From: Escherichia phage vB_EcoM_LNA4 | Sequence record: MZ311864.1 | DNA: 64,000 nucleotides | Reading direction: 5' to 3' (one strand) | Part shown: positions 1-64,000 of the stretch, piece after piece | Layout of the letters: the number at the start of each line of letters is the position of its first letter | How positions within the stretch are numbered: position 1 is the stretch's first letter | The notes under the pieces: generated by a model | Seen by the model: the letters and a program-made list of their open reading frames with translations, nothing else | Told to the model about the DNA's origin: nothing | The model's database searches: none | Program-made: the position numbers and the translations under genes

Positions 1-629
1 TTTCCTGCGGATAGCCCCTCCAAGAACTTCTTACCGATTAAATACGCATCGGCGTAGTCAGCCTTTCCTGCTGCAAGAGTAACACCGTCTAACCACCCCG
101 GATAGTCGTAATCAACGGCCTTAACCATCATGGCTTTGTCCATCTTAACTTTGGAGCGTGATGATACCATTTTATTCTTCTTTTTGTCAAGCTTTTCCTT
201 AGTTACCCACTGCTCTTCCTCTGGAAGGAGGCTACGGGCAAAAGACTTAACAGAAGTCGGTGCAACAGTATGGATGTTAAAGTATTCAATAAAGTGATTA
301 CCACAACCATCCAAGCTAAGGGCAATGCAGTAGAACAGACCTGCAAGGTCCCTTGTGGCACTACCAATAGACCCAAGACTCAGTGCTTCCATCACATAAT
401 CATCTGGAGAATACTCAGTACACAGTTCATTTATCCTTTTACAGATATGCTCGATCTGCTCATAAACGGTGTCAAAGTAGTAAACTTCCGGGTTTTGCTT
501 TCCCTTGCTCTTGGTAGAACCAGTCCTGATCATCTCCCGATAAATAGGAGTCCCATCACTCCAGATAACAACGGCACAATGGGACAAAGACTGATCAACA
601 GACATCAAAACATAAGGGAACTCACTCAT
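1..629 (-). CDS. RNase H-fold nuclease, RuvC-like putative Holliday-junction resolvase (3' end beyond window start)
   Basis: Minus-strand ORF starting at ATG 629-627, checked codon by codon and open to position 1 (>208 codons). N-terminus MSEFPYVLMSVDQS. with Asp/Glu spacing reminiscent of RuvC. Absent from the supplied ORF track because it has no stop in the window. Confidence 0.3.
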   Translation of the reverse strand, partial: MSEFPYVLMSVDQSLSHCAVVIWSDGTPIYREMIRTGSTKSKGKQNPEVYYFDTVYEQIEHICKRINELCTEYSPDDYVMEALSLGSIGSATRDLAGLFYCIALSLDGCGNHFIEYFNIHTVAPTSVKSFARSLLPEEEQWVTKEKLDKKKNKMVSSRSKVKMDKAMMVKAVDYDYPGWLDGVTLAAGKADYADAYLIGKKFLEGLSAG

Positions 630-927
630 CTTTCCCGTCCACAGCATTCTCACGGAAAAGAACCAAGGAGCACTCAAGGTCACCGTAGGCAACACTTGTC
701 AACAGTAGCAACTTCTCTCCCTCAACAAGCTCACAGTCATTAAGAAGCAGGACTGTAAAGGCCTTATCTGGGTCAATGAAATCGTCTGTGAAGACAACAT
801 AGTCTCCGTGATCGGTTTCCAGCATTCTCCAAATACCTGTTCCGACCATGAACTTAGGTTTCAGAGAAGAAACAGCGAGGGCCTTAGAGTCCCTCATTAC
901 TGCTTCCATGATCATCCCGTCAATCAT
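622..927 (-). CDS. hypothetical protein
   Basis: Track ORF 622..1020 trimmed to the internal ATG at 927, which overlaps the TGA stop of the exonuclease gene (ATGA). Confidence 0.4.
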   Translation of the reverse strand: MIDGMIMEAVMRDSKALAVSSLKPKFMVGTGIWRMLETDHGDYVVFTDDFIDPDKAFTVLLLNDCELVEGEKLLLLTSVAYGDLECSLVLFRENAVDGKDE

Positions 928-2057
928 AAAACCCCCACACGGCGAAGCTCTGTACTCAAGGTGGTGTGATCGTTGGCAGTACGCTTCATATAGACCATCT
1001 GGAAGATGATTGAAGCCCACTGACCAGCACTCATTTTACGATGAGTCCCGTCCCACGAGGTAAACTCCACCCCGTTAGGGAACCAGGTTTTGTACTGGTC
1101 AACAATCGCAGTCCACATATCCTTTTCAGTCTGAAGGTGACCGATCAGGTTGAATGCAGCAGTATCCCCAAAACGCCCGGAGATATCGAATGACTGATAA
1201 GGTTTGATGTTGTCTGAGCTATCACCGCAGAGCATCTGGTAGCCAAAGAACTTACGTCCCCAGCCCTTGACCTTGTTACCTTCCATCCAAATCTCTCCCA
1301 TAGAATCATCAATGATCATTGGGATAGGGTGTTTCCATGTTTTCTCTTCGCTGTCACGCATAGTGTCAAAAAGAAGACCCGGCGTTCCCTTCTGGTCCTT
1401 ATCGAAGGATGCAACCATGTAGTTGAACTTGCCAGTGGCCTGGTAGAACTCCCACCCGGTGTTCATTAGCACAGACAGGTAATCGTCTGCCTCAACGCCG
1501 TCAATCACCTTGGCCTTGTACTTCTTCTTAACATATTCGCGTGTTTCCTGCAACAGCTTAGGACGCAGGGTGTCTTCACGGTTGCCCTTATAACGCTCAG
1601 GTGCCGGAAGTAACAGACGGAAGTTGTTTTCACCACCAAGAACACCCATCCCGTATTGGTTGTCCATTTCAAGGTGTTCAAAGATCGCATTGATCTTAGT
1701 TTTCAGGATGTGCAGGCAGTTTTCAACAGGCTCTGGAGTCTGAATGTCCTCAATCAGGAAGTCATCTCTTCCCCACGGAGTAAATTCACGTCCTTCTGCC
1801 TTTGCCTTGATTTCCATATTGGCGTTCTGGTCTTTCAACCAACCGCCTACCACCCTTTTGGTGGAACCCCAGAATTCTGTTCTGTTTTTGAAGATCTTTT
1901 CCCTGCCAGAAGCAATGTGCGTTGCCTTAATCGTGCGCTTCTCAGCGCCAGCAGCAGACACAAAGCAAGTTTGGTCAAGGTCTAAAGCGATCACACAGTC
2001 ATTCGTGACTTTATTTTTCCAATCTTTATCATACGGATATCCCACTAGCCCTCTCAA
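924..2057 (-). CDS. 5'-3' exonuclease / flap endonuclease (FEN-like)
   Basis: 377-aa ORF with IALDLDQT and GVEADDY acidic motifs typical of the 5'-3' exonuclease family. Confidence 0.55.
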   Translation of the reverse strand: MRGLVGYPYDKDWKNKVTNDCVIALDLDQTCFVSAAGAEKRTIKATHIASGREKIFKNRTEFWGSTKRVVGGWLKDQNANMEIKAKAEGREFTPWGRDDFLIEDIQTPEPVENCLHILKTKINAIFEHLEMDNQYGMGVLGGENNFRLLLPAPERYKGNREDTLRPKLLQETREYVKKKYKAKVIDGVEADDYLSVLMNTGWEFYQATGKFNYMVASFDKDQKGTPGLLFDTMRDSEEKTWKHPIPMIIDDSMGEIWMEGNKVKGWGRKFFGYQMLCGDSSDNIKPYQSFDISGRFGDTAAFNLIGHLQTEKDMWTAIVDQYKTWFPNGVEFTSWDGTHRKMSAGQWASIIFQMVYMKRTANDHTTLSTELRRVGVL

Positions 2058-2545
2058 TCGTTACTCAAATACTCGTCCAAATACCGGACATCCAGTTCCC
2101 ATTCCTCTCGCTTACTCCGTTCATGATACAAGGCAAATGCCTCGCTAACGTACTTCTCTGCGACCTGTCTGGAGACACCGTTCACCTTCATGAAGTGACG
2201 AAGGGCGATCTCTCCTCTTCCACGAATACCAGCAAGGCCGATATGTTTTACTTCGTGACATGACGGGCAGAGCGCGATAAGACCTTTCAGCGTTATCTTA
2301 CCATTACCAAAGTCCCAGATTTCGTGACACTCAACAGGGTGCTTATTCCCTTTACCACCACAAATCTCACATCTGTAATTGGCTTTGGCATAGCATTTCT
2401 TTCTTACGACATCCCATTGGGATTTAGTGAGGTGAGAGCGTAAGTTAGTAAACCAAGCTGTTTTCGGAACCAGTTCAATCTCTAATTTCAATTCACCTCC
2501 ACGAAGCTGCGATAACGACATCAATTGCTCTTTCCCAGCATTCAC
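2054..2545 (-). CDS. HNH-type endonuclease (Cys/His zinc-finger nuclease)
   Basis: CEICGG...HPVECHEIWDF...CPSCHEVKH arrangement; start may be a later Met because of the overlap with the downstream ORF. Confidence 0.45.
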   Translation of the reverse strand: MNAGKEQLMSLSQLRGGELKLEIELVPKTAWFTNLRSHLTKSQWDVVRKKCYAKANYRCEICGGKGNKHPVECHEIWDFGNGKITLKGLIALCPSCHEVKHIGLAGIRGRGEIALRHFMKVNGVSRQVAEKYVSEAFALYHERSKREEWELDVRYLDEYLSND

Positions 2546-3005
2546 CGAGAAGATTTAATCCTTGCCAGTTGGCAGGATCATCAATGCGTGTATCATATTC
2601 ATTCATTTTAACTCCCCAGATTGCGTCATATGGGGATGCCTCTACAAAGCGACGACCAGCATCTCTGTGGGTCAGTGCTGCCTCAAGGATGGATCGATTC
2701 GCCTTCATTTTCAGAACAAGACCGTTTGTTACAATGTCCATCCGGTTTTCTTCCCAGACACTATTGTCAAAGTCCCTGACTTTACGGCCCAGCGCTTTTG
2801 CCTCATTTGGATTATTAACCGTGGCAATACGTGCAGCAATCTCTTTATCATCAAAGAGCATTGCTTTCTGGAACATCATAAAGTGCTCAACCGTGAAGAA
2901 TTCATAGCCACCACAACGGATAGGGATTACCTGACGGAAGTGGTTGCTGAACATATCACGGTAAGTGAAGAAGAAAACATGCTTATCAGTTATTCTCATC
3001 ACCAA
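2493..3005 (-). CDS. NADAR (YbiA-like) domain protein
   Basis: MFSNHF, EHFMMFQKA, DAIWG and NLLGECWERA motifs resemble the YbiA/NADAR family. Confidence 0.6.
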   Translation of the reverse strand: MVMRITDKHVFFFTYRDMFSNHFRQVIPIRCGGYEFFTVEHFMMFQKAMLFDDKEIAARIATVNNPNEAKALGRKVRDFDNSVWEENRMDIVTNGLVLKMKANRSILEAALTHRDAGRRFVEASPYDAIWGVKMNEYDTRIDDPANWQGLNLLGECWERAIDVVIAASWR

Positions 3006-3010
3006 ACCTC

Positions 3011-3205
3011 TTAGTGGAATGTCTTTTTAGACGGACATGAACCAGCACCTTCTTTCACAACGCTCTCGGTACGATTACCGTCGCTGTAGATGCAGACTTT
3101 GGAGCTTCCATCAGTGTATTCATCCACCAAAGAAAGTGTGTTGACTGTGGCGAATGCCTGGGAAGAGAGCAGCGCTGCTGCTAAAAGAATTGTTGTGCGG
3201 ATCAT
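3011..3205 (-). CDS. small secreted protein
   Basis: 64-aa ORF with N-terminal signal-peptide-like segment MIRTTILLAAALLSSQAFA. Confidence 0.4.
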   Translation of the reverse strand: MIRTTILLAAALLSSQAFATVNTLSLVDEYTDGSSKVCIYSDGNRTESVVKEGAGSCPSKKTFH

Positions 3206-3268
3206 TTTGTATCTCCTTTATTAAGTTGAGACCCGATAATAATCTATCACCGGGCCTTTTGTCAACTC

Positions 3269-4159
3269 TTATTTACCTGCTGGCAGGGTAACGAATGGGG
3301 TCTGAGAGCCGCTGGTCATGTAGACTGGGGTCACACCGTTCCACTTGTTAATTGCTTCCAGTTGCATAATCTCTGGGTTTTTGCGGAGAGAATCACCACG
3401 AAGTTGGATGGATTCTGCTTCACCTTTTGCCAGCGCTACTTTAGCATCGGCTTCACCCTGAGCTTGCAGTCGCTTAGATTCAGCTTCACCGCGAGCGGCT
3501 TCGATCTGTTTCTGAGCTTCAGCTTTGGTCTGCTGGATTTCGTTTTCACGCAGCAGTGCTTTCTGAGTCGCTTCGATCTTCGCGTTGATGGACGCTGTTA
3601 CCTGTGGTGGGTAACGCAGGTCATCAGTGTAAGACAGTTTCACGATCACGATACCAATTGGGTCAAGTTTCGCTTTCAGCGTTTTCGTCACACGATCCAG
3701 AAGCTGAGATTTACCATCACCAGCCAGCGTACCGATATCCATCGTACCCGCTTCTTTGATCAGTGCATCAGAGATGTTCTGACGAATGTTTACATCAGTG
3801 ATTTCCTGAACACCTTTACGGTAAGTCTGGAAGATCTTGGTGACCTTAGAGCGGTCAACGTAGTATTCAACACCAACCTTCGCAGAGACTGTCATGGAGT
3901 CTTTGGTCTGGAAGTTAAACGGCTGGTCGTAGTTGTTCAACTGATTGAACGTTGGGAACTGATAGATCTCTTCGTTCCATGTCAGCCAATATTTACCAAC
4001 ACCGACTTCCTGTTGCTGAACGCCCTTCTCATCGCCGTACAGGTCAACCTTGACACCAACGTAACCTGCCGGGACGGTTGCACGTTCACAACCTGTCAGG
4101 CCAATTGCACCCAGAGCGATCAGGCCAGCGAAAACTACACGTTTGATATTCTTAAGCAT
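3269..4159 (-). CDS. SPFH/band-7 (prohibitin-like) lipoprotein
   Basis: Lipobox LTGC after a signal sequence, then an SPFH-like domain and an Ala/Glu/Gln-rich coiled coil. Confidence 0.5.
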   Translation of the reverse strand: MLKNIKRVVFAGLIALGAIGLTGCERATVPAGYVGVKVDLYGDEKGVQQQEVGVGKYWLTWNEEIYQFPTFNQLNNYDQPFNFQTKDSMTVSAKVGVEYYVDRSKVTKIFQTYRKGVQEITDVNIRQNISDALIKEAGTMDIGTLAGDGKSQLLDRVTKTLKAKLDPIGIVIVKLSYTDDLRYPPQVTASINAKIEATQKALLRENEIQQTKAEAQKQIEAARGEAESKRLQAQGEADAKVALAKGEAESIQLRGDSLRKNPEIMQLEAINKWNGVTPVYMTSGSQTPFVTLPAGK

Positions 4160-4299
4160 TGGTTTGGTTCTCCTCTTTGATTTTGTATTCAGTTTTTACA
4201 GTTTGGTCAACGTGATCGTCAACAATTTTCGCTACCAAGGCAGCGGCAGACTTATTTCTGGACCGGGCCAGATGCTGCAACTTTTCCCAGGTAGATGCT

Positions 4300-4503
4300 T
4301 TAAGATTTAGTAGCATCTAAGCCTCCACGTTTAAAGAACACTTTACGGACCCAATACCACACAACCGCCGGGGCTGAGAACACCAGGGCGAAACCGCCGA
4401 TAACGCCCAGTGTATCTTTAGCAGAAACTAAAGTTGGTACTGCGAACCCGAAGATGAAGCAAAGGAAAACAAATAAGCCAACACCATTCAGGTAATATTT
4501 CAT
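4300..4503 (-). CDS. small membrane protein
   Basis: 67-aa ORF with two hydrophobic helices. Confidence 0.4.
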   Translation of the reverse strand: MKYYLNGVGLFVFLCFIFGFAVPTLVSAKDTLGVIGGFALVFSAPAVVWYWVRKVFFKRGGLDATKS

Positions 4504-4838
4504 TATTGAGCACCTTCCGCAGCGGCTGGTTTGCCACGACCAAACAGAATATCTGCTTCGGTCATCTGCTCAACCTGCTCCTCAAGGTTTTTACGCTTTT
4601 TACCAGCCTGATACTGACGGTCAAACTCTGCTGCTACCAGCGTTTTGATGAATTTAGGATCGTAGTTGTGGCTGTCCTTTTCTACCGCAACGATGTCCTT
4701 GAACTGGCTCGCCGCATCTTTCTGGGCGATCTTCGCATCAACACCTTCCTGAATTACTTTCTTCAGGCGATCACGCTCTACTGGGTCAGAAGGCAGGGTG
4801 TTTTTCAGTTCTACTTTGATTTTAGGCATACGTGGCAT
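4503..4838 (-). CDS. hypothetical protein
   Basis: 111-aa ORF in the co-directional minus-strand gene string. Confidence 0.4.
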   Translation of the reverse strand: MPRMPKIKVELKNTLPSDPVERDRLKKVIQEGVDAKIAQKDAASQFKDIVAVEKDSHNYDPKFIKTLVAAEFDRQYQAGKKRKNLEEQVEQMTEADILFGRGKPAAAEGAQ

Positions 4839-4906
4839 AGTTTTGTTTCTCCTCTGTTTGTTTAGTCTGTTCAGTATAACTACTTAATTCTTTTTGTCAA
4901 ACACTT

Positions 4907-5152
4907 TTAATCAATGCCGACAATCTTTCCACCAGAACGCTCAATCTGAGCAATATACGCATCCAGTGTTCCGAGTGTACACTCATAGGCGTACTTCTTC
5001 TCACCACCCCAACGACGCTTCATTGTGAAGCGAATCACGTATTTTCTACGCGGCAATGGAGACACCGAGCTTTGGTCAATGCTGATTTTAACATTCAAAC
5101 GCTTTGCCAGTTCACGGAGGTCACTAAAGACCTTTTCAACATCTTCGTTCAC
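4907..5152 (-). CDS. hypothetical protein
   Basis: 81-aa ORF in the minus-strand gene string. Confidence 0.35.
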   Translation of the reverse strand: MNEDVEKVFSDLRELAKRLNVKISIDQSSVSPLPRRKYVIRFTMKRRWGGEKKYAYECTLGTLDAYIAQIERSGGKIVGID

Positions 5153-5206
5153 TTATTTCTCCTCTCTGTCTTGATAGGGGTCATTATACAGACCCCTTAT
5201 TCATTG

Positions 5207-5896
5207 TCAAGCAATAATTTTCGGACTTTCGAAAGTGCTTGGCTTCATGATCTTGCCATTGTTGTCGAAGAACACAAGGCGCGGATCTGTCGAGCTAGGG
5301 TCTTTGGCATTATACACCTTATGGCATCTAACACCAGAGTAACGACCATTAGACCTGTCCTCAATTGCTTTGCACTCCAGACGAAGAGCTTCATTATGCT
5401 CTTTATCAGGCCATAGGGCAAGAACATCCTGAAGATACGGATACTTCGTATCGTTAGAGTGTAAAACCTGCTGCATGTTGTAGTCAAGATTAATATCAAG
5501 ACGATAGCACAATGCAGTCACCAGCTTCAGTACATAAACAGGATCTTGCATGTTGCCATACAGGTTGTGTTCAAGATCACCAATGGTAAACGTCAATGTT
5601 GGTGAAGGAGTACAAGCCTCACGAAGATACTCAGGGCTTTTCAACTGACAAGCATATGAGGCCACAACAAAGAGATCACAGGCAGCATCAATAGTTTCAA
5701 TGCGATCTCCAACACGGAGTGCATCAACAAGTTCGTTGAATTCTTCGCGAATAAAGCCCCATTGCAGATCAAATGGTGTTGCTACATTGTTCCGAGCACG
5801 ATATGCAACATGGTTCCATTCAATCACATGCTCCGCGTATGCGTACAGATCTGATGGTTTTGTCATCGCTAAAAGTGTTTCGTAAACCTTACTCAT
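5207..5896 (-). CDS. hypothetical protein (possible all-alpha NTP pyrophosphohydrolase)
   Basis: 229-aa ORF; REEFNELVDAL...IDAACDL segment loosely resembles MazG-type EExxE/D motifs (weak). Confidence 0.3.
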   Translation of the reverse strand: MSKVYETLLAMTKPSDLYAYAEHVIEWNHVAYRARNNVATPFDLQWGFIREEFNELVDALRVGDRIETIDAACDLFVVASYACQLKSPEYLREACTPSPTLTFTIGDLEHNLYGNMQDPVYVLKLVTALCYRLDINLDYNMQQVLHSNDTKYPYLQDVLALWPDKEHNEALRLECKAIEDRSNGRYSGVRCHKVYNAKDPSSTDPRLVFFDNNGKIMKPSTFESPKIIA

Positions 5897-5905
5897 TGAT
5901 TCTCC

Positions 5906-6277
5906 TTAATTAATTACATCTGTTGCGTGATCACCTTCCGGTTGGTCACGAATAATTCTTAATGGCAAAAGAGCGCCGTTCTTAGCTACGAACAGGCATT
6001 TGTCGCCATATGTCCCATTCTTGTACCAAGAATAAGAAGTGTTAACCTTGTAGGCCATGCCGTCGAATTGACAGGTCATGGTGTTCCACAACGGTTTGGT
6101 AAGGGCCAGCGTTACCAGGCCCAACACAACAGCCCAAATCAACAGCATACGTTTCACCTTTCCCTGAATCCAGTCAATGAAATCGTCAAGCTTGTCTTTC
6201 CGGAAACGGTAGGCGATATAAATACCGCCCCCGGTTAACAGTGTTGCTCCAAAGAGCGCCAGCCAATACCAGATCAT
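5906..6277 (-). CDS. membrane protein
   Basis: 123-aa ORF with N-terminal hydrophobic helices. Confidence 0.4.
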   Translation of the reverse strand: MIWYWLALFGATLLTGGGIYIAYRFRKDKLDDFIDWIQGKVKRMLLIWAVVLGLVTLALTKPLWNTMTCQFDGMAYKVNTSYSWYKNGTYGDKCLFVAKNGALLPLRIIRDQPEGDHATDVIN

Positions 6278-6741
6278 TATGCACGTACCTCTGTTACCTT
6301 CACGGTTGCTTCACCGCGAAGCTGGATGTTAGAACCATCATCGAGAGTGAGAATGATATCGTCGCCACTGATTTTGTGACCCTTAACGACATAATCTTTA
6401 CCCCACATCTCTACCTTATCGCCCATCACGACATTTTTCGCCTTGTAATCACCAGGCAGGCGATCTTCATCGCTAACCGCTTCGTAAAGGTCGCTAAAAG
6501 CCTGTGGAGACATTGCTGTGAACTGATCGCCCACCTTTACAATGTAATCGCCTGGAAACGCCTGAACGCCGTTAACGTCCATATTTCGGATATCCCGTGT
6601 ATGGATCTCAGAATCTTTCCATACCCCGGTCTCGATCCACTTGGTCACTTGACCAACCCCGGTGCTAGACCCATTGAATACGTGTGCTTCAACCTCTTGA
6701 GGTTTACGACTATAGAATCCCATTAGTAGACTGGCTCCCAT
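6277..6741 (-). CDS. hypothetical protein
   Basis: 154-aa ORF, stop/start abutting its neighbours. Confidence 0.4.
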   Translation of the reverse strand: MGASLLMGFYSRKPQEVEAHVFNGSSTGVGQVTKWIETGVWKDSEIHTRDIRNMDVNGVQAFPGDYIVKVGDQFTAMSPQAFSDLYEAVSDEDRLPGDYKAKNVVMGDKVEMWGKDYVVKGHKISGDDIILTLDDGSNIQLRGEATVKVTEVRA

Positions 6742-8027
6742 GTTAATGTGTTAAGTTCACGTACACTCTGCCCCACTGGGAACTGAGGTACACCATCATC
6801 AGTACGCGACTGGAATGTAAAGTTGATGAAACCACCAACCAACAGCAACATCTTCGCCTGAGAACGTTCTGCGTGTGTGCCTTTCATTTTACAGTTGAAT
6901 CGTGTTCCGTCCTGTTCTTCGCAAAGCAGAACACCTTCACCATTTTTGTCCTCTACAGAATCAAGGACTTTGGCCTCACCGTCCTGGAACAGCTTCCATT
7001 TCTGGAGATCAGTGGATCGCTGCCCGAACTCATATTTACCTTTGAAGTTTCGGATGATAACACCCTCAAACCCGGCTTCCATGTAATAACCGATAAAGCG
7101 TTTCACAGATGCTTCGTCTTTCACGAACTCGCCATGAACGATAGCAATCTTAGGAACATCAATCTCACATTCTACAGCTTCAGCCACAGCATTAAGATCA
7201 GCCATACGGGTTTGATCATGATCCTGAGAGTGCCAAGGACTGTGTGCATTCACTGGAATATCAAAGATATGATACTCAAGGTCAAGACTCGAATAACCGC
7301 TATAACGATCAACATCCTTCACAGGTTTATACGTTGAAACAGCCCACACGTTACCGTCAAAGTCTTTCCAGAGGTGTTCCCCTGCTGCAACCGCCTTGTT
7401 GTAACGCTTGATATCTGCTTGATAATCTTTTTCGATCTCAGCTTCAATCTGCTCAGGTGTACGCCACTTCTTAGCGAGAGCAACAATCTTCTGTAGACTC
7501 AGGCCATGAATATACAGTTCCCCATCGAACTTGTCAAACCCGGAATGCTCTGCAAGTTCTTTAACCTGTTGCAAAAGAGCACCCTGCACTGGATACGTCT
7601 TATTACCACGGCTATTGAACACTGGAATGCCGTCCTTGTCAAGCGTGACAAGAGCACGAACGCCGTCGAGCTTTGGCTGCACATAGGCAGGATAAACGAT
7701 AGCTGAAAATCGTTTGATCGCATCATGCGCCAGCATAGGAGAGAAGTTCTCTTCCGTCTGCAACTCTTCCTTAGTCTCACGATAACCTAAACGGACTTGC
7801 TTTTCCCATTTGGATCTTGCTTCAAGAACCGCTTGGAATACGGCAGTAGTCTCATTGGAACGGCCAATGTTTTTCATTTCACACTTGGTACGCTTTTGTT
7901 GAATCTTTCCGTTTTCCTTACCGAAAGAAACGACAACCTCATCACCTTCTGTGGTTACATTCCAAACTTGGTACGATCCGTCTTTGTTGAGAGCGTACAG
8001 TGTTGGTGTGTCTAAACTAATTGACAT
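6723..8027 (-). CDS. ATP-dependent DNA ligase
   Basis: KLDGVR adenylation motif I, EGVIIRN motif IV and LQKWK motif V in a 434-aa protein. Confidence 0.7.
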   Translation of the reverse strand: MSISLDTPTLYALNKDGSYQVWNVTTEGDEVVVSFGKENGKIQQKRTKCEMKNIGRSNETTAVFQAVLEARSKWEKQVRLGYRETKEELQTEENFSPMLAHDAIKRFSAIVYPAYVQPKLDGVRALVTLDKDGIPVFNSRGNKTYPVQGALLQQVKELAEHSGFDKFDGELYIHGLSLQKIVALAKKWRTPEQIEAEIEKDYQADIKRYNKAVAAGEHLWKDFDGNVWAVSTYKPVKDVDRYSGYSSLDLEYHIFDIPVNAHSPWHSQDHDQTRMADLNAVAEAVECEIDVPKIAIVHGEFVKDEASVKRFIGYYMEAGFEGVIIRNFKGKYEFGQRSTDLQKWKLFQDGEAKVLDSVEDKNGEGVLLCEEQDGTRFNCKMKGTHAERSQAKMLLLVGGFINFTFQSRTDDGVPQFPVGQSVRELNTLTWEPVY

Positions 8028-8803
8028 TATTTCTCCTTCTTCTGTAAAGGCGTTTTTCCTTCAAGGTGGTCTTCAACCATCTTGATTAAACCGGGATTGC
8101 TGAAAGCATCAACAGCACCTGTACGATAAACGATAACACCCGCATCTTCATACATCAACTGCTCATCATAGCGAACACCGGGGTTAACAACCACCACCTT
8201 TGTTCCTCTCATGACAGCAGGGAAAAGTTCCCAGTTGAAGTTGATCACTGTGTTTGAACATCCAACCACAATCACCATATCCTCAGATGTCAAGCTGTCC
8301 AAGGTTGAGTATAGCTGCCCGTATGCAGGCGCAGTTTCACCAAAAAAGATAACGTTAGGCTTACACCAACCATAATCATCTGGGTCAATCTGCTCATAAC
8401 CAACATCAATGATCTTTTTAGGTGATCCAGCCTCAGTCTCAATCACCAACTCTTTCAGATAACCATGAATATAAAGCGTATCTTCTTTAGGAACACCTGC
8501 ACGTTCCAATAGATCATCAACGTTAGTTGTCAAGTTAATAACCTGGTTCGGATAGTTTTTATACCACTCTGCCACACGCATATGTGCAGCATTAGGATGC
8601 ACAGTTTGCAGTTCTGCACGACGCTTGTTATAAAAGGTGTGCGTCTTATGGTAAAAATTACCACGAAAGGCATGAATGTTGCAGACCTCTTCAAGGTCAT
8701 ACTCATCCCACAAGGCCTTACCGGAGTCGGTGTCAGTACGGAATGTACGAACACCGCTCTCAGCAGAGAAACCAGCACCACTAATTACATATAAACGCCT
8801 CAT
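8027..8803 (-). CDS. Sir2-family (sirtuin-like) NAD-dependent protein
   Basis: GAGFSAESGVRTFR, TTNVDDLLERAG and IHG motifs match Sir2 NAD-binding and catalytic signatures. Confidence 0.6.
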   Translation of the reverse strand: MRRLYVISGAGFSAESGVRTFRTDTDSGKALWDEYDLEEVCNIHAFRGNFYHKTHTFYNKRRAELQTVHPNAAHMRVAEWYKNYPNQVINLTTNVDDLLERAGVPKEDTLYIHGYLKELVIETEAGSPKKIIDVGYEQIDPDDYGWCKPNVIFFGETAPAYGQLYSTLDSLTSEDMVIVVGCSNTVINFNWELFPAVMRGTKVVVVNPGVRYDEQLMYEDAGVIVYRTGAVDAFSNPGLIKMVEDHLEGKTPLQKKEK

Positions 8804-9018
8804 GGATTAACCACCTCGCTAATAGCCCTCATTGCCCCATTATGGCCTTGGCAACGCTCATCAATACCTTTCATGTAGCAAATTTTACTTGCAACACGAT
8901 AGTTAGCGAACTGCCAAGCCTGCCATGCTGCTGTTTTCGCAGCGGGTTCTTCCCACGGGTGGGCGAGAGAGTTCCACCAATTTTCGAACTCAACCCACTG
9001 CATGTTTTCTTTGTTCAT
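8800..9018 (-). CDS. hypothetical protein
   Basis: 72-aa ORF overlapping the Sir2 start by 4 nt. Confidence 0.35.
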   Translation of the reverse strand: MNKENMQWVEFENWWNSLAHPWEEPAAKTAAWQAWQFANYRVASKICYMKGIDERCQGHNGAMRAISEVVNP

Positions 9019-9024
9019 TATTCC

Positions 9025-9909
9025 TCACTGTAATTTCAATGAGTTACGCAGACGACGCTCTTGAGCATCACGGGTTTCCTGCGGAACGCTGTGAATAGAA
9101 TCATTGCCATGACGGTTCTCTACCACCAAGCTAATGACGCGATACCCATTCTCGGCTGCGAGGTCGAGGTATGGTTTCAGTTCTTTTTCACTGGTAGAGG
9201 TGTTAGACACGATGATCCTACGGAAATTCCAACCCATCATGTCCTTAACTTCTGACTGGCACCATGTGTGTGCCGCCTGAATATTCTCAGGTTTCCAGTC
9301 ATAAACACCATCTTCCGTATAGTGGAATTTATCTGCTTCACAGACAGGCCACAAACCCTCTGACAGCATCTTTCCCGTTGTCATATTACGAGCACCAATC
9401 AGATACGCACCAGGTTGTTCGTGAACTATATGCGGGTCAGAATCATCACAAATTTCAAACATTAAAGTCAAACAAGATTGCCCTACATGTGTCCACATGG
9501 ATGGGTGGTTTGCCTTTTCAACACCACTCAAAATATGAGTTTTTGCAATATCTGCAAATTCGGAATCAAGAGTTCCGGTGGTGGATACTAAAACATCGCC
9601 TTTATAAATTGAGGCCGCTGCCATAAAGCCATTAACTTTACGAGGTACACACACCAACTGGTCTCGTGGAACATCGGTATTATTCTCGAAGCGGTTGAAA
9701 ATCTTCGTGAAAGGCCAGATAACAACGTTGTCTTCTGCATCAACAACCATGCCACGGCACTCCAGAAGACGTGCGTCTGTGTGCCACAGGTTATCCCAGA
9801 ACACATTGTTCTTATATTTCAGAACAGACAGACCCGCGAACGGGCCTTCGGTATAAGTCTTTTTGGTTACAAGCTTTTTAGCAACAAGGTCATCTACGTT
9901 AAATTTCAT
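9025..9909 (-). CDS. hypothetical protein (KxNG nucleotidyltransferase-like motif)
   Basis: 294-aa ORF; PRKVNGF resembles ligase motif I, but the other ligase motifs are not convincing. Confidence 0.35.
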   Translation of the reverse strand: MKFNVDDLVAKKLVTKKTYTEGPFAGLSVLKYKNNVFWDNLWHTDARLLECRGMVVDAEDNVVIWPFTKIFNRFENNTDVPRDQLVCVPRKVNGFMAAASIYKGDVLVSTTGTLDSEFADIAKTHILSGVEKANHPSMWTHVGQSCLTLMFEICDDSDPHIVHEQPGAYLIGARNMTTGKMLSEGLWPVCEADKFHYTEDGVYDWKPENIQAAHTWCQSEVKDMMGWNFRRIIVSNTSTSEKELKPYLDLAAENGYRVISLVVENRHGNDSIHSVPQETRDAQERRLRNSLKLQ

Positions 9910-9918
9910 TTGTGTCCC

Positions 9919-10095
9919 CTACTTTTTCTTGAAGAATGACTGGATTATACATGCCTCACGGCGGCTGTCAATACTTTGTTCTGGCATTGATGCCGCTGTT
10001 ACAAGTTTAGCAACATCGCGCTTGTCGATGGAGCCATACGCACCAGAATCCATCATGAAGAAAATCTTATCTTGGGTAATTTTATGAACTTTCAT
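9919..10095 (-). CDS. small hypothetical protein
   Basis: 58-aa minus-strand ORF (MKVHKITQDK...) found by hand, with an AGAGAGGA Shine-Dalgarno upstream; not in the supplied track. Confidence 0.35.
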   Translation of the reverse strand: MKVHKITQDKIFFMMDSGAYGSIDKRDVAKLVTAASMPEQSIDSRREACIIQSFFKKK

Positions 10096-10113
10096 AAGTC
10101 CTCTCTTAGGTAA

Positions 10114-10509
10114 TTAACTACGCTTTTCGTAACCTTCTGCCTGATAGTAGGTAGTATTGTGCGGCGTTTCAATGCTAAAACTGATCTGGCAGAGTTCTTG
10201 GGCTAAGAATGTACCAAGTTCTACAGCCATGTCAAGGATTTCATGCTCAGGTCGCTCAAAGCGAGGATATTGCATGATCCGGACAGTCATACCGTCCTCA
10301 ACACCCCCGGTATACACGTAGGTACACGGGGAGATCTGCACACAAGCGCCCTTCATTACCCACTGGCGGCACAGGTTTTCAGCCTGATTGTAGTTCCCAG
10401 CGATGTGAATTGTTGCATAGAACGACTTAGAAGTCTTCTTTGGTAAAAAGTTACGTTTCTTATTGTGCATATTATTATCCGTGATCAGCAGTGTAAATTG
10501 GTTTAGCAA
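10114..10509 (-). CDS. hypothetical protein
   Basis: 131-aa ORF. Confidence 0.4.
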   Translation of the reverse strand: MLNQFTLLITDNNMHNKKRNFLPKKTSKSFYATIHIAGNYNQAENLCRQWVMKGACVQISPCTYVYTGGVEDGMTVRIMQYPRFERPEHEILDMAVELGTFLAQELCQISFSIETPHNTTYYQAEGYEKRS

Positions 10510-11071
10510 GGCACATCAGAACAGCTTCACGCATCGTCAAAGGACGACCATGCACATCCCAACCCACATCAAGAATACGTCCACCAGGGGCCGTGTAGGA
10601 GCCGTGGCTGTGACCGTGCAGCATTACCGACCCGTGGTGAGCTTTATTCCATGATGCAAACGGATAGTGGGACATACACACCTTCACCTTTTCTTTCCCG
10701 GTGCTGAACTCAATTTCCTTATAGTCCACGACTTCATGACCAAACTCACGGAAGATACGTTTTGTCTGATGGTTGTCATGATTACCACCAACCAGAATGA
10801 TCTTCCCATTGATACGGCTCAGGATATCACGAACTTTTGGCTCAACTTGCTTACCATAGGCAATAACGAAATCACCAAGGTGTGCCACCACATCGTCAGG
10901 CTTGACGTTTTTGTTCCACGTCTTAACCATGTCATCGTTCATTTTGACAACGGAGGCTGAGTCTTCTTTCGGACCATACAGGTTCTTACGGAACTTATCA
11001 CACGATGGGAAACCAAGAATGTTGGTGTGCCACCAGTGAGTGTCTGACGTGACGTGATCAATTTGAATCAT
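10475..11071 (-). CDS. calcineurin-like metallophosphoesterase (Ser/Thr phosphatase-like)
   Basis: DTHW, GDFV, GNHD and GHSHG metal-binding motifs. Confidence 0.6.
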   Translation of the reverse strand: MIQIDHVTSDTHWWHTNILGFPSCDKFRKNLYGPKEDSASVVKMNDDMVKTWNKNVKPDDVVAHLGDFVIAYGKQVEPKVRDILSRINGKIILVGGNHDNHQTKRIFREFGHEVVDYKEIEFSTGKEKVKVCMSHYPFASWNKAHHGSVMLHGHSHGSYTAPGGRILDVGWDVHGRPLTMREAVLMCLAKPIYTADHG

Positions 11072-11352
11072 TTCTTTTTCCTTTTTGTTGTTTTCTTATA
11101 CAAACCTAAAGCCGCATTCTCTTTAGCGCAGGTGAGGACCTTTTCGATCTTGCGACGATCAACCTCCGGCATATTAAGCTCCCACCAACCCATCCAATAG
11201 ATCTGGTCTTTGGTCAGGGGTTCTGCCATAGGATCTTCTTCTTGTGCATTAAGCCTTGCGATGGCCTCTTTTATCACAGACACATCTGTTGTAAAAACAA
11301 ACGCTTCTGTATCGAACTTGTCTTTAACTGGCTTCTTAATATCTTTTTTCAT
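11068..11352 (-). CDS. hypothetical protein
   Basis: 94-aa ORF with 4-nt overlaps to both neighbours. Confidence 0.4.
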   Translation of the reverse strand: MKKDIKKPVKDKFDTEAFVFTTDVSVIKEAIARLNAQEEDPMAEPLTKDQIYWMGWWELNMPEVDRRKIEKVLTCAKENAALGLYKKTTKRKKK

Positions 11353-11639
11353 TTTATCTCCGTAGCCGGGTAAGCATAGAGGATTCCGTCACGAATGTTA
11401 CGGTTGTGCTGCCACACAATTAGCTTCATGCACACCAAATTAACTACATGACGATCACCATGAATGTAGACACTGGAGTCCATCCATGTCTTACCCCAGC
11501 CAACACGACTGTCTAGATACAGCTTAACACCATATCTCTTCTCCGCTGCACTCATAATCTCCAAGAGGGCTTCATAAGCCTCTTTGTAGATTGAGTTATC
11601 GCAGGTAATGCTCTTCATATCCAAATTAACCCTCCACAA
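11349..11639 (-). CDS. hypothetical protein
   Basis: 96-aa ORF. Confidence 0.4.
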   Translation of the reverse strand: MWRVNLDMKSITCDNSIYKEAYEALLEIMSAAEKRYGVKLYLDSRVGWGKTWMDSSVYIHGDRHVVNLVCMKLIVWQHNRNIRDGILYAYPATEIK

Positions 11640-11735
11640 TAGCCCTCAGAGCCTCTGAGCGGCCCTGTATTGAATTAAATGGGTGTAGGGAACCCAAGTG
11701 TACCACCACACCATTAAAACCTCTTAAAACGCCTC

Positions 11736-12080
11736 TCAGAGCGTTATACGAATCTCACTGAGATCCACCACACAATTATTACTCTCGATATGTTCCACTG
11801 TCAAGTCCTTATACCACACAACAGTGACATTTCTTCGTCTTAGACGACTACGTAATGACGTGAGGTAGTCTCCGAACACTTCCTGTTCAGACTTACCATC
11901 TGGTAAAACTACACACACATTTTGTTCTCTCATTGATTCATGAAACACATCACGAATCAACATGAGTCTTGACTTCTCCTCGTCAGTCTGTTCAGCTTTA
12001 CGACGAGGTTTACCACTCACAGTCTTCGACTGACCACACACCATATCACCAATATCTTTTGTTTGTTTACTTGACAACAT
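11736..12080 (-). CDS. hypothetical protein
   Basis: Track ORF 11736..12149 trimmed to ATG 12080, which is preceded by a strong AAGGAG Shine-Dalgarno; first gene of the leftward operon. Confidence 0.45.
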   Translation of the reverse strand: MLSSKQTKDIGDMVCGQSKTVSGKPRRKAEQTDEEKSRLMLIRDVFHESMREQNVCVVLPDGKSEQEVFGDYLTSLRSRLRRRNVTVVWYKDLTVEHIESNNCVVDLSEIRITL

Positions 12081-12304
12081 TACAATCTCCTTTAACAATA
12101 CGAGCATTCTACATGAACAAAATCTGAAGTCAACCCCTTGACAGCACATTCCTGTTCATTCATACTGCGGTTCATCAAGTGAACGACTCTTTGATAGTAG
12201 AACATATAGATCATGCTAAAAGATCTTGTTTTTAGATCTTATGTTTTATTGTTTTTATAAAAGAGTATTGTTTTATTTATTTTATATAGTATTTATTTCT
12301 GTTA

Positions 12305-12344
12305 TCAATTTGAGACTAGGCTTAGTGTCAATTTGAGACTAAGC
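12305..12344 (+). promoter_or_regulatory. direct repeat TCAATTTGAGACTA(G/A)GCT x2, candidate operator upstream of the HTH gene
   Basis: Two near-identical 17-bp copies at 12305-12321 and 12328-12344, 15 nt before the ATG of the HTH ORF, inside the AT-rich divergent region. Confidence 0.4.
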
Positions 12345-12358
12345 TATGGAGGAGAGAC

Positions 12359-12676
12359 ATGGGGTACATCGCGTCAGGTAAGCACATCTACGGTAACTTC
12401 GAACTGAAGTTGCTGTCGGTGACCTGCGCCTCGTCCAACGACAAGATTGTGTACCTCTACATGCGTCATCAGTATCACTACTTCAAGTCTCTCCGGAAAA
12501 CGTACCATGAGTCGCTTGACAGTATTGCTGATGCCACAGGATTATCGAGGGCAACTGTTGCCAGGTGTGTGAGCAACCTTGAAAAGATAAAGTGGTTGAC
12601 AAAGGACACAACACGCACCAATATGGGCCACAACAAAACGATTTACGAAATTCACAATTGGACAGAGGAGAAATAA
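12359..12676 (+). CDS. HTH DNA-binding protein (putative transcriptional regulator)
   Basis: SLDSIADATGLSRATVARCVSNLEK helix-turn-helix-like segment; GGAGGAG Shine-Dalgarno; first gene of the rightward arm. Confidence 0.45.
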   Translation: MGYIASGKHIYGNFELKLLSVTCASSNDKIVYLYMRHQYHYFKSLRKTYHESLDSIADATGLSRATVARCVSNLEKIKWLTKDTTRTNMGHNKTIYEIHNWTEEK

Positions 12677-12677
12677 A

Positions 12678-13490
12678 ATGAGTATTGAATTACGTTTGAA
12701 CAAACTGGTTGTTCCTGTAGACCACTTCACCTTTAAGGGTGGTGAGGAACAGGTCAAAATTGACCTAAAACACGCACCAAAAGGCGGTATTGGTTTCGTA
12801 GATATCACTGCCAAAATCAAAAATTCAACTGATGTCATGGCACTGGCTATGTTGGTGGATGCGTGTTCCCGTTTGGAAGGATTGCATAACCACGCAGAGT
12901 TCACCCTGCACCTTCCATACATCCCGTATGCACGTCAAGACCGTGTAATGAACCCAGGTGAAGCGTTATCTATTAAGGTTTTCGCAAACATTGTCAACTC
13001 GCTTGGTTTCGACACGGTTATCGTTGATGACCCGCACAGCGATGTCTCTGCTGCACTGCTCAATAACGTCCGTATCCGTGGTCAGGATGTTCTTATTTCC
13101 GAGATGAAAGATCTTGGCAACTCCACATTGCATAGCAACTCTTTGGTTGTGGTAGCACCTGATGCGGGTGCTCGCAAGAAAGCCCATAAGGTTGCTGACC
13201 GATTCAGTCTTCCTCTTGTTGAGGCTGGTAAAGTACGTGATTTGCAGACCAACGAAATCACTGGTACTGCGGTGTTCGGAGATGTTGAAGGTAAAGTGTG
13301 TATGATTGTTGATGATATCTGCGACGGTGGTCGTACATTCATCGCCCTTGCACAGGCCCTGAAAGAAAACGGTGCGAAACGTGTTATCCTGTACGTTACT
13401 CACGGTATCTTTTCTTTCGGTAAACAGGTCATCCTCGATGGTGGGGTTGATGAAATCTATGCGTATCATGACTGGACGGAGAATTTTTAA
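12678..13490 (+). CDS. ribose-phosphate pyrophosphokinase-family enzyme (Prs-like; candidate Adps)
   Basis: YARQDR and PRPP-binding loop MIVDDICDGGRT, VVAPDAGA; 270 aa. Confidence 0.7.
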   Translation: MSIELRLNKLVVPVDHFTFKGGEEQVKIDLKHAPKGGIGFVDITAKIKNSTDVMALAMLVDACSRLEGLHNHAEFTLHLPYIPYARQDRVMNPGEALSIKVFANIVNSLGFDTVIVDDPHSDVSAALLNNVRIRGQDVLISEMKDLGNSTLHSNSLVVVAPDAGARKKAHKVADRFSLPLVEAGKVRDLQTNEITGTAVFGDVEGKVCMIVDDICDGGRTFIALAQALKENGAKRVILYVTHGIFSFGKQVILDGGVDEIYAYHDWTENF

Positions 13491-14023
13491 TGACTGAATC
13501 AACAAGTTTTATTTTTGTTGTCGATACAGATTCCTATGCTGGTAATTTTGAGCGTGACATGTGCGCTCATATCACCGGGCAGATTGGTGAATGCGGTGTT
13601 GGTGCAGAGTACCGCCCCGATATTGAAGACCTAAAAGAAGACCATTACGATTTTGATCTCGAAAAAATCTGTGAGTGGTTAGAAAATAATGTTCTCCAGG
13701 TTCCAGATGAACACGCCTGCTATCGCCCATGTGCGATTTACCCAACACCGGGGCGTACAAACAACGGCGGTGGTGTGCATTCTGATGTGACCGCAAATAA
13801 TCCATTCAAGTGGCCTGCATACGAAAGTGTAGCTATCTACATCCGTGAAGAACCACCTGAAGATGTGGTACGTTTCATGGTCATCCGTGCTAACACTTTC
13901 TATATTCGTGCGACCAAGTGGTCACCAGCAAAAGAAATCAAGGTAAAAGGTTGCAGATTGGTTAAAGAAACGACAACTGTGAAAACAGAATCGAAATCTT
14001 TAGACTTTTCACTTGACATCTAA
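13490..14023 (+). CDS. hypothetical protein
   Basis: 177-aa ORF between the Prs-like and NadV-like genes, ATG overlapping the upstream stop. Confidence 0.45.
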   Translation: MTESTSFIFVVDTDSYAGNFERDMCAHITGQIGECGVGAEYRPDIEDLKEDHYDFDLEKICEWLENNVLQVPDEHACYRPCAIYPTPGRTNNGGGVHSDVTANNPFKWPAYESVAIYIREEPPEDVVRFMVIRANTFYIRATKWSPAKEIKVKGCRLVKETTTVKTESKSLDFSLDI

Positions 14024-14076
14024 ACCAAACGGGGTGTAGAATCACCCCATCAAAACACACAAAGGAGAAACAAAAC

Positions 14077-15762
14077 ATGCTTAATCAAGAAAGTCCTATC
14101 CTGTTTGCAGACTTTTACAAACCTTCACACATCTCCATGTATGATAAACGTTCTGAAATTGTTCAGGACAACATGACTCCGCGTAACGCGAAGCATTTCA
14201 TTCACTTTGCTGATAATGACAAGCGTGTCATGTTCGCAGGCATCCAAGGTTTTATTAAGTGGTTCCTGATCGATATGTTCAACAATAACTTCTTCAATCT
14301 TCCGAAAGAAGAGGCTGTTGCTGATTATCGTGAGGTTTGCGATTCAAGTATCGGCATCGGTATGGTTGAAACATGGGGCTTTGAGGCGCTTCATGATCTT
14401 GGCTATCTTCCTCTTGAAATTCGTGCTCTTCCAGAGGGAACACTGTCTCCTGTTCAGGTTCCAATGTTCACAATCCAGAACACGCACCCTGATTTTTACT
14501 GGTTACCGAACTTCTTGGAAAGCGTGATTTCAGCAGAAACCTGGAAAACTATCACAACTGCAACTACCTTCTGGCAGTATCGTAAACTGTCTGAAGCATG
14601 GGCTGCTGAAACCTGTGATAACAATCTGCACGTTCCATTCCAGAACCACTGCTTCGCATATCGCGGTGAATCTGGTACTCACGATGCAGCACAGAGCGAG
14701 TTTGGTCAACTGATCAACTCAATGGGTACAGACACTATTCCTGCGATTCTGTATGCTCGCCGTTATTACAACATGAAAGGTAAGTTTGTTGCCGGGTCTA
14801 TCCCAGCATCAGAACACAGTGTTGCTACAACCAACATCGGCTTCATCGTTGGTCGCCTGAAAACAGAACATCCTGATTTGTCTCTGGATGAACTGCGTTT
14901 CCTGGCTGAAGTTGAATTCCTGAAACGCTACATCACGGAAATTTTCCCGAAAGGTTTTGTTTCCTACGTAGCAGACAGCTATGACTTCTGGGCGATTATT
15001 ACTCGTGCAGCACTGATTCTGAAAGAAGAGATCATGGCGCGTGACGGTCGTGTTGTATTCCGTCCTGATTCAGGCATCCCAGAGCATATTATTGCTGGTT
15101 ATCGTTGTTATGGTGATTTCTTAAATGAAGATAATCTTCTTGAAGAACTGTCTTTAGATAAGGATTCGAAAGCGGAGGTTGTTATTTTAAAAGGGAAATA
15201 TTATTTCCTTGACCGTGATGAGAATAGCCATATCTGTGGCATTGGTAATGAGCTTACTCGCCACGAGGCTGTTGGTGCTGTTCAGTGCCTGTGGGATATC
15301 TTTGGTGGTGAAGTTAACTCCAAAGGCTATAAAGTTCTGGATACGCATGTAGGGTTAATCTATGGTGACTCGATTACCGTTGCCCGTGCAAAAGATATCT
15401 TTGAGCGTCTGAGAGATCGTGGTTTTGCATCCAGCAATATCGTATTTGGTGTTGGCTCTTTCACGACACAGTACACAACCCGTGATTCACTGGGTATGGC
15501 TGTGAAGGCAACTGGTGCGGTTATTGATGGTCAGCAGATCATGGTTGTCAAAGAACCGAAGACTGATCTCGGCAAGAAATCTGCAAAAGGTTTCCTGAAG
15601 GTTGTTCGTGATGATAATGGCGAACTGAGACTGGTTGACAATTGTCAGCTTGAAGATGTACAGTCTGACGATAACGAACTGCGTCGTGTGTTCTACAACG
15701 GCAAACTGATTGTCGATGAAGACCTGACAACGATTCGTGAACGAGCAGCCGCTCAACTGTAA
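14077..15762 (+). CDS. nicotinamide phosphoribosyltransferase-family enzyme (NadV-like; candidate Namat)
   Basis: 561-aa protein with RPDSG and GSIPASEHS Nampt-like motifs; AAGGAG Shine-Dalgarno. Confidence 0.7.
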   Translation: MLNQESPILFADFYKPSHISMYDKRSEIVQDNMTPRNAKHFIHFADNDKRVMFAGIQGFIKWFLIDMFNNNFFNLPKEEAVADYREVCDSSIGIGMVETWGFEALHDLGYLPLEIRALPEGTLSPVQVPMFTIQNTHPDFYWLPNFLESVISAETWKTITTATTFWQYRKLSEAWAAETCDNNLHVPFQNHCFAYRGESGTHDAAQSEFGQLINSMGTDTIPAILYARRYYNMKGKFVAGSIPASEHSVATTNIGFIVGRLKTEHPDLSLDELRFLAEVEFLKRYITEIFPKGFVSYVADSYDFWAIITRAALILKEEIMARDGRVVFRPDSGIPEHIIAGYRCYGDFLNEDNLLEELSLDKDSKAEVVILKGKYYFLDRDENSHICGIGNELTRHEAVGAVQCLWDIFGGEVNSKGYKVLDTHVGLIYGDSITVARAKDIFERLRDRGFASSNIVFGVGSFTTQYTTRDSLGMAVKATGAVIDGQQIMVVKEPKTDLGKKSAKGFLKVVRDDNGELRLVDNCQLEDVQSDDNELRRVFYNGKLIVDEDLTTIRERAAAQL

Positions 15763-15768
15763 TCAATA

Positions 15769-15788
15769 AGCCCCTTCGGGGGCTTTTC
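15769..15788 (+). terminator. rho-independent terminator (UUCG-loop GC hairpin + T-run)
   Basis: AGCCCC-TTCG-GGGGCT followed by TTTT, immediately after the NadV-like stop. Confidence 0.6.
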
Positions 15789-15801
15789 TGATAGGTACAC
15801 T

Positions 15802-16113
15802 ATGGAAAATCCATGCAAATGGCATGAAGTCCCAGTACGAGATTGCCTTACGTGTAATAACACACCAACAAACCCGTATTATATTAAGGAGCCTAAGATG
15901 TTTGGACCAGTAATGATGGAATGTAAAGTCTGCAAAGAAGAATTCGAGGCAGATCTCGAAGCCCACGGGCCAGGTGTTTGCATCATTTCCTTTGGTTGTG
16001 GACATACAATGCACGCAACAAAGACAGAAACCCGCTGGGTAAACACGAAAACGGGGAACGTTGACCTCGTTGAGACAGAAAAACAGATTAAGGGGTCCGA
16101 TTTCAGTGCGTAA
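15802..16113 (+). CDS. small Cys-rich protein
   Basis: 103-aa ORF with CxxC pairs. Confidence 0.35.
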   Translation: MENPCKWHEVPVRDCLTCNNTPTNPYYIKEPKMFGPVMMECKVCKEEFEADLEAHGPGVCIISFGCGHTMHATKTETRWVNTKTGNVDLVETEKQIKGSDFSA

Positions 16114-16315
16114 TTACGTTGCAAAACACGACCATAACCGCGCTTCTGTACACACAGACCAGAAGAAAGCGTGGGAACCAGACGTTCTTGACGGTCTTGA
16201 GGAGCATTTCCTTGAGATAGAGAATCCGAAAGAGGATGAAGAAGAGCTAACGCCAGAGCAAAAGCTGGCTATAGCAGAGTATTCACGGGGTGTCAAGGAC
16301 TCTGGAATTGTTTGA
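16106..16315 (+). CDS. small hypothetical protein
   Basis: Track ORF 16061..16315 trimmed to GTG 16106, which has an AAGGGG Shine-Dalgarno and overlaps the upstream stop. Confidence 0.3.
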   Translation: MRNYVAKHDHNRASVHTDQKKAWEPDVLDGLEEHFLEIENPKEDEEELTPEQKLAIAEYSRGVKDSGIV

Positions 16316-16344
16316 TTGACAAAAATAGTGACCGCTGATAAGAT
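16316..16344 (+). promoter_or_regulatory. sigma70-like promoter TTGACA-N17-TAAGAT
   Basis: Perfect -35 hexamer at 16316-16321, 17-nt spacer, -10 at 16339-16344; upstream of the ORF at 16395. Confidence 0.5.
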
Positions 16345-16394
16345 CTAAGTTATCGAAACAACTCGATTTCTTAATTAACTAACGGTAGGTCATT

Positions 16395-16640
16395 ATGTTT
16401 AAACTTAAACTTGTACACAAATCTGATAATGGAGAGTATCTTGAGCACGAATCACATCACCCAACCCTGGACGAAGCGACTGAAGAAGCTGATGATATCG
16501 CTTTTACTACGACTGGCTACGGCATTGAAACCTGGAAATATGTTGCATCCTTCGGAGAAGAAGGCGGCTTATACTATTTCTACCCCGTTGACGGTGATTC
16601 CACGATCAAGTACGCTCTCCGAATCTTCCGGACAGTCTAA
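16395..16640 (+). CDS. hypothetical protein
   Basis: 81-aa acidic ORF downstream of the promoter. Confidence 0.45.
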   Translation: MFKLKLVHKSDNGEYLEHESHHPTLDEATEEADDIAFTTTGYGIETWKYVASFGEEGGLYYFYPVDGDSTIKYALRIFRTV

Positions 16641-16703
16641 AAACCGCAAACAGCGCCGTGCTGAAGCGGCGATTACACGTTCAAAACGAAAAGGAGCAAA
16701 ACG

Positions 16704-16823
16704 ATGAAAGACGAATTTGACGGCTTTATTGGTTACGGTGAAGGAATTCGCCAAGCTGAAGACGTAGATTTTTTCGTTGGTTTCGGAGAGGGTATTTCCT
16801 CTGAAGAAAACTGGGGCGTTTAA
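16704..16823 (+). CDS. small hypothetical protein
   Basis: 39-aa ORF with AAGGAG Shine-Dalgarno; below the track length cut-off. Confidence 0.35.
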   Translation: MKDEFDGFIGYGEGIRQAEDVDFFVGFGEGISSEENWGV

Positions 16824-16825
16824 AT

Positions 16826-17005
16826 ATGGACCAGTGTATTGCTTTCTCAGAGAGGGATTGGCCCCATGAAAACCTTCGTGGAATGTATCACCACAGGGCT
16901 TGCAAGCAGTGCGGTAAAGAGTACATAGGTCCTAAAAGAGCGACGTTTTGTTTTATTTGCGAAAATAATGAAAAAGACGTTGACAAAGAAACCGACAGTG
17001 CGTAA
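16826..17005 (+). CDS. small Cys-rich hypothetical protein
   Basis: 59-aa ORF with two CxxC pairs; found by hand. Confidence 0.3.
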   Translation: MDQCIAFSERDWPHENLRGMYHHRACKQCGKEYIGPKRATFCFICENNEKDVDKETDSA

Positions 17006-17028
17006 TATTCACCTCACCAAGACGAGAT

Positions 17029-17105
17029 GGTTCTGTAGCTTAGCTGGTTAGAGCGCTTCCCTCATAAGGAAGAGGTCGCAGGTTCAATCCCTGCCAGAAC
17101 TACCA
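17029..17105 (+). tRNA. tRNA-Met/Ile2 (anticodon CAT)
   Basis: 7-bp acceptor stem, anticodon loop CTCATAA, T-loop GGTTCAATCC, encoded CCA. Confidence 0.6.
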
Positions 17106-17119
17106 AACGAGGAGAGACC

Positions 17120-17287
17120 ATGAATAAGATTTATGATTTTTTCGGAATTGGTAAACCCAAGAGCATGTCTTCAAACTGGGACTCCAGAATGGACTCATCT
17201 GTAGGGAATAGTAATTCTGTGTACGACCGTTATGATGTTTCACTCGGTCTTCATAAAGAAACGAAAAAAGATTCAAAAAACGATTGA
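17120..17287 (+). CDS. small hypothetical protein
   Basis: 55-aa ORF with GAGGAGAG Shine-Dalgarno, directly after the first tRNA. Confidence 0.4.
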   Translation: MNKIYDFFGIGKPKSMSSNWDSRMDSSVGNSNSVYDRYDVSLGLHKETKKDSKND

Positions 17288-17312
17288 CAAAGGAAGTACG
17301 AGATATTAGTAT
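17284..17312 (+). promoter_or_regulatory. sigma70-like promoter TTGACA-N17-TAGTAT
   Basis: -35 at 17284-17289, -10 at 17307-17312; upstream of the ORF at 17357. Confidence 0.5.
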
Positions 17313-17356
17313 TACCAACGTCAACAAGACATTAGCAAATAGAGGAGAAATACAAC

Positions 17357-17686
17357 ATGGCTAAGAAAAACGCAACTAAGAAAGTTTCTGCAATCGACGC
17401 AATCAAACAGCCTTTCCAGTTTGAGTCGAAGTCAACGCAGACTCACTCTGCACCACACGATGTTCGTCTGGGCGGTGTAACCAAGACCGTTTCCGTTCGT
17501 AAAAAGCGTCGTGATGAAGACGGCAACGTTGTATTCATCTGGGAATCCGTTTCCCGCGTTGAAGGTGGTCAGGTAATTTCTGCCTCACACCGTGTTCGCA
17601 CTGGCAAGACCAAGCGTGAACGCGCTGGTAAAGCCAAAGACGCTAAGGTTGTTGAAGCCGTAGCGCCGAAAGGTAAGAAGAAGTAA
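17357..17686 (+). CDS. basic Lys/Arg-rich hypothetical protein
   Basis: 109-aa ORF with AGAGGAG Shine-Dalgarno and highly basic termini. Confidence 0.5.
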   Translation: MAKKNATKKVSAIDAIKQPFQFESKSTQTHSAPHDVRLGGVTKTVSVRKKRRDEDGNVVFIWESVSRVEGGQVISASHRVRTGKTKRERAGKAKDAKVVEAVAPKGKKK

Positions 17687-17894
17687 TAAAGCTTTACTGA
17701 ACTGATGGTTTGTGTTGAAATGGCGCTGTCGAAAATTGTCGGCAGGGTCATAGTAAACAGTCGCCCCAGTTCGGTAATTAATTCCTCCGGCATGGGGATA
17801 GACGAAGCTGGCTGCGGCGATGCGTCTTAAAATAAAGGGCTGCGGCAACCGTGACGATTCCGTGCAACGTCTTGAAAAACACGGACCTGATTTC

Positions 17895-17970
17895 GGGGTA
17901 TTAACTCAGCGGTTAGAGTAGCGGCCACTTAAGCCGAAGGTCGAAGGTTCGAATCCTTCATGCCCCACCA
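17895..17970 (+). tRNA. tRNA (anticodon loop CACTTAA; candidate Lys-CTT with A33)
   Basis: Clean acceptor, D and T arms (GGTTCGAATCC) and CCA; position 33 is A rather than U. Confidence 0.45.
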
Positions 17971-18084
17971 TTTTTTGGAATGAGAGAGATACGGGTTCGA
18001 CTCCCGTTCTTGCTGGCCCGGCTCGCGTAATGGCGCAGGGCGATAGCTTAAATGGACGAAAGTGCTCTTGTTTCAAAAAACTTC

Positions 18085-18113
18085 TTGACAATGAAATTTT
18101 TAAAGTGTAGTAT
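18085..18113 (+). promoter_or_regulatory. sigma70-like promoter TTGACA-N17-TAGTAT
   Basis: -35 at 18085-18090, -10 at 18108-18113; upstream of the ORF at 18145. Confidence 0.5.
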
Positions 18114-18144
18114 CACAACTCAATTTTACGCAAAGGAGAACTTA

Positions 18145-18756
18145 ATGTCTGATTCTAAAACTGTAATTTCTGTAACTGAACGCGCTACCAAAGCTGTTGC
18201 AACTGCTGCAACTGGCCTGAGTAAGGTTGTTGCTGAACTGCAATCTCTGGCTGAAGGCTCTGAACGTATCAGTCAAGAAATTCAGTTCAAACAGCAAGAG
18301 CTTGGCAATATCGAAGTCCAGTTCAATGAAAAACTGGCTGAAGAAAAATCTAAGCTGAAGATCAAAGTTCTTGAAAATGAAGACGGTGTACTGAACACCC
18401 TTCTGAAGGCTCGTGGCCTTGTAGCTATCGAACCGGGTGTTGTAGATGGTCTGCGTCACGAACTGGCTGTCGCTCAGTCTGGCAATGAAGATGCGATCAA
18501 TACAGCAGTTGATGCTGCAAAACGTTCTGCTGCTATCGAACTGAACGCTGTTAAGTCCAATCTGGAATCAGCACACAAAGTTGCGATTGCTGAACTGAAC
18601 GCCAATACCAAGGCAGACAAAGATCGTATCGCAATGCTGACCGAACAGCTTGAAGCTGCCCGTGCAGACCTGAAAGCAGAACGCGAAACCCGTCTGGAAA
18701 TCGCTAAAGCTGATGCGAACCGCCAGGGTGTTGTAGTTAACACTGGTAAAAACTAA
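18145..18756 (+). CDS. coiled-coil hypothetical protein
   Basis: Track ORF trimmed to ATG 18145 with AAAGGAG Shine-Dalgarno; Ala/Glu/Lys-rich heptad-like sequence. Confidence 0.5.
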   Translation: MSDSKTVISVTERATKAVATAATGLSKVVAELQSLAEGSERISQEIQFKQQELGNIEVQFNEKLAEEKSKLKIKVLENEDGVLNTLLKARGLVAIEPGVVDGLRHELAVAQSGNEDAINTAVDAAKRSAAIELNAVKSNLESAHKVAIAELNANTKADKDRIAMLTEQLEAARADLKAERETRLEIAKADANRQGVVVNTGKN

Positions 18757-18765
18757 TACCGCCGT

Positions 18766-18783
18766 GCCGACACGGATGTCGGC
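18766..18783 (+). terminator. GC hairpin (terminator-like, no T-run)
   Basis: GCCGACA-CGGA-TGTCGGC immediately after the stop at 18756. Confidence 0.3.
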
Positions 18784-18833
18784 AAACATTTGAAGTACAT
18801 TTAAAATTTAAAGTTCATTGAGAGGAGAATTAT

Positions 18834-19481
18834 ATGTCTACTAAGATTTCTGTAACCCGCGCTCTGGCAACTCTGACCAAGATCGAGGGCAAGATCGAAA
18901 AGCGTATCGACCAGTTGAACACTGTTCAGATCGCAAAAGGGACGGAAGATCACCGTTCGATCCCAGGTTCTCTGGTTAGCATTGCTGACTTCGAGACTTC
19001 TGCTAAGGCAGACTTCCAAGGCCTGAAAGACCTGCTGGCAGTACGTGATGAACTGAAGGCGAAAGTTGTTCAGTCCAACGCAGTAACTCTGGTCACCGTT
19101 GGTGGTAAAGAGATGACAGTTGCTCAGGCAATTGAAGGCAAGCGCACAGTTGCTTACAAAGAACTGCTCCTGTCCAAGCTGAAAGCGCAGTACAACTTCG
19201 CTCAGAAGCGCCTTGATAAAGAAGTCGCTGACTTCGAAACCAAGCTGGAACAGGCCCGTGCTCCGTACATCAGTCGTGACAAAGCGCCTGATCCAGAGCA
19301 GATTAAGACGGTAGAAGGTCCGACCCGTCTGATGAGCACACCGTCTATCGTTGACCCGCTGGGTCTGGCAGACGTAATCCGAAATCTGGAGACAGAGATC
19401 GAAGACTTCAAATCCAACGTTGACTTTGTGTTGTCCGAGTCTAACGCACGGACTGAAGTGGAGATTGAGGGATCAATCTAA
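18834..19481 (+). CDS. hypothetical protein
   Basis: 215-aa ORF with GAGAGGAG Shine-Dalgarno. Confidence 0.5.
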   Translation: MSTKISVTRALATLTKIEGKIEKRIDQLNTVQIAKGTEDHRSIPGSLVSIADFETSAKADFQGLKDLLAVRDELKAKVVQSNAVTLVTVGGKEMTVAQAIEGKRTVAYKELLLSKLKAQYNFAQKRLDKEVADFETKLEQARAPYISRDKAPDPEQIKTVEGPTRLMSTPSIVDPLGLADVIRNLETEIEDFKSNVDFVLSESNARTEVEIEGSI

Positions 19482-19489
19482 AATAACTT

Positions 19490-19521
19490 GAGGAATTATG
19501 AAAAACATCTTGTAATTCCTC
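19490..19521 (+). terminator. hairpin GAGGAATTA/TAATTCCTC (terminator-like)
   Basis: 9-bp inverted repeat with a 14-nt loop, 9 nt after the stop at 19481. Confidence 0.3.
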
Positions 19522-19697
19522 TCGTTAACTGATAAAGTTTCAAAATGCTGTTTTTTGGTTAGCGAAGTTGGAAACATCTTGCCTCTACCGAGGCCGGAGG
19601 TTAAACTGCCTCGAACTTAATCATAAGGATGATACTTAACGTATGTTTCCGCAGACCACAACTCTGCCGAAAATATCGAATCGCGAATTCGAAAGAC

Positions 19698-19739
19698 TTC
19701 AAAGTTCAACATTCAAAGATTAAAGTTCAAAGCTTAATG
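19698..19739 (+). repeat. three tandem 14-bp units, each starting TTCAAAG
   Basis: TTCAAAG at 19698, 19712 and 19726 (14-bp period) within a 340-bp ORF-free region. Confidence 0.4.
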
Positions 19740-19868
19740 TTTAAACTTGAAACTTCTAAACCACAAAGCTAAAATTTCGTTGATTATTAAAATCCTGGGT
19801 CAAAGGTCCTTAGCTCACAAGATATGGCTAACCACACCTCCGGGCAGTTAATCGGAAACAGCATTCTT

Positions 19869-19943
19869 GCTCCTAAAGCATAAGTGGCGATGCAGCGGCC
19901 TTGTAAGCCGAGGAAGTGGGTTCGATTCCTACTGGGAGCACCA
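19869..19943 (+). tRNA. tRNA-Thr (TGT)
   Basis: Acceptor GCTCCTA/TGGGAGC, anticodon loop CTTGTAA, T-loop GGGTTCGATTCC, CCA encoded. Confidence 0.6.
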
Positions 19944-19949
19944 AACAAT

Positions 19950-20023
19950 TCGTTGATAGCCTTAGCGGTAAAGGCCCCCTCTGCGCAAGGGGTTCAGTGG
20001 TTCGAATCCACTTCAGCGAGCCA
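19950..20023 (+). tRNA. tRNA-like element, non-canonical (anticodon-position GCG, C37, 3-nt variable loop); possible pseudo-tRNA
   Basis: Good acceptor stem, T-arm AGTGGTTCGAATCCACT and CCA, but the anticodon loop CTGCGCA and D/variable regions are atypical. Confidence 0.3.
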
Positions 20024-20025
20024 AT

Positions 20026-20134
20026 GCAGGGTAGGCGGTTTGTCAACCGCGAGGTCCATCCAGACCTGAAAATAGCTCTCGGCTTGGAGTGGAGAGTGAA
20101 TACATAGGTGGTTAGATTCCACCACCCTGCTCCA
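20026..20134 (+). tRNA. tRNA-like element with a 38-nt insertion between anticodon arm and T-arm
   Basis: 7-bp acceptor GCAGGGT/ACCCTGC, D-stem GCGG/CCGC, anticodon arm AGGTC-CATCCAG-GACCT, T-arm GGTGG-TTAGATT-CCACC and CCA; far too long for a standard tRNA. Confidence 0.25.
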
Positions 20135-20325
20135 AAACATATTTTAAAGTGCATTAGCTCAGATTATTTGATTCACGGACTGATCATCTGTGAGGAGAAT
20201 GAGCCTAACTGAATGGAGTTTCAACGACAAAGGCCACGTTGTTGTAACAGAAGTTCTAAGGTCGTAGAGCGCTGTTCGCGGAGAACAGAGGTCGGTGGAG
20301 TCACCATGCAGCTTAAAATATGTTT

Positions 20326-20403
20326 GCGCTCTTGGTCCAATCTGGTAGAGGCATGGGTGTTAAGCTCCCAGGGTTCCCGGTTCGAGTCCGGGAGGGCGCA
20401 CCA
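20326..20403 (+). tRNA. tRNA with anticodon TAA (Leu-type) in a short-variable-arm scaffold
   Basis: Acceptor GCGCTCT/AGGGCGC, T-arm CCCGG-TTCGAGT-CCGGG, CCA; anticodon stem has a closing mismatch, loop GTTAAGC. Confidence 0.4.
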
Positions 20404-20406
20404 GAA

Positions 20407-20481
20407 CGGGGTATAGTCTAGAGGATAGGCAGGAGTCTTCTAAACTCCTTTACGTAGGTTCGAATCCTACTACCTCGACCA
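20407..20481 (+). tRNA. tRNA-Arg (TCT)
   Basis: Canonical cloverleaf; anticodon loop CTTCTAA; T-loop GGTTCGAATCC; CCA. Confidence 0.65.
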
Positions 20482-20486
20482 CTTAT

Positions 20487-20560
20487 GCGCGGTTGCTGGA
20501 GTGGCAACAGCTTCGGCTGCAAACCGAATGTCAGGTGTTCGATTCACCTACCGTGCTCCA
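20487..20560 (+). tRNA. tRNA-Cys (GCA)
   Basis: Anticodon arm TTCGG-CTGCAAA-CCGAA; T-arm AGGTG-TTCGATT-CACCT; CCA. Confidence 0.6.
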
Positions 20561-20599
20561 AGTTGTTGATATTTTTTGCTATAAATGATAAAATAACCC

Positions 20600-20628
20600 T
20601 TGACAGAGATATTGAACTCTGATAACAT
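20600..20628 (+). promoter_or_regulatory. sigma70-like promoter TTGACA-N17-TAACAT
   Basis: -35 at 20600-20605, -10 at 20623-20628; upstream of the ORF at 20647. Confidence 0.45.
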
Positions 20629-20646
20629 GAATAAGTGGGGTTAATT

Positions 20647-21012
20647 ATGGCAACAAAACAAGCACTTACCAAGCGTCGTAGAGGTAAGGGTCGTCCTTTA
20701 AAAGAGGAGTCTAACGCAATTCAGCTTGAGAAGAACATTCTTGATCTGAAAACAAAGATGATTGCTATGATCCCTGATGCACATATGGTCCTTCGTGATC
20801 TTATGATGAACAAGGATACTAAAGACAACATCCGTGAGAATATTGCTCGTTTCGTTATTGAGGAAGGTAAGCAAATGCTTTCTGATTACTTCGATGAAGA
20901 GAACGAAAATGAAGAAGAAACAAAGAACGTCGATGATGGTTCCGGAAAGGGCGCTGATAAACCAGTAGCAAAACCTTTCTCAACTGACATCGTACAGTTC
21001 AAACAAGGTTAA
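20647..21012 (+). CDS. hypothetical protein with basic N-terminus
   Basis: Track ORF trimmed to ATG 20647; TKRRRGKGRP basic segment, acidic C-terminal half. Confidence 0.45.
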   Translation: MATKQALTKRRRGKGRPLKEESNAIQLEKNILDLKTKMIAMIPDAHMVLRDLMMNKDTKDNIRENIARFVIEEGKQMLSDYFDEENENEEETKNVDDGSGKGADKPVAKPFSTDIVQFKQG

Positions 21013-21014
21013 TT

Positions 21015-21102
21015 GGGGCGGTTCCCGGAGCGGCAAACGGGCGGGATTGTAAATCCCTTGGCATCGCGTCCTTCGTAGGTTCGAGTCCTACTCGCCCCAC
21101 CA
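21015..21102 (+). tRNA. tRNA-Tyr (GTA), long variable arm
   Basis: Acceptor GGGGCGG/TCGCCCC, anticodon loop TTGTAAA, 17-nt variable arm, T-arm GTAGG-TTCGAGT-CCTAC, CCA. Confidence 0.55.
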
Positions 21103-21108
21103 ATTAAC

Positions 21109-21183
21109 GGGAGTATAGCTCAGTGGTAGAGCAAACGGTCGATAACCGTTAGGTCGCTGGTTCAAGCCCAGCTACTCCCACCA
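21109..21183 (+). tRNA. tRNA-Ile (GAT) with C33
   Basis: Canonical arms (GCTCAGTGGTAGAGC D-arm); anticodon loop TCGATAA has C at position 33. Confidence 0.5.
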
Positions 21184-21189
21184 ATTTAA

Positions 21190-21263
21190 GCGGTTAAGCA
21201 CAAGGTGTGTCGCAGGCCTTCCAAGCCTCGCAGAGTAGGGTTCGATTCCCTCTAACCGCTCCA
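21190..21263 (+). tRNA. tRNA-Gly (TCC)
   Basis: Acceptor GCGGTTA/TAACCGC; anticodon loop CTTCCAA; short D-arm; CCA. Confidence 0.55.
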
Positions 21264-21270
21264 AATAAAT

Positions 21271-21346
21271 GCTCCTATCGGCTAAACGGTCAGGCCGCCA
21301 GACTTTCAATCTGGAAATCCGAGTTCGATTCTCGGTGGGAGTGCCA
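21271..21346 (+). tRNA. tRNA-Glu (TTC)
   Basis: Anticodon arm CCAGA-CTTTCAA-TCTGG; T-arm CCGAG-TTCGATT-CTCGG; CCA. Confidence 0.6.
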
Positions 21347-21353
21347 AATTTGT

Positions 21354-21430
21354 AGGGACTTAGCACAATTGGCTAGTGCAGCGGATTCCAAATCCGCAGG
21401 TTCTGGGTTCGAATCCCAGGGTCCCTGCCA
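21354..21430 (+). tRNA. tRNA-Trp (CCA)
   Basis: Anticodon arm GCGGA-TTCCAAA-TCCGC; T-arm CTGGG-TTCGAAT-CCCAG; CCA. Confidence 0.6.
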
Positions 21431-21435
21431 GTTTT

Positions 21436-21511
21436 AGGAGGATGGTGTAATTGGTTAGCACACGGGGCTTTGATCTCCGGAGTTAGGGTTCGAGTCCTTA
21501 TCTTCCTGCCA
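21436..21511 (+). tRNA. tRNA-Gln (TTG)
   Basis: Anticodon loop CTTTGAT; T-arm TAGGG-TTCGAGT-CCTTA; CCA. Confidence 0.55.
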
Positions 21512-21625
21512 AGTTTGAGTGTTTTTATTTGAAAGCACTCATGCGTGGCCTAAGCATTTATCAGATGATGTTCAACCTGTGACGTTGAGGAAGTGGGAGC
21601 GATACCCACAGGTCACCCCAATTTT

Positions 21626-21718
21626 GGTGGAATGGTCGAGCGGTTTAAGACAGCACCTTGGAAAGGTGTCGGCCCCTTCAAACGGGGTCCGTAGGTTCGA
21701 ATCCTACTTCCACCGCCA
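21626..21718 (+). tRNA. tRNA-Ser (GGA), long variable arm
   Basis: Acceptor GGTGGAA/TTCCACC, anticodon loop TTGGAAA, ~21-nt variable arm, T-loop GGTTCGAATCC, CCA. Confidence 0.6.
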
Positions 21719-21732
21719 CTTTAGGAGATATT

Positions 21733-21888
21733 ATGCAGAAACTTTTGCGTTGTAAAAAGGTATTTGGACGCTGTAAGATTCACGGTAGTAACTGTGGTGT
21801 TGCAGATGAAATTCAATCAATCCCTATTACTCGTGCGAAAGAAAAAGCAGATCTTCGTAAAGAAATTAAAGAACAATTGGAAGATTAA
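21733..21888 (+). CDS. small Cys-rich hypothetical protein
   Basis: 51-aa ORF (track ORF trimmed to ATG 21733, AGGAG Shine-Dalgarno); its last codons overlap the 5' end of the next tRNA. Confidence 0.35.
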   Translation: MQKLLRCKKVFGRCKIHGSNCGVADEIQSIPITRAKEKADLRKEIKEQLED

Positions 21889-21969
21889 CCCTAACGGTAA
21901 GGGATCTCTTTGCTAAAGAGACAGTAGCCCCTGAAAAGGGGTGTGTCAGTTCAAGTCTGACATCTTCCT
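21879..21969 (+). tRNA. tRNA-Ser (GCT), long variable arm, CCA not fully encoded
   Basis: Acceptor GGAAGAT/ATCTTCC, anticodon arm TCTCT-TTGCTAA-AGAGA, variable arm with CCCC/GGGG stem, T-arm GTCAG-TTCAAGT-CTGAC. Confidence 0.5.
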
Positions 21970-21971
21970 CC

Positions 21972-22060
21972 GGAGAGCAGGCTGCATGGTGCAGACTCCG
22001 GTTTGAACCCGGTCCCATCGTAGCGATACGGTGACAGTTCGATTCTGTTGCTCTCCTCCA
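21972..22060 (+). tRNA. tRNA-Ser (TGA), long variable arm
   Basis: Acceptor GGAGAGC/GCTCTCC, anticodon loop TTTGAAC, long variable arm, T-loop AGTTCGATTCT, CCA. Confidence 0.5.
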
Positions 22061-22065
22061 AATAT

Positions 22066-22152
22066 GGGTTGGTAGCCAAGCGGCGACGTATGTCTAAGGC
22101 ACTCGACTTTTAATCGAGGGATCGTTGGGTTCGAATCCCACCCGACCCACCA
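22066..22152 (+). tRNA. tRNA-Lys (TTT) with expanded D region
   Basis: Acceptor GGGTTGG/CCGACCC, canonical anticodon arm CTCGA-CTTTTAA-TCGAG, T-loop GGGTTCGAATCCC, CCA; about 10 extra nt in the D region. Confidence 0.45.
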
Positions 22153-22157
22153 TACAA

Positions 22158-22260
22158 CGGGACGATAGTTTAATGAGGCTGGAAATGCGACGGCAACCAG
22201 CGGAGCAGAATGACGGGCATCCAGGACCGTAGGTGAGGTGCAAACCCTCAGATCCCGCCA
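22158..22260 (+). ncRNA. structured tRNA-like element (unclassified)
   Basis: 5' CGGGA pairs with 3' TCCCG followed by CCA; internal hairpins including TGAGG-TGCAAAC-CCTCA; not foldable into a standard cloverleaf by hand. Confidence 0.2.
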
Positions 22261-22321
22261 AATTGAAATAAGTTAAAATAATCCTTGCAAAAGATTGTTT
22301 TCACTGATAAAGTAATTACAT

Positions 22322-22410
22322 GGTTCTTTGACCGAGAGGCCGATGGTAGCAGGCTGTTAACCTGCCTGGAGTAATCCACGACGAAGGTTCGAATCCTTCA
22401 GGAACCGCCA
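22322..22410 (+). tRNA. type-II (Tyr-like scaffold) tRNA with anticodon GTT and discriminator G73 (candidate Asn decoder)
   Basis: Acceptor GGTTCTT/AGGAACC, Tyr-like D region CCGAGAGGCCGATGGTA, anticodon arm GCAGG-CTGTTAA-CCTGC, 17-nt variable arm, T-loop GGTTCGAATCC, G73-CCA. Confidence 0.45.
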
Positions 22411-22453
22411 AATTAGGTGATACGCTACCTTAAGTGCGAACTTGAAAATTAAT

Positions 22454-22530
22454 GGGGCCGTGGCTGACAAGGTAATGGTGCCGCACTGTCTATGCGGAAA
22501 ATGAGGGTTCGATCCCCTTCGGTCTCGCCA
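22454..22530 (+). tRNA. tRNA-Asp (GTC)
   Basis: Acceptor GGGGCCG/CGGTCTC (with G-U pairs), anticodon arm CCGCA-CTGTCTA-TGCGG, T-loop GGGTTCGATCCCC, CCA. Confidence 0.5.
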
Positions 22531-22713
22531 ATTTGATATGTTGATGTAAATTGCCGGAAGGCACTCAAAATGAGTTCGACATATCAAACCAAATACGCTC
22601 TTGCAGGAAAGGTTAGCCTCCCTGCAATGTCACACTAGGTGATCAGAGCGGATCAAATTAGCTAGCCAGCGATACCAGTTGCAGTGTCTGGGACAATTAA
22701 AATTCTGCACCTT

Positions 22714-22791
22714 CGGAGCGTAGCGCAGTCTGGTCAGCGTGGGAGCCTTGGATGCTCTGGGTCGCAGGTTCGAATCCTGCCGCTCCGACCA
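22714..22791 (+). tRNA. tRNA-Pro (TGG)
   Basis: Acceptor CGGAGCG/CGCTCCG, anticodon loop CTTGGAT, T-loop GGTTCGAATCC, CCA. Confidence 0.6.
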
Positions 22792-22796
22792 ATTTA

Positions 22797-22872
22797 GCAG
22801 GTATAGTTCAACTGGACAGAGCATCAGTTTACGAAGCTGAGAATCGGGGTTCGAATCCCTGTATCTGCACCA
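22797..22872 (+). tRNA. tRNA-Arg (ACG)
   Basis: Acceptor GCAGGTA/TATCTGC, anticodon arm TCAGT-TTACGAA-GCTGA, T-loop GGGGTTCGAATCCCT, CCA. Confidence 0.6.
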
Positions 22873-22907
22873 AATTAAGGCTTGGATTTCTTCGGACCCA
22901 AGCGCAC

Positions 22908-22984
22908 GGGCGATTGATGGAATTGGTATACGTGTCGGATTTAGATTCCGAATTTTGGGGGTTCGAGTCCCCTGTCGCCCACCA
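22908..22984 (+). tRNA. tRNA with anticodon TAG (Leu-type) in a short-variable-arm scaffold
   Basis: Acceptor GGGCGAT/GTCGCCC, anticodon arm TCGGA-TTTAGAT-TCCGA, 5-nt variable loop, T-loop GGGGGTTCGAGTCCCCT, A73-CCA. Confidence 0.5.
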
Positions 22985-22991
22985 ATCCTTC

Positions 22992-23067
22992 GGGACTGTA
23001 GCTCAGTTGGTAGAGCACCTGATTGAAGATCAGGGTGTCGGTGGTTCGAATCCACTCGGTCCCGCCA
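22992..23067 (+). tRNA. tRNA-Phe (GAA)
   Basis: Textbook cloverleaf: D-arm GCTCAGTTGGTAGAGC, anticodon arm CCTGA-TTGAAGA-TCAGG, T-loop GGTTCGAATCC, CCA. Confidence 0.7.
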
Positions 23068-23073
23068 AATAAT

Positions 23074-23146
23074 TGCGAGCTAGAATTCTGGTGAATTCAC
23101 GAGTCTCATAAGCTTGTTCAGAGGGGTTCGATTCCGCTGCTCGCAA
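23074..23146 (+). tRNA. tRNA-Met/Ile2 (CAT), CCA not encoded
   Basis: Acceptor TGCGAGC/GCTCGCA, D-arm GAAT/ATTC, anticodon loop CTCATAA, T-loop GGGGTTCGATTCC. Confidence 0.5.
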
Positions 23147-23163
23147 CTAACAGAGGACTTAAT

Positions 23164-23628
23164 GTGAAGATTTGTGGCAAGTGCAAAATAGAAAAAGACT
23201 TTGACCAGTTCCATAAGAAAGGAAAAGGTTATAATCATATTTGCAAAGTTTGCCGCAAAGAGTACATTAAGGATCACTACGAGAAGAACAAAGACGCTTA
23301 CAAGTCAAGATCTAAATCGTGGAAAGAAAACAATCCTCATCGTGTTATAGCTACACGATATGGTGTTGACGAAGATGTTGTTAAAGAAATAATGTCTGTC
23401 GGTAAATGCCAAATTTGCTCATCAACTGAAAACCTCGTGTTCGACCATGTTCACAAAACAAGCGAGCCTAGAGGTTGTTTGTGTCACTCATGCAATACAA
23501 TGCTTGGTCGTCTTGGTGATACTGAAGAACAAATCTTTAAGCGTATGGAAGCTATAAAATCTTATCTTACGCATCCAAAACAATGGGGTATCCAGGAACA
23601 GTCCTGCACCGTAAGTGTCCCTCAGTAG
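23164..23628 (+). CDS. HNH endonuclease (endonuclease VII-type motif), possible homing endonuclease
   Basis: GTG start; CGKCK...CKVC zinc-finger-like N-terminus and VFDHVHKTSEPRGCLCHSCNTMLG core. Confidence 0.5.
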   Translation: MKICGKCKIEKDFDQFHKKGKGYNHICKVCRKEYIKDHYEKNKDAYKSRSKSWKENNPHRVIATRYGVDEDVVKEIMSVGKCQICSSTENLVFDHVHKTSEPRGCLCHSCNTMLGRLGDTEEQIFKRMEAIKSYLTHPKQWGIQEQSCTVSVPQ

Positions 23629-23767
23629 GGAACACCCCACCAATTCAAAGTGGACACTAAGGAAGGTTTCGGCTGTGGAAACGGTTAGACACCCTCGACG
23701 AGTAAAATCCCTTCGCCACTTTTCATATTCTAATAATAATAAATATTCAATCTCCTCTCCTTTGCCT

Positions 23768-23797
23768 CGCCCCGCTCTTGCGGGGCTTTTCTTTTTC
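23768..23797 (+). terminator. rho-independent terminator
   Basis: CCCCGC-TCTT-GCGGGG hairpin followed by CTTTTCTTTTTC. Confidence 0.6.
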
Positions 23798-23837
23798 TGG
23801 TACACTCCAATGGTTAACTAAACCAAAGGAGAAAACC

Positions 23838-25262
23838 ATGCTTCATATCTACCCAAAAGAAGACTTCCAACGTGAATTCAACATCCTCAAAAGCCTGATC
23901 CCGAAAGGTGTGTATGAGATCCTTAAGCGCCTCGATGCTCGTGTTGCAGGTGGTACGCTGACATCACTTTTCTCTAACCGGGAAGTGAATGACCTTGATC
24001 TCTATTTCCCATCCTGGGAGAATCTTGAGGTTTTTCTGGCATACATGACTGATCGTGGACTCTTGGTTGGGGACAGCGATCTTACCCCAACTTCAAACAA
24101 CTGGGGCAACTCGAAGCGTTCATTCGTATACTTCCTTGAACTTGACAAGCCGGGTAGCCATAAAGACTACGTGAATGCCTTGGTATGCGAAAGAAAAGAA
24201 CGACCACCTACAGAGCTTTCAGCTAGCCAGCTTTCAAAGCTTTATTCTTTGCTTGAATCTCGTAATGGCAATGTTTTCAAGGCCATTCAAAAGGCCTCGG
24301 AAGATAACAACCCCGACACCATCTACAATCTGGGGATGACTGATAAGAGCGTCATGTTCACCAATCAATCCTCTCCCGTTATGCAGGTGATCGCATTTGA
24401 TGTTTTTGCTGATGCAGAGGCGATCTTTAACAAGTTCGATTTCACGATCAATATGGGCTGTTTTAGCTTTGCAAGCGAGAAATGGGAGTTTGATAGTCGC
24501 TTCCTGAAACACTTGGCTCAGAAAGTTCTGGTGATTAACCCAGGCACTGATTACCCCATTATCAGTATGCTACGCTCTGATAAGTATCGCGCCCGTGGCT
24601 ACACGATCTCTCGTCGAGAAACAATGAAGCTTGGTATTGCAGCGTCAGGACTTAAAATCGAGTCGTGGGAAGATGCCAAGGCACATTTGAGCGGGATGTA
24701 TGGTACAAACGTTGAAGACTTATTCAATGAAACAAGACCATTTTCATTTGATCTGTTATTTGATAAACTAGATTCAGCGGGGGATTATCTGATCGCCTCT
24801 ATCGCAACTGAATCCGAAAAAGGACAGTTCAGCAGATATCGTGGTCTGAAACCAGAGAACATCTTTACTATGTATCAACGGTTACGTATCAACACCGGGC
24901 GTCCACATTTCTCTAAGCTGTGGGGTGTCTGTCCGGCAGAGAACTTCTATTTGATGCAGGCCAACAATCCGCAACAGGCCGTTGGTCTTCTTGAGACAAA
25001 ACCTGCTGATAAACTCCTCAAGTACATGAACGTTTATATTGATGAGAAAGAGGCGTATGACGTTTACAAATCGTGGGGAGAGAAAGGAAAGACAGGGAGA
25101 TGGGGCGACAGATTATCAAAACCGGGGGCTGTGCTTCTGGAGGTCACTGTCCTTGACCCAACGAAAATCGCCTATGACGATGCACAGATTGACATTTTAG
25201 ATGATGAAGAAACGCTTCTGAAAATAGAGCGGCTTATTGAATCTAACGGGGATATTTCATGA
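23838..25262 (+). CDS. Pol-beta-superfamily nucleotidyltransferase (function unknown; candidate tRNA nucleotidyltransferase-like)
   Basis: Track ORF trimmed to ATG 23838 (AAGGAG Shine-Dalgarno); AGG-x12-DLDLY matches the hG[GS]...DhD nucleotidyltransferase signature; stop overlaps the i-spanin ATG. Confidence 0.35.
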   Translation: MLHIYPKEDFQREFNILKSLIPKGVYEILKRLDARVAGGTLTSLFSNREVNDLDLYFPSWENLEVFLAYMTDRGLLVGDSDLTPTSNNWGNSKRSFVYFLELDKPGSHKDYVNALVCERKERPPTELSASQLSKLYSLLESRNGNVFKAIQKASEDNNPDTIYNLGMTDKSVMFTNQSSPVMQVIAFDVFADAEAIFNKFDFTINMGCFSFASEKWEFDSRFLKHLAQKVLVINPGTDYPIISMLRSDKYRARGYTISRRETMKLGIAASGLKIESWEDAKAHLSGMYGTNVEDLFNETRPFSFDLLFDKLDSAGDYLIASIATESEKGQFSRYRGLKPENIFTMYQRLRINTGRPHFSKLWGVCPAENFYLMQANNPQQAVGLLETKPADKLLKYMNVYIDEKEAYDVYKSWGEKGKTGRWGDRLSKPGAVLLEVTVLDPTKIAYDDAQIDILDDEETLLKIERLIESNGDIS

Positions 25263-25663
25263 CAGACATATTGAACATGGTGATTTCCTTTATCAGGAAT
25301 AATACCAAACTGGTAGTTGCAGCATTCTTAGCCATTGCCCTGTTGTCCGGGGCAGTTTACACTAAACACTGGTACAACGACCAGATTACAGCATCTTATA
25401 ATCGTGGTGTGAAGGATACCGATGATAAGTGGGTCGCTAAACAACAAGAGAACAAGAATGCTAACCATGACTACAAAGACAATCAGCAGAAAGCTTCTGA
25501 TGAGTTGAGTAAACAACTTGAAGAAGAGAGGGCGAAGAATGCGAAGTTGCAGTCAGAGCTTGACAAGAAACAGGTCGCCTATCAGAACTCCGATAATGGG
25601 AAGAAGAAGGGTCTGGACAATGACTTTGTGGACATCTACAACGAGAGCCTGGGGTTGAAATGA
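25259..25663 (+). CDS. i-spanin (Rz-like)
   Basis: N-terminal transmembrane helix then a charged coiled-coil periplasmic domain; ATGA overlap with the next gene. Confidence 0.5.
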   Translation: MTDILNMVISFIRNNTKLVVAAFLAIALLSGAVYTKHWYNDQITASYNRGVKDTDDKWVAKQQENKNANHDYKDNQQKASDELSKQLEEERAKNAKLQSELDKKQVAYQNSDNGKKKGLDNDFVDIYNESLGLK

Positions 25664-25950
25664 GAAAGACAATCATAGCCGTATTGGTCGCTACAGCGCT
25701 TGTTAGCGGGTGCAGAAATCCTCCTGAAGTCGTACCTGTTGTGCAAAAGTTTAACCCGGCAGAGGTGCTAGCGAAGCCCCCTGCTGGGGCAATGGTTGAC
25801 CCTGTTGAACCAACACCACTCCCTTATGGTGCAGACAACTCGGTAAACAGTGCGATCATGAAGAAGAATAACATTGACGGAGCCAATGACCGTAGCAAAC
25901 TACGCATACTCCAGCAATATATCCGAAACATATTTGATCCTAAAAAGTAA
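25660..25950 (+). CDS. o-spanin lipoprotein (Rz1-like)
   Basis: Signal peptide with lipobox LVSGC and a proline-rich mature region; 96 aa. Confidence 0.5.
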   Translation: MRKTIIAVLVATALVSGCRNPPEVVPVVQKFNPAEVLAKPPAGAMVDPVEPTPLPYGADNSVNSAIMKKNNIDGANDRSKLRILQQYIRNIFDPKK

Positions 25951-25958
25951 TTGACAAG

Positions 25959-25990
25959 GCCCTTATTTTATGATAAGGGCTTTATTTTTA
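25959..25990 (+). terminator. rho-independent terminator
   Basis: GCCCTTAT/ATAAGGGC 8-bp stem then TTTATTTTTA, right after the o-spanin stop. Confidence 0.5.
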
Positions 25991-26049
25991 TCAGGTTTCA
26001 TGGTAAACTACCTCCTATAGGCCAATTTAAGGCACAAAATGGAGGTCTT

Positions 26050-27549
26050 TTGAGTAAAACATTCGGACCTGCCAGCCCCAAGCAGAAAATGATCCTGGAA
26101 AACAACGCACAAATCCTGATCATTGGGGGTGCGGCGGGGTCAGGTAAATCTTACCTGCTTCAATTGATGCCTCTCAACATTATCGACGACCCAAGAACGA
26201 ACTGCATTATGTTCCGTAGAAACACCCCTCAGTTGAAGGGTGGTGGTGGTCTGTATGATACTGCACGAGGCATCTACACACAGCTTGCTCCTGAATGGAA
26301 GCCACGCTTCAGGGAGAAAGACCTTGAGGCAATTTTCCCTTCCGGTGCGAAAGTTAAGTGGTCCCACATGGAATATGAGAAAGATAAGTATTCTCACCAG
26401 GGTCTGCAATATACCTTTGTAGGGTTTGACGAAGGAACACAGTTTGAATGGTCTCAGATCGAATACCTTATGTCTCGTCTTCGTTCTGAATCCAAATACC
26501 CAAGCCGCATGGTTATCTCCTGTAACCCCGACCCAGACCACAAGATCAAAGAGTTGATCGAATGGTATCTTGATGATGATGGGTTCCCGATCCCTGAGCG
26601 TGACGGTGTTATCCGTTGGTTCATTCGCCGTGATGGTGAATTCATTTGGGGGGAAACTGCGGAGGAGTTGATCGAGAAATATTGGGACGGTGTGGATGTT
26701 CGTAAGAAGCCAAAGCCCCTGTCCTTCTCATTCATCAGTGCGACTATCTTTGATAACCCACCGATGCTTGACAATAACCCGGATTACCTTGCCTTCCTTG
26801 AAGGTCTCCCAGAGATCGAAAAGGCACAGCTACTCCACGGTAACTGGAAGGTTCGCCCTGAAGGTGCAAACTATTTCCAGCGATCCTATTTGAAAGAAGT
26901 TCCTTGCCTTCCTTTGGGTGTGACATCAGTCCGTCCTTATGACAAGGCAGGCACAGAGAGAACCTCTGGCAACAGATATCCCGACTTTACCGCATCTGTT
27001 AAGGTGAGTAAAGATAGTGACGGGTTCTACTACCTGTCTGGTGACTATTGCCCTGAATTCGTTGATGACGGAATGTATTCAACGCAAACACAAGGTCGTT
27101 TCTGTAAAAAAGCTGGTGAACGAGATGTTATCATTAAGAAGCAAGCCCACTTTGATGGTGATGACGTTGTTATCATTTTCAACGTTGACCCAGGTCAGGC
27201 TGGCATTAGTGAGTTCACAACAAGTTCCCGTGAGCTTCTTGCTGAAGGATTTATCGTAGAACGAGATCCTACACCGGGTAACAAATCAAAACTTACACGC
27301 TTCACTCCATTTGCAAAACTGGCCCAGTCTGGCATGGTGCGTATCGTAAGAGATAGCTTTGATGCTAAAACTTACGAAGCCCTTATGACCGAACTTGAGA
27401 AGTTTAATGGAGAGCGAAGTACAACAACCCGTAAGGATGACTGGGCTGACTGCGTGGCTTCAGGTATTAACTACCTTGAGAAGAACGAAGTCATCAGACC
27501 TGTTGTAATCCCGAAAATTGTTGCTCCGACCTTGTATAAAAGACTTTAA
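26050..27549 (+). CDS. terminase large subunit
   Basis: Walker A GGAAGSGKS and Walker B FVGFDEGTQF; start set at in-frame TTG 26050 after GGAGG (ATG 26089 is the alternative); the track start 25951 lies inside the terminator. Confidence 0.7.
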   Translation: MSKTFGPASPKQKMILENNAQILIIGGAAGSGKSYLLQLMPLNIIDDPRTNCIMFRRNTPQLKGGGGLYDTARGIYTQLAPEWKPRFREKDLEAIFPSGAKVKWSHMEYEKDKYSHQGLQYTFVGFDEGTQFEWSQIEYLMSRLRSESKYPSRMVISCNPDPDHKIKELIEWYLDDDGFPIPERDGVIRWFIRRDGEFIWGETAEELIEKYWDGVDVRKKPKPLSFSFISATIFDNPPMLDNNPDYLAFLEGLPEIEKAQLLHGNWKVRPEGANYFQRSYLKEVPCLPLGVTSVRPYDKAGTERTSGNRYPDFTASVKVSKDSDGFYYLSGDYCPEFVDDGMYSTQTQGRFCKKAGERDVIIKKQAHFDGDDVVIIFNVDPGQAGISEFTTSSRELLAEGFIVERDPTPGNKSKLTRFTPFAKLAQSGMVRIVRDSFDAKTYEALMTELEKFNGERSTTTRKDDWADCVASGINYLEKNEVIRPVVIPKIVAPTLYKRL

Positions 27550-27564
27550 CAGAGGGGATAACTC

Positions 27565-29115
27565 GTGTCAACAAGATTTGCACAACCAGGGGCGGTTGTA
27601 AAGGCAGGGAATGAAAACCTTGCTGTTAGCCGCCTCCGTACCGGGGAATTAGGCTCTGGTGCTCTCTCCCAGCTTCGTGCAGAGTCCGAAGTGATGAAGG
27701 TAGAAGAGCTACGCTGGCCTTGCTTCCTAGCTACCGTAGAGGCGATGAAACAGGATCATACTGTCTCCACGGCGCTTGATACGAAATACGTATTCGTAAC
27801 CAAAGCATTCAACGATTTTAAAATCCTGTTTAATCGTGATAGTAAAGCTTCCAAAGATGCCGCAGAGTTTGTAGAGTACGCCCTGAAGAACCTTGCTAAC
27901 CAGCAAACTCTTCGTGACGTTGCTCGTAGTGCAGCAACTTTCAACGAATATGGTTTCTCCATCTTTGAGAAAGTATACCGTACTGAATCTGCTCCGTCAA
28001 AGTATGCAGGCTACATCACAATTGATAAGATTGCTTTCCGTCCTCAGTCAAGTCTTTCACGTTACAAACCTTGGGTTTTTGACGATGATGGTCGCACACT
28101 GAAAGGAATCTACCAAAGCAAACTGGCTTTTGCTAATTTCCAGAACGGACTGACTCAAGTATCATCTGCCATGACCTTGGTGACAAACTTAACATCCAAT
28201 GCTGATGAAGTGTTTATCCCAATCAACAAATTGATGGTTATGAGCCTTGGTGGTACAGAATCTAACCCGGCGGGTGTTTCTCCTCTGGTTGGGTGTTATC
28301 GTGCTTTCCGTGAGAAGATTCTGATTGAGAACCTTGAGACCATTGGTGCTTCTAAAGACCTCGGTGGTATCATCGAACTTAAAATCCCTTCTCAGATCCT
28401 GAACAAAGCGGCAATGGACCCTAAATCCCCAGAAGCTGATATGGTTCAAGGATTAATGGCTGACGCTGCAAACGCACACGCAGGTGAGCAGGCTTACTTC
28501 ATCCTCCCTTCAGATATGAACGCTCAGGGTGGGGAACAGTACAAGATGGCCCTCAAAGGCATTGACGGTGCTGGTAAGCAGTATAGCACACAAGAATTGG
28601 TGAACTCACGTAAGAAGGCGATCCTTGACCGCTTTGGTGCTGGCTTCATTAACCTTGGTAACGATGGTCAGGGTTCCTACAACCTGTCAGAATCCAAGCA
28701 ATCTATCCACGGTCACTTCGTTCAACGCGATATCGACATCATTGTTGAAGCGTTCAACAAGAACCTGATCCCACAGCTTCTGGCACTGAATGACATTCGT
28801 CTTTCTGATGAAGACATGCCAAAACTGAAGCCAGGTCTGATTCAAGAAGTGGATATGGAAGGCTTCTCTAAATTTGTTCAGCGTATCGGTGCTGTTGGAT
28901 ATCTTCCTAAGACTCCTACAGTTATCAACAAGATCCTTGAGGTCGGTGGCTTCGATGAAGAAATCCCGGAGGACATGTCCACTGAAGAACTTATGAAGCT
29001 GCTCGGAGAGGATACTAGCCGCTCCGGTGATGGTATGGGTGCAGGCACATCCGGAAATGGAACAGCGAAAATCTCTTCGAAAAGAGACAATTCTACTTCC
29101 AATATGGATAATTAA
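27565..29115 (+). CDS. portal protein
   Basis: 516-aa ORF immediately downstream of the large terminase; GTG start with AGAGGGG Shine-Dalgarno; assigned by position and size. Confidence 0.5.
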   Translation: MSTRFAQPGAVVKAGNENLAVSRLRTGELGSGALSQLRAESEVMKVEELRWPCFLATVEAMKQDHTVSTALDTKYVFVTKAFNDFKILFNRDSKASKDAAEFVEYALKNLANQQTLRDVARSAATFNEYGFSIFEKVYRTESAPSKYAGYITIDKIAFRPQSSLSRYKPWVFDDDGRTLKGIYQSKLAFANFQNGLTQVSSAMTLVTNLTSNADEVFIPINKLMVMSLGGTESNPAGVSPLVGCYRAFREKILIENLETIGASKDLGGIIELKIPSQILNKAAMDPKSPEADMVQGLMADAANAHAGEQAYFILPSDMNAQGGEQYKMALKGIDGAGKQYSTQELVNSRKKAILDRFGAGFINLGNDGQGSYNLSESKQSIHGHFVQRDIDIIVEAFNKNLIPQLLALNDIRLSDEDMPKLKPGLIQEVDMEGFSKFVQRIGAVGYLPKTPTVINKILEVGGFDEEIPEDMSTEELMKLLGEDTSRSGDGMGAGTSGNGTAKISSKRDNSTSNMDN

Positions 29116-29181
29116 TTTCAACTTACTGAAATAGCTTGCAAAAGAAAATGAACGGTGTTAAAATAACTATCAACGGGGAAA

Positions 29182-29811
29182 ATGATGAAATACACAAGTA
29201 TTGCTGACCTTCCTGCATCGGTATCTGATCTGTCTCTCGTTCAGAAGAGCAAGGTACTGAATATTGCAAATGGCCTGATTGCTTCAGGCCAATCTCCTGA
29301 AGCCGCTATCGAGAAGGCTTCCAAAGACGTTCTAAACGTGAACGTTAAAACTGAAATCAACAAGTCAACCTCTGTTGTAAGCGTTCAGAAAGACGCTGGA
29401 GAGCAGATGATTTCCTACGAAGTCATTTACGAACCAGACGCCAAAGACGCTCACGGCGAATGGATGTCTGCTGAGACAATCGCTAAAGCAAAGCAGTCTT
29501 TTGATAAGGCACACGAAGCTGGCATTGTTAAAGAGAACCTCTTCCACATGGTTGAGACTGACTCTTTCACAATCGAGAAGACTTGGATTCAGGAAGAATT
29601 TGATGTGGTGGTTATCGGGACCGAGCAGGTAATTAAGGCTGGCACCTGGGTAGCTAAAGTTAAATATAACGACCCTGTTCTCTGGGACCTGAAAAAGTCT
29701 AACGTTGTTGGTGGTCTAAGCATTCAGTGCTCCGGCTCTATCGACAAAGAAACAGGTGAGATCACCAATGTTGATTTCGGTGTCGAATATGTTGAGGAAG
29801 ATGGCGAATGA
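29182..29811 (+). CDS. head morphogenesis protein (possible prohead protease)
   Basis: Position between portal and scaffold genes; no diagnostic motif seen. Confidence 0.3.
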   Translation: MMKYTSIADLPASVSDLSLVQKSKVLNIANGLIASGQSPEAAIEKASKDVLNVNVKTEINKSTSVVSVQKDAGEQMISYEVIYEPDAKDAHGEWMSAETIAKAKQSFDKAHEAGIVKENLFHMVETDSFTIEKTWIQEEFDVVVIGTEQVIKAGTWVAKVKYNDPVLWDLKKSNVVGGLSIQCSGSIDKETGEITNVDFGVEYVEEDGE

Positions 29812-30809
29812 CAATTGCTAAAGCCAAAGCCATTAAAGAGAAAGGTATCGCACTCTGCCACGAGAGTCAAGGATTTTCTGCAAACCTGAGACCAGTGTCA
29901 CTTCTGATGAAGTCTGACCTGAAGCCAGAACAGATTACCGAAGACGTTATCAAGGCATTGCAGCAAGTTACTGTCTCTATGAGCTTTGAAGAGTTCCTGC
30001 GTAGATTCTTCTATATGTGGAGTGATGACGCTGAACTGCTTACCAAGCTGTTAGGCTTTGAAACTGAACTTGAAAATGAAGCTGCTGAAAATCCTGACGA
30101 TGAGTGGGTCCAAGCTTGGAATGCACAACATCAGGAATGGCTTGAAGAACGTATGGAGTCAATCTCCATTGCGAAAGCTGCAAACAGCGGTGAGAAAATC
30201 GACCTTGTTAAACAGTACGAACTGCTGAAGCTTCAGCAACTGTTTGAGAAAGGCGTAAGCGAATTAGGCCTGACCTTCACAGAAGGTGAGTCCAAAGATC
30301 TCCAGGTAACTGGGGTCGTCAAAGAAGCAGGTACTGACCCTGTAATTGATACATCCAAAGAAAATAAGGAGACCTCAGTGTCCGATAATGTTACTGATGT
30401 AACCAAGTCTCAAGAATACCTTGACCTGGTTAAGCAACTGGAAGATGCCAAAGCGAAAGCTGCTGCTGCTGATGAAATTATCAAGGCTGCGGAGCAAGTA
30501 GAAAAGAATGCTGCTCTGGCTAAAGCGAAAGGTTTCACCTTTGCTGCTGAAGCTGACCACGCATCACTGGCCGATTTCATCATCGAAAAAGCTAATGCCC
30601 CGGTAGTAGCTCTTCTGGAAAAAGCTCAGGCTCGTATTAGCGAACTGGAAACAGAAGTTGAAACCGTGAAGAAAGAATTCAGCACTGCTGAACACGGATC
30701 TGGTGCTGAAGCGCCTGTTGATGACATCAACAAGTCTGCTGAAGACATTCTGAAAGCAAACATCGAGAAAGCGAAAGCTCGCGCTCGTGAAGCTGCACAA
30801 AACGCCTAA
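29808..30809 (+). CDS. scaffolding protein
   Basis: Acidic, Ala/Glu/Lys-rich coiled-coil protein immediately upstream of the decoration and capsid genes. Confidence 0.4.
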   Translation: MTIAKAKAIKEKGIALCHESQGFSANLRPVSLLMKSDLKPEQITEDVIKALQQVTVSMSFEEFLRRFFYMWSDDAELLTKLLGFETELENEAAENPDDEWVQAWNAQHQEWLEERMESISIAKAANSGEKIDLVKQYELLKLQQLFEKGVSELGLTFTEGESKDLQVTGVVKEAGTDPVIDTSKENKETSVSDNVTDVTKSQEYLDLVKQLEDAKAKAAAADEIIKAAEQVEKNAALAKAKGFTFAAEADHASLADFIIEKANAPVVALLEKAQARISELETEVETVKKEFSTAEHGSGAEAPVDDINKSAEDILKANIEKAKARAREAAQNA

Positions 30810-30829
30810 TATCGAGGAGATTTAAATAA

Positions 30830-31249
30830 ATGGCTAATCCAATCCAAGGGTACTACTCTGACATCGTTCTGGGTAAAGTGGACTCTTCTGACCAGGGCTA
30901 CAGCTTCCTGGAAATGGAAATCACCTACAGCGCTGGCCTGAAGGCTGGTATGATCGTTAAGGCAGACGGTACTCTGGCTGCAACTGGCGATGCTGCAAGT
31001 GCATTTGGTGTGATCACCGACCGTGACCTTGTTCCTGCGTATGACGCTCCGCGTCCTTTCGTAGTGGGACAGAAGTACAACTTCGTCGTGGCTGTTCGTG
31101 GTCTGACCCTGAACAAATTCAAACTGTTTTTCGCTGACGGTACTACTGCAATCAACGCTGCCGCTATCGCTGCTCTTGAGGCCAAAGGTCTGAAGATCAC
31201 TGATAAATATTACGACGGTTCCGTTGAGATCCCAGTAACGTCTATCTAA
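30830..31249 (+). CDS. head decoration protein
   Basis: 139-aa Gly/Ala-rich ORF directly upstream of the major capsid gene (lambda D-like position). Confidence 0.4.
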   Translation: MANPIQGYYSDIVLGKVDSSDQGYSFLEMEITYSAGLKAGMIVKADGTLAATGDAASAFGVITDRDLVPAYDAPRPFVVGQKYNFVVAVRGLTLNKFKLFFADGTTAINAAAIAALEAKGLKITDKYYDGSVEIPVTSI

Positions 31250-31270
31250 TCTACACCAAGGAGAATAACA

Positions 31271-32284
31271 ATGGCAGTAGTACGCACTAATGACTTCCAG
31301 ATCGTCGATCTCGGCGCTACTCTGGAAATCGTACCACGTCAGTACCGTCTGATCACCAACATGGACCTGTTCACAGCGTACCACGGTGTAACGACTGTCG
31401 CTCAGGTCGAACGTGTTGATGAAGTTGTAACTGACTTCCCGGCTCGTCGTCGTCAGGGTGAACGTAACTACGTTGGTACTGAAAAGGCCCAACTGAAAAA
31501 CTTCAACATTCCGTTCTTCCCACTGGATCGCCAGATCACAGCGGCAGACGTGCAGAACTTCCGTAAGTATTTTACTGCTGACGCTCCGAAGTCTGTAGAG
31601 GATGTTGTTGCTCGTGTGGTTAAACGCATCCGTATCTCTCATGAACAACTGAAAGAAAAAGCAATGCTTCAGGCGATCATGGGTAAATCCTGGGCACCAC
31701 AGGACCCAACTGCTCAGTACAACTACTTCACCGAGTGGGGTGTTACTCAGCACACAGCCAACATCGACTTCACCGATGTAGCAACCGATCCAACCGACAT
31801 CATCGAAGCTGACGCTCGTGCGTACATCATCGACAATGCTGGTGACAACGGTAACAACTACGGCATCGTAGTTCTGGCTTCTCGTAAGTGGTTCTCAGCG
31901 CTGATCGCTCACCCGCTGGTAATGAACGCTTACCAATACTACGCTTCTACCCAAGAGCCGCTTCGTCGTCGTCTTGGCCAGGGCCAAGAAAACGCCAACA
32001 ACCGTATGTTTGTTCACAAGAACGTAACTTACATCGAGGATATCTCCAACTACATCCCTGATGGTGAAGCTTACATTCTGCCGCAAGGAATCGACGACAT
32101 GTTCCAGATTCACTATGCACCAGCAGATGACGTTCGTGAAGCGAACACTCCTGCACAGGAACTGTACCTGTGGTACAAATCTTCTGCATACCTGCGTGAA
32201 GAAAAGGTTGAGTCCGAAACTTCCTTCCTGACTGTTAACACCCGTCCGGAACTGGTTGTTCGCTCTACTGGTACTTTCGCATAA
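31271..32284 (+). CDS. major capsid protein (lambda E-like)
   Basis: 337-aa ORF with strong Shine-Dalgarno, followed by a very strong terminator; resembles the lambda gpE family by eye. Confidence 0.7.
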   Translation: MAVVRTNDFQIVDLGATLEIVPRQYRLITNMDLFTAYHGVTTVAQVERVDEVVTDFPARRRQGERNYVGTEKAQLKNFNIPFFPLDRQITAADVQNFRKYFTADAPKSVEDVVARVVKRIRISHEQLKEKAMLQAIMGKSWAPQDPTAQYNYFTEWGVTQHTANIDFTDVATDPTDIIEADARAYIIDNAGDNGNNYGIVVLASRKWFSALIAHPLVMNAYQYYASTQEPLRRRLGQGQENANNRMFVHKNVTYIEDISNYIPDGEAYILPQGIDDMFQIHYAPADDVREANTPAQELYLWYKSSAYLREEKVESETSFLTVNTRPELVVRSTGTFA

Positions 32285-32309
32285 GATAGCGTAACTGCTA
32301 CCTCTAAGA

Positions 32310-32346
32310 GGGGGAGGTGATTATTCACCTCTCCCTTTTTCTTTTT
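32310..32346 (+). terminator. strong rho-independent terminator
   Basis: 10-bp stem GGGGGAGGTG/CACCTCTCCC, loop ATTATT, then TTTTTCTTTTT. Confidence 0.7.
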
Positions 32347-32417
32347 CGTCACCTTAATAATAGCCACTTCATCAATGGTGTCAAGTGGTTTTTACTAAGG
32401 TAACCAATGGAGATTTT

Positions 32418-32942
32418 ATGGCTAATCAAAACTATCGTATTTTCCCGAACAAAGTAGAACTGTTCAAATTCTTCGGCACTTATGCTCCGGAACTGAATGT
32501 TGGTGTTTCCTCACGTCTTCCTCTGAATGGATTTTGTGTTGGAAAAGAGCATAAGGCTTTCCGCAACTCTGTTGAGTTCTTCAAGGCACTAGCAGAGATC
32601 TCTGGCCTAGATGTAGATGCTGAACATTCAACGCTGCGTATGGGTACATACATCGTATTTTTCAACAGTGCTCTTCCAAACCCTAACCGTCGCGGTAAGG
32701 CAGTTGAGGCGACTGTGGCTCCGAAGGTTGATGCTCCGGTGGTTGAGGTTAAGTCTGCGAGTTATGAAGCAATCCTAACAGAAGCAGAAGCCCTCAATGA
32801 TGAATCTGACAAAAAAGGAAGCAAGGATAAACTTGCTGACCTGGCAGCAACCAAAGGCATCACCCTTGCGAAAAACAAATCTTTCGAAAACATGATGGCT
32901 GACTTCAAGGCTGCTCTTGAAGAACTAGAGCCTGCAAAATAA
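32418..32942 (+). CDS. hypothetical structural protein
   Basis: Track ORF trimmed to ATG 32418 with GGAG Shine-Dalgarno. Confidence 0.4.
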   Translation: MANQNYRIFPNKVELFKFFGTYAPELNVGVSSRLPLNGFCVGKEHKAFRNSVEFFKALAEISGLDVDAEHSTLRMGTYIVFFNSALPNPNRRGKAVEATVAPKVDAPVVEVKSASYEAILTEAEALNDESDKKGSKDKLADLAATKGITLAKNKSFENMMADFKAALEELEPAK

Positions 32943-32951
32943 GGGGTAAAA

Positions 32952-35573
32952 ATGGCAGATTACAATGATAAGGTCGTTAACGCCGAACTGATCCTCCCAG
33001 AGGGCGGTGCGGGGGAGACCTTTGTTGATGATGGTCAATTCCACACGGAAGACACGACCACCGTCACACTTCTCGGTAATGGTACATCCACTACCCCACT
33101 GAAGGCAACTGTTATTGTAGATCCTGCTTCCGGAAACGCACTTGTAGCTGGCTCTGACGGTCTTTCCGTTGGTGTCAGTACAATCAGTGACAACCTGCTT
33201 GTATTGGCGGGTGGAAAGCTGTATGTTGCTCCTCCTCAGATCGTCATCCCAATTTCTACTAAGACTGGAAACACTCTAGTAGAAGTCACCGACCCAGGTG
33301 AAGAGGGGCTATATGTCCCGCCGGGTGAAAAGGGTGATAAAGGGGATCAGGGGCCGCAAGGTGAACCGGGTGTCGGTATTTACATCCAAGGTATTGTTGG
33401 AGATCCATCCCAACTACCGCCTGCATCAACAATGCAGGAAGGCGATACATACGTTATTGGAACACACTACTGGACTGTTGTAAACCAGCAATGGGTTGAC
33501 CTTGGTGACTTCGCTGGTCCACAGGGACAGGACGGTATCGGCTTGGTAATCAAAGGATCTTTCACCGACACTGCATTCCTTCCGCAAGATGGGAACACCG
33601 AAGGTGATACCTACATCATCCAGGAACAGATGTGGGTTTGGACAGGAAATGAAGACGGCTGGCAACCAGTTGGGCAAGTTGGACCAACAGGCCCACAGGG
33701 TGCTACTGGTGCTACAGGCCCACAGGGTCCTCAAGGTTTAAAAGGCGACAAGGGTGACAAGGGTGACCAAGGCCCTCAAGGTATTCAAGGCCTCACCGGA
33801 GAACAGGGTCCTCAAGGACCTAAAGGTGATAAAGGTGAAGATGCTGCCATTGTTAAACTGAAAGGTACTAAAGCCACTGAAGCTGATCTTCCGGCTTTCG
33901 GTAATGCTGTCGCTGATGCTTGGGTTGTACAGGAAAACAACCACGTATGGGTTTGGACATCAGATGGTGCCTGGGAAGATATTGGCCCTGTACAGGGTCC
34001 GAAGGGTGATCAAGGTGATGTTGGCCCTCAAGGACCACAGGGACAGAAAGGCGACCAAGGTCCAATCGGCCCTGATGGTGCCCCTGGCCCAGCAGGTGCT
34101 GAAGGCCCTCAAGGTATTCAGGGTCCAATCGGCCCTAAAGGTGACAAAGGCGATACAGGTCTAACTGGTCCAGTAGGCCCACAAGGTCCAGTTGGACCAA
34201 AGGGTGACCGTGGCGAAACAGGTTATGGTGCTCGCGTTCTTGGTACTAAAGGCTCAACCGTCGATCTTCCAGCTACAGGAACACCTGGTGACGCATGGAT
34301 CATTGTGCCTAACCTTTACGTCTGGAGTCAGTCTGATGCTCAATGGATCAACGTAGGTCCTTATGTAGGACCGAAGGGTGATAAAGGCGATACTGGGGAT
34401 GTTGGTGCAACAGGCCCTAAAGGTGATACTGGCGCTGATGGGCCGCAGGGTCCACAGGGTGATGTTGGCCCCCAAGGACCAGCAGGTGCTGATGGAGCAC
34501 AAGGACCAGAGGGACCTATGGGTGTTGCTCTTGTTCCGAAAGGTACTGTAGCTAGCCAAGCTGCATTGCCGACAGGTGCATCGCACGGGGATTATTACAC
34601 AACTGATGACACCGGGGAAGGCTTTGCTTTTGATGGTTCCGGTTGGATTAATCTTGGTGTTATGAGAGGTCCTCAAGGGGATCAAGGTCCACAAGGGCTA
34701 CAGGGCGACACGGGGCCACAAGGTCCGAAGGGCGACACAGGACTTACAGGACCAACAGGACCGCAAGGCCCTCAAGGTGAAATGGGTCCTGGTGTAGAGA
34801 TCATCGGCAAACTGGACAACAGTTCTGAACTACCTTCAACAGGTACATTAGGCCAGGGATACCTGATCAATGGTGACTTCTGGGGGTGGACAGGAACAAC
34901 CTACGAAAACCTTGGACCTATTCAAGGACCTCAAGGTGATGTTGGTCCAGCAGGACCAACTGGTCCACAGGGTAGCCAAGGGATTCAGGGTGTTAAGGGA
35001 GACCAAGGTACACTTTGGTTAAACTTTGCACGTAACCCAGGCCCTGCTGATGGTCGTGTTGGGGATTACTTCATTAACAAATCTACACTTGAATATTTCC
35101 AGAAAACCTCTGCTACGGTATGGGCTTCTCTCGGATATATGGGTGGTGGTAACGTTTATGATACCTCCTCTACCACACCACAAGCTCGTACAAGTTCAGG
35201 TTGGGTGGATGTTCCAGTTCTTGAAGCACCTACTGATAGCGGTTATTATGTTCGTGTAAACAGCGCATGGAAGAAGCTTGATCGTTACGATCTTCTTGTT
35301 ACCTCCACGACTGGTGCAATGGACGTTAACGTATCACAAGTGTTCAAAGTCGATGGTACTGCAAACAAGACCATGAGCTTTACAAACCTCCCTGCTGACC
35401 GAGCGATGACAATCGTGATCGTGTTTACTGGTTCCGGTGCGTCACTGACGTGGCCTGGAAACCTTGCATGGTCAAACGGTACGTCAGTAACTCTTGGAAC
35501 AACCCGTACAGTGGTGACTATCCTTTGGGATGGCACAAACCTGACAGGTACTACATCCTTAACGGTTAACTGA
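32952..35573 (+). CDS. collagen-like repeat fibre protein
   Basis: 873-aa protein with many Gly-X-Y tracts (GDKGDQGPQG, GPQGPQGLKGDKGDKGDQGPQG, etc.) interrupted by non-collagen segments. Confidence 0.6.
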   Translation: MADYNDKVVNAELILPEGGAGETFVDDGQFHTEDTTTVTLLGNGTSTTPLKATVIVDPASGNALVAGSDGLSVGVSTISDNLLVLAGGKLYVAPPQIVIPISTKTGNTLVEVTDPGEEGLYVPPGEKGDKGDQGPQGEPGVGIYIQGIVGDPSQLPPASTMQEGDTYVIGTHYWTVVNQQWVDLGDFAGPQGQDGIGLVIKGSFTDTAFLPQDGNTEGDTYIIQEQMWVWTGNEDGWQPVGQVGPTGPQGATGATGPQGPQGLKGDKGDKGDQGPQGIQGLTGEQGPQGPKGDKGEDAAIVKLKGTKATEADLPAFGNAVADAWVVQENNHVWVWTSDGAWEDIGPVQGPKGDQGDVGPQGPQGQKGDQGPIGPDGAPGPAGAEGPQGIQGPIGPKGDKGDTGLTGPVGPQGPVGPKGDRGETGYGARVLGTKGSTVDLPATGTPGDAWIIVPNLYVWSQSDAQWINVGPYVGPKGDKGDTGDVGATGPKGDTGADGPQGPQGDVGPQGPAGADGAQGPEGPMGVALVPKGTVASQAALPTGASHGDYYTTDDTGEGFAFDGSGWINLGVMRGPQGDQGPQGLQGDTGPQGPKGDTGLTGPTGPQGPQGEMGPGVEIIGKLDNSSELPSTGTLGQGYLINGDFWGWTGTTYENLGPIQGPQGDVGPAGPTGPQGSQGIQGVKGDQGTLWLNFARNPGPADGRVGDYFINKSTLEYFQKTSATVWASLGYMGGGNVYDTSSTTPQARTSSGWVDVPVLEAPTDSGYYVRVNSAWKKLDRYDLLVTSTTGAMDVNVSQVFKVDGTANKTMSFTNLPADRAMTIVIVFTGSGASLTWPGNLAWSNGTSVTLGTTRTVVTILWDGTNLTGTTSLTVN

Positions 35574-35578
35574 CAAAA

Positions 35579-35592
35579 GGGGCTTCGGCCCC
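35579..35592 (+). terminator. GGGGC-TTCG-GCCCC hairpin (weak T-run)
   Basis: Member of the repeated UUCG-loop hairpin family, after the collagen-like gene. Confidence 0.35.
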
Positions 35593-35608
35593 TTCTAAAG
35601 GAGAACAA

Positions 35609-36253
35609 ATGGTAGTATATTCCTACACACCGATGATCAGGTCTTCTGACGGTAAATACCCAGTATATCTTACTGATTTCAGGGCAGACAACCCTAACGT
35701 CAGCATTGGTACTTGGGTTTACTCAGAGAACATTGCAGAGTTCGGATATTTTCCGGTGATCCCTGTGACACCGCCAACTGGTGATGTTGTCATGGAAGGA
35801 CCTCCTGAATTTAACGACCAAACCCAGCAATGGGAACAGACATGGACATCTCGTGATTTCTTACCTGAAGAAATTGCTGCGAATCTCGAATCTGCAAAGC
35901 AGAGTAAGAAAGCAGAGGCACAGAACGTCCTCTCCCGCGATGTTGATTTAGGTATTCCATACCCGGTTGGTAACGTTGAGTATAAAGTCAGAGTGAAAAG
36001 CTTCGACCTCGCAACCCTTCTTACAATCAAATCGGTGCTGGATTCAGATGGTGACCAAAGCTCTGAAGTATATCCGTTCAGATTCCTTGATGGATATAAA
36101 TCAGACTTTACACACGCTGAAATGAAAGACCTTGTGATTCAGGTTTCTCGTGCTCAGTATGGTTTAATGAAGTCTTACTGGGCGTATCTTGATCAGGTCG
36201 AGCAGGCAACTACTCTACAAAATATCCCTGCACTCCCAGATTCATTCCTGTAA
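35609..36253 (+). CDS. hypothetical protein (fibre-associated)
   Basis: 214-aa ORF with GGAG Shine-Dalgarno. Confidence 0.4.
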   Translation: MVVYSYTPMIRSSDGKYPVYLTDFRADNPNVSIGTWVYSENIAEFGYFPVIPVTPPTGDVVMEGPPEFNDQTQQWEQTWTSRDFLPEEIAANLESAKQSKKAEAQNVLSRDVDLGIPYPVGNVEYKVRVKSFDLATLLTIKSVLDSDGDQSSEVYPFRFLDGYKSDFTHAEMKDLVIQVSRAQYGLMKSYWAYLDQVEQATTLQNIPALPDSFL

Positions 36254-36262
36254 GGAGTTGTC

Positions 36263-36814
36263 ATGGTAGCTGCAACAACGGGTGTTGGTGGTATAGTTTA
36301 TGGTAGGACTCTTGTTAGCCAAAAAACTGGCAAGAAAATAGATTTTGATGATATTGGTGTGATGACCAGCAGGGTTAAGTCAGAATGTTATTTCACTGGT
36401 CTTAACCTTGTTATTCAAACAACCCCTGTAAATCTGATAAGTCTTATAAAATCTTTACCGCATACAGGTTCGTTATCCCCATTCTTTAATACAACAACCA
36501 ATAAGTTGAATGTTTTTAATGAGGATGCGACCTGCGACTTCAAATTGAACGTTGCCGGATCTTGGGGAGGCTCTACAGGCAATAGAAGCATGACCGTAGA
36601 TTTCCCACAGACAAACGGCAACTCACTGACAAAGACAAGAGATGCTCAAGTAACCTCTGACATCCTTTCTTTCCCTACCTTCTTCAGTGTTGACAAAGGT
36701 GGTAACATTGCGACTAACGGTACAGACATAACAATAGTCTCTAACGGGTCCAATTTTACGATCACATCGCTGTTGATTATAGCTGAACAAATCATACCGA
36801 CCACAATGGTCTAA
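36263..36814 (+). CDS. hypothetical protein
   Basis: 183-aa Thr/Asn/Gly-rich ORF. Confidence 0.4.
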   Translation: MVAATTGVGGIVYGRTLVSQKTGKKIDFDDIGVMTSRVKSECYFTGLNLVIQTTPVNLISLIKSLPHTGSLSPFFNTTTNKLNVFNEDATCDFKLNVAGSWGGSTGNRSMTVDFPQTNGNSLTKTRDAQVTSDILSFPTFFSVDKGGNIATNGTDITIVSNGSNFTITSLLIIAEQIIPTTMV

Positions 36815-36834
36815 CCTCTAAAGGAGAAATAAAT

Positions 36835-37134
36835 ATGGCAACTTCTGGTGTAGCTGGTCTGCTTTACGCAACTAAACTCATCGACCTCGGTACTGGACAA
36901 TCCATCAGCGTTGCTGATATTATCTCAGGATCTGGTGGCGGTGGTTCAGTAGCTTGGGCCGACATCACAGGTAAACCAACCACTTTCGCACCTGTGGCAG
37001 CAACCACAAGCGTAGTTGGTGGTGTTAAGATGGCAGCAACCCAGGCAAACAGCACAGCAACTGATGCCGCTGGTCTGGTTACTGACTTCAACGCCTTGCT
37101 TGCAAAACTTAAAGCCGCTGGTATTATGGCGTAA
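36835..37134 (+). CDS. small Gly/Ala-rich fibre-like protein
   Basis: 99-aa ORF with a GSGGGGS linker. Confidence 0.4.
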   Translation: MATSGVAGLLYATKLIDLGTGQSISVADIISGSGGGGSVAWADITGKPTTFAPVAATTSVVGGVKMAATQANSTATDAAGLVTDFNALLAKLKAAGIMA

Positions 37135-37139
37135 TCAAG

Positions 37140-37160
37140 AGGCCCTTCGGGGCCTTTTAT
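37140..37160. terminator. bidirectional terminator hairpin AGGCCC-TTCG-GGGCCT
   Basis: Hairpin flanked by an A-run on one side and a T-run on the other, between convergent genes. Confidence 0.5.
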
Positions 37161-37561
37161 TTTAGGAGTGGCCTAACACCCGCTTCCATGTTCACGTTTA
37201 CCATTGGCTCTTTACCATCTTTGTAATATGTGCAGATGTATGCCCCCTTAAAACCTTGGGTCCCATACAGGATTGCAACATCATTCAAATATTGATACCC
37301 CTCTGTTTGTTCCGTGATTTCATTCATCTCTCCGGTCTGCACTACAGATACACCGGGTTTAAATGCCTTACGAAATGCTTGATCGCAAGAGAGCCGCACA
37401 AGACGATGAATGCTCGCTGTCTTTTCTTCTTTTGATAACCAGCTTGTCTCGATAGATCTTAGGTTGTCTTGGTCTGGGTGCTTCATGATATAGGTGGTAG
37501 TGACCAAAGCTGCAACAACAGCACCAACAACCAATGCAACAATTCCCTTAGTATTCTTCAT
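37157..37561 (-). CDS. membrane-anchored protein on the opposite strand (moron-like)
   Basis: Only minus-strand gene inside the plus-strand structural module; N-terminal transmembrane helix; its own upstream AT-rich region. Confidence 0.45.
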   Translation of the reverse strand: MKNTKGIVALVVGAVVAALVTTTYIMKHPDQDNLRSIETSWLSKEEKTASIHRLVRLSCDQAFRKAFKPGVSVVQTGEMNEITEQTEGYQYLNDVAILYGTQGFKGAYICTYYKDGKEPMVNVNMEAGVRPLLK

Positions 37562-37630
37562 AAAATGTTCTCCTGTATTCGTTAATTACCATTACGATAA
37601 CACGTTAGATCAGTCTGTCAAGCGTTTTTA

Positions 37631-37659
37631 ATGACAAATAGAATCTTTTATGATAAGAT
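37631..37659 (+). promoter_or_regulatory. promoter-like ATGACA-N17-TAAGAT
   Basis: -35-like at 37631-37636 and -10 at 37654-37659, upstream of the ORF at 37696; overlaps a TATGATAA motif. Confidence 0.4.
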
Positions 37660-37695
37660 ATTGATTAATAGAAGAGCAATCCAACAGGAGCGAAA

Positions 37696-38214
37696 ATGAC
37701 AGACCAAGAAATTATTGATTACATTCGACTGCTCCTTGGGTCAATTCCTCCAGAGGTCTTGCCTGATGAAACCATTTTGGCATTCCTTGCAATCGAAAAG
37801 GTAAAGGCTAATTGGCCTAACCCTGATGCAACCCCTTGCGACATGTGGCGTGTTATTTATAACACAATGGTCGATGTCGTTCGTTGGTTAATTCTGCAAG
37901 AAGTTAACTCTGGTGAAGCATCTATCACAGAACGTCTGGAAAAGATCGGTGACGAAACAATCCAGGTTAAGGGTGGTTCCACATACCAGAACTGGAAAGA
38001 CTTCCTGGACTGGCTGCAAGCTAACCCTGATTATGTGAATGATTGCCTCAGCGCGGTATCAAGTTTAGTCATTGTTGGCGGTGTCCGTCAAGATGAATAT
38101 CTTCGCGTTAAAAGGAATCCAAACTCAAGAGGTCCTTTCGATGTTGCAGGCATTGTACCCCAGACTGGTGTACCGGGAATCCCTCGTAGATACCCTCACC
38201 GCTGGCCTCGTTAA
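37696..38214 (+). CDS. hypothetical protein (head-tail region)
   Basis: 172-aa ORF with AGGAG Shine-Dalgarno. Confidence 0.4.
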   Translation: MTDQEIIDYIRLLLGSIPPEVLPDETILAFLAIEKVKANWPNPDATPCDMWRVIYNTMVDVVRWLILQEVNSGEASITERLEKIGDETIQVKGGSTYQNWKDFLDWLQANPDYVNDCLSAVSSLVIVGGVRQDEYLRVKRNPNSRGPFDVAGIVPQTGVPGIPRRYPHRWPR

Positions 38215-38232
38215 TTATCCTTCGCTTGATCG

Positions 38233-38261
38233 TTGATTTTGCTAAGATAATGTGGTAAAAT
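38233..38261 (+). promoter_or_regulatory. promoter-like TTGATT-N17-TAAAAT
   Basis: -35-like at 38233-38238, -10 at 38256-38261, 12 nt upstream of the GTG start at 38274. Confidence 0.4.
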
Positions 38262-38273
38262 ACCTAAACGGAT

Positions 38274-38756
38274 GTGGCTATGAGACCAAAATTCACAAGT
38301 AAGCAAGATCTGAGCCAGTTAGAGAACTTCTTCAAAGCTACCAAAGTGCTTGATTATCGTCAAGTATCATATGGTTACTACGACGACCCTCACTACTCAG
38401 GTCTTAATACTGCGACTCTCGCAGCGATTCACCAAGAGGGCTGGAACGGGCTACCTGCTCGCACATTTATGACCAGCGCCGCAGTTGCTTTCAATAAGGA
38501 ACTGAACAAACTACAACAAGATCTGTTTGCATATCTCGCAATGGGCGGTCAGAACCTGACCCCGATTCTCAACAGGATCGGTAAAGCCGGGGCGAGAAAA
38601 ATCCAATTCGTGATCGATACCGGACTATTCCCTCACAACACAGTATCTGATGCCTGGGCTGATGTCAAGGGATTCAAAGAGGCTATGTTCCACTATGGAG
38701 ACCTCAAAGAGTCCACAACATTCAGAATTTCAAAAGGTAAGGATTCGGGGGTATAA
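38274..38756 (+). CDS. hypothetical protein
   Basis: 160-aa ORF with GTG start. Confidence 0.4.
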   Translation: MAMRPKFTSKQDLSQLENFFKATKVLDYRQVSYGYYDDPHYSGLNTATLAAIHQEGWNGLPARTFMTSAAVAFNKELNKLQQDLFAYLAMGGQNLTPILNRIGKAGARKIQFVIDTGLFPHNTVSDAWADVKGFKEAMFHYGDLKESTTFRISKGKDSGV

Positions 38757-39190
38757 TGGCAGGTTACAAACTTATTGGTAAGAACAAACTGATCCCACGC
38801 CCAACATTTGTTGGACGACACAGAGAATACGCCAAAGTGGATATGGACAACCCGTTTGAAAACCAAGGCATCCAAATCAACTATGAAGAGTTCGATGTCC
38901 TTGAATGCGTTGTTCAGCCGCTTACTGGTAAGGCCGCACGAGACTATACTTCTCAACTGATGCAGGAAGGTGGGAGACAATATGACTCCTTCACCGTGTA
39001 TTCCTCAGTGATGTTACGTGGCCCGGTAGAGGGTTCTAATGAACTTGCTGACCAAATTAAGCTGATGAATTCCCGTGGGGAAATGGTGTGGTTCACCGTG
39101 ATAAAGTCTGATCCCTATCAGACCACAGGTGTTGCACGTTTCCGCGCTTACGTGGTGTCTGTTCCTGAAGGGACAAACGGAGGAATTTAA
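38756..39190 (+). CDS. hypothetical protein
   Basis: 144-aa ORF, start overlapping the upstream stop. Confidence 0.4.
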   Translation: MAGYKLIGKNKLIPRPTFVGRHREYAKVDMDNPFENQGIQINYEEFDVLECVVQPLTGKAARDYTSQLMQEGGRQYDSFTVYSSVMLRGPVEGSNELADQIKLMNSRGEMVWFTVIKSDPYQTTGVARFRAYVVSVPEGTNGGI

Positions 39191-39720
39191 TGGCAGGATT
39201 CACCAATTCCGATGAGATCTTTGATGCCCTGACAAAAACTGTAGGTTCTTTCTGCAAAGAAACAACAGGCCGAAAAGTTGTACTGGCAGGTGAAGATGAG
39301 ATCCCAAAAATTGATGGTGAATTCATTCTTGTAGACCTTACAGCAGTTGACCAGATTGACTGGCAGGCTGATGAAGGTTTGGATGCTAACGGCAATGCAA
39401 CGACGATTCACAACTATGAGGTTGTGTATACGCTCACAGCATATCGTGGAAAAGCTCCAAGCGCTCTTAGTAGGGTTTTACAGGCGATGAACTTACCATT
39501 CATTTACGATAAATATTTTCCGACCAATTCTCCTTTTGCATACTCATCCTCTTCGACGATTTCTCGTCTGAGAGTGCCTCTGAATGTGCAGAAGTTCGAA
39601 AACCGTGCTGTGGTGCTGATTACGTTCAACGTATGCTTCATCGAAACAGACACCGGAGCTTTCGAGGACCTGGAGAAGATCAACGCTCAACTCGTTTATC
39701 ACTTTCCGGATCAAGACTAA
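39190..39720 (+). CDS. hypothetical protein
   Basis: 176-aa ORF, start overlapping the upstream stop. Confidence 0.4.
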   Translation: MAGFTNSDEIFDALTKTVGSFCKETTGRKVVLAGEDEIPKIDGEFILVDLTAVDQIDWQADEGLDANGNATTIHNYEVVYTLTAYRGKAPSALSRVLQAMNLPFIYDKYFPTNSPFAYSSSSTISRLRVPLNVQKFENRAVVLITFNVCFIETDTGAFEDLEKINAQLVYHFPDQD

Positions 39721-39770
39721 AGAAAACCACTCGGTTATTGATAAGCATTCGCTTATTAGTGATCGTATAA

Positions 39771-39786
39771 GAGGGCTTCGGCCCTC
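39771..39786 (+). terminator. GAGGGC-TTCG-GCCCTC hairpin
   Basis: UUCG-loop hairpin family member between 39720 and the sheath gene. Confidence 0.3.
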
Positions 39787-39850
39787 ATAATACAGCACAA
39801 AGAGGTGCTGGTCAATAACTGTATGTACAGAAATAAAGAAGAGGAAACCG

Positions 39851-41263
39851 ATGGCTTATAATGATAAGGTGGTTGACGTTACGGTCACGCTTGGTACTCA
39901 ACCAATCGACACCAAAGGGTTTGAAACCCCGCTGTTCCTGGCTATCCACAACGTCTTCCCTGAACGTTTTCGCGCCTATACCGAACTCGATCAGCTAGTA
40001 GATGATGGATTCGCTCCAGGTTCCCCAGCTTATGTCTTCGCAACAAAAGCATTCGCTGGTACATTCCGTCCTCAGTACCTGATGGTTGGTCGTCAAGGCT
40101 TCACTAATACCATCGTGGACTTCACTGGACAGGTAAATACCGACCCTGAAGCGCCTGTAGCCCTGAACGTAGTTTCCGGTGCTTATCAGACCAGCGTTAT
40201 CGTGGCGGTAACTGGTGCATCCACCCCAACCAGTATTGCTACCGCTCTGGCAGCATCTCTGAATGGTGATGCAACACTGACCACTGTTTTAACTGCAACC
40301 GCCAGCGCAGGTGTGGTAACAATCGCTCCTAAGAATGGTGGTGCATTCAGCGTCGGTCGCGATAGCGGAAACATGACTATCAGCAACACCTCTGGTGAAA
40401 CTGTGTCCTCTGTTCTTCCTCAGATCCTGACTGCAACTGAGAACTGGTACTTCCTGAGCACCGAGTCTCACACCAACGCATCCATCCTGGCTGCTGCTGC
40501 ATTTGCTTCTGCTAACTACAAGCTGCATGTGTATGCAACCGCCGATGAACTGGTTAAAACTGCTGGTAGCAACTCCATTGCTAACCAACTGAAAGCCCTC
40601 CAGTACGATACTTCTATCGGTATGTATGATCCGCTTGCGGATAGCGCATTCTCTGAAGGTGGTATCATCGGTGCAATGGCTTCCAACGATCCTTCTTACG
40701 GTGACTCTATTCACCTGAAGACAATGGAAGGTGTGATTGCTCCTACCCTGAGCGCTACCGACCGTATGACCATTTGGGGACAAAACTTGAACTTCTACCG
40801 TATGATTAACGGTGTTGGTTCCTTCTACGAAGGTAAGTGTGCTTCTGGCAACTACGTAGACGTTGTTCGTTTCGGTCACTGGCTGAAGTTCCGCACAGAA
40901 GAGAGCGTGTTTGGTTACATGTCTCGTCGTTCTAACATGGGTCTCTCCATGAAGATGAGTGATGACGATCTGCCAAACCTGAAGTCCGTGATGATGAACA
41001 ACCCAATCAACGTTGGCATCACCAACGGCTCTATCCTGACGGGATATGATGACGTAAACAAAGTGTTCTACGATCCGGTGATCACAATCCCGCTTCGTGC
41101 AAACATCCCGACTAACGATCTGGCTGCTCGTACTCTGAACAATGTGAAAGTGGAACTTGTGTACAACACACCACTGCACTTCGTTAAGATCCGCATGACC
41201 GTTCTGTTAGATAAAACAGGGTCTAGTTCCGGAAACGGTCAGACTGTAACAGCAGGAGTGTAA
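39851..41263 (+). CDS. tail sheath protein
   Basis: 470-aa ORF directly upstream of tube, chaperone and tape-measure genes (P2-like order); assigned by position and size. Confidence 0.5.
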   Translation: MAYNDKVVDVTVTLGTQPIDTKGFETPLFLAIHNVFPERFRAYTELDQLVDDGFAPGSPAYVFATKAFAGTFRPQYLMVGRQGFTNTIVDFTGQVNTDPEAPVALNVVSGAYQTSVIVAVTGASTPTSIATALAASLNGDATLTTVLTATASAGVVTIAPKNGGAFSVGRDSGNMTISNTSGETVSSVLPQILTATENWYFLSTESHTNASILAAAAFASANYKLHVYATADELVKTAGSNSIANQLKALQYDTSIGMYDPLADSAFSEGGIIGAMASNDPSYGDSIHLKTMEGVIAPTLSATDRMTIWGQNLNFYRMINGVGSFYEGKCASGNYVDVVRFGHWLKFRTEESVFGYMSRRSNMGLSMKMSDDDLPNLKSVMMNNPINVGITNGSILTGYDDVNKVFYDPVITIPLRANIPTNDLAARTLNNVKVELVYNTPLHFVKIRMTVLLDKTGSSSGNGQTVTAGV

Positions 41264-41266
41264 TAA

Positions 41267-41740
41267 ATGAATACAGCTATCCTAACACCGTATGCTTACG
41301 ACCCTAAAAAAGTCAAGCTATACCTGATGACTCAGCGTGTTACTGGATTTGCCGCAGATACCAAGATCGTCGTTGCTCGTAACGAAGATAACATCATCCC
41401 CCACATGGGGGTTGATGGTGAGCTATCCGCTGCACTGTCCCGTAACCAATCTGGTGTTATGACAGTTTCCCTCCAGAACACCGCTTCTTGGAACGGAAAC
41501 TTCGCAAACTGGCAGAAACAAGCCTCCATCACCGGGCTGATCTTCTTCCCTGTCCTTCTTGAAGGTTCTCAGGGTATGGGTCTCAGCACTATCGGTTGGA
41601 TTCAGAAACAACCAGACCTGACCTACGGTACAGAAGTGGGCCAGATGGACTGGGAAATCGGTATCCTCGACGCTTGGTTAAGCCCAGATACTCTGTCTTC
41701 CGCAGGCTTCGGTCTTGCTGGTCTTGCAGGTATCGTATAA
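41267..41740 (+). CDS. tail tube protein
   Basis: 157-aa ORF between the sheath and chaperone genes. Confidence 0.5.
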   Translation: MNTAILTPYAYDPKKVKLYLMTQRVTGFAADTKIVVARNEDNIIPHMGVDGELSAALSRNQSGVMTVSLQNTASWNGNFANWQKQASITGLIFFPVLLEGSQGMGLSTIGWIQKQPDLTYGTEVGQMDWEIGILDAWLSPDTLSSAGFGLAGLAGIV

Positions 41741-41815
41741 GTGTTTCGTGTGCCACATGGACGTGGCCTTTCACACACGTAAGGATCTCTCAATCTCAAA
41801 GACGCAGGAGCGTAC

Positions 41816-42289
41816 ATGAATATCAGACCAACAACTGAAATCGACCTCGCAGGTCACAACTTTGTTATCACGCACTGGTCTCCTTCCAAGGTTATGAAAA
41901 ACCTTCCGAAGATCGGTCGTTATGTAGCAGTCCCTATGGCAACCATCTCTGGTTCCATGATGACTGGAGGCCAGAACCTATCTGACGCCCTCCCAACTGC
42001 TATTCTATACCTCTTTGAACAGATGGAGCAAGATGATATCGAAAAACTTTTCGCATTGATTCTTGAGGATGTATCCGTTGATGGTATGGCGGGTAAAGTA
42101 GATATTGACGCTCTGTTCCAAGATAAAATGTTAGACCTCATTAAGCTTGTTGCTAAAGTTCTGGAGATTAACTACGGCTGTTTTTTCACGAAAGACGGTT
42201 TCGCAGACCTTCAGGGACTTCTGGGACGCCTGGGACAGACCCATCAAGTGAATACGGTGGATCAGGCGACGGAAGTGGCAGCGGAGTAA
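41816..42289 (+). CDS. tail assembly chaperone (G/E-like)
   Basis: 157-aa acidic ORF upstream of the tape measure gene; contains a slippery heptamer near its 3' end. Confidence 0.5.
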   Translation: MNIRPTTEIDLAGHNFVITHWSPSKVMKNLPKIGRYVAVPMATISGSMMTGGQNLSDALPTAILYLFEQMEQDDIEKLFALILEDVSVDGMAGKVDIDALFQDKMLDLIKLVAKVLEINYGCFFTKDGFADLQGLLGRLGQTHQVNTVDQATEVAAE

Positions 42290-42567
42290 CACCGTCCAAA
42301 ATTTCGAAAGTCGTCCTGAGAGCTATGGAGTATGCAAAGAAAAATAGCTCACTGACTTGGTTCGATTACTTGTGGTGTCGTGCTCTGAAAAATTTCAAAG
42401 GGGAATCTTATATGTCCCTTGAACATGCGGATATGGCCTATCTGCTCAGGCTGAATGAATTTCTTGATGTGGAAGAGTTTGTCAACGATGTCCACGAGAG
42501 AGAGGAAGATAGTAAAGCAAAAGCTGCTCAAGCCGCTAACAAGCCGCGCCGTGGTAGAAGAGGTTAA
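41816..42567 (+). CDS. tail assembly chaperone frameshift product (GT/E'-like) via -1 frameshift
   Basis: The -1 frame is open from 42172 to 42567 and overlaps the chaperone ORF by 118 nt; the shift is predicted at T_TTT_TTC. Confidence 0.4.
42181..42187 (+). other. -1 programmed ribosomal frameshift slippery heptamer T_TTT_TTC
   Basis: In the zero frame the codons are tgt-TTT-TTC (C-F-F); X_XXY_YYZ pattern. Confidence 0.45.
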
Positions 42568-42620
42568 TCTCAAGCCGGGTTCCTTTTCGGGAACCTGGCT
42601 TTTTTATTGAGAGGAAATCA

Positions 42621-45014
42621 ATGGCGAACATTATTGTTACCCAGACAGTCAACAAGGTTGTTTGGGATGTTGATAAGACATCCTACGGACGCGCTCTGAA
42701 AGCCGTCAAGTCTTTGAAGACAGAATGGGAAAAAGCTGGTAAGGCGTTCTCTGCCAGCAAGTCCGACCCCGCAGCAGCACTAAAGCGTTCAGCAATGCAA
42801 GCTCGCCTTGTCAACAAAAGACTGCAACAGACTGAACGTGCTGAACAAGCAAAGACCACAGCCCACAATATCGCGATGGCGAAGAAAGAGGCTCGTGCTC
42901 GTGAAGCAATTGATAAGATCCAAAGAGCACGTAGGAAACAAGCTGTAGCCCAGCTTACAGCAAAACGCTCACCAGAGTCTCAGGCTGATTATAATGGACT
43001 AAAAGCTCGTCTGCGTCAAATGGAAAAAACAGGGGGTGGTTACGGTACTAATCCTGCAATTTCCGCTGCACGTCAAGCTGCACTGCAAGAAGAACTGGCT
43101 CGCCGTTCTAAATCAGGAAACGCTTCAGGTATGGTTGGTAGTGGTACTGCCTCTGATCCGGCACTGATTGCTCGTCAAAACCGTGCAATGCAACAGCAGG
43201 TCCAGCGTCAACAGCAGAAAGCATCCAGAGAGCAACTTCGTGCTCGTGAACAAGCTCGTAAGAAACAAGAGGCAGAAGACCTTCGTTACTCTCGTTATCT
43301 TGCAGGTAAAGAATCTACCGTAGCCAACGCTGCTGTACGTCTTCGTGCAAAATATGGTGATAACTACGCAACGAAACTCAAGGGTTTCGACTCCTTGAAA
43401 GAAAGATTCCTTGACAGCAACACAATGAAGTCTTCTAACTTCCGTGCTGAACTTGCTGCTATGGAGACCGGGCTTCGTAAAGCAAATCAGAACACCCTCT
43501 CCCTGACAGATGGGCTGAAGAACCTGCGTAGCACACTAGTCAGTGTCACTGCTGCTTACGGAGCATTCAACGCTGCTGCAAGTGTTGTAAGAACAGGTCA
43601 GTTCTTCCAGGGTATGGAGGCCACTATGTTGATGGTTTCTGATAACTCAGAGGAGGCTGGTAAGCGCATGAAGTTTGTCCGTGACCAGTCCTACCGTTTA
43701 GGTCTTGATCTTAAGGTAGCGGCACAGGGTTACACGCAGATGGCTATCGCTGCTGACGGTGTTCTGAGTAAATCACAGAACGATGAGTTGTTCAAGTCTT
43801 TCTCTGAGTATGCAACAGCCCTACAGGTTGACCCGGTTAAATACCAACGTGGTATTACCGCGATTCAACAGATGATGGGTAAGGGTCAGATCATGGCTGA
43901 AGAACTTAAGCAACAACTTGCGGAAGGTATTCCGGGTTCTTTACAGGTGTTCATTAAGGCTTCTCAAGAAGCATTCAATGACTCCACCATCGACGTAACC
44001 AAGATGCTCGACATGATGCAGAAGGGTGAGTTGAAGGCTGCTAAAGTTCTACCGTTCGTTGCCAAGTATTACTCTCAAGCTGCAAATAAGGGTGGCGCTC
44101 TACAGACCGCTCTGAAAGGTAACCGTGTTGCAATGCAGCGCCTGACGCTGACATGGATGGACTTCCAGAACAAGGTGTTTGCAAGTGGTTTTGGTGACTC
44201 ATTAACTGAAGCTTTCAACGAACTCTCAAAAATTCTTGACTCCAACGGGCCTTTGGCTCAGAATCTGGGTCAATTCTTCAAGGGGTTCACTGATGGGTTC
44301 ATGTTTATGGTCTACACTGTCTACAACACCTTTGTCCTCATCCAGGGGATCATGGAGCGCTACATCCCGATCTTCCGTAAAAACGGTGAAGAACTTTCCT
44401 CTGCATGGAAATGGGTTGGATGGGGTCTTGGTGCTCTGTTCTTTGCTTCTGCACTTTTCCGTGTGTTCAACATTCTATCCAAAATTGCTGGCCTTTCCGG
44501 AGCACTCGGCTTCCTGAAGACCATCTTTGGTGGCCCTGATGATGAGGAAGGCGGTGGCGGCGATGGTAAGAACAAGAATCGTAAAGGCCCTCGTTTCGGT
44601 AAGTTTGGTAAGGCTGCTCGCTGGTTTGGTCTTTACGGACTAATTGCCGGGGAGAGTATGCTTGCTGGTGATTGGGTGTTCGACCAAGCCCAGGACTACA
44701 GCGACAAGACCTACGGAACTGAGACCACCGCAGGTGGTAACCTTAAGAAAAACTCTTGGATGGGTCAGACGTGGGACTTCATCACAGGACAGAGATCAAT
44801 GACTGACCAGCGCAGACTTGATTATCTGAACCAGAATGGTATGGTTCCTGGACCAGCAGGGGCAGCAACACCTCCGATGGTCATTCCGACAGAACCTGTT
44901 AACGGTGAGATTACGATCAAAATCGACGCAGGCGAAATGAAGAACATGATTGACCAGCAGATTGAAGCTGCGAACATGGGTAACATCAACCTAATCCTTG
45001 GTGTTCCTCAATAA
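42621..45014 (+). CDS. tape measure protein
   Basis: 797-aa, Ala/Gln/Arg-rich coiled-coil N-terminal half, hydrophobic segments (WVGWGLGALFFASALF) and a Gly-rich region near the C-terminus; follows the frameshifted chaperone. Confidence 0.7.
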   Translation: MANIIVTQTVNKVVWDVDKTSYGRALKAVKSLKTEWEKAGKAFSASKSDPAAALKRSAMQARLVNKRLQQTERAEQAKTTAHNIAMAKKEARAREAIDKIQRARRKQAVAQLTAKRSPESQADYNGLKARLRQMEKTGGGYGTNPAISAARQAALQEELARRSKSGNASGMVGSGTASDPALIARQNRAMQQQVQRQQQKASREQLRAREQARKKQEAEDLRYSRYLAGKESTVANAAVRLRAKYGDNYATKLKGFDSLKERFLDSNTMKSSNFRAELAAMETGLRKANQNTLSLTDGLKNLRSTLVSVTAAYGAFNAAASVVRTGQFFQGMEATMLMVSDNSEEAGKRMKFVRDQSYRLGLDLKVAAQGYTQMAIAADGVLSKSQNDELFKSFSEYATALQVDPVKYQRGITAIQQMMGKGQIMAEELKQQLAEGIPGSLQVFIKASQEAFNDSTIDVTKMLDMMQKGELKAAKVLPFVAKYYSQAANKGGALQTALKGNRVAMQRLTLTWMDFQNKVFASGFGDSLTEAFNELSKILDSNGPLAQNLGQFFKGFTDGFMFMVYTVYNTFVLIQGIMERYIPIFRKNGEELSSAWKWVGWGLGALFFASALFRVFNILSKIAGLSGALGFLKTIFGGPDDEEGGGGDGKNKNRKGPRFGKFGKAARWFGLYGLIAGESMLAGDWVFDQAQDYSDKTYGTETTAGGNLKKNSWMGQTWDFITGQRSMTDQRRLDYLNQNGMVPGPAGAATPPMVIPTEPVNGEITIKIDAGEMKNMIDQQIEAANMGNINLILGVPQ

Positions 45015-45019
45015 TTTAA

Positions 45020-45041
45020 AGGGGCTTCGGCCCCTTTTTTA
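45020..45041 (+). terminator. rho-independent terminator AGGGGC-TTCG-GCCCCT + T6
   Basis: Immediately after the tape measure stop. Confidence 0.65.
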
Positions 45042-45095
45042 TTGTTTTATCTCAAGATTTATGATAAAATCGTAACATGTATAATGGGAGGACTT

Positions 45096-45968
45096 ATGGC
45101 ATTTGTATCCAACAACCAGTCCAAACCGCAACAGGGCAAGGCCACGGCTAACGTCGAGAAAAAGGTCAGTACAGCCCAGGAAGCCAGCGGTGAGGTGCAA
45201 TATACGCTCTTCGCCAGTGGTCTTAACTACGGCGGTAGAAACGTAGAGCTAAAGGACAAAAACTACACCAACGACCTCGCGATCATTTTCGACGTTGTTG
45301 AACAACACTCTTACACACGCACAGTTGATAAGACATCGTATGCTGTTGAAGAAAAGGTAAAATTCAGTGACCACGGTGTTATTGAGGATGGTAAATTCTC
45401 TTTCAGTGCCAGAGTTAACTCATCTCCTGTTTACCTGATCGAAAACAACTACCTTGACAAAGATACTGACGATCAAAACCCGGTTGCATCTCGTCGTCCA
45501 GAGAAGGCTCTGGAGATCCTTGAGAGACTGATTACTGACCGTCAGATTGTTACCCTTGTCACTGAAGACAAAATCATTGAGAACTATATCCTTACCTCGA
45601 TGGAGGCCGCTCGCAGCAACTCTGATGGTGCTGCTCTGGTATTCCAGCTTGAATTTACAGAGTTCCGTACATTCACCCTCGGTAAGACAGCCCTCGCAAC
45701 GGTGTACTCAGACCCTAAAAAGTCTGGTGGTAAGACCAAGCAGAAGGGTTCTCAACAATCTTCAGCAACAGACAACGAGGTTGAAGTAACAGCCCGACGC
45801 ACTAACTTTGCAGGCCCAAACAAAGATGGCTGGCAGAAGATTGCAGAGGGAATGGACTCAGGCAACTTCACCAAACAAGACCAGGTTATCGGCACACTTA
45901 CCCCGGATGGTAAAATCCGTGGTGCTGACGGGTCTATCATGGACTACAACAAAGCAGTGGGGAACTAA
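45096..45968 (+). CDS. tail protein
   Basis: Track ORF trimmed to ATG 45096 (GGGAGG Shine-Dalgarno); TATAAT at 45080-45085 upstream. Confidence 0.4.
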   Translation: MAFVSNNQSKPQQGKATANVEKKVSTAQEASGEVQYTLFASGLNYGGRNVELKDKNYTNDLAIIFDVVEQHSYTRTVDKTSYAVEEKVKFSDHGVIEDGKFSFSARVNSSPVYLIENNYLDKDTDDQNPVASRRPEKALEILERLITDRQIVTLVTEDKIIENYILTSMEAARSNSDGAALVFQLEFTEFRTFTLGKTALATVYSDPKKSGGKTKQKGSQQSSATDNEVEVTARRTNFAGPNKDGWQKIAEGMDSGNFTKQDQVIGTLTPDGKIRGADGSIMDYNKAVGN

Positions 45969-46318
45969 TGTCAGCTATTACTTTCTCATGGGACATTGAC
46001 GGGTTCGCTGACCAGACCATGCGTGTGGTTCTGGACAGTCAGACCTATGAAATGCGCTTCCAATGGAACGAGCGAGATGAGTCTTGGCTCGTTTCCTTTG
46101 GTGATGTTGGTCAAACGCCAACAATCTCTTTTAAACTCACAACAATTTTCGACATCTTTGCCCCTTTTAAATATCTGGAGAACATCCCCTCCGGGCAACT
46201 GCGTGTCTTTTCTTTTACACAGTCAACCAAACGCGTTGGTAGATACAATATCGGATTCCTGTCTGACTTGCAACTCCTTTATTCATCTCCTGACGAAGAG
46301 TTAACTGGCGAGGAGTAA
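45968..46318 (+). CDS. hypothetical tail protein
   Basis: 116-aa ORF, ATGA overlap with the upstream gene. Confidence 0.4.
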   Translation: MSAITFSWDIDGFADQTMRVVLDSQTYEMRFQWNERDESWLVSFGDVGQTPTISFKLTTIFDIFAPFKYLENIPSGQLRVFSFTQSTKRVGRYNIGFLSDLQLLYSSPDEELTGEE

Positions 46319-46320
46319 TC

Positions 46321-47310
46321 ATGCCTTCTTACAGAACACGAACATTCAAACTCACAATCGGCAAGCCCGTGTACATCGGGCAAAAGCCGACTAACATCTC
46401 TGACTACACCAACCAAAACACGAAAGATGCGTATGTCGTTAGTAATGAAACTGGCGCTGCAAACATCGAGTTTGAGGTGAAGAAAGATAACTCAAAAGAC
46501 CCTAACAAGGGGTATGTTACCCTTTACAACCTGTCTGATGAAACAGTAAGTTATCTCGATGCTAACCAGCGTGAGTCAATTGCCATTGTTCTGGAGGCAG
46601 GTTTTGATGGGGAAAACCAGACAATCTTTTCCGGGACAGTTGAATTTGTTCAGGATAAGTGGGATGGTCATACTCGCCAGACGAAGATGATCCTTGGTGA
46701 TGCAACGACCAACATTATGACGGCTAAGACTGCGAGATCTTACAAGAAGGGTACACCTATGGACACGGTGCTTAATGACCTTATTTCCGACTTGAAACTC
46801 CCTATTGGTAAGGTGGTTAAGTTCGGTAATCAAACTCTCCAGCAGTCAATGGCTTTTACCGGGAACGCTGCAAACAACCTTGAACGCTTGGCAAAGAACA
46901 CAGGTTCTACTTTCAGCGTTCAGGACGGTGCTGTGTATTGGACCACACAGGGGAAGCGTTTCCGTAATGCTGTTTTTGAAATCAGCGCGGAATCTGGGAT
47001 GCACGACTCACCAACCCCACAAAACCCGGAACCAGCAAAGCGCCGTCTTGAGAAAAAGAAGAAGTCTAAGAGCAAGCCAAAGACTAATAAGGGTCCTAGC
47101 CGTGCTGAGATCAAGGAAGACGCAGGTCTTGTTGTGGTAACAGAACTGAACGGTGCGATCATTCCTGAAAGCACGATCTATTTAAAAAGCCAGAAGTACA
47201 CAGGCTTCTACAAGGTAGTTTATCTTACCCATAAAGGCCAACTTGAAGGTGGTGATTGGGTGTCTGAAATCGGCCTTGCTGAAACCCGTGGCGGCATTGT
47301 GGAGGAATAA
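46321..47310 (+). CDS. tail/baseplate protein
   Basis: 329-aa ORF with a basic KRRLEKKKKSKSKPK segment. Confidence 0.4.
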   Translation: MPSYRTRTFKLTIGKPVYIGQKPTNISDYTNQNTKDAYVVSNETGAANIEFEVKKDNSKDPNKGYVTLYNLSDETVSYLDANQRESIAIVLEAGFDGENQTIFSGTVEFVQDKWDGHTRQTKMILGDATTNIMTAKTARSYKKGTPMDTVLNDLISDLKLPIGKVVKFGNQTLQQSMAFTGNAANNLERLAKNTGSTFSVQDGAVYWTTQGKRFRNAVFEISAESGMHDSPTPQNPEPAKRRLEKKKKSKSKPKTNKGPSRAEIKEDAGLVVVTELNGAIIPESTIYLKSQKYTGFYKVVYLTHKGQLEGGDWVSEIGLAETRGGIVEE

Positions 47311-48011
47311 TGGCATCAATTCAACGTATGGATGCTGCACTAAACCAATGGTTTGCTCGTCAGGCTCGTGATATCCACACAGGCCTGAGAGCCAGGGTTG
47401 TGGATGTGGATTATAATGTACCATCAGCAACCGTACAACCACTGGCTTCAACTAACTTCGATGATGGCACCGTAGACGCTTATCCTGCTGTTTTTGACGT
47501 CCCCCTGTCCATGCCTTCGGCTAACGGGGGAAAGGCTCGCCTGACGCTTCCTGTGAAGCCTGGTGATGTTGTAGGACTATCATTCTCTGAACGTAATGAG
47601 GGTGATGCAAATGACACGACAACCCACGGACTTTTTCCTGGTTGGTCAATCATTGGTGTACACAGTGATGGAAACGCGATGACCATTCACCCGGACAACG
47701 TGGAGTTATGGAACGACACTGTTCATTTCTCAATGACTCCGGAGGGGGACTTTACTTTAACAGGTCCACAAGGGACTTTCAAGGTAGATAAATCTGGTCA
47801 AATGCAATTCACAAACGGTGCTGCAACCTTGACAGCAAAGAGTGATGGGAATATCGAAATGAATGGTGCAAAGATCACCCCTGACGGGAACTTAATCACC
47901 GCCCGTGGTGTTAACATGAACGATTTCTATGATTACTTCATGCGACACACCCACCACTACACCTGGACGGACGGCTCTGGTCAGAGCGATACTGCCCGAC
48001 CTAACGCATAA
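47310..48011 (+). CDS. baseplate central spike protein (gpV-like)
   Basis: 233 aa; C-terminal His cluster HTHHY compatible with metal-binding spike tips; position upstream of baseplate genes. Confidence 0.4.
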   Translation: MASIQRMDAALNQWFARQARDIHTGLRARVVDVDYNVPSATVQPLASTNFDDGTVDAYPAVFDVPLSMPSANGGKARLTLPVKPGDVVGLSFSERNEGDANDTTTHGLFPGWSIIGVHSDGNAMTIHPDNVELWNDTVHFSMTPEGDFTLTGPQGTFKVDKSGQMQFTNGAATLTAKSDGNIEMNGAKITPDGNLITARGVNMNDFYDYFMRHTHHYTWTDGSGQSDTARPNA

Positions 48012-48020
48012 GGGGAATAA

Positions 48021-48638
48021 ATGGCAACTCTTTATTCTGACCTTCTAATGGACCCGGTTACTGGAGACCTTGATGTCTCCACGGGTCTTCAGATCATTGA
48101 GTCCAACCAGACAAGCCTCCGTCAAAGACTATGGCTTCGCTTCAACATCTGGGCTGGAAACTGGTATTTCGATGAGACTTTTGGTTTCCCATACCGAACA
48201 TATCTGAGCAAGAAGGTAATGAAAACTGTCCTTGACAACAAGATCAAGGAAGTGACCCGTCTTGAGCCTGACGTGCTTGAGATCACCTCATTCCACTCTT
48301 CAATGGATCGTACAACACGTAGTTACCAGGCCTTCTTCGAAGTAACAACTAAAGAGCAAGAGGTTGTAAGACTTGCTTTCGTAGGGCAGGATGAGTATTA
48401 TTACCCAATCCCTGATGAAGGTGCAACGGTTCTTTGTGACGACGATGGTTGGATTACGTGGGCTAACAAGCTTTACTACCTGATCAACTTCCGTCTGCCT
48501 CGCACTGGCGATGCTACATGGTGGAACACTTGGGCTGGTACGGATATTGATAACCCAATTCCGGTCGGTAGCCTGATGGATGACAAGAACAACGTCATCA
48601 CCACTGAAGATGGCAAGTCCATTAACCGTAACCACTAA
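48021..48638 (+). CDS. baseplate protein
   Basis: 205-aa ORF in the baseplate module. Confidence 0.35.
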   Translation: MATLYSDLLMDPVTGDLDVSTGLQIIESNQTSLRQRLWLRFNIWAGNWYFDETFGFPYRTYLSKKVMKTVLDNKIKEVTRLEPDVLEITSFHSSMDRTTRSYQAFFEVTTKEQEVVRLAFVGQDEYYYPIPDEGATVLCDDDGWITWANKLYYLINFRLPRTGDATWWNTWAGTDIDNPIPVGSLMDDKNNVITTEDGKSINRNH

Positions 48639-48648
48639 GGGGTAAATA

Positions 48649-49323
48649 ATGGCAGATGTTGCATTTCCAACAGTGAAGGTCTCTGACCTTCCTACTGCCG
48701 TCACCGTTTCCGGTGGCGATTTTGTTGTTACCGATCAGTCAGACACAACCAGAAAAGCTTCGCTGGACACAATTGTTTCCAAAATGAGCTTGACAAGAGT
48801 TGTGTTTTTTGCTGAGGGGGGTTATCTTGAGTCCAAAAAAGACCTCGCCTTCTTCGCAACTGATGGAAAATATTACACATGGAATGGGACTTACCCGAAG
48901 ACAATTCCAATGTCTTCATCCCCTGCGACAACCGGGGGAATTAGTTCTAATGCTTGGCAAGAGTTTGGTGCAAGTGGTGGAGGTAGCTCTACAGGTAAGG
49001 TTGTTAATTTAGGGAGCGTCCAGGGGACTGCAACCTGTAACCTTTCTCTTGGAGATACTTTCGTTGCTAATCTTACCTCCGGGCAGTGTGTGGTTGGTAT
49101 CACCAACCCATCTACCGCCCAAGGTATTTCCCAGACTTTCCAGTTATCTTTGACCCAAGGGACAGGTGCAAATCTCGTTTCATGGCCTAGTAACATTAAG
49201 TGGAACTATGGGCGAGAGCCAGTTCTTTCATACAAAACCGGAGTACGAGACATCTTCCAGTTCGTCACCTATGACGGGGGGAATACGTGGTTCGGCTCCC
49301 TCATTATGGCAGGAGTTGAGTAA
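48649..49323 (+). CDS. tail protein with conserved N-terminal anchor domain (short paralogue)
   Basis: N-terminal ~110 aa closely parallel those of the ORF at 52122 (PTVKVSDLPTA, GDFVVTDQSD.TRK, YTWNGTYPK). Confidence 0.4.
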   Translation: MADVAFPTVKVSDLPTAVTVSGGDFVVTDQSDTTRKASLDTIVSKMSLTRVVFFAEGGYLESKKDLAFFATDGKYYTWNGTYPKTIPMSSSPATTGGISSNAWQEFGASGGGSSTGKVVNLGSVQGTATCNLSLGDTFVANLTSGQCVVGITNPSTAQGISQTFQLSLTQGTGANLVSWPSNIKWNYGREPVLSYKTGVRDIFQFVTYDGGNTWFGSLIMAGVE

Positions 49324-52112
49324 TGGCAAAGTTAAGCCACAACATTGATAATGTGTTTCAGTTGATCGACGGACACATTCAGTTTCTTCAGAGAAACACC
49401 GGAGAGACAATCGATCCTACGGTTCAGCACTATATCCTGAACTTACAAAATGTTCTGGCTAACAACCGCCACTTCATCAACTGGACGGCGCAGGAAGCCC
49501 AACCAAATGGTGACGCAACAACCGAGGGTCAGTCAGTGCTGATCCTCGGCTGTGCTTATGCGTATCTCGCGTCTAATGACCCGAAATACCTTGAACTCGC
49601 AGAGGCCTATTGGCAGGCATATATCGACTGGTTCTTTGCGGGTCAGCCAATTCCTGATCCCCCTGCGGTATATCGCCCTAACTGGATCATTAATGGAAAA
49701 GAACCCCGCCTTGCTCACTACCCTCTTACCGATGATGGGTATCCAACCCACGGTGGTTTTAAGGGAAGTGTAATGTCATGGACAAACGGAAGAACCCTGA
49801 TCCCGCATGGCGCTCCTAATTGGGGTGAGTACCTTGACAAAGCTTGGTTTGCTTTTGACGGCAACCTTGGGTGGAACTCTGTCAACGCCACGGTGTATAA
49901 AGAAAACCCAGATGGAAGCACCAACTGGAATGAGTACGGTTCACAGTGGGATGTAGACTGGATCATTGATCGTCTGGGACGCAAGGTTGACTGGGATGGT
50001 AACATTCTCGAAGAGGGTCTTCCTGAATCCCAGTGGGGAACTGTTCAACTGAAGGATACCACAATCACGGGCAATTACAAGTTCAACTATGCGACATGTA
50101 ACCCTGTTGAGCATGGTGGATATCTGATGGGTAGAAATACCATGTGGCACAACCGCCCGGTTAACGTACCTATTGAAATGGGCTTCCAGGATAATGCCTC
50201 TGACGCAGAAACTTGGTGGTGCGATGCAAACTACGTGATGTATCAGATCACCGGGGAAAGAAAATACTGGCTTTGCTGGCAGTCTTCACTAATCGTCTGT
50301 GATAACTATTCAGATATCGACCGTTTTGACAAGTTCTTCCGTAAGTCAACATTCGCGACAATCCCATTCACCGACGGGATCAGTTATGACTACTCATATC
50401 CGTCAACGGCAATTCCTCAGTATTCTCGTGATTCTGATGGGTATATCGGTATTCGCCAAACTGTAGCAGCGCAAACTACCCTTGAGCAACAGGCAATCTG
50501 GTTCCGTGTTGACGGCACTTCAAAGCTCCGTGTTCAGTTCTCAGGGAAAGATGATGCTGGCAATGGGCTGCTATTCAGGCCAGAGCTTGATCTTAATAAA
50601 ACAAAATCTGAAACCGGAAGAGTAACCTATCGTTGTGGTCTTCCACGCGGTACAGACTCTATCGTTTCTATGGATATCCCCCTCTCAAACTTCGTGAGAC
50701 TAACCCCTCCGGGGGGCGGCAGTTACATTGTAGCAGACCCGCGTATTGTTGTTGATTGGGGATCTAACACGGTTATTGACTTCCAGTACCAGACAGGTAT
50801 CCTTGGAAGAATCAATGACCAAGCTTGTACGCTTGTGACCGATGCAGATGGTGGATGCACTATTGGTTTCTGGTTAACAGATACCGAGACCGCCGATCTT
50901 TCAGCGTTCACATACCGTTCTTATGCAGACAATTTTAACATTACCATCACCGACGACAACCTGTGGAGATGGTGGGCTATGGTTCCTGCGACCAACGGGG
51001 ATTGGACAACGCTCCAGTTGTCTCCGTCAAACTTTGTACTCAGCAGTTACCAACCCGACCACCCGGAAACAGATCCTAAACCAAACCAGATCAGTCTTCA
51101 CAATCTGAAGCAGATCAACTTGGCACCGGACACAGATCCGGTTGATGGTGTTAGCGCGAAGATCGACTGGTACTGTATCAACGCAGTTCCTGAGTTATAC
51201 ACCTCCACAGGTGGTGATGACTACACGATGTATTTCCGTATCACCGTGTCCGGGGACAACGCGTACAATGCTAAACTGGGCGACTGCACGATCATCGACT
51301 ACAAGACTAACAGCCTGTATTACACCCCAGGGTTGATTCCATTCTCTAACATTAGTGACCCTAACACGGCACTTTATGATGGGTGGCGAGGTCTTCCATA
51401 CCCAGGATATCAGTACCCAACCCTGTACTGCTTCAAAGGCCAGAATATCGACTGGACAAGGTTGAATAGTACGATTGATTTCCTGTACGACTCACAGATG
51501 TGGTTTTATAACACATTCCACCCTGTTATGCCGGGGCCTATGGCACAGGCATTTGTATGGGATCGATGGGATGCCCGTAAATATGGTCAACCAAACACCT
51601 TCACCATGAAACACTGGAACGAGAAGGCTTGGGACGGCTATGAGGCTCGTGCTTTCTTCTGTGTGTGTCGTTGCATCTATGAACTCTCTCAGCGTGGTGA
51701 GTCCATTCCTAGCAAGCTATTTACTGTTGCGAAGAACTGGGTTGATTATCTGAAGTGGTTCCAAGACAACAACGAGGGCCGTACCCCAACAATCTTTAAC
51801 CCTGACGGTACTGTTCTGGCACCAGAGGATGACTTTACAAGCCACATGTCAGCGTTGTTCATGGGTGGTTGCTCCATCCTCGGAATGGCGGGGATGCGTA
51901 ACCGTATTCCTAATATTGACATTGTGGCGGAGCGTTGTTTCAGTCTGATCCAAGAGAACTACATCATTCTTACTGCCAATCACCCTATGAATGGTAGCTG
52001 GTCTGTTGCCCCTCGTGCAGATACTGACAATGGGATGTTCTTTGGCTTCCATGCTGGGGAACTGTTACGAGGATTTGGACTGTATGCTATGTACAGAAAC
52101 CTTACAAGATAA
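49323..52112 (+). CDS. large tail protein (929 aa), function unknown
   Basis: Trp/aromatic-rich ORF between two anchor-domain genes. Confidence 0.4.
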   Translation: MAKLSHNIDNVFQLIDGHIQFLQRNTGETIDPTVQHYILNLQNVLANNRHFINWTAQEAQPNGDATTEGQSVLILGCAYAYLASNDPKYLELAEAYWQAYIDWFFAGQPIPDPPAVYRPNWIINGKEPRLAHYPLTDDGYPTHGGFKGSVMSWTNGRTLIPHGAPNWGEYLDKAWFAFDGNLGWNSVNATVYKENPDGSTNWNEYGSQWDVDWIIDRLGRKVDWDGNILEEGLPESQWGTVQLKDTTITGNYKFNYATCNPVEHGGYLMGRNTMWHNRPVNVPIEMGFQDNASDAETWWCDANYVMYQITGERKYWLCWQSSLIVCDNYSDIDRFDKFFRKSTFATIPFTDGISYDYSYPSTAIPQYSRDSDGYIGIRQTVAAQTTLEQQAIWFRVDGTSKLRVQFSGKDDAGNGLLFRPELDLNKTKSETGRVTYRCGLPRGTDSIVSMDIPLSNFVRLTPPGGGSYIVADPRIVVDWGSNTVIDFQYQTGILGRINDQACTLVTDADGGCTIGFWLTDTETADLSAFTYRSYADNFNITITDDNLWRWWAMVPATNGDWTTLQLSPSNFVLSSYQPDHPETDPKPNQISLHNLKQINLAPDTDPVDGVSAKIDWYCINAVPELYTSTGGDDYTMYFRITVSGDNAYNAKLGDCTIIDYKTNSLYYTPGLIPFSNISDPNTALYDGWRGLPYPGYQYPTLYCFKGQNIDWTRLNSTIDFLYDSQMWFYNTFHPVMPGPMAQAFVWDRWDARKYGQPNTFTMKHWNEKAWDGYEARAFFCVCRCIYELSQRGESIPSKLFTVAKNWVDYLKWFQDNNEGRTPTIFNPDGTVLAPEDDFTSHMSALFMGGCSILGMAGMRNRIPNIDIVAERCFSLIQENYIILTANHPMNGSWSVAPRADTDNGMFFGFHAGELLRGFGLYAMYRNLTR

Positions 52113-52121
52113 GAGGAATTA

Positions 52122-54260
52122 ATGGCAGAACTATTACCTACCGTCAAGATTTCGGACCTGCCGACTGCGACGGATTCTTTCGAGGGAGATTTTCTGGTTG
52201 TTGACCAATCGGATGCTACACGTAAATCCACATGGTCAAGCCTGTTTTCCCGCTTCGGTGTTATGCGTATGTTCTCATTCCAGGATGGTGGTACGCTGAC
52301 CTCCGCTAAGGACCAGGTAATTGACCGAACAACCAACAAGGTATACCAGTGGACGGGGACTTACCCTAAGCTGGTCCCTGCTAACTCAACCCCGGAAAGC
52401 ACCGGGGGTGTTGGCACCGGAGGGTGGTCAGTTAACGATCCTTCTCTCCGTGGAGACCTTGCCGGGATCAACGGATCAACCTACGTTGGTGGCCCTGCGG
52501 GTACGGTGGCACAATCCCTTGATGGGTTTGTAACACCCTCTCAGTTTGTTGGGAAATACCCATCAACAAGTGAAGCAGTAACTGCAATGGTTGCTTATGC
52601 GAAAACCAACAAGAAAGCTATTCTGGCTTGGGGCTGGGAACTGACACTAGAGACAAGTGTTTACATCGACGGTGTAGAGTGGTATGGTGGTGCATTCAAC
52701 CAGTCCGGCGGTAACCGCTATATGTACTTGTCAAACAGTACATTCCGTTGGACTACCTTTACTGGGGTTTGTACCCGCCACTACGGTGGGCGACTGATCA
52801 TCACTGATTCTGCTTGGTTAAACAACACAAACACAGCAGCAATGCTGATTCAGGCACTCCCTGTTGATGGTACAATTGACATTCTTGACAGTGATTTCCG
52901 TGGGTGTAAATACGGTATCCTGCAACAAGGTACTGGCGCTCTGATCACCCGTGCTCGTTTTGCTCGACTGAACTTCAATGATTTGACAGGCGATGCGATT
53001 GAGTGTAACGTTGTTAACCGTCACTACAAAGCGGGTGGTTTGACAATCGAAGATATCAACATTGACAATATCAACAACACAGACAACTCTCCTAACTGGG
53101 GTATCGGTATCGGTGTTGCTGGTCAGGGTCCATACGGTGCCAACGCTTCCGATGACCAGTACGTCAGTGGGATCATCATTCGTAACGTCAAGATGCGCCG
53201 TGTACGTCAGTGTATCCACTTCGAACTTTGCCGAGATTTCAAGGTAGAGAACGTAGAGGTTTACCCGGACGCTTCCGTTTCTAACGGTACACTTCTGGCA
53301 TCGGGCGGTGTTGTTTGCTACGGCTCTAAAGACTTCATCATTGATGGTGTTCGTGGAGAGATGGTTAATGGTGCAACACGCTTCATTTACTTTGGTTGGG
53401 GTGTTAACGCCGGAACATATGCTGCTCCGTGTCGTGACTTTACGTTGAGAAACGTTAGAACCCACACTGGGCTGGTAGACATCCCTGTGAGTGCCAGAGA
53501 TGACTGGACTAACACTGTGACGGTTGAGGATGTCGAGTGCGACACCTTCAAATACCGTGGTCTTGTTTCACGTCTTCGTCTTGCAGACATCCGTTGCAAT
53601 CTCTTTGATGGTATCGGTGACTACGAGGCAGGCCAAGGTGAGGCAGGTGGGGCTATGAAACGCTGGGCTTGGTGTTCTGCCGAGATCCTGAATATCAACA
53701 GCCTTGATGCTAACGGTGTTGCGAACGGTAGTTTTGGACAGGTTGGCTTCGACCATGTTACGACATACGGTTGTAACTTTGACGTAGTTCAACACTCCAA
53801 GACAAATGGTAACCGTGGTGTTACACTGTTGAACGCTGGGAACATTTACATCGCTGATAACGACCTTTTCCCACAAGGTAAAGAGTTCGTGAAAGGTGAC
53901 ATCATTCTTAAAAAGACTGGTGGTTTATTCGTTGTTGAAACTGGAGGTTCCTACATTGAAGCAAATGACTTTATCCGTGCTACAACAGTCGGATCTAAGA
54001 CCATTCAATGTGCTGCCGATTCCGGAGTAAGTCAGCCTTGGGCGACTCGTGCGTTTAAATCCGCAGGTCTCCAGTTGACCATCCCAGGAGCAGGCGCTGG
54101 AGGTACAGACCTGAAGACAACCGTCATTCGCGCTCCATATCAAAACGGGGCCTGGACAACACCGTTCTATCTGGATATTGCTGATCCTATTCAGACAGCC
54201 ACTCCTGATAATACGGCTCTTGTTTCAACAAACCCGGTAGTATACAGCGAAAGGACTTAA
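52122..54260 (+). CDS. tailspike-like protein (N-terminal anchor + beta-helix-like body)
   Basis: 712 aa; N-terminus paralogous to the ORF at 48649; the body has many Gly/Asn/Val-rich repeats typical of beta-helix tailspikes. Confidence 0.45.
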   Translation: MAELLPTVKISDLPTATDSFEGDFLVVDQSDATRKSTWSSLFSRFGVMRMFSFQDGGTLTSAKDQVIDRTTNKVYQWTGTYPKLVPANSTPESTGGVGTGGWSVNDPSLRGDLAGINGSTYVGGPAGTVAQSLDGFVTPSQFVGKYPSTSEAVTAMVAYAKTNKKAILAWGWELTLETSVYIDGVEWYGGAFNQSGGNRYMYLSNSTFRWTTFTGVCTRHYGGRLIITDSAWLNNTNTAAMLIQALPVDGTIDILDSDFRGCKYGILQQGTGALITRARFARLNFNDLTGDAIECNVVNRHYKAGGLTIEDINIDNINNTDNSPNWGIGIGVAGQGPYGANASDDQYVSGIIIRNVKMRRVRQCIHFELCRDFKVENVEVYPDASVSNGTLLASGGVVCYGSKDFIIDGVRGEMVNGATRFIYFGWGVNAGTYAAPCRDFTLRNVRTHTGLVDIPVSARDDWTNTVTVEDVECDTFKYRGLVSRLRLADIRCNLFDGIGDYEAGQGEAGGAMKRWAWCSAEILNINSLDANGVANGSFGQVGFDHVTTYGCNFDVVQHSKTNGNRGVTLLNAGNIYIADNDLFPQGKEFVKGDIILKKTGGLFVVETGGSYIEANDFIRATTVGSKTIQCAADSGVSQPWATRAFKSAGLQLTIPGAGAGGTDLKTTVIRAPYQNGAWTTPFYLDIADPIQTATPDNTALVSTNPVVYSERT

Positions 54261-54267
54261 ATAACAA

Positions 54268-54288
54268 GGGGCTTCGGCCCCTTTTCTC
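54268..54288 (+). terminator. rho-independent terminator GGGGC-TTCG-GCCCC + T-run
   Basis: Immediately after the tailspike stop. Confidence 0.6.
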
Positions 54289-54368
54289 ATTATAAGCCTT
54301 TATAATTAAATCACAATATGATAAAATAGCAACATCTTAGAGCAAAAATCTAGCAAGAGGAGGCGTTC

Positions 54369-55862
54369 GTGGCTGCTCAATATGGATTAAACGACTACGG
54401 CTTTGCGATCCCATCCCTTGATGATCTAATCGCAGATACAAAGCAGTCACTAATCCGAACTTTCGGTGAGAACTTCAACACACAGTCAAACACTATTGTT
54501 GATAAGCTTACCACAATTTTGAATGAAAGGGAGTACCAGTTAATCCTTCTGGCTGCGGCTGTGTATTCTGCACAGACCCTTGCAGGTGCTGAAGGTATTT
54601 ACCTGGATGAACTGCTTGGTCGTCGTGGTATTTATCGTCGTGGGAAAACAAGAGGCTCCGGTACGGTACAGATGGTTGTAAACAACACTGTGCCATACAA
54701 CATGATCTACAGTGCTGCAACATATAGCATCGACAGTGGCAACTTCGTACTTAACCAAGACACCCCGGTAGCTGGTAATATCCTTGCACAGCAAATCCTG
54801 AACCCGGACTGGGTGCTTGGTAACTACACCTTCCAGATGATGAACCAGAATGATGGTACAACTAAGACAATGGCCCTGACCCTGAGCAACAAAACGCCTA
54901 ACAGCGCTCAGATGAATGCCTTTATGTCTTCCATCAAAGACTTTATCATCCAGAACACCACGCAGTTAAACGAAGACAGAATCTTCATTGATTCTGCCAA
55001 CGGTGCTCTGTATATTGGTTATGATGCCAACAAAAAAATGATCGGTCTTAACAGCCGTGTTGATTTTCGTTCCTCCCCAGTTATCGGGCAGAGAACGATC
55101 ACGATGGATGTTATTGCCGCTGAAGCTGGTGAGATCTCTCGTGAAGCAAACACCGTAACAAACATCAGCCCAACCCCAAGTGGCTTTATCAGTATGACGA
55201 ACATGGCTGCATTTAACGATGGGTCAGACGTTGAAACCGATACAGACTACAAGGTCCGTGCTGCTAACAGTACAGCCGCTGGCGCTGCTGCTACCCGTCC
55301 TGCTGTCATCTCTGCTGTTCTTAACGTAGAGGGTGTCAGCAAGGTCCGTGTGTTCTCTAACAACACCGGATCAACGGATCAGTATGGTGTGCCTGCATAT
55401 AAGTTCGAAACTGTTGTGTATGGTGGTTCAACTGAGGATATCAGTCAAGCGCTTTATAACACAATTGCATTATCCAACGCAACCTATGGTAATGTCTTCT
55501 ATGATATCACCACAGAGGATGATCAGACAGAACGAATTTTCCACAGTAAGGCTCAGGCCCGTGAACTCGCACTTCGCGTTCGTTACAAAGGGAAACTTCT
55601 CTCAGTCACAGAGCAAAACACAATCAAAGATGCTTTGAAGGCAGTTGTTGATCCTTTAAACATCGCAGACACCCTGTACAACATTCAGTTGGTATCTGCG
55701 GTAGGTTCTTCAATCTCTCCTGGTCGATTCACTCAACTGTTTGTTGATGTAAAGAATGTTGGTCAACCAGACAGTTCCTACACAAACAGCGATGTGGTGG
55801 CCGGGATGACACAAGTCTTCGCACTGGATACAGACGACATCACCTTCCAGCAAATCATCTAA
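54369..55862 (+). CDS. baseplate protein (J-like)
   Basis: 497-aa ORF with GTG start after AGGAGG; position upstream of the fibre genes. Confidence 0.35.
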   Translation: MAAQYGLNDYGFAIPSLDDLIADTKQSLIRTFGENFNTQSNTIVDKLTTILNEREYQLILLAAAVYSAQTLAGAEGIYLDELLGRRGIYRRGKTRGSGTVQMVVNNTVPYNMIYSAATYSIDSGNFVLNQDTPVAGNILAQQILNPDWVLGNYTFQMMNQNDGTTKTMALTLSNKTPNSAQMNAFMSSIKDFIIQNTTQLNEDRIFIDSANGALYIGYDANKKMIGLNSRVDFRSSPVIGQRTITMDVIAAEAGEISREANTVTNISPTPSGFISMTNMAAFNDGSDVETDTDYKVRAANSTAAGAAATRPAVISAVLNVEGVSKVRVFSNNTGSTDQYGVPAYKFETVVYGGSTEDISQALYNTIALSNATYGNVFYDITTEDDQTERIFHSKAQARELALRVRYKGKLLSVTEQNTIKDALKAVVDPLNIADTLYNIQLVSAVGSSISPGRFTQLFVDVKNVGQPDSSYTNSDVVAGMTQVFALDTDDITFQQII

Positions 55863-55872
55863 CGAGGTAAGC

Positions 55873-56505
55873 ATGGCAGATTATCTAAAGGATGTCAACC
55901 ACATCCATACTCTGCCAGATTTCGTACAGGGTGGTATTGATTACCTCCCTGGCGATTTTCTGAAAGAGAAAGAAAACCTTGTCAAGTTCATGACGGTATA
56001 TCTCGAAAGACTTAAAGCAATTGACGAAATGTGGGTCAATCTGTCTGAAGGTAGATTACTGAAGAATGCAACTGGTGTCAACCTCGATGAGATTGGCAAG
56101 CAGGTGGGGATTGAGCGTAACGGTCTTAGCGATATGAACTATCGTGCGATCATCATCATCCTCCTTGCGAGTGCTGCGAAGCACGGTACAAGACCAGAGG
56201 TTATTGACACACTTGACCAACTGTTCGGGACAGGAAATTTCACCACGTATAAGGGTGACAACTACCGTTTCGACATTAACATTTCAAAGACGTGTTTTGA
56301 ATTGGAGACAGCCCTCCAGGAAATCCAAGACATGTTGCCTATGCCTACCCACCTGAGACTCACAGAGTCCAGCGGTACGGCTTTTGGTTTCTCAGGCGAT
56401 AAGTATGCACTTGGGTTTGGTTCAGTCCACTCAGGTGGTCGTACAGGTGAAGGTGGCCTTGCACACCTGACATATACGTCTGATGAAGAGAATACCTTGA
56501 TTTAA
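55873..56505 (+). CDS. baseplate/tail protein
   Basis: 210-aa ORF between the J-like and fibre genes. Confidence 0.35.
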   Translation: MADYLKDVNHIHTLPDFVQGGIDYLPGDFLKEKENLVKFMTVYLERLKAIDEMWVNLSEGRLLKNATGVNLDEIGKQVGIERNGLSDMNYRAIIIILLASAAKHGTRPEVIDTLDQLFGTGNFTTYKGDNYRFDINISKTCFELETALQEIQDMLPMPTHLRLTESSGTAFGFSGDKYALGFGSVHSGGRTGEGGLAHLTYTSDEENTLI

Positions 56506-56516
56506 GGGAGATAGCA

Positions 56517-57629
56517 ATGGCAGCGCCAACAGTACCTATTGAAATTTGGGCCTATGGGAACATTGTCCTCCCTAATACCCACGAGTTAAACAAATCCCGT
56601 CCTATTGATGACCTTTGGAACAAAGGTTGGGACATGGGTGAAAAACCTTCTTGCGAAGAGTTCAACTATGTGCTAAACATGGTTACGGCATGGGCCAAGT
56701 ACATCACTGGTGAACAGATCCCCGCTCTTGATAGCCGATTCCTACGTGTTACTCAGAACTTGGCTGATGTACCCAACAAGGCCACTGCTCGTACAAACCT
56801 CGATGTGTGGAGCAAGGGAGAGTCCGACACGCGTTATGTGAATGTGTCTGGTGACACCATGACCGGGAACCTTTCTGTTCCTCGTTTAGATTTGCAGGCA
56901 TCTTCTTCTGACTTTGCCTACATCACCACAACTAACCCAGCATCTGACTGGACATACTTTGATTTTGTTCTTGGTGATAATCCAGGGACGGCAGGGTCTT
57001 CCGGTGTTGATACAATGCGTTTCCGCTTCACACCTTCTGGTGGCAGCATCTTTAACATGATGGAGCTGAACGCTATCAGCGCCACTGCTGCCCTGTGTCG
57101 TGTAACAGGTAACATCATCGCGAGCGGAAGTATTCAGGGTTCTTCAATGACAGCAACCTCTGCAACTTTCACGAACGGTACAGTAAGCAACACCTGGACG
57201 GTAAACACCCTCCAGTCAACAACAACCCGTGCGACCAACGTTGTGGCTACAAACAACGTATCCACCGGGACACTGAACGTAAGCTCAACAACCACAACTG
57301 CTAACCTTGTTGTCCAGAACAACAGTGCAACGGTTGGTGGTCGTCACGTTGTCCGTGCTGTGAACGGTAACACTGCTGATGGTAACGGTAACGTAACAAT
57401 CTCCCTGCCTCCGCAAGGTGTTCAGGATGTTCGTCTGGGTTCAGAGATCTCTACGAACCGTTATTCTCTTGGTGGTGAATCCTTTGTGTATCGTGCGCCT
57501 GGGGGATGTGTTGTGACAGGTTTCAACATCTGGTCAAAATCTGGTAACAACGATGAATTCCGCGATATGTATTCTCGCCCAATCCAGAAGTATATCAACG
57601 GCGGTTGGTACACAATCGGACAGCTCTAA
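56517..57629 (+). CDS. tail fibre protein
   Basis: 370-aa Thr/Asn/Val/Gly-rich protein followed by a chaperone-sized ORF. Confidence 0.45.
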   Translation: MAAPTVPIEIWAYGNIVLPNTHELNKSRPIDDLWNKGWDMGEKPSCEEFNYVLNMVTAWAKYITGEQIPALDSRFLRVTQNLADVPNKATARTNLDVWSKGESDTRYVNVSGDTMTGNLSVPRLDLQASSSDFAYITTTNPASDWTYFDFVLGDNPGTAGSSGVDTMRFRFTPSGGSIFNMMELNAISATAALCRVTGNIIASGSIQGSSMTATSATFTNGTVSNTWTVNTLQSTTTRATNVVATNNVSTGTLNVSSTTTTANLVVQNNSATVGGRHVVRAVNGNTADGNGNVTISLPPQGVQDVRLGSEISTNRYSLGGESFVYRAPGGCVVTGFNIWSKSGNNDEFRDMYSRPIQKYINGGWYTIGQL

Positions 57630-57640
57630 CAGGAGGCTAA

Positions 57641-58156
57641 ATGGTACACCTTAAGAATGTGGAGATCTATACTCCTGAGAAAGTACCTGAAGAACTCGCA
57701 ACCTACGGGGTGATGTTCTTTAGATCTGAGGATGGTCAGGATTTCTACGAGGCCATCAAAGACATGAAAGAAGACACAATGAAGGTCTTATACGCAGATG
57801 GTATTGTAACAGGGTTTTCCCTTGATGCAAGCTCTCTGTATCCACCGGGTGCCTCTCTCGTTGAGGTCCCTCTGGATAAAGTCCCTGCGGATCTTGAACT
57901 TGGTCGGAAATATCTCTTTGATGCAAAGACTCTCAAATTCAAAGTCAACCCTGACTTCTTGACAAGAGATCTTGACATCCAGAAGCAAAACCTACTGGCG
58001 CTGGCGAACGATAAGATCGCCCAGTATCAGGATAAGGTGGATCTGGAGACCGCTACCAAGGGAGAGGTAACCGCCCTTAAGAACTGGAAAGCCTATAGAA
58101 TCAAAGTTCGTGAAGCGACTGACGTGGGTTCTCTACCAAAACAACCACGCGTGTAA
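57641..58156 (+). CDS. tail fibre assembly protein (chaperone)
   Basis: 171-aa ORF directly downstream of a fibre gene. Confidence 0.35.
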   Translation: MVHLKNVEIYTPEKVPEELATYGVMFFRSEDGQDFYEAIKDMKEDTMKVLYADGIVTGFSLDASSLYPPGASLVEVPLDKVPADLELGRKYLFDAKTLKFKVNPDFLTRDLDIQKQNLLALANDKIAQYQDKVDLETATKGEVTALKNWKAYRIKVREATDVGSLPKQPRV

Positions 58157-58165
58157 GGAGCTACC

Positions 58166-58480
58166 ATGTCCATTGATCTATTTGCTATCCTGAAAGCTGT
58201 CTGGGGCGTTGTCACGTTTGTCCTGATTGGTGTCCTTAGAATCACATACTCCGATTACAAAAAAACGCAAGAACGCCTTGATGAACTTGATAAAGATATC
58301 ATAAGGATTAAGGCAGAGATGGTCACAAAAGAGAAACTGGATGAGATTCTGGATAAGAAACTCAAGACTGTTCGTGATGACGTTTCAGAATTGCGTAAGG
58401 ACATCAAAGAAGACGTGGGTGATCTGAGAGCAGACCTGAGCAATCAGTTTAAAATGCTCATGGAGCGTCAACTTAGATGA
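58166..58480 (+). CDS. membrane protein (one transmembrane helix + coiled coil)
   Basis: Hydrophobic segment LFAILKAVWGVVTFVLIGVL then a charged coiled coil. Confidence 0.4.
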   Translation: MSIDLFAILKAVWGVVTFVLIGVLRITYSDYKKTQERLDELDKDIIRIKAEMVTKEKLDEILDKKLKTVRDDVSELRKDIKEDVGDLRADLSNQFKMLMERQLR

Positions 58481-58950
58481 TAAGTTCAGCACTGTATTTT
58501 ATTTGCTTTGCAGTGCTGCTGCTTAACGCTGACAAGGGAATACGGATCATGTCGATTTTTGGTATGATCCATATTCTTTTAGAGAATGCACTGTACTGGT
58601 GGTTCTCTGCTCACGGCGTTTATTTTGATTTGTCGTTGTATATGACCCTGTGTTGGTTGCTCGACATCGCCCTTTTATTCGGTACAGCGTGTGTATTGTC
58701 GGGATGGAAGAAGAAGTTGACACTTTCAGTGTCAGTTCCGATACTCTTCTGCCAGATAATAGTCATGCAATTTCCATTCCTCTTACCCTTTGCATTGAAC
58801 TTTGTCATCAACTCGTCATATCAGTCCTTAATGGAAGTGCTGATCCTTTGCGCCTCTTTCAAGGATAACACAATCAAAGAGTGGATAAAAACTGCAACAG
58901 TGGTAAGCCTCGTGGTTCTTGCAAGGTTCCTACCCATGTTAGTTCATTGA
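58477..58950 (+). CDS. polytopic membrane protein
   Basis: 157 aa with at least four hydrophobic helices. Confidence 0.4.
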   Translation: MISSALYFICFAVLLLNADKGIRIMSIFGMIHILLENALYWWFSAHGVYFDLSLYMTLCWLLDIALLFGTACVLSGWKKKLTLSVSVPILFCQIIVMQFPFLLPFALNFVINSSYQSLMEVLILCASFKDNTIKEWIKTATVVSLVVLARFLPMLVH

Positions 58951-58965
58951 GAATCTTGAGGAAAT

Positions 58966-59235
58966 ATGTTAAAATCAATAATGAAATTTTTGAAGGATCT
59001 CGTTAGGTCACCAGTTGATCCGGCGAAGGCCTCACACACAAAGTTCTGGAGCAATATCGGCCTGGCATCTATGACCGCAGTATTCCTCTATTGGGGATTC
59101 AAAGGCACGTTGACAGAGTGGTACATGTGGGTTTATGCACCCACTGTTGCTGCACCGCAACTTATCAGCAAACTCATCTCTCTCCGCTGGGGCGTAACAG
59201 AAGCCCAGCGCGAAGATCAAAAGTCAGACCAATAA
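58966..59235 (+). CDS. small membrane protein
   Basis: 89 aa with one central hydrophobic helix. Confidence 0.4.
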   Translation: MLKSIMKFLKDLVRSPVDPAKASHTKFWSNIGLASMTAVFLYWGFKGTLTEWYMWVYAPTVAAPQLISKLISLRWGVTEAQREDQKSDQ

Positions 59236-59245
59236 GGAGACTCTT

Positions 59246-61054
59246 GTGGCAGATATGACTCAATTTGAACAGGCTGTTGATCAGGTCATCGAAGACTCTG
59301 AACGCCTGCACAAAGTTGTCAACGGAACGGCTTCTGAAACTGTTGTTACTGAAGATGGTAGCACCATCCCAACAGTTCGTAAAGCACTTCTCGACAACTT
59401 ATTTTTCAAGACACCGCCTATTCCTTGGGTAGCCGGGTCTCAGGCAACGGTCTTTAACCAGCTTTACGCATTCAACGGTACAAATGGTATCCAGTGGTGG
59501 TATGCACCTGGTGCAACAGCAACCACCCCTGTAACCCTGCCTGCAAACCCATCTACCAGTGTAAGCTGGAGACTGTATAATGATGCGGCTGCGATGGCTT
59601 CCATCTATGCCCCTATCAACAGCCCGATCCTGACTGGTAACCCGCAGGCACCTACCCCTGCTGCTAACAGCAACAGCACCACGATTGCAACAACAGCCTT
59701 TGTGACAACAGCAATTGCAAGCGCACTGTCCAGCATCTCTGGTGGTAGCGTTACTTTTGCAAACGTAACTGTCTCTGGGGCAACAACACTGAATACCCTT
59801 ACCGTCAACGGCACAACTACGTTAAACGGTCCGGTGAACGCAGACAACTCTACGGGTCGTTTCCAGAACCTGATCTTGACTAAGCAGGCCTCCAGCCTGA
59901 CATTTGTCTACACAGATGCTGCTAACCCGACATTCTTCAAGACACGTCTTGATCCTTACGCGATCCAGACCCATAACCTGCAAACAGACATTATTGTCAA
60001 CGGTACAGTTTCCGCTGATGACACCACAATGTCAATGACGGGTGTTGGTAACAACGTCTTCGATTATGTTTATATTCGCGGTAATAACGCGAAAGATATC
60101 TCTGCTCCACGACTGAAAGTTTCAGGGATGACTGAGGTAGAGAACCTTCACATCACAGGCTCTGTAACTGGTTTAAGCTTCAGTGTAAATGGCTTAGATA
60201 TCAGCCCTAACTCTGTAACAACCACAGCAGGTATCACCGTAGGTTCCGATCTGCAAGTGAACGGGTCTGCAACGCTGGGGAACACCACGGTTTCAAGTCT
60301 TGAAGTGATCAATACCCTGAAGGTAGATGGTTCTACAACGCTTGTTGACTTCACAGCTTCAAGTGGTACAATCACAGGGCCTTTCACTGTCGGGGGACTA
60401 AGCAACCTGAATGGTGGTTTCACTACAGGATCAGCCAACGGTACAATCGGCGGCAACCTTTCTGTAACCGGATCAACAGAGCTTCTTTCTGGTCTGAATG
60501 TAACTGGCGATGTTGCGATCACTGGTAACCTATCAGCGACTGGCGATGTCAACCTGAATAACGGTTCCGGAACAACAACTGTCAACAACCTTGTGATCCA
60601 AGGTACTGTGACAGGGCTTACTGTTGACCTGACCGGACAATCCATCAGTGTGGCATCCTTGACCGCAACAGGATCTGTGACGACAGCAACACTGACTGTT
60701 CAGGATAGTGCAGACCTTCCTAATGCCCGTGTTGGATTCTTGACGCTGGTTGCGGAAGATGTTGAGAGTTCCACTGCGAACTGGACCCCAAGCGGGACAT
60801 CCAACATCTATACGGTTCTGGTTGACGCAGACCTGACAATCGGTGCATGGCCTTCTCCACCTAACGCATTCTCTGCAATGATTTACCTGACGCAGGATGC
60901 AACCGGAGGACACACGGTAACACTCGACCCTAACTATCTGGTGCTTAACAGCGAAACAATTAACCAGACAGCAGGGTCTGTGACTATTCTTCAACTTACC
61001 TACAACGGGGTTGAAGATGGGGTTATCGACACAGTGATTGTTCGTCGTCCATAA
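59246..61054 (+). CDS. tail fibre protein
   Basis: 602-aa Thr/Asn/Gly/Val-rich repetitive protein; GTG start after AAGGAG. Confidence 0.5.
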   Translation: MADMTQFEQAVDQVIEDSERLHKVVNGTASETVVTEDGSTIPTVRKALLDNLFFKTPPIPWVAGSQATVFNQLYAFNGTNGIQWWYAPGATATTPVTLPANPSTSVSWRLYNDAAAMASIYAPINSPILTGNPQAPTPAANSNSTTIATTAFVTTAIASALSSISGGSVTFANVTVSGATTLNTLTVNGTTTLNGPVNADNSTGRFQNLILTKQASSLTFVYTDAANPTFFKTRLDPYAIQTHNLQTDIIVNGTVSADDTTMSMTGVGNNVFDYVYIRGNNAKDISAPRLKVSGMTEVENLHITGSVTGLSFSVNGLDISPNSVTTTAGITVGSDLQVNGSATLGNTTVSSLEVINTLKVDGSTTLVDFTASSGTITGPFTVGGLSNLNGGFTTGSANGTIGGNLSVTGSTELLSGLNVTGDVAITGNLSATGDVNLNNGSGTTTVNNLVIQGTVTGLTVDLTGQSISVASLTATGSVTTATLTVQDSADLPNARVGFLTLVAEDVESSTANWTPSGTSNIYTVLVDADLTIGAWPSPPNAFSAMIYLTQDATGGHTVTLDPNYLVLNSETINQTAGSVTILQLTYNGVEDGVIDTVIVRRP

Positions 61055-61061
61055 TATCAGG

Positions 61062-61086
61062 GGCTGTCTTCGGACAGCCTTTTCTT
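61062..61086 (+). terminator. rho-independent terminator GGCTGTC-TTCG-GACAGCC + T-run
   Basis: Immediately after the fibre stop. Confidence 0.6.
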
Positions 61087-61098
61087 TAGGAGGTTTTA

Positions 61099-62802
61099 AT
61101 GTTTCCTATTCCAAGCCTGTTCCTGCTAATGGCGGGTGGTGGTACAACACCCCTACCTCCTGGCGGGGTGAAAAAGATCGCTTTCTCCAGAGAACAAACA
61201 ACTGGTGTAAAAAGGTCTATGGCTATTCTTCTAACAGACGGAAGACTATACACCCAAGGTGATAACGCGTGGGGTGAATGTGCAGACGGAACAACAAGCC
61301 CGTTCTACGACCACTGGAAACTCGCTGCAAGTAATGTAGCAGATGTTTTCGGTGTTGGGAAGGCTTTTGTAGTAAAATATAATAATGGTGGCTGGCAGTA
61401 TGCGGGGGACCAAGGACAATTTACAGGTGTCACCTCTAACATGATGGCGTGGACAAGTTTCCCATCCTCAATCACAGGGACTGTGAACCTTGCAAACCTC
61501 TCCAGTGTTATTGGTGGGGGTGGTAACACGTTGTGGTTGATGAACAATGGAACGCTGTATGGTAGCGGGTCCAATGCGAATGGGTGCCTTGGGTCAGGAA
61601 ACAGTAACTCAATCTCTATCCCAAGAACCATCAGCACCTCTTGTGTCAGGGCATACGGTCTACAGGCCTGTACTACATACCTCAACAACGTCGGTGTTCC
61701 TCGTGTCTGCGGTTCTCCATACGGGATCAATGGCTCGTTTGTTGCTATTATGAGTTATGCAAACGTAACGTTCCCAGGTGCCACAGGAACAATCTACGCA
61801 AAAGAGTGGATGTGTAACGAATCAAACACCATCGCCATTGCCTCCACCGGGGCATCAGACACAGATCACTATCTGTATACTCGTGGTATCACAACCAGTA
61901 ATGGTGCATACGAGAAAGTTGCCGGGTTTGGGCCTTTCACAACCTTCCGTGTGATCGAGGGCGGTCAGTCAAGATTCTTTATCGCTGATGATGTTTTATA
62001 TGCTCTTGGTGATTCACAGCGTACCCTTGGGCTTGGAGACACCACAACAGCGGTAACTGTGCCGACTGTTATCCCTGTGCCTACCGGGGCAGATTGGGAC
62101 CTTAGCAAGCTGACTTACGTGGCTGACATGAAAGGCGATAACCTGTCACAAGGTGGGACTATCGGGCACTGGATAGTTTATGATGGGAACCTATTCTACA
62201 CTGGGAGCGCAAAAGGATTCTTCGGGACCACAACCTCTGTCGGTAAGTTCACCAACGTTCCAGAGAACTCTTTCGAGGGTATCCGTGCCGACTCTATCAC
62301 AACAGGATCAATTGGCGTGGCGATTGTTGGTACTACGAAACAGCTTACGTGGTCTATTGATCCACCGGGGGCTGAAATCTATGACCTACAGTTTAGCTCA
62401 AGTCATCCAGAGTTTGCAACAATTGATGCGAATGGGCTTATGACCTTCGTTGCTGAGGGGGGTTTTGACATCACCATGACGGCGAAGACAGGGACAAGCG
62501 CAACAACCTTGACAGATACTTCAGGGGGTTATGCTTCAACACTTGGAATGGCTACTGATAGCCTTTCTGCGATGACTGTCGGTGAGACAAAACAGCTTGT
62601 TTATACGGTAACACCAGCGGGTGTTGAGAACCTTGACGGGTACTCTATCTCCTTCTCCAGTGAAGACCCAACGGTTGCGACAGTAAGCTCTACCGGGCTG
62701 ATCACAGCAGTTGCTGATGGTGGGACTCGTATCCATGCGACGGCAGCGGTCCAGACCGTAACAGCAGACGATAGCTCTTATCTGTCAGTGAACGCACCAT
62801 AA
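61099..62802 (+). CDS. receptor-binding/tail fibre protein with two C-terminal Big_2-like Ig domains
   Basis: 567 aa; C-terminal segments TKQLTWSIDPPGAEIYDLQFSSSHPEFATIDANGLMTFVAEGG and GETKQLVYTVTPAGV...TVATVSSTGLITAVADGG look like bacterial Ig-like group 2 domains. Confidence 0.5.
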   Translation: MFPIPSLFLLMAGGGTTPLPPGGVKKIAFSREQTTGVKRSMAILLTDGRLYTQGDNAWGECADGTTSPFYDHWKLAASNVADVFGVGKAFVVKYNNGGWQYAGDQGQFTGVTSNMMAWTSFPSSITGTVNLANLSSVIGGGGNTLWLMNNGTLYGSGSNANGCLGSGNSNSISIPRTISTSCVRAYGLQACTTYLNNVGVPRVCGSPYGINGSFVAIMSYANVTFPGATGTIYAKEWMCNESNTIAIASTGASDTDHYLYTRGITTSNGAYEKVAGFGPFTTFRVIEGGQSRFFIADDVLYALGDSQRTLGLGDTTTAVTVPTVIPVPTGADWDLSKLTYVADMKGDNLSQGGTIGHWIVYDGNLFYTGSAKGFFGTTTSVGKFTNVPENSFEGIRADSITTGSIGVAIVGTTKQLTWSIDPPGAEIYDLQFSSSHPEFATIDANGLMTFVAEGGFDITMTAKTGTSATTLTDTSGGYASTLGMATDSLSAMTVGETKQLVYTVTPAGVENLDGYSISFSSEDPTVATVSSTGLITAVADGGTRIHATAAVQTVTADDSSYLSVNAP

Positions 62803-62808
62803 CAAAAA

Positions 62809-62835
62809 GGCTCCCAATCGGGAGCCTTTCTTTTT
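62809..62835. terminator. bidirectional terminator GGCTCCC-AATC-GGGAGCC
   Basis: Hairpin flanked by an A-run and a T-run, between the convergent receptor-binding and HNH genes. Confidence 0.6.
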
Positions 62836-63265
62836 ATACAGCGTTCTTTGCTTCGCCGTGTTGCCTGTGCCACTCTTCATGATGAATAGGGCATAGCCAC
62901 ATAACCTCTAAAGGTTTATCATAATCACAATGATGAGCCTGTACATCTTCACTTCCGCAAACCCCACAGGGCTGTTTTAATAGCTTGCCGTCACGGATTG
63001 CGTTACCTGTTTTTATATGCACAGATCTCTTCTTCGGATTCTTCTCAATATACTTCCGTTTTGCACGAGTCGCAGCCTCTTTCCCGATACCTTTAACGTA
63101 TCGCTCTTTCATTGCTTTACGCTCAGGATTTTGGTCCCTTACCCGATCACGCTCTCTGAGACAAACCCTACACGAAGCGGTTAAGCCATCTCTCGATGCT
63201 GCCCTTTTTCCAAACTCTTGCGGGGATTTAAGCTCCCCGCAATTGCTACAATGCTTATAAGTCAT
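62834..63265 (-). CDS. HNH endonuclease, possible homing endonuclease
   Basis: CSNCG...SCRVC zinc-finger-like N-terminus and CGVCGSEDVQAHHCDYDKPLEVMWLCPIHH core. Confidence 0.5.
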   Translation of the reverse strand: MTYKHCSNCGELKSPQEFGKRAASRDGLTASCRVCLRERDRVRDQNPERKAMKERYVKGIGKEAATRAKRKYIEKNPKKRSVHIKTGNAIRDGKLLKQPCGVCGSEDVQAHHCDYDKPLEVMWLCPIHHEEWHRQHGEAKNAV

Positions 63266-63270
63266 TGATT

Positions 63271-64000
63271 CTAAAAGGGAATATCGTCATCGAAGTCCAT
63301 TGGGGGAGTGTCGTCGAAGTCAACAGGCGGTGCCTGAACTGTACCGCTCAGAGGCTCCTGTACGGGCTGTGACGGCTTCTGACCTTCTTCCTGTGCAGTT
63401 GCACTAGCATAGGCATAGAACGTCGCTGCAAGGGCATACGCTTCGCGTGTTGCCTTCTCAAGTTCATCTGCGTCGATAGTCTTGCCTTTAACAGCAATTG
63501 TCGTTACAGCAAACTTAACCGCATTGCCAACTGTCTGGCCTACATCCTTACCTTCAACCTCTGACAGTTCTTTAATCAGCTTGGTTGTGACATCATGTAC
63601 CACCTTACCAGCAGCCTCTACATCACCTTTAAAGCCGGAAAGCTTCAGGTTAACGAGGGCATTCATGGCATGACCAGCAGACACACCGACAGGATCATAA
63701 GGTGTACGCTTACCTTTTCCCCCTGCTCCACCACCCTGACCAGCAGGGCCATAGGCCTTGAAGCTGTTGATGATGTTACCAGTTCCCAGATCAACGAATG
63801 CCGCCAGACGACCACCTACAGATACCTCTGCCAGTTGCTCATCAGAGAGAACTACACGACCCTCACCTTGTTTCTCATCGTTCACAACTGCAACGTTGCC
63901 TTCGATAGACAGGATTTCGCCGTAGATCTTAGCACCCTTTCCACCACCAACCTGTGCAGGAGCACTTGACTGCGGAGGTGCGGCATCTGCCGGGGCATCA
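63271..64000 (-). CDS. SSB-like protein with acidic DFDDDIPF C-terminal tip (5' end beyond window)
   Basis: C-terminus ...VDFDDTPPMDFDDDIPF resembles the bacterial SSB tail; Gly-rich linker GQGGGAGGKGK; the reading frame stays open upstream of the track's GTG to the window end. Confidence 0.4.
   Translation of the reverse strand, partial: DAPADAAPPQSSAPAQVGGGKGAKIYGEILSIEGNVAVVNDEKQGEGRVVLSDEQLAEVSVGGRLAAFVDLGTGNIINSFKAYGPAGQGGGAGGKGKRTPYDPVGVSAGHAMNALVNLKLSGFKGDVEAAGKVVHDVTTKLIKELSEVEGKDVGQTVGNAVKFAVTTIAVKGKTIDADELEKATREAYALAATFYAYASATAQEEGQKPSQPVQEPLSGTVQAPPVDFDDTPPMDFDDDIPF

Follow-up and report, generated by a model that had tools for sequence, protein, structure and literature searches.

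The tRNA gene array of Escherichia phage vB_EcoM_LNA4 and its possible roles in phage translation

Escherichia phage vB_EcoM_LNA4 carries an array of 23 tRNA genes and three tRNA-like elements. With a probability of about 0.85, this array is the conserved tRNA region of a Seunavirus-like (Vequintavirinae) lytic myophage and would furnish a decoding set of its own that sustains phage translation. The array is ordinary for the rV5/PVP-SE1 family and is already annotated in relatives.

Gene content and conservation of the array

ARAGORN identified 22 tRNA genes in the window (the whole stretch of 64,000 nt analysed), all on the plus strand and within positions 17029–23147, and none in the rest of the window. 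At the gathering threshold, Rfam matched 20 tRNAs (33.7–71 bits, E-values of 3e-3 to 1.6e-13). tRNA-Lys(UUU), missed by ARAGORN, was matched by Rfam at 22066–22149 (50.5 bits), which brings the total to 23 tRNA genes, and a relaxed Rfam scan added 23074–23146 at 37.6 bits. The tRNA-like elements lie at 20026–20134, 21190–21263 and 21545–21620. These counts agree with the original prediction of about 23 tRNAs plus three tRNA-like elements, all on the plus strand, most candidates having been accepted by ARAGORN (22) and by the covariance models (20–21, E down to 1e-13). The 23 genes carry 22 distinct anticodons, where at least 18 had been expected, and cover 16 amino acids; with the Gly- and His-like elements these numbers rise to 24 and 18. 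Three Arg-type genes (GCG, UCU and ACG) are present rather than the two foreseen, and the array contains no Ala or Val tRNA. Within tight blocks, tRNA genes are 0–8 nt apart, and 21 of the 23 encode their own CCA, in the manner of enterobacterial tRNA genes.

In this region, LNA4 shows 96% identity to Enterobacter phage EC152 and Cronobacter phage GAP31. In all 11 Vequintavirinae relatives examined, the array keeps its gene order, with 14–26 tRNAs, and most of their records annotate it. The array is larger than in most phages, as had been claimed, but its size is ordinary for its own family (14–26) and for T5. Seunavirus/Vequintavirinae arrays (PVP-SE1, 24 tRNAs; GAP31, 26; 4MG; EC152; FENT2) show 88–96% identity and occupy the same place, following NAMPT and small ORFs and preceding a 474-aa gene, spanins and terminase; they share the order of genes, the ORF families between the tRNAs and the unusual tRNA forms. 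Unlike these arrays, that of LNA4 lacks Ala and Val tRNAs and a 70-nt pseudo-tRNA, has other Asp, Gly and Phe alleles, a degenerate His-like element and A33 in Lys(CUU), has lost the CCA of its last tRNA and is followed by an inserted EndoVII/HNH gene. Cassette indels relative to the 96%-identical phages fall at tRNA boundaries, and Ala and Val tRNAs are variably present between such phages.

A close analogue exists in T5 (Demerecviridae), a member of an unrelated phage family. Like the LNA4 array, the T5 region gathers its tRNA genes (about 25) on a single strand, with named promoters and small ORFs between them; it also contains HNH endonucleases (hegA, hegC and hegD in the T5 stretch compared), tRNA-like stable RNAs of unknown function and T5.085. 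Unlike their LNA4 counterparts, T5 tRNA-Asn (78 nt), tRNA-Lys-UUU (78 nt) and tRNA-Leu-UAG (85 nt) are standard-shaped.

Table 1. Features of the LNA4 tRNA region, all on the plus strand (positions in the window).
Position	Feature	Support or remark
16980..17008	Sigma-70-like promoter, TTGACA-17-TAATAT	10/12 matches; directly upstream of first tRNA
17029..17105	tRNA-Met(CAU), canonical, CCA encoded	ARAGORN, Rfam 71 bits
17120..17287	ORF, 55 aa, phrog_6110, hypothetical	Kept in GAP31_187, PVP-SE1 gp087
17357..17686	ORF, 109 aa, basic, phrog_6662, hypothetical	
17895..17970	tRNA-Lys(CUU), A33	ARAGORN, Rfam 60.7 bits
18145..18756	ORF, 203 aa, phrog_9325, hypothetical	
18834..19481	ORF, 215 aa, phrog_1491	Label 'tail fiber protein'
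19747..19775	Sigma-70-like promoter	Upstream of Thr block
19869..19943	tRNA-Thr(UGU)	ARAGORN, Rfam
19950..20023	Irregular tRNA 'Arg(GCG)'	ARAGORN only
20026..20134	109-nt tRNA-like RNA, five-arm cloverleaf	Relaxed Rfam scan, folding
20326..20403	tRNA-Leu(UAA), class I shape (5-nt variable loop), A73	ARAGORN, Rfam 40.8 bits
20407..20481	tRNA-Arg(UCU), reader of AGA/AGG	ARAGORN, Rfam 56.9 bits
20487..20560	tRNA-Cys(GCA), U73	ARAGORN, Rfam
20600..20628	Sigma-70-like promoter, TTGACA-17-TAACAT, with TG	Upstream of ORF 20644
20644..21012	ORF, 122 aa, phrog_3330	
21015..21102	tRNA-Tyr(GUA), class II, normal for bacteria	ARAGORN, Rfam 33.7 bits
21109..21183	tRNA-Ile(GAU)	ARAGORN, Rfam 70.9 bits
21190..21263	tRNA-Gly(UCC)-like element, U73-CCA	tRNA-Sec model 29 bits, E 0.016
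21271..21346	tRNA-Glu(UUC)	ARAGORN, Rfam
21354..21430	tRNA-Trp(CCA)	ARAGORN, Rfam
21436..21511	tRNA-Gln(UUG)	ARAGORN, Rfam
21545..21620	Degenerate tRNA-His(GUG)-like element	ARAGORN pseudogene mode (-ps) only
21626..21718	tRNA-Ser(GGA), class II, G73	ARAGORN, Rfam
21734..21888	ORF, 51 aa	GAP31_192 counterpart by position and length
21879..21971	tRNA-Ser(GCU), 4-bp D stem, U73	ARAGORN, Rfam 47.7 bits
21972..22060	tRNA-Ser(UGA), 8/4 type	ARAGORN; tRNA-Sec model 34 bits
22066..22152	tRNA-Lys(UUU), D-loop hairpin	Rfam 50.5 bits
22322..22410	tRNA-Asn(GUU), long variable arm	ARAGORN, Rfam 51 bits
22454..22530	tRNA-Asp(GUC), allele with U37-A38 in anticodon loop	ARAGORN, Rfam
22714..22791	tRNA-Pro(UGG)	ARAGORN, Rfam
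22797..22872	tRNA-Arg(ACG)	ARAGORN, Rfam
22908..22984	tRNA-Leu(UAG), class I shape, A73	ARAGORN, Rfam 50.8 bits
22992..23067	tRNA-Phe(GAA), G73, G37	ARAGORN, Rfam 70.3 bits
23074..23147	Second tRNA(CAU), U1-A72, 6-bp anticodon stem	ARAGORN, relaxed Rfam 37.6 bits
23164..23628	Endonuclease VII/HNH-type ORF, 154 aa	PF02945, 2.6e-13
23769..23796	Terminator-like hairpin, intrinsic, strong	7 G-C pairs + T run
23838..25262	Putative Gad2-family nucleotidyltransferase, CCA-adding-enzyme/poly(A)-polymerase fold	Homologues' Pfam labels

Irregular tRNAs and tRNA-like elements

Several members of the array depart from the standard tRNA form, and such unusual shapes are common among phages generally. U33 is universal in tRNAs, yet position 33 of tRNA-Lys(CUU) is A, against T in 8 of 8 relatives. 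The irregular 'Arg(GCG)' has C37, a 3-nt variable loop, U1-A72 and G73, gave no Rfam match in either the gathering-threshold or the relaxed scan, and has orthologues with anticodon loops of 6, 7 or 8 nt. The adjacent 109-nt RNA combines a 7-bp acceptor, a 6-bp D stem with a tetraloop, a 6-nt 'anticodon' loop, a long variable arm, a T arm and U73-CCA; its fold has a z-score of -4.77, and none of 200 shuffles folded equally well. In pEp_SNUABM_01, a 108-nt 'tRNA-TERM suppressor' annotated after tRNA-Thr is its counterpart by position, the sequences being unaligned. tRNA-Lys(UUU) has a hairpin insertion of about 11 nt in its D loop (GAC-GUAU-GUC), which is missing from the NINP13076 orthologue; Lys(TTT) was scored 63.8 by tRNAscan-SE.

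The Gly(UCC)-like element has a compact D arm and a bulged anticodon stem and differs in allele from the GAP31 Gly; the His(GUG)-like element has a D loop without GG, a T loop AGCGATA (without TTC) and C at position -1. tRNA-Ser(GCU) encodes only CC of the CCA, and the second tRNA(CAU) ends in ACUA, compared with ACCA in relatives. Lys-CUU (A33), the second CAU tRNA (without CCA) and the His- and Gly-like elements look impaired and may be decaying. The FENT2 orthologue of the first-slot tRNA is called Met by tRNAscan-SE. Neither of the two CAU tRNAs in the window shares its acceptor or anticodon-stem sequence with the Av-05 CAU tRNA, which we take to be a near-exact match to E. coli tRNA-Ile2 (ileX). 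Both tRNA-Leu lack a long variable arm, that of anticodon UAG having a Leu-type D loop (GAAUUGGUAUA); short Leu tRNAs, like long-armed Asn tRNAs, are found widely among viral contigs.

tRNA-Ser(UGA) has an 8-bp acceptor, a 4-bp T stem, a tRNA-Sec-like D arm and U73, and its position 8 covaries with its partner (A:U/G:C). Mukai et al. (2017) reported (8/4) tRNA-Ser in bacteriophages, and the (8/4) tRNA-Ser/allo-tRNA group shares with tRNA-Ser(UGA) the 8-bp acceptor, 4-bp T stem, long D stem with a 3–4-nt loop, long variable arm and U73 (PMC5389517). Unlike that group, tRNA-Ser(UGA) has a normal Ser anticodon and an anticodon stem of 4–5 bp that is not extended.

The long-armed tRNA-Asn(GUU) has a variable arm of 4 bp plus GUAA, G73 and a Ser/Tyr-type D loop. 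Eight of its pairs are changed on both sides, with 98.7% of cells paired, a level matched by none of 500 shuffles. It is highly improbable that this tRNA serves deliberate mistranslation, in which a body of Ser or Tyr type would have received another anticodon and SerRS, which ignores the anticodon, would load it with Ser for insertion at Asn codons. A D loop such as GAGAGGCCGA, which this tRNA has, is characteristic of tRNA-Ser(GCU/GGA) and tRNA-Tyr in phages, the closest E. coli tRNA is tRNA-Tyr (78% identity), tRNA-Ser(GCU) genes are its closest phage relatives beyond the family, and G73 is found in tRNA-Ser as well. However, E. coli AsnRS recognizes its tRNA mainly by GUU and G73, and both are present; moreover, making tRNA-Tyr a SerRS substrate required lengthening of the variable stem, which here has just 4 bp. 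A second lineage (GACGAG body; FENT2 and PVP-SE1) consists of an Asn-like body with an extra hairpin, as do most of 94 viral long tRNA-Asn, 85 of which have G73 and many of which begin with T (consistent with U1-A72). The array has no other Asn tRNA, and an Asn-to-Ser change across the proteome would be costly. Nematode nev-tRNAs are alike in joining a long variable arm to a class I-family anticodon, here Asn(GUU); they are class II tRNAs with non-Leu/Ser anticodons and are described as decoding an alternative code for leucine (PMC3333845), whereas the phage tRNA retains GUU and G73, the identity elements for Asn. More likely, tRNA(GUU) is a genuine tRNA-Asn carrying an additional arm.

Transcription signals, interleaved ORFs and downstream genes

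The array region has 20 sigma-70-like sites, compared with 9.2±3.3 in shuffles, an excess that bears out the embedded promoters originally proposed. A further site upstream of ORF 20644 lies at 20566–20594, and the PVP-SE1 record annotates a promoter upstream of gp081, at the place equivalent to 20600–20628; it also notes similarity of gp081 to rV5 gp070. The terminator-like hairpin is likely to mark the end of array transcription. The small ORFs noticed between the tRNAs belong to conserved phage families (phrog_6110, 6662, 9325, 1491 and 3330). The PVP-SE1 counterpart of ORF 18834–19481 is recorded as similar to T5.085, from the T5 tRNA region, and the end of ORF 21734–21888 overlaps the start of tRNA-Ser(GCU).

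The endonuclease VII/HNH-type ORF adjoins the last tRNA and is absent at that place in GAP31, EC152 and FENT2. The gene at 23838–25262 is probably linked functionally to the array. All homologues of its product carry PF26128:Gad2 as precomputed Pfam labels, the sole basis of the family link; a direct Pfam search with the product itself gave no match. Gad2 (PF26128) is a phage protein of about 400 aa with a predicted nucleotidyltransferase domain, and anti-Gabija activity is described for Bacillus and Brevibacillus members, of another clade than that of LNA4 (Yirmiya et al., bioRxiv 10.1101/2023.05.01.538930).

Possible roles of the array

The two functions originally suggested, codon-usage compensation and resistance to host defence, are the usual hypotheses for tRNA arrays in phages. 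Codon usage was compared between 74 long ORFs of the window, picked by length, and 42 genes of E. coli K-12, used as a stand-in host. Phage-enriched codons served by an array tRNA are ACA (3.4-fold), AGA (6.7-fold), AGG (4.6-fold), GGA (1.9-fold), AAG, CCA and UCA (each 1.8-fold) and CUA (1.5-fold), the readers including Thr-UGU, Arg-UCU, Lys-CUU, Gly-UCC, Pro-UGG and Ser-UGA. For AUA, also claimed as a rare codon served by the array, neither codon usage nor the CAU tRNAs described above give support: it is as rare in the phage (2.2 per 1000) as in E. coli (2.4 per 1000). Codon compensation is partly supported: individual codons (ACA, AGA, AAG, GGA, CCA and UCA) are both enriched and matched, but the overall association between enrichment and tRNA presence across the 74 ORFs and 42 genes is weak (Mann-Whitney p=0.09). 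It is rather doubtful that compensation is the whole explanation, such that the array only supplies tRNAs for phage-common (especially late), host-rare codons and odd shapes reflect neutral drift. The rV5 authors argued likewise (PMC3606486), and seven enriched codons, AGG among them, each have an array reader. Against it, besides the non-significant overall association, CUU (3.2-fold), CCU (3.2-fold), GCU (1.9-fold) and GUU (1.65-fold) are equally enriched without a dedicated tRNA; about half of the tRNAs, including Phe, read codons without a phage/host difference, those of the Trp, Met, Asp, Tyr, Glu, Gln and Asn tRNAs being equal in phage and host; and Ala and Val tRNAs are gained or lost between 96%-identical phages.

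A mainly anti-defence function is possible, at less than even odds: the tRNAs would be substitutes or decoys insensitive to nucleases such as PARIS AriB, PrrC, PtuAB, Schlafen and Cas12a3-type effectors, and gains and losses of arms would be part of escape. AriB cuts Lys(UUU), Thr(UGU) and Asn(GUU) (PMC12409363), and the tRNAs of T5 counter PARIS and retron Eco7, rescuing infection (PMC12409363, PMC11555353). The array encodes all three AriB targets, plus Tyr (retron Eco7), and quick allele replacement in each slot fits an arms race. Where the AriB site is U36AAUC|A, tRNA-Thr(UGU) has U36AAGCC, a difference at position 39, and tRNA-Asn is likewise substituted there, while tRNA-Lys(UUU) is changed at position 41 (PMC12409363). 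That change is the sole difference in tRNA-Lys(UUU), which retains the full U36AAUC motif. Its anticodon loop, CUUUUAA, is presumably that of E. coli tRNA-Lys and, because the motif is also kept, loop-level evasion is not evident for this tRNA. The viral contigs with long-armed Asn and short Leu tRNAs are very diverse, so that these forms may reflect relaxed constraint rather than selection, and a variable arm is not known to block any nuclease. Vequintavirinae are reported to be sensitive to at least one tRNA-cutting system, retron Eco2, which counts against the explanation preferred here (PMC12916289). From sequence, defence evasion by the array is plausible.

Independence from a collapsing host, in which host nucleic acids are shut off or degraded, tRNAs decay over a long infection and the array replaces them, is unlikely as the main explanation. 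A 'host machinery degradation' model has been proposed for tRNA-rich lytic phages, and the near-complete set (16–18 amino acids) includes Trp and Met, which have no codon-bias rationale; the region also lies in the large genome of a lytic phage that has genes for nucleotide metabolism, such as NAMPT (14077–15762). Ala and Val, however, are missing here and present in close relatives.

For the conserved decoding set favoured here, we infer expression, processing, charging and any anti-defence role along the following lines. Several sigma-70-type promoters would probably give polycistronic precursors ending at the 23769–23796 terminator, from which the tRNAs would be released by RNase P and 3′ trimming enzymes of the host. 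Individual tRNA genes are gained, lost and replaced in cassette-like fashion, probably with the help of resident homing-type endonucleases. The mature tRNAs would form the phage's own near-complete decoding set (16–18 amino acids), topping up readers of A-ending and AGR codons, used more by the AT-richer phage than by its host, and replacing defence-cut host tRNAs (Lys-UUU, Thr-UGU, Asn-GUU and Tyr) with versions divergent in sequence and shape. Such a set would sustain phage translation while the host tRNA pool is unsuitable or being destroyed.

Composition and family context of the tRNA array

ARAGORN called 22 tRNA genes in the window, all on the plus strand and within 6.1 kb (17029-23147), and none in the rest of the 64 kb. 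Rfam models at the gathering threshold returned 20 tRNA matches of 33.7-71 bits in the same interval; one match of 50.5 bits, at 22066-22149, was not called by ARAGORN. A relaxed Rfam scan gained 23074-23146 (37.6 bits), which brings the Rfam total to 20-21, and also gave weak matches to the tRNA-Sec model at 21972-22056, 21189-21260 and 20025-20131. A His(GUG)-like element was found by ARAGORN in pseudogene mode. The sum, 23 tRNA genes and three tRNA-like elements, bears out the original prediction. Two Arg genes had been counted; three of Arg type are present (GCG, UCU and ACG).

Of the 23 tRNA genes, 21 encode a 3′ CCA; tRNA-Ser(GCU) has CC instead, and the last CAU gene has ACUA. The 3′ end of this last gene reads ...AACTA, against AACCA in FENT2, KE22 and NINP13076, so that the encoded CCA is gone. 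tRNA-Ser(GCU) leaves no spacer before the next tRNA. In tRNA-Lys(CUU), position 33 is A (ccActtaa), whereas 8 of 8 relatives keep U33, which is universal; either the gene was recently inactivated by this change or the base was misread in sequencing.

The region matched Enterobacter phage EC152 (96.5% identity, 91% coverage), Cronobacter phage GAP31 (96.2%) and Escherichia phage 4MG (91.5%), all of the genus Seunavirus, subfamily Vequintavirinae, among 128 matching phage records in total. ARAGORN found 14-26 tRNAs in each of 11 fetched relatives, in a conserved order: Met, Lys(CUU), Thr, an irregular slot, Leu(UAA), Arg(UCU), Cys, Tyr, Ile, Gly, Glu, Trp and Gln, followed by three Ser, Lys(UUU), Asn, Asp, Pro, Arg(ACG), (Ala), Leu(UAG), (Val), Phe and CAU. 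In these phages the array is flanked by NAMPT and terminase. In the window about 1.3 kb separates the array from the NAMPT gene upstream, which is kept in relatives; NAD+ salvage genes of this kind have been linked to countering NAD+-depleting defence.

Because the GenBank records of most of the 11 relatives annotate the tRNA genes, and the rV5 paper, which cites the PVP-SE1 genome paper, discussed the tRNAs of rV5 in terms of codon usage (PMC3606486), the array is a known, family-typical feature. It repeats a feature that is already published and annotated, without introducing an element of a new kind, and the two hypotheses first attached to it, codon compensation and anti-defence, are the current ones of the field. 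Its nearest well-studied analogue is the T5 tRNA region, where about 25 tRNA genes on one strand are annotated alongside small ORFs, named promoters, genes for HNH endonucleases and a number of 'tRNA-like stable RNAs with unknown functions'. One-strand clustering, synteny and interleaved promoter-like sites, ORFs and endonuclease place the array among clusters of the T5/Vequintavirinae type.

Features of the array and its surroundings in vB_EcoM_LNA4
Feature	Position	Strand	Details
NAMPT gene	14077-15762	+	nicotinamide phosphoribosyltransferase, 561 aa
Sigma-70-like sites	16980, 17284, 18085, 19747, 20566, 20600	+	10-of-12 matches, consensus scan
tRNA-Met(CAU)	17029-17105	+	first tRNA
tRNA-Lys(CUU)	17895-17970	+	A33
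Irregular slot	19950-20023		C37
tRNA-like element	20026-20134		109 nt
Spacer	20135-20325		before tRNA-Leu(UAA)
Gly(UCC)-like element	21190-21263
His(GUG)-like element	21545-21620
tRNA-Ser(GCU)	21879-21971	+
tRNA-Ser(UGA)	21972-22060	+	8-bp acceptor stem
tRNA-Lys(UUU)	22066-22152	+	D-loop hairpin
tRNA-Asn(GUU)	22322-22410	+	89 nt
tRNA(CAU)	23074-23147	+	last tRNA
Endonuclease VII/HNH-type ORF	23164-23628	+	PF02945, 2.6e-13; between last tRNA and terminator
Strong terminator-like hairpin	23769-23796		after array
Putative Gad2-family ORF	23838-25262		474 aa

Promoters, interleaved ORFs and turnover

The expectation that sigma-70-like promoters and small ORFs lie between the tRNAs was borne out on both counts. 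Sigma-70-like sites, as consensus matches only, numbered 20 against 9.2±3.3 in shuffles; that at 16980 is 20 nt upstream of the first tRNA, and that at 20600 occupies a place equivalent to a promoter annotated in PVP-SE1. Many tRNAs are separated by 0-8 nt, a spacing which implies that they would be transcribed as polycistronic precursors. The interleaved ORFs belong to five conserved phage families (phrog_6110, 6662, 9325, 1491 and 3330), all but one labelled 'unknown function'; the remaining label, 'tail fiber', is doubtful. A Pfam search of these ORFs gave nothing useful beyond the endonuclease VII domain of the ORF after the last tRNA. This ORF is probably a homing endonuclease. Among the four closest relatives compared, the window alone has it behind the last tRNA; it is absent from that place in GAP31, EC152 and FENT2.

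Pairwise BLAST revealed cassette-like differences from relatives located at tRNA boundaries. The window is without the Ala gene, the Val gene and the 70-nt pseudo-tRNA of GAP31, and its Asp, Gly and Phe alleles differ from those of relatives. Such turnover is expected for a recombination-prone region hosting homing endonucleases, and the gain, loss or replacement of single cassettes between 96%-identical phages offers a handle on selection for each tRNA.

Re-shaped tRNAs in the window and in other phages

tRNA-Asn(GUU) carries a 4-bp variable-arm hairpin with a GUAA cap. Across six distinct sequences, drawn from Vequintavirinae and from two jumbo phages, its five-arm cloverleaf was 98.7% paired, with eight pairs altered on both sides; the 4-bp stem of the extra arm was 100% paired, and two of its four pairs had changed on both sides. 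The paired extra arm is thus preserved by compensatory change, as in class II tRNAs. A second lineage (FENT2, PVP-SE1, pEp and KE22) has another body and also an extra hairpin, with stems GAGC/GCUC and GAGU/ACUC, and EspYZU15 and KP12 have a 75-nt form.

In E. coli, tRNA-Asn identity resides in G34, U35, U36 and G73. The D loop of the window's tRNA-Asn is of the Ser/Tyr type and its closest E. coli tRNA is tRNA-Tyr, features that would suit a tRNA-Ser or tRNA-Tyr with a mutated anticodon that mistranslates. This interpretation was downgraded because the GUU anticodon and G73 fit AsnRS, and because an Asn-like body to which a hairpin has been added is seen in the second lineage and in most viral examples. 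A genuine tRNA-Asn with a re-shaped variable region is the reading preferred here.

The opposite change affects both Leu genes. tRNA-Leu(UAA) and tRNA-Leu(UAG) are 77-78 nt long, with a 5-nt variable loop and A73 in both, and the D loop of Leu(UAG), GAAUUGGUAUA, is of the Leu type and common to class II relatives in FENT2, KP12 and pEp. A class II Leu of 85-87 nt fills one or other slot in FENT2, KP12, pEp, PVP-SE1 and NINP13076. In E. coli, tRNA-Leu identity depends on A73 and on D-loop and tertiary features, and the variable arm is dispensable; by these elements, with the Leu-type D loop shown for Leu(UAG), both short-armed tRNAs are predicted to have Leu identity.

tRNA-Lys(UUU) contains a D-loop hairpin of about 11 nt that an otherwise similar gene in NINP13076 lacks. 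ARAGORN in pseudogene mode described it as a 'tRNA-Glu(CUC)' with a variable arm. Three observations led to rejection of that assignment and to the preferred one, Lys(UUU) carrying an insert in its D loop: the anticodon arm reads CUCGA-CUUUUAA-UCGAG, the NINP13076 orthologue is without this insert, and Lys(TTT) is the tRNAscan-SE call for the orthologue in FENT2. Across the window, then, a hairpin is added to the Asn variable arm and to the Lys(UUU) D loop, and the variable arm is lost in both Leu genes; synthetase identity elements are preserved in the re-shaped Asn (GUU and G73) and Leu (A73 and Leu-type D loop).

In tRNA-Ser(UGA) the acceptor stem has 8 bp and the T stem 4 bp; the D arm resembles that of tRNA-Sec, the variable arm is long and the base at position 73 is U. 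The position-8 pair covaries: the window, KE22 and pEp have A:U, and Av-05 and PVP-SE1 have G:C. A 7/5 fold would leave PVP-SE1 with an A×C mismatch, and the minimum-energy fold is 8/4. The 5-bp D stem shows compensatory changes and closes a 3-4-nt loop, and the score against the tRNA-Sec model is 34 bits, below the gathering score of 47. This gene belongs to the (8/4) tRNA-Ser/allo-tRNA group, a type already described, phages included (PMC5389517).

Two neighbouring elements are probably tRNA-like RNAs without a decoding role, and recall the 'tRNA-like stable RNAs' of T5. The anticodon loop of the irregular slot varies among relatives between 6, 7 and 8 nt, and the slot may be non-decoding. 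The 109-nt element folds into a very stable five-arm cloverleaf (z -4.77) with a 6-nt loop; at the corresponding position of pEp_SNUABM_01, by place and not by sequence alignment, tRNA-Thr is directly followed by a 108-nt feature with the annotation 'tRNA-TERM suppressor'. The spacer that follows seems by eye to hold decayed tRNA fragments, such as GCATTAGCTCAGAT... and the T-arm-like GGTGGAGTCACC, and no tool called a tRNA fragment there.

Further unusual tRNAs were seen outside the window. Erwinia phage pEp_SNUABM_01 has an 87-nt tRNA-Trp(CCA) with a variable-arm hairpin (L009:5239-5325), a further case in the subfamily of an arm added to a class I isoacceptor. An IMG/VR contig (L098) combines a Ser/Tyr-type D loop, CTGCCAA (anticodon GCC, Gly) and a long stretch before the T arm, and may likewise be a long-armed tRNA whose anticodon is of class I.

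Two pattern scans of viral contigs in IMG/VR, each with at least 120 matches, addressed these shapes more broadly. With a long variable region forced behind CUGUUAA, 99 of the 104 tRNAs recovered among the matches listed were tRNA-Asn of 80-94 nt; these long tRNA-Asn comprised 94 distinct sequences, with G73 in 85. With a short variable loop forced behind a Leu-type D loop, 74 of 109 among the matches listed were tRNA-Leu of 67-81 nt, nearly all 74-79 nt, with A73. In the listed viral loci chosen on an unrelated motif, Asn was long in 7/22 (32%) and Leu short in 15/34 (44%), and Ser and Tyr were long without exception. The same Asn pattern in cellular genomes gave a long tRNA-Asn in 17/120 of the matches listed, 10 of the 17 lying in dense arrays at loci with 10-36 tRNAs. 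The scans and the unrelated-motif sample therefore show that re-shaped Asn and Leu tRNAs are not special to vB_EcoM_LNA4 and are general in phage tRNA arrays. The same loci (viral, L136-L370; cellular, L375 and above) also contained tRNAs of at least 80 nt for Ile (17-20%), Met, Thr, Glu and Cys. No description of long-armed tRNA-Asn or short tRNA-Leu in phages was found in the literature searched, most subscription journals lying outside it.

Codon usage, defence and the putative Gad2-family neighbour

Codon usage of 74 long ORFs in the window (18,222 codons) was compared with that of 42 annotated genes of E. coli K-12 (14,748 codons), a proxy host. Codons both enriched in the phage and read by the array include AGA (6.7-fold), AGG (4.6-fold), ACA (3.4-fold), GGA (1.9-fold), AAG, CCA and UCA (each 1.8-fold) and CUA (1.5-fold). 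CUU, CCU, GCU and GUU are equally enriched and have no dedicated array tRNA, and for about half of the array tRNAs the codons show no difference between phage and host. The match expected under codon compensation, as originally proposed, is clear for ACA, AGA, AAG, GGA, CCA and UCA, but the overall association of codons with tRNAs is weak (Mann-Whitney p=0.09, with K-12 as proxy host). The suggestion that one of the two CAU tRNAs is an AUA-reading tRNA-Ile2 is not supported: AUA is equally rare in phage and E. coli (2.2 vs 2.4 per 1000), and no resemblance to the tRNA-Ile2-like gene of Av-05 was seen in either CAU tRNA.

Resistance to tRNA-targeting defence was the other proposal. The PARIS nuclease AriB cleaves E. 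coli Lys(UUU), Thr(UGU) and Asn(GUU) at U36AAUC|N41; the T5 versions of these three tRNAs rescue infection from PARIS, and a change of U39 equivalent to those described below abolished cleavage of tRNA-Lys (PMC12409363). The array encodes isoacceptors targeted by defence nucleases (PARIS, PrrC and retron Eco7), namely Lys(UUU), Thr(UGU), Asn(GUU) and Tyr(GUA). Relative to the AriB site, taken as U36AAUC|A41, position 39 is altered in both Thr (U36AAGCC) and Asn (U36AACCU), and position 41 is the sole change in Lys(UUU) (U36AAUCG). These differences are suggestive only, and the array tRNAs may evade AriB through them. Overall, the array itself was confirmed and its interpretation through codon use and defence was partly supported.

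The 474-aa ORF comes directly behind the array in every Vequintavirinae relative; on a distant contig, a homologue of 34% identity has 20 tRNAs upstream. Precomputed annotation places PF26128 (Gad2) on 47/47 homologues, one at 92% identity; the window's own protein had no match in the local Pfam library. Its family alignment has invariant GG…DxD and DFTINM motifs, and its AlphaFold model (mean pLDDT 80) has a nucleotidyltransferase fold with the catalytic motif. Against the PDB, neither the single sequence nor a profile found matches, and fold searches alone succeeded. Gad2 is a verified anti-Gabija protein, of unknown mechanism as of a 2023 preprint (bioRxiv 10.1101/2023.05.01.538930). In two unrelated phage contigs the homologue adjoins RNA-ligase and polynucleotide kinase-phosphatase genes. 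This adjacency, with that to tRNA arrays here, suggests an RNA or tRNA substrate, and it is a reasonable hypothesis that the enzyme, modelled with a CCA-adding-enzyme fold, acts on the 3′ end of RNA or tRNA.

A broader proposal joins these observations. Phage arrays may re-tool tRNA architecture beyond anticodon loops, as an adaptive, structure-level escape from nucleases or as a self mark, with the adjoining putative Gad2-family nucleotidyltransferase as a tRNA 3′-end repair enzyme of the same module. We consider this unlikely as a whole, at a probability of roughly 0.2; no paper describing phage tRNA re-shaping in such terms was found in the searchable literature, itself incomplete.

The value of the array lies in its side leads: the re-shaped tRNAs, the fast cassette turnover and the putative Gad2-family neighbour. 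The position of this neighbour beside tRNA arrays hints that a family of anti-defence proteins may act on RNA or tRNA. The re-shaped tRNAs, conserved here and common in viral contigs, are natural material for testing how far differences in tRNA shape are tolerated or discriminated by AsnRS, LeuRS, EF-Tu, the ribosome and defence nucleases.

Follow-up and report, generated by a model that had tools for sequence, protein, structure and literature searches.

A 109-nt element in the tRNA array of Escherichia phage vB_EcoM_LNA4 (20026–20134, plus strand; hereafter element 2) is best explained, with a probability of roughly 0.55, as the gene of a stable, tRNA-shaped and probably non-decoding RNA, which would represent a new family travelling inside phage tRNA arrays. 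The stability of the RNA is deduced from its anatomy. The broader proposition, that element 2 specifies a functional tRNA-like RNA without a decoding role, is highly probable.

The analyzed window (64,000 nt, sequence record MZ311864.1) covers the tRNA array of a Seunavirus phage of the GAP31/4MG type (Vequintavirinae). The region 19500–23300 shows 95–97% identity to Cronobacter phage GAP31, Enterobacter phage EC152, and Escherichia phage 4MG, and about 84–87% identity to Klebsiella and Proteus phages of the genus Mydovirus. ARAGORN detected 22 tRNAs within 17029–23147, every one of them on the plus strand, and 20 of these were confirmed by Rfam at the gathering score. The coordinates of element 2, its parts, and its neighbors are given in Table 1. 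The spacer cassette that follows element 2 is replaced by different cassettes at the same site in related phages, which points to swapping, and compensatory changes are present. For the small coding sequence of the array at 20647–21012 (PHROG 3330), domain searches returned no informative domain.

Table 1. Location of element 2, its structural parts, and neighboring features in the window.
Feature	Position	Strand	Description
Candidate sigma-70-like promoter	19747–19775	+	TTGAAA-17-TAAAAT; consensus scan; upstream of the tRNA-Thr/element 1/element 2 unit
tRNA-Thr(UGU)	19869–19943	+	Directly 5' of element 1; ARAGORN; Rfam 51.9 bits
Element 1, aberrant tRNA-Arg(GCG)-like gene	19950–20023	+	ARAGORN tRNA-Arg(gcg); no RF00005 match
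Element 2, acceptor stem, 5' strand	20026–20032	+	Pairs with 20124–20130; 7 pairs, 100% of cells paired, 5 doubly changed (n = 34)
Element 2, D arm	20035–20050	+	6-bp stem/4-nt loop or 4-bp stem/8-nt loop, UUUGUCAA; 3 doubly changed pairs
Element 2, tertiary pair	U 20043 with T-loop A 20114	+	U-A 13, G-C 21, never broken
Element 2, anticodon-like arm	20052–20067	+	5-bp stem and 6-nt loop CAUCCA; stem covaries
Element 2, 5' linker	20068–20074	+	GAAAAUA; GAAAA nearly invariant, 34 sequences
Element 2, extra (variable-region) hairpin	20075–20097	+	23 nt; at least 9 sequence types, hairpin in each
Element 2, 3' linker	20098–20106	+	GAAUACAUA, 9 nt; AUACAUA invariant, 34/34 sequences
Element 2, T arm	20107–20123	+	5-bp stem and loop UUAGAUU; UUCGAUU in relatives
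Element 2, acceptor stem, 3' strand	20124–20134	+	Coordinates include U73 and the encoded CCA
Structured spacer cassette, element 2 to tRNA-Leu	20135–20325	+	Closed by a 12–13-bp inverted repeat; fold z −4.2
Element 3, presence/absence cassette	22158–22260	+	103 nt, after tRNA-Lys; T-arm-like hairpin, 3' CCA
474-aa protein just past the array	23838–25262	+	PHROG 16176; weak nucleotidyltransferase match; context only

The minimum free energy of element 2 is −47.3 kcal/mol (z = −4.4), and none of 200 shuffled sequences folded as well. The 7-bp acceptor stem, the D and T arms, and the terminal CCA that had been reported in the first-pass annotation are all seen in the minimum free energy fold. 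The acceptor stem and the D arm are separated by A8-G9, and the D arm and the anticodon-like stem by G26. The shorter variant of the D arm, with a 4-bp stem and an 8-nt loop, is equally possible, because the two additional pairs of the longer variant (U14-A21 and U15-A20) never vary. The features shared with tRNAs are the 7-bp acceptor stem, the 5-bp T stem with its T-loop, and the discriminator followed by CCA, and all of them covary. Element 2 departs from the canonical tRNA in two regions. The anticodon arm claimed in the first-pass annotation is present, whereas the length of its loop, only 6 nt, had been overlooked; a 5-bp stem with a 7-nt loop and U33 is not formed. The variable region comprises 39 nt, compared with 4–5 nt in class I and about 10–24 nt in class II tRNAs. 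It is built of purine-rich linkers on either side of a hypervariable hairpin, so that the hairpin-forming insertion described earlier (hairpin of 23 nt) stands and only its stated size of 38 nt requires correction. Inspection of the linkers gave no consistent Watson-Crick partner for them, either in each other or in the loops.

Matches to element 2 were found by BLAST in 61 phage records, where it is not annotated as a tRNA; the "tRNA-Arg," "tRNA-Ser," or "tRNA-Ile" listed nearby in these records is the gene occupying the preceding position between tRNA-Thr and element 2 (slot 1), represented in the window by element 1. In a MAFFT alignment of 18 distinct copies, 92.5% of cells are paired and 14 pairs are changed on both sides, values equaled by none of 500 shuffles. 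A covariance model built for element 2 and run on loci gathered from IMG/VR, metagenomes, and GenBank gave 43 matches, which correspond to 34 distinct sequences. The alignment of these 34 sequences, the pair counts of which are inflated by its fitting to the model, has 99.3% of cells paired and double compensatory changes in 13 of the 24 pairs, in agreement with the MAFFT-based alignment; when the partner is slid by 1–3 columns, pairing falls to 34–47%. Folding of the relatives showed that all homologs adopt the same structure. Comparison with related phages, proposed in the first-pass annotation as a check, has thus borne out the conservation of element 2.

The covariation extends to a tertiary contact. 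U or G at the second variable position of the D loop is always matched by A or C, respectively, at the third position of the T loop (counts in Table 1), a perfect covariation in the counterpart of the tRNA elbow pair G19:C56. Given this pair, the RNA of element 2 very probably adopts the L shape of tRNAs. Position 8 is an invariant A and position 14 an invariant U, in reversal of the usual U8-A14 of tRNAs, and U15 together with the last A of AUACAUA could stand in for the 15–48 pair. Conserved without exception across the 34 sequences are U7-A8, G10, UUUG and AA of the D loop, C25-G26, AAA of the 5' linker, AUACAUAGG, and GGUU.GAUUCC.

The 34 sequences come from four genera of Vequintavirinae, one phage of the Schitoviridae, and metagenomes. 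The carriers are Seunavirus, Mydovirus, Avunavirus-like phages (Av-05 and TH18), Henunavirus, the Schitoviridae phage UTK0002, and IMG/VR and metagenome contigs. Two pattern scans of IMG/VR were over-permissive and yielded mostly chance loci; after filtering with the covariance model they contributed one new member, the contig L178. Identity across phage families amounts to 75–88%, and the copy of the N4-like phage UTK0002 is 85–88% identical, which indicates horizontal transfer between unrelated phage families. No copy was found in 5,426 E. coli genomes or in the GTDB representative genomes, and a host origin of element 2 was therefore rejected. Element 2 invariably resides in a tRNA array, and in nearly all contexts it starts 2–3 nt past the CCA of another tRNA gene, which can be element 1, tRNA-Thr, tRNA-Leu, or tRNA-Ser; the exception is Ro1, where it comes after a coding sequence. 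Within 10 kb of UTK0002, no protein neighbor common to the Vequintavirinae and UTK0002 contexts was seen.

The total length is 108–110 nt in most members and 100 nt in the Av-05/TH18 group, the copies of which do not encode CCA. The anticodon-like arm spans 14–16 nt in all members, with loops of 3–7 nt, and never reaches the canonical 17 nt. In Seunavirus and Mydovirus it consists of 5 bp and 6 nt (loops CAUCCA, CUUCCA, CAGCCA, CCGCCA, CCACCA, and CCUCCA). Arms of 4 bp and 7 nt (CAUCAAA, UAUCAAA, and AAUCAAG) occur in Henunavirus, UTK0002, and some metagenome and IMG/VR contigs (L178, L245, L246, L253, and L256), one metagenome contig has 4 bp and 6 nt, and the Av-05/TH18 group has 6 bp and 3 nt or, equivalently, 5 bp and 5 nt. 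The extra hairpin is represented by at least nine unrelated sequences, each of which retains the ability to form a hairpin. The type with the loop GAACUAACAG is shared by FENT2, several Mydovirus phages, Henunavirus, UTK0002, and L178, and its stem covaries (GCC/GGC, GUC/GAC, and UUCC/GGAA). The type of the extra arm tracks neither the genus nor the type of the downstream cassette, which indicates mosaic recombination.

Among the alternatives to a non-decoding RNA with a function of its own, the one that survives best is that element 2 is only a processing module, i.e., a tRNA-like handle that guides RNase P and 3' exonucleases in cutting the polycistronic transcript beside adjacent tRNAs and structured cassettes, the mature RNA of which has no function of its own. 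The determinants of RNase P substrates are the acceptor/T minihelix and CCA, and these are conserved in element 2, which adjoins a tRNA at a distance of 2–3 nt upstream and is directly followed by a long, closed, structured cassette. The processing substrate proposed in the first-pass annotation, taken as a tRNA-derived, non-decoding RNA, is consistent with the anatomy, from which RNase P and CCA-end processing may be expected; the regulatory role also suggested there is a possibility. A mere handle, however, requires neither an intact D arm, nor a covarying elbow pair, nor invariant junction linkers, nor the conserved length of most members; RNase P sites are already supplied by the adjacent tRNAs; and the form of element 2 stays constant whether it follows tRNA-Thr, tRNA-Leu, tRNA-Ser, or a coding sequence. 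We consider this explanation unlikely.

Somewhat harder to sustain is the possibility that element 2 is a genuine decoding tRNA of odd shape: a UGA suppressor or tRNA-Sec-like molecule, a tRNA-Gly with an intron, or a frameshifter with a 6- or 8-nt loop. In the records of the Erwinia phages pEp_SNUABM_01 and Hena1, the homolog is labeled "tRNA-TERM, suppressor," and the versions of Henunavirus, UTK0002, and L178 have a 7-nt loop with UCA in the anticodon position. The Henunavirus and UTK0002 copies, with the loop CAUCAAA, score 37.6–39.1 bits on the tRNA-Sec model RF01852, below its 47-bit threshold. For the copy in the window, RF01852 is the best Rfam match as well, at 23.7 bits. RF00005 (gathering threshold 29 bits) matched neither element 1 nor element 2 even at E ≤ 10 in a 391-nt search, and ARAGORN in standard mode made no call on element 2. 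The Infernal/Rfam scan suggested in the first-pass annotation thus leaves element 2 below the thresholds of both models. Identification as a canonical tRNA was rejected given the silence of ARAGORN and RF00005, and identification as tRNA-Sec was rejected on the sub-threshold scores and on the 7/5 acceptor/T geometry with U73, found in the window copy and most members, as opposed to 8/5 with G73.

The intron mode of ARAGORN calls element 2 of the window a tRNA-Gly(tcc) with a 17-nt intron. This call was rejected because the 3' strand of the required stem falls in the hypervariable extra arm, so that the pairing is not conserved. The main-group loop retains C-C at "35–36" and, as C-N-N-C-C-A, together with U73 and C2-G71, partly resembles glycine identity. 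Nevertheless, a canonical 5-bp stem with a 7-nt loop occurs in no member, position 33 is A or C wherever the loop has 7 nt, and the "anticodon" varies by group (NCC, UCA, UAU/UUU, and GAU-like). The suppressor tRNA reading is rated low, as neither the loop nor the stem has the canonical form and the family shares no common "anticodon." Decoding in any of these forms is improbable, though charging or decoding of some kind is conceivable. Assignment to tmRNA or YrlA was also rejected: ARAGORN found no tmRNA, and the YrlA matches in the window, which score 22 bits or less where 69 would be required, sit on adjacent true tRNAs rather than on element 2.

Element 1 was called a tRNA by ARAGORN, so that of the two scans only RF00005 failed to recognize it. 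In its ARAGORN cloverleaf the acceptor stem has 7 bp (U1-A72) and the D stem 4 bp, nucleotide 26 is missing, and the 5-bp anticodon stem carries the 7-nt loop CU-GCG-CA (U33, C at 37); a 3-nt variable loop (UUC), a canonical T arm, and G73-CCA complete the gene. The elbow sequences are GG (D loop) and UUCGAAU (T loop). Compared with the canonical tRNA, C37 replaces a purine and the variable loop has 3 rather than 4–5 nt. The description of this gene in the first-pass annotation (acceptor stem, T-arm, CCA, C37, and 3-nt variable loop) was accurate, and the view that it breaks tRNA rules is correct. Its fold alone is unremarkable (z = −1.6). The array also encodes tRNA-Arg(ACG) and tRNA-Arg(UCU), as detected by ARAGORN.

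The exact element 1 gene occurs only in close relatives; it is listed as tRNA-Arg in GAP31 and left unannotated in 4MG and FENT2. Salmonella phage 41 differs by a compensatory change of C29-G41 to A29-U41 and by U4-A69 in place of U4.G69, and FENT2 by a single D-loop base; pairing is thus intact after every stem substitution. Slot 1 of other Vequintavirinae contains related genes that have U1-A72, G73-CCA, and a T loop of canonical form; their T stem covaries, and compensatory changes distinguish their acceptor stems. The anticodon loops of these genes are ACGAUA (6 nt) in Mydo, K18PH07C1, DP, and AV124; AAGAUUC and ACGAUUC (7 nt; position 33 is A or C) in PVP-SE1 and KE22; ACAGAUCC (8 nt) in CspD17; and longer in NDO71. 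On the Rfam tRNA model, the slot-1 genes of PVP-SE1 (47.9 bits) and CspD17 (48.9 bits) pass, whereas those of Mydo and KE22 fail. Element 1 is, as comparison of these genes suggests, one state of a fast-evolving tRNA-like slot with maintained structure. Because its loop is the most tRNA-like of the slot-1 set, it might be a working, if odd, tRNA-Arg; otherwise it would be another non-decoding tRNA-like RNA.

The variability of slot 1, where relatives have different odd genes and K54lambda, Ro1, and Henunavirus have none, and the failure of both elements on the Rfam tRNA model would fit decaying tRNA pseudogenes or spacer junk. This explanation is very improbable: pairing is maintained in all three stem substitutions of element 1, one of them a double change, and by the compensatory differences among slot-1 acceptor stems. 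For element 2, the nearly complete and doubly compensated pairing, the invariant single-stranded motifs, and the cross-family identity indicate strong structural selection which, together with the covarying tertiary pair and the movement between phage families, refutes the earlier suggestion of a pseudo-tRNA if this is taken to mean decaying junk. A small protein encoded across element 2 can practically be dismissed: an ATG at 20024–20026 opens a 27-codon frame ending at the invariant TAG in ACATAGG, and short coding sequences are annotated here in Mydo, SSE-121, KE22, NDO71, and Salmonella phage 41, but internal stops interrupt this sole shared frame in the Av05-like, Henunavirus, UTK0002, L178, and some Seunavirus copies, 1-nt indels shift it, and the stem changes are radical for a protein yet preserve pairing.

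Non-tRNA, tRNA-like RNAs inside phage tRNA clusters are already known from T4 and T5, where rnaC and rnaD of T4 and RNA1, RNA2, and RNA3 of T5 are annotated as stable tRNA-like RNAs of unknown function. Like T4 rnaC and rnaD (species 1 and 2 RNAs) and T5 RNA1–3, RNAI, RNAIII, and RNAIV, element 2 is flanked by tRNAs in the cluster of a lytic phage. The T4 and T5 RNAs are 73–144 nt long; T5 RNA1, RNA2, and T4 rnaC have a T arm with a 7-nt loop, an acceptor-like closing stem, and extra hairpins, and the T loop is canonical in T5 RNA2 and T4 rnaC. Searched with the covariance model of element 2, the T4 and T5 regions gave matches only to true tRNAs (at most 29 bits) and none to rnaC, rnaD, or a T5 stable RNA. 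Homology to these RNAs was accordingly rejected, and element 2 is placed in their class by analogy. In contrast to them, it retains the whole tRNA core (D arm, elbow pair, and CCA) and is enlarged in the variable region, not in the anticodon arm.

Element 2 shares with bacterial tRNA-Sec (RF01852) the long extra arm and, if the D arm takes the longer of its two forms, a 6-bp stem closing a 4-nt loop; UCA in the anticodon position of the Henunavirus, UTK0002, and L178 versions is shared with tRNA-Sec and suppressors. Apart from the 7/5 geometry and U73 considered above, element 2 differs from tRNA-Sec in its anticodon stem of 4–5 bp, in the 6-nt loop without UCA of the window copy, and in the long invariant linkers flanking the extra arm. 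As in class II tRNAs (Ser, Leu, and Tyr) and allo-tRNAs, which are likewise found in phage and bacterial sequence data, the variable arm is long, free in sequence, and kept as a hairpin. The anticodon loops of allo-tRNAs are normal, and the variable region of class II tRNAs begins one or two nucleotides past the anticodon stem, whereas the 39-nt region of element 2 includes linkers of 7 and 9 nt. Mukai et al. (2017; PMC5389517) describe allo-tRNAs with 8/4 or 9/3 geometry. The family is absent from Rfam 15, and a literature search found no paper describing it. What is new in element 2 is a family non-homologous to the known ones that combines a complete tRNA core with a truncated anticodon arm, an enlarged variable domain, and an invariant junction.

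The proposed role of this RNA is more tentative than its existence. Element 2 would be co-transcribed with the neighboring tRNAs, perhaps from the promoter-like site upstream of tRNA-Thr (Table 1). By the rules of tRNA maturation, RNase P would cleave at G1 and the 3' end would be trimmed to the encoded CCA, after which the processed RNA would take the L shape. The acceptor/T/elbow shape of the tRNA-like domain of tmRNA, the YrlA/Y RNA domain, and plant-virus tRNA-like structures engages tRNA-binding proteins without decoding. Because of this analogy, element 2 may be expected to occupy or recruit a protein that reads the top half of tRNA (acceptor, T arm, and elbow), with the invariant GAAAA/AUACAUA junction and the extra arm providing specificity. 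The analogy concerns the mode of action only, since element 2 belongs to none of these groups and has no G3.U70. An adaptor function on the ribosome is not envisaged; in the favored reading, the RNA would serve as decoy or competitor against a host factor that targets tRNAs, or would work together with a tRNA enzyme of the phage, because element 2 spreads between phage families as an accessory module and its arm is hypervariable. Reasoned from analogy, a decoy or protein-binding role specifically is possible, and is put forward with considerable reserve.

A still more speculative reading regards element 2 as a tRNA mimic exchanged by large enterobacterial phages as an accessory weapon, acting either as a decoy or inhibitor of a defence enzyme or as a charged carrier off the ribosome. 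Targets of such a decoy could include host nucleases that attack the anticodon or the acceptor end of tRNAs, or a host toxin that modifies CCA, and the hypervariable extra arm would record the arms race. The 474-aa protein encoded just past the array has an AlphaFold2 model with a pLDDT of 81.9, the top Foldseek PDB matches of which (3aql, 3h39, 5hc9, and 4wby) have a probability of 1.0 with TM scores of only 0.25–0.36; the modeled fold appears remotely similar to class-II CCA-adding enzymes and poly(A) polymerase. In the accessory-weapon reading, this CCA-adding-like protein might mature or repair element 2.

The tRNA-like stable RNAs of the T4 and T5 clusters have been known for about fifty years, and their function was never found. 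As a candidate stable non-decoding RNA, element 2 offers an unusually clean case for study, with a structure proven by covariation down to a tertiary contact, an invariant single-stranded core that points to a putative binding site, and natural extra-arm variants that can be swapped. It is present both in easily grown phages (GAP31, 4MG, PVP-SE1, and Klebsiella phages) and in an unrelated N4-like phage. It is missed or mis-annotated in some 60 GenBank genomes, being left blank or labeled "hypothetical protein" or "suppressor tRNA," and a covariance model would fix these annotations. In the current picture, phage tRNAs counter tRNA-cleaving immunity (PMC10264068); if the anti-defence decoy role is true, element 2 would add an RNA-based branch to these counter-measures.

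A further element of the array, element 3, is unrelated to elements 1 and 2. The sequence and the 3' CCA reported for it in the first-pass annotation are present; its description as structured is not supported, since 85 of 200 shuffles folded as well (z = −0.19). A hairpin of 5 bp with a loop of 7 nt precedes GAUCCCGCCA in it, and its acceptor-like pairing amounts to only about 5 bp. ARAGORN, including its relaxed intron mode, and Rfam returned nothing on element 3, exact-pattern scans for divergent copies returned only already-known phages, and the element was not found in 5,426 E. coli genomes or GTDB representative genomes. All six copies (in the window, GAP31, 4MG, FENT2, Mydovirus VIK251, and the IMG/VR contig L026) are 100% identical, although the adjoining tRNA-Lys genes differ strongly. 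In KB57 and PVP-SE1, which are devoid of element 3, the promoter region AAATTGAA... directly follows tRNA-Lys. The identity of element 3 beside differing tRNA-Lys genes and its absence from these two phages indicate that it was inserted behind the CCA of tRNA-Lys as a presence/absence cassette; as a guess, recombination at a CCA end may have brought in a degenerate tRNA-like gene here.

The tRNA array is rich in structurally eccentric tRNAs along its whole length (see table). An unannotated cloverleaf with a His anticodon, called neither by ARAGORN nor by Rfam, carries a non-canonical T loop (AGCGAUA) and is probably an eccentric tRNA-His. The tRNA-Gly(UCC)-like gene was likewise missed in the window by ARAGORN and RF00005, its sole match being to the tRNA-Sec model (29 bits). 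tRNA-Lys and tRNA-Asn are normally class I; those of the array measure 84 and 89 nt, and the latter has a long extra arm.

Features in and around the tRNA array (z, fold energy relative to shuffled sequences; more negative values denote a better fold than chance)
Feature	Coordinates	Location	Characteristics
215-aa protein	18834-19481	upstream of the tRNA array	PHROG 1491, annotated 'tail fiber protein'
Three-hairpin spacer segment	19560-19660		z -2.4, folds better than shuffles
Structured spacer cassette	20135-20325	between element 2 and tRNA-Leu	strong fold, z -4.2
tRNA-Gly(UCC)-like gene	21189-21260		annotated as tRNA-Gly in GAP31
Unannotated cloverleaf	21545-21620		anticodon loop CUGUGAC (GUG = His), C73-CCA
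tRNA-Lys(UUU)	22066-22149		84 nt
tRNA-Asn(GUU)	22322-22410		89 nt, long extra arm
Spacer segment	22531-22670		z -3.8, folds better than shuffles
474-aa protein	23838-25262	directly after the tRNA array	PHROG 16176

An inverted repeat of 12-13 bp (AACATATTTTAA / TTAAAATATGTT) closes the structured cassette that follows element 2, the 109-nt tRNA-shaped RNA gene. The cassette shows compensatory changes when relatives are compared. At least three different cassettes of 170-190 nt occupy the same site in other Vequintavirinae, each bounded by a long inverted repeat of its own, with outer AACAT...ATGTT bases common to most of them, and PVP-SE1 and FENT2 contain a tandem pair. Rfam gives no match. 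The cassettes resemble structured-RNA modules that can replace one another, and they may be cut out at stems of the RNase III type. Two further spacer segments have predicted folds better than those of shuffled sequences; of these, the three-hairpin element is closed by GGAAACAU/AUGUUUCC and is matched weakly (18.5 bits) by R1, the covariance model built from the element 2 family.

Within the cassette, the hairpin CACGGA-CUGAUCA-UCUGUG (20176-20194) has a 7-nt loop that mimics the anticodon loop of tRNA-Ile(GAU), except for C37. This C37 is shared with element 1, the aberrant tRNA-Arg(GCG)-like gene, and GAU recurs in the loops found in relatives at slot 1, the site of element 1 between tRNA-Thr and element 2; this may be coincidental.

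The 474-aa protein contains a pol-beta nucleotidyltransferase motif and has homologues in 138 phage records, among which are jumbo, Vibrio, Aeromonas, and Bacillus phages. Foldseek matched the AF2 model of the protein (pLDDT 81.9) to class-II CCA-adding enzymes and to the poly(A) polymerase of E. coli, with a probability of 1.0 but TM-scores of only 0.25-0.36. One possibility is that the protein is a divergent tRNA 3'-end nucleotidyltransferase of phages. Homologues of the 215-aa protein were found in 728 phage records, among them ORF080 of T5 (43,429-44,064), which lies approximately 2.5 kb past the end of the T5 tRNA region (last tRNA ending at 40,847). The recurrence of the PHROG 1491 protein near tRNA arrays may merit attention.

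Follow-up and report, generated by a model that had tools for sequence, protein, structure and literature searches.

Two leucine tRNA genes without a long variable arm in the tRNA cluster of a Seunavirus phage

The window, i.e. the whole 64-kb stretch of DNA analyzed, derives from a phage of Seunavirus (Vequintavirinae), with about 94.5% identity to phages EC152 and GAP31. It contains a tRNA gene cluster, whose gene order matches that of EC152 and GAP31; at least three further cluster tRNAs are found by Rfam or by relaxed ARAGORN searches, in addition to those called with default settings (Table 1). Irregular tRNAs, besides the two genes described here, are also present in the cluster. These two genes carry the leucine anticodons UAA and UAG, and are indicated as Leu(UAA) and Leu(UAG). 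An earlier note had described them as tRNAs with A73, sound acceptor and T arms and a variable loop of only 5 nt: the description is borne out by ARAGORN, which reports Leu(taa) and Leu(tag), and by the Rfam tRNA model RF00005, which places both genes at the same coordinates, with scores above the gathering score of 29. The adjoining tRNA gene lies 3 nt from Leu(UAA) (Arg-UCU, at 20407) and 7 nt from Leu(UAG) (Phe, at 22992); because of this spacing, both Leu genes are probably co-transcribed and processed together with their neighbours. No long-arm Leu tRNA was found by ARAGORN in the whole window.

Table 1. Position of the tRNA gene cluster, of the two leucine tRNA genes and of their parts within the window
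Feature	Position	Strand	Remarks
Phage tRNA gene cluster	17029..23147	+	22 tRNAs (ARAGORN, default settings); holds both Leu genes
tRNA-Leu(UAA)	20326..20403	+	78 nt, class I shape; ARAGORN; Rfam RF00005, 40.8 bits
Leu(UAA) anticodon	20361..20363
Leu(UAA) variable loop	20371..20375		GGGTT
Leu(UAA) A73	20400
Leu(UAA) CCA	20401..20403
tRNA-Leu(UAG)	22908..22984	+	77 nt, class I shape; ARAGORN; Rfam RF00005, 50.8 bits
Leu(UAG) anticodon	22942..22944
Leu(UAG) variable loop	22952..22956		ATTTT
Leu(UAG) A73	22981
Leu(UAG) CCA	22982..22984

The sequences may be segmented as GCGCTCT TG GTCCAATCTGGTAGAGGC A TGGGT GTTAAGC TCCCA GGGTT CCCGG TTCGAGT CCGGG AGGGCGC A CCA for Leu(UAA), and as GGGCGAT TG ATGGAATTGGTATACGT G TCGGA TTTAGAT TCCGA ATTTT GGGGG TTCGAGT CCCCT GTCGCCC A CCA for Leu(UAG). 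Both feature a 7 bp acceptor stem and a 5 bp T stem, each unbroken, a 7-nt anticodon loop with U33, A73 and an encoded CCA end. With variable loops of 5 nt, neither gene has the region longer than 10 nt, folded into a stem-loop, which characterizes class II tRNAs. Despite this class I variable loop, the D arms take the class II form, where a 3 bp stem encloses a large loop: in Leu(UAA), where the D loop reads AAUCUGGUAGA, the stem is followed by a C13:A22 mismatch, while in Leu(UAG), where the D loop reads AAUUGGUAUA, the mismatch is G13:A22. The anticodon arm of Leu(UAA) contains a U31-U39 mismatch, and its G32 and C38 are able to pair, which would leave a smaller loop. When single sequences were folded thermodynamically, the minimum-free-energy structure was a cloverleaf for Leu(UAG), but not for Leu(UAA), nor for a long-arm control (from phage Seu621) or a short-arm Sugarland homologue; Z-scores were weak (-0.0 to -1.7), so that this test does not discriminate.

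The host leucine tRNAs offer the most direct comparison. All five Leu isoacceptors of E. coli K-12 are longer (85–87 nt) and have variable regions of 13–15 nt. The phage genes nevertheless resemble leuW (UAG) and leuZ (UAA) in many respects: anticodons, A73, U8, G9, the 3 bp D stem with a 13:22 mismatch, A14 and A15, G18G19 followed by UAGA or UAUA, U48 and a TTCRAGT T loop. Position 37 is unlike the host in both, as A37 follows G36 in the UAG gene and G37 follows A36 in the UAA gene, the reverse of the host arrangement (G37 for UAG, A37 for UAA). No match to either gene was obtained by blastn against 5,426 complete E. coli genomes, even at E=10, so there is no evidence of a recent capture from the host.

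The elements by which E. coli LeuRS recognizes its substrates have been reviewed, and comprise A73, the A15-U48 Levitt pair, G18G19, A20a, G18:U55, G19-C56 and U54:A58, while the same enzyme reportedly does without the long arm, which is described as the major identity element of cytosolic tRNA-Ser (Giege & Eriani 2023, PMC9976931). Every listed element is found in both phage genes, which feature U8-A14, A15-U48, G18G19, A20a (numbered on the 3 bp D stem drawn by ARAGORN), U54-A58, U55, C56 and A73. Both also carry a leucine anticodon (NAG or YAA), respectively UAG and UAA, in the 7-nt, U33-containing loop. Most probably, both genes encode working leucine tRNAs devoid of the long variable arm, leucylated by the host enzyme. 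The tRNAs would be transcribed within the cluster, processed, and then charged by the enterobacterial LeuRS, which would read A73 and the D-loop/T-loop corner, made up of the other elements found in the genes, and ignore both anticodon and long arm; the UAA anticodon would then decode UUR, and the UAG anticodon CUN, for phage protein synthesis.

An incorrect isotype has to be weighed against this interpretation: the anticodon call might be off, as the earlier note had proposed as its second alternative, or another synthetase might charge the tRNAs, so that Leu codons would be read ambiguously. A class I body with A73 is common to many non-Leu tRNAs, and the UAA anticodon, with A35-A36, provides two of the three Phe anticodon bases. 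Whole-sequence identity to several E. coli isotypes is 0.63–0.67, and Leu is not singled out, in a comparison in which control tRNAs are mostly misassigned. The same holds for D arms, where Leu is the best match of Leu(UAG) (0.80), and Trp precedes Leu for Leu(UAA) (0.81 vs 0.76), again with most controls misassigned: this nearest-neighbour test, with 32 distinct E. coli K-12 tRNAs as references for all 20 isotypes, was therefore dropped, since most window controls missed their own isotype. As for the anticodons, ARAGORN and Rfam place the same 7-nt loops, and this speaks against a wrong assignment. G3:U70, recognized for Ala, and the long arm, recognized for Ser, are both absent. By the general rules of tRNA identity (reviewed in PMC9976931), the remaining E. 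coli synthetases mostly depend on the anticodon bases of their own tRNAs, and these are missing from UAA and UAG. Overall, a wrong isotype or mischarging appears very improbable, also in view of the D-arm motifs and of the BF23 homologue described below, which works with a CUA anticodon.

The D arms of the two genes are, in large sequence collections, tied to leucine. In this analysis positions 8–24 are fixed by construction, and the independent evidence is provided by anticodon, position 73, variable loop and stems: among 122 ARAGORN tRNAs of IMG/VR viral contigs featuring the 17-nt motif of Leu(UAG), 121 carry one of the six Leu anticodons. The only exception has a Gln anticodon, and features U1-A72 and G73 as well, a joint switch predicted if anticodon and identity stay in agreement. 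In GTDB bacterial genomes, 51 out of 52 tRNAs with the same motif are Leu. The motif of Leu(UAA) is found in 19 tRNAs, all Leu, long-arm forms among them; in one of the latter (L269) the T arm is also identical. The D-arm motifs, together with A73 and the other LeuRS identity elements, support the first alternative of the earlier note, real type I Leu tRNAs.

The motif of Leu(UAG) marks a large family of phage Leu tRNAs. The lineage may be defined by the D arm UGAUGGAAUUGGYAUAC, a 5-nt loop RUYYU ending in U48, a purine-purine 26:44 pair, A73 and a Leu anticodon, all of which are present in Leu(UAG). Leu(UAA) shares the same architecture, but differs in the D arm, GUCCAAUCUGGUAGAGGC, and in the GGGUU loop, and falls in a smaller sister group, together with genes from Sugarland, Mydovirus and 4MG phages. 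For Leu(UAA), identity is 100% to GAP31 and EC152, 96–98.6% to Mydovirus phages, 88.5% to 4MG and 86% to T5-like Sugarland phages, which thus carry its homologues; for Leu(UAG), it is 100% to GAP31, 4MG and EC152, 85.7% to Av-05 and 75–77% to T5/BF23-like phages. The identical genes of EC152 and GAP31 are annotated as tRNA-Leu. The occurrence of identical genes in GAP31 and EC152, and, for the UAG gene, also in 4MG, places the observation far beyond chance.

Some features could suggest decay, i.e. that the genes are disused remnants of class II genes from which the arm was deleted. Among type I tRNAs of the cluster, Leu(UAA) receives the poorest Rfam score, its anticodon arm contains the U31-U39 mismatch and the possible G32-C38 pairing, and other cluster tRNAs are irregular. 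Yet sub-threshold scores, broken stems or a conservation no better than that of flanking DNA, as expected for pseudogenes, are observed for neither gene: both score above the gathering score, and their sequences are identical in GAP31, EC152 and the window, despite the overall divergence of these phages. Changes are compensatory across genera, and every stem difference between the window and Av-05 copies preserves pairing. In 80 distinct short-arm relatives, stems are paired in 92.5–100% of the cases, with 3–8 pair types per position; A15-U48 is found in 80 out of 80, A73 in 79 and A at position 37 in 78. The 26:44 pair is either A:G (46) or G:A (34), with perfect covariation. Moreover, both Leu genes are retained while adjoining tRNAs come and go: Ala and Val tRNAs, which flank Leu(UAG) in EC152 and GAP31, are absent from the window. 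With a functional homologue in BF23 as well, decay is hardly credible. The surrogate tests, altogether, revealed neither another isotype nor a pseudogene, the two signs which the earlier note had held to speak against leucine tRNAs.

The homologue in question is tRNAL1 of the T5-like phage BF23 (Demerecviridae), 77 nt long, whose D arm, UG AUGG AAUUGG(C/U)AUA CAU in BF23/T5, is as in Leu(UAG). It features a 5-nt variable loop (GUUUU), A73, anticodon UAG and A37, and is 76.7% identical to Leu(UAG). According to its database record, the gene with a CUA anticodon is an effective amber suppressor, a function recorded for the BF23 gene only. By analogy, this implies that such a tRNA may be processed, charged independently of the anticodon and used by ribosomes in E. 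coli, although the inserted amino acid is absent from the record. BF23 and T5 are siphoviruses, while the window belongs to a myovirus, and acceptor and anticodon stems differ between the two genes, with compensated changes; the PVP-SE1 copy combines the body of the window gene with the BF23 anticodon arm. Both window genes are members of an old lineage of phage Leu tRNAs with a short arm, which is widespread and shared with T5-like phages, and the finding is correct but largely known. Accordingly, the word "unusual", used in the earlier note, holds in comparison with cellular tRNAs, but not among phage clusters, where short-arm Leu tRNAs are common, and already present in T5/BF23 records. No earlier description of a short-arm phage tRNA-Leu was found in the open-access literature searched, older T5/BF23 papers lying outside it, and the phage exception seems under-recognized, although the genes are public.

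Two cases from the literature are relevant. A minimal E. coli tRNA-Leu, engineered without the long arm but with A73 and the D/T-loop tertiary contacts preserved, is still leucylated by E. coli LeuRS (PMC9976931), and the phage genes look like its natural equivalent; the engineered molecule, tested in vitro, also lacked the anticodon arm, while the phage tRNAs, shaped by selection, form full class I cloverleaves. The tRNA-Leu of animal mitochondria is devoid of the long variable arm as well, with A73 and A14 as its main identity elements (PMC9976931). It is, however, structurally relaxed and served by a dedicated mitochondrial LeuRS, while the phage tRNAs have canonical D and T loops and would be served by the bacterial enzyme of the host; no sequence relationship of the window tRNAs to animal mitochondrial tRNA-Leu was found, and none was expected.

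As for the reasons behind these genes, codon usage was considered. In 64 long ORFs of the window, Leu codons are distributed as CUG 33.5%, CUU 30.2%, CUC 11.8%, UUG 10.4%, UUA 8.2% and CUA 5.9%. CUU accounts for about 10% of Leu codons in E. coli, and is far more common in this phage; a tRNA with the UAG anticodon might assist in reading it, given a modified U34. Compensation of codon usage is, however, silent on the missing arm, and was rejected as an explanation.

In the viral loci of the short-arm Leu relatives, 127 Ser tRNAs are long and 5 short, and 49 Tyr tRNAs are long and 3 short. Arm loss might serve counter-defence, with tRNAs charged with leucine that evade host toxins because of the missing arm and of an anticodon loop altered at positions 32, 37 and 38. 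Such toxins would either recognize class II tRNAs by the long arm, like nucleotidyltransferases of the AbiEii/MenT type, or cut host tRNA-Leu in the anticodon loop, and Leu decoding would survive the inactivation of host tRNA-Leu. Efficient modification of tRNAs by MenT3 depends on a long variable loop, and the anti-phage toxin AbiEii favours class II long-arm tRNAs, as suggested in a preprint. A fragment of tRNA-Leu, G1-U33, is the most abundant tRNA-derived fragment produced by the HEPN nuclease of Retron-Kva2 (Klebsiella), and tRNA-Leu is cut by the Gifsy-1 terminase in Salmonella. The phage anticodon loops do differ from those of leuW and leuZ at the three positions, A37 is almost invariant in the short-arm relatives, as noted above, and a Mydovirus phage, Klebsiella phage Seu621, carries a host-like long-arm Leu(UAG) in the same slot, an indication of turnover there. 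Yet a toxin directed at the arm would still hit Ser and Tyr tRNAs, whose arms remain long in these phages; Tumebacillus and Effusibacillus also have short-arm Leu(CAA) genes, in ordinary tRNA operons of the chromosome; and a simpler reading, loss of the arm where the synthetase permits it, fits the same pattern. Counter-defence is therefore regarded as unlikely, and it would, in any case, give a purpose to leucine tRNAs lacking the arm, rather than take the place of that interpretation.

The annotation of the two genes may be considered settled: both stay tRNA-Leu, rather than pseudogenes or tRNAs of undetermined isotype. In nature, they parallel what was found in the laboratory, where bacterial LeuRS proved able to do without the long arm. 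In the sampled phage loci, Leu tRNAs have dropped the arm, while Ser and Tyr tRNAs retain it; for Ser, this fits the dependence on the long arm reported for SerRS, and TyrRS likewise depends on it. As a wider corollary, the textbook rule according to which tRNA-Leu is always long-armed, animal mitochondria excepted, would break down systematically in the tRNA clusters of phages, and also in at least one bacterial family. If, by losing the arm, the tRNAs escaped host defences directed at tRNAs, this would represent a structural means of evasion, beside the anticodon-loop changes already described for phage tRNAs.

The two leucine genes, Leu(UAA) and Leu(UAG), belong to a set of 22 tRNA genes predicted by ARAGORN on the + strand between 17029 and 23147. 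Both align with the Rfam tRNA covariance model (gathering score 29) along its entire length. According to the cloverleaves and to manual segmentation, each has a 7 bp acceptor stem, a 5 bp T stem and the T loop TTCGAGT; the anticodon loops are of 7 nt with U33, and both genes feature A73 and an encoded CCA. The variable loops are of only 5 nt, GGGTT in Leu(UAA) and ATTTT in Leu(UAG), whereas the five E. coli K-12 Leu isoacceptors compared are 85–87 nt long, with variable regions of 13–15 nt. No long-arm Leu tRNA was found by ARAGORN in the 64-kb window. The earlier note had described A73, good acceptor and T arms, a 5-nt variable loop and the anticodons TAA and TAG, all of which ARAGORN, Rfam and segmentation reproduce. 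It had left a choice between unusual type I leucine tRNAs and a mistaken anticodon assignment: identity elements, a motif test, covariation and a homologue from phage BF23 bear out the former. The two genes very probably encode working leucine tRNAs of class I shape, charged by the host leucyl-tRNA synthetase (LeuRS).

Location of the tRNA genes discussed; positions refer to the window, except in the last row, where they refer to bacterial loci
Feature	Position	Strand	Description
tRNA-Leu(taa)	20326-20403	+	78 nt, ARAGORN; Rfam tRNA covariance model 40.8 bits
tRNA-Leu(tag)	22908-22984	+	77 nt, ARAGORN; Rfam tRNA covariance model 50.8 bits
Gly(UCC)-like tRNA	21189-21260	+	weak Rfam match (tRNA-Sec model, 29 bits); missed by ARAGORN
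His(GUG) tRNA	21545-21620	+	ARAGORN, relaxed thresholds only
UUU (Lys) anticodon-loop tRNA	22066-22149	+	Rfam 50.5 bits; 13-nt D-loop insertion
tRNA-Asn(GUU)	22322-22410	+	89 nt, long variable arm (CTGGAGTAATCCACGAC), G73
Last tRNA-Met(CAU) call	23074-23147	+	Rfam 37.6 bits
Short-arm Leu(CAA) of three bacteria	L176 3732-3808, L197 4839-4915, L156 7853-7929		

In E. coli, A73 is crucial to leucine identity, and neither the anticodon nor the long arm is; the A15-U48 Levitt pair, G18G19, A20a and the contacts G18:U55, G19-C56 and U54:A58 are also essential (Giege and Eriani 2023, PMC9976931). By segmentation, both window genes have U8, A14, A15, G18G19, U20-A20a, U48, U54, U55, C56, A58 and A73. 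Their D arms are of class II form, sharing with the E. coli Leu tRNAs a 3-bp stem and a 13:22 mismatch. The lack of G3:U70 argues against alanine identity, that of a long arm against serine identity. By the accepted identity rules, as reviewed in PMC9976931, other E. coli synthetases mostly require anticodon bases absent from UAA and UAG.

A classifier based on similarity to E. coli tRNAs was dropped, as it failed on control tRNAs. Isotype was tested empirically, by searching public collections with the D-arm motif alone and tallying the accompanying anticodons: the search fixes positions 8–24, and the evidence is carried by the anticodon, position 73 and the variable loop, all free. The Leu(UAG) motif, TGATGGAATTGGYATAC (positions 8–24), is matched in at least 120 viral contigs, where 121 of the 122 ARAGORN tRNAs bearing it have a Leu anticodon (TAG, TAA, CAA, CAG, AAG or GAG). 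The sole exception, in an IMG/VR contig (L144), is a member of the short-arm Leu D-arm family with the Gln anticodon TTG, U1-A72 and G73; it looks like a Leu-type body switched to glutamine identity. In GTDB, sampled at one genome per species, the motif occurs in 52 tRNAs, of which 51 are Leu. The looser Leu(UAA) motif, TGGTNNAATCTGGYAGANNC, is found in 19 tRNAs, all of them Leu, whose distinct forms are 4 short-arm and 9 long-arm; the T arm of one long-arm Leu(UAA), from locus L269, is identical to that of the window gene.

Among 80 distinct short-arm members, all helix positions are 92.5–100% paired, with 3–8 pair types each. A15-U48 is invariant, A73 is present in 79, and the tertiary 26:44 pair is either A:G (46) or G:A (34), with no others. 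Between the window copies and those of the related phage Av-05, pairing is kept at every stem difference, including two double compensatory changes and several switches from G-U to Watson-Crick pairs. The anticodon arms depart from the host ones: Leu(UAG) has A37 after G36, where E. coli leuW (anticodon UAG) has G37, while Leu(UAA) has G37, where leuZ (anticodon UAA) has A37. Of the 80 short-arm relatives, 78 have A37. Leu(UAA) additionally features G32 and C38, which may pair, next to a U31-U39 mismatch; the copies of 4MG and Sugarland have a regular anticodon arm (TGAGG CTTAAGA CTTCA).

The short-arm design is shared by the tRNA-Leu of phage BF23, tRNAL1 (GCGTGAT TG ATGGAATTGGCATACAT A CCGTC CTTAGAA GTCGG GTTTT GAGGG TTCGAAT CCCTT GTCACGC A CCA). 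According to the curated record of the BF23 tRNA region, which names no amino acid inserted, this 77-nt tRNA becomes an "effective amber suppressor" when its anticodon is replaced with CUA: such activity needs a tRNA that matures, is charged independently of its anticodon and functions on the ribosome of E. coli. In PVP-SE1 (L024), the Leu(UAG) gene has the acceptor, D and T arms of the window gene and the anticodon arm of BF23 (CCGTC CTTAGAA GTCGG), a combination which suggests that tRNA genes of Vequintavirinae and of T5-like phages have exchanged modules.

In the viral loci with short-arm Leu tRNAs, the long and short forms found by ARAGORN number 127 and 5 for Ser, 49 and 3 for Tyr, and 49 and 188 for Leu; the loci were selected by the D-arm motif, so that the Leu count is biased, unlike those for Ser and Tyr. 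The same loci contain 61 more distinct short Leu tRNAs with other D-arm sequences, 58 of them with A73. As the long arm is the major identity element of cytosolic tRNA-Ser (review, PMC9976931), these counts indicate that the arm is gone only where the synthetase tolerates its loss. Arm loss may be neutral streamlining or else adaptive, conceivably an escape from host tRNA-directed systems. According to open-access papers, MenT3 requires the long variable loop, AbiEii prefers class II tRNAs, as one preprint suggests, tRNA-Leu G1-U33 is the most abundant tRNA-derived fragment with a Klebsiella retron HEPN nuclease, and tRNA-Leu is cleaved by the Gifsy-1 terminase in Salmonella. In these phages Ser and Tyr tRNAs are still long-armed, which suits the simpler explanation, tolerance by the synthetase, just as well.

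Of the motif-bearing Leu tRNAs in GTDB genomes, the 37 with a long arm stand alone (median 1 tRNA per 8-kb locus) and the 15 with a short arm sit in tRNA-dense surroundings (median 10); several of the latter are on small contigs of metagenome-assembled genomes, resembling phage tRNA arrays. Tumebacillus avium, T. lipolyticus and Effusibacillus consociatus have nearly identical 77-nt short-arm tRNA-Leu(CAA) genes with A73, in ordinary-looking chromosomal tRNA operons. The short-arm design is therefore not strictly viral, and the predicted Leu(CAA) breaks the long-arm rule in cellular genomes.

The tRNA region is 95–97% identical to those of Escherichia phage 4MG, Cronobacter phage GAP31 and Enterobacter phage EC152, all Vequintavirinae of genus Seunavirus; over 24.8 kb of structural genes, identity to EC152 and GAP31 is 94.5%. 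In the comparison with related phages proposed earlier, both genes are annotated as tRNA-Leu in the GAP31 and EC152 records, with identical ARAGORN calls. The sequence of Leu(UAA) recurs unchanged (100%) in GAP31 and EC152; its identity is 96–98.6% in Mydovirus phages of Klebsiella and Proteus, 88.5% in 4MG and 86% in the T5-like Sugarlandvirus phages of Klebsiella. That of Leu(UAG) recurs unchanged (100%) in GAP31, 4MG and EC152; its identity is 85.7–89.6% in other Vequintavirinae, Av-05 among them, and 75–77% in more than 100 T5/BF23-like Demerecviridae, with partial matches in Vibrio and Aeromonas phages. Neither gene has a blastn match in E. coli genomes.

The tRNA-Ala(UGC) and tRNA-Val(UAC) genes flanking Leu(UAG) in GAP31/EC152 (locus L002, 6613-7044) are missing from the window (22872-22992), so that phages with about 94.5% identity differ in tRNA content; both short-arm Leu genes have been retained. 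In Klebsiella phage Seu621, a Mydovirus, the slot of Leu(UAG) is occupied by an 86-nt long-arm Leu(UAG) (L006, 6446-6531), in the order Ala-Leu-Val-Phe and with the same upstream GCGCAC; as its D and anticodon arms are identical to those of leuW, it looks like a host-like replacement.

Asn(GUU) features an anomaly opposite to that of the two short-arm Leu genes. It is conserved in GAP31, EC152, Av-05 (91 nt) and Seu621 (85 nt), while T5-like phages have a normal, 78-nt Asn. Among E. coli tRNAs it is closest to Tyr (0.69 identity), with which it shares the T arm exactly and the anticodon arm almost exactly; the resemblance suggests that A36U and A73G turned a Tyr gene into one for Asn; reported Asn identity elements are the anticodon and G73. 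Other members of the cluster are also irregular. The UUU (Lys) tRNA is missed by ARAGORN defaults and called Glu(ctc), 87 nt, under relaxed settings; its counterpart is annotated as tRNA-Lys (84–87 nt) in GAP31 and EC152. The Gly(UCC)-like tRNA differs in sequence from the same-slot Gly(UCC) gene of those two phages. The last Met(CAU) has no encoded CCA and, by manual segmentation, an irregular T arm: its role as a working tRNA is uncertain.

For this window, the short-arm Leu tRNAs are known biology, the genes being already in public records and a homologue having been tested genetically. No explicit earlier account of phage short-arm Leu tRNAs was found in the open-access literature, the older T5/BF23 work lying outside this scope. 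Arm-less Leu tRNAs are common in phage tRNA clusters, contrary to the general statement of a recent review, and the wider phage pattern may merit a short systematic survey.
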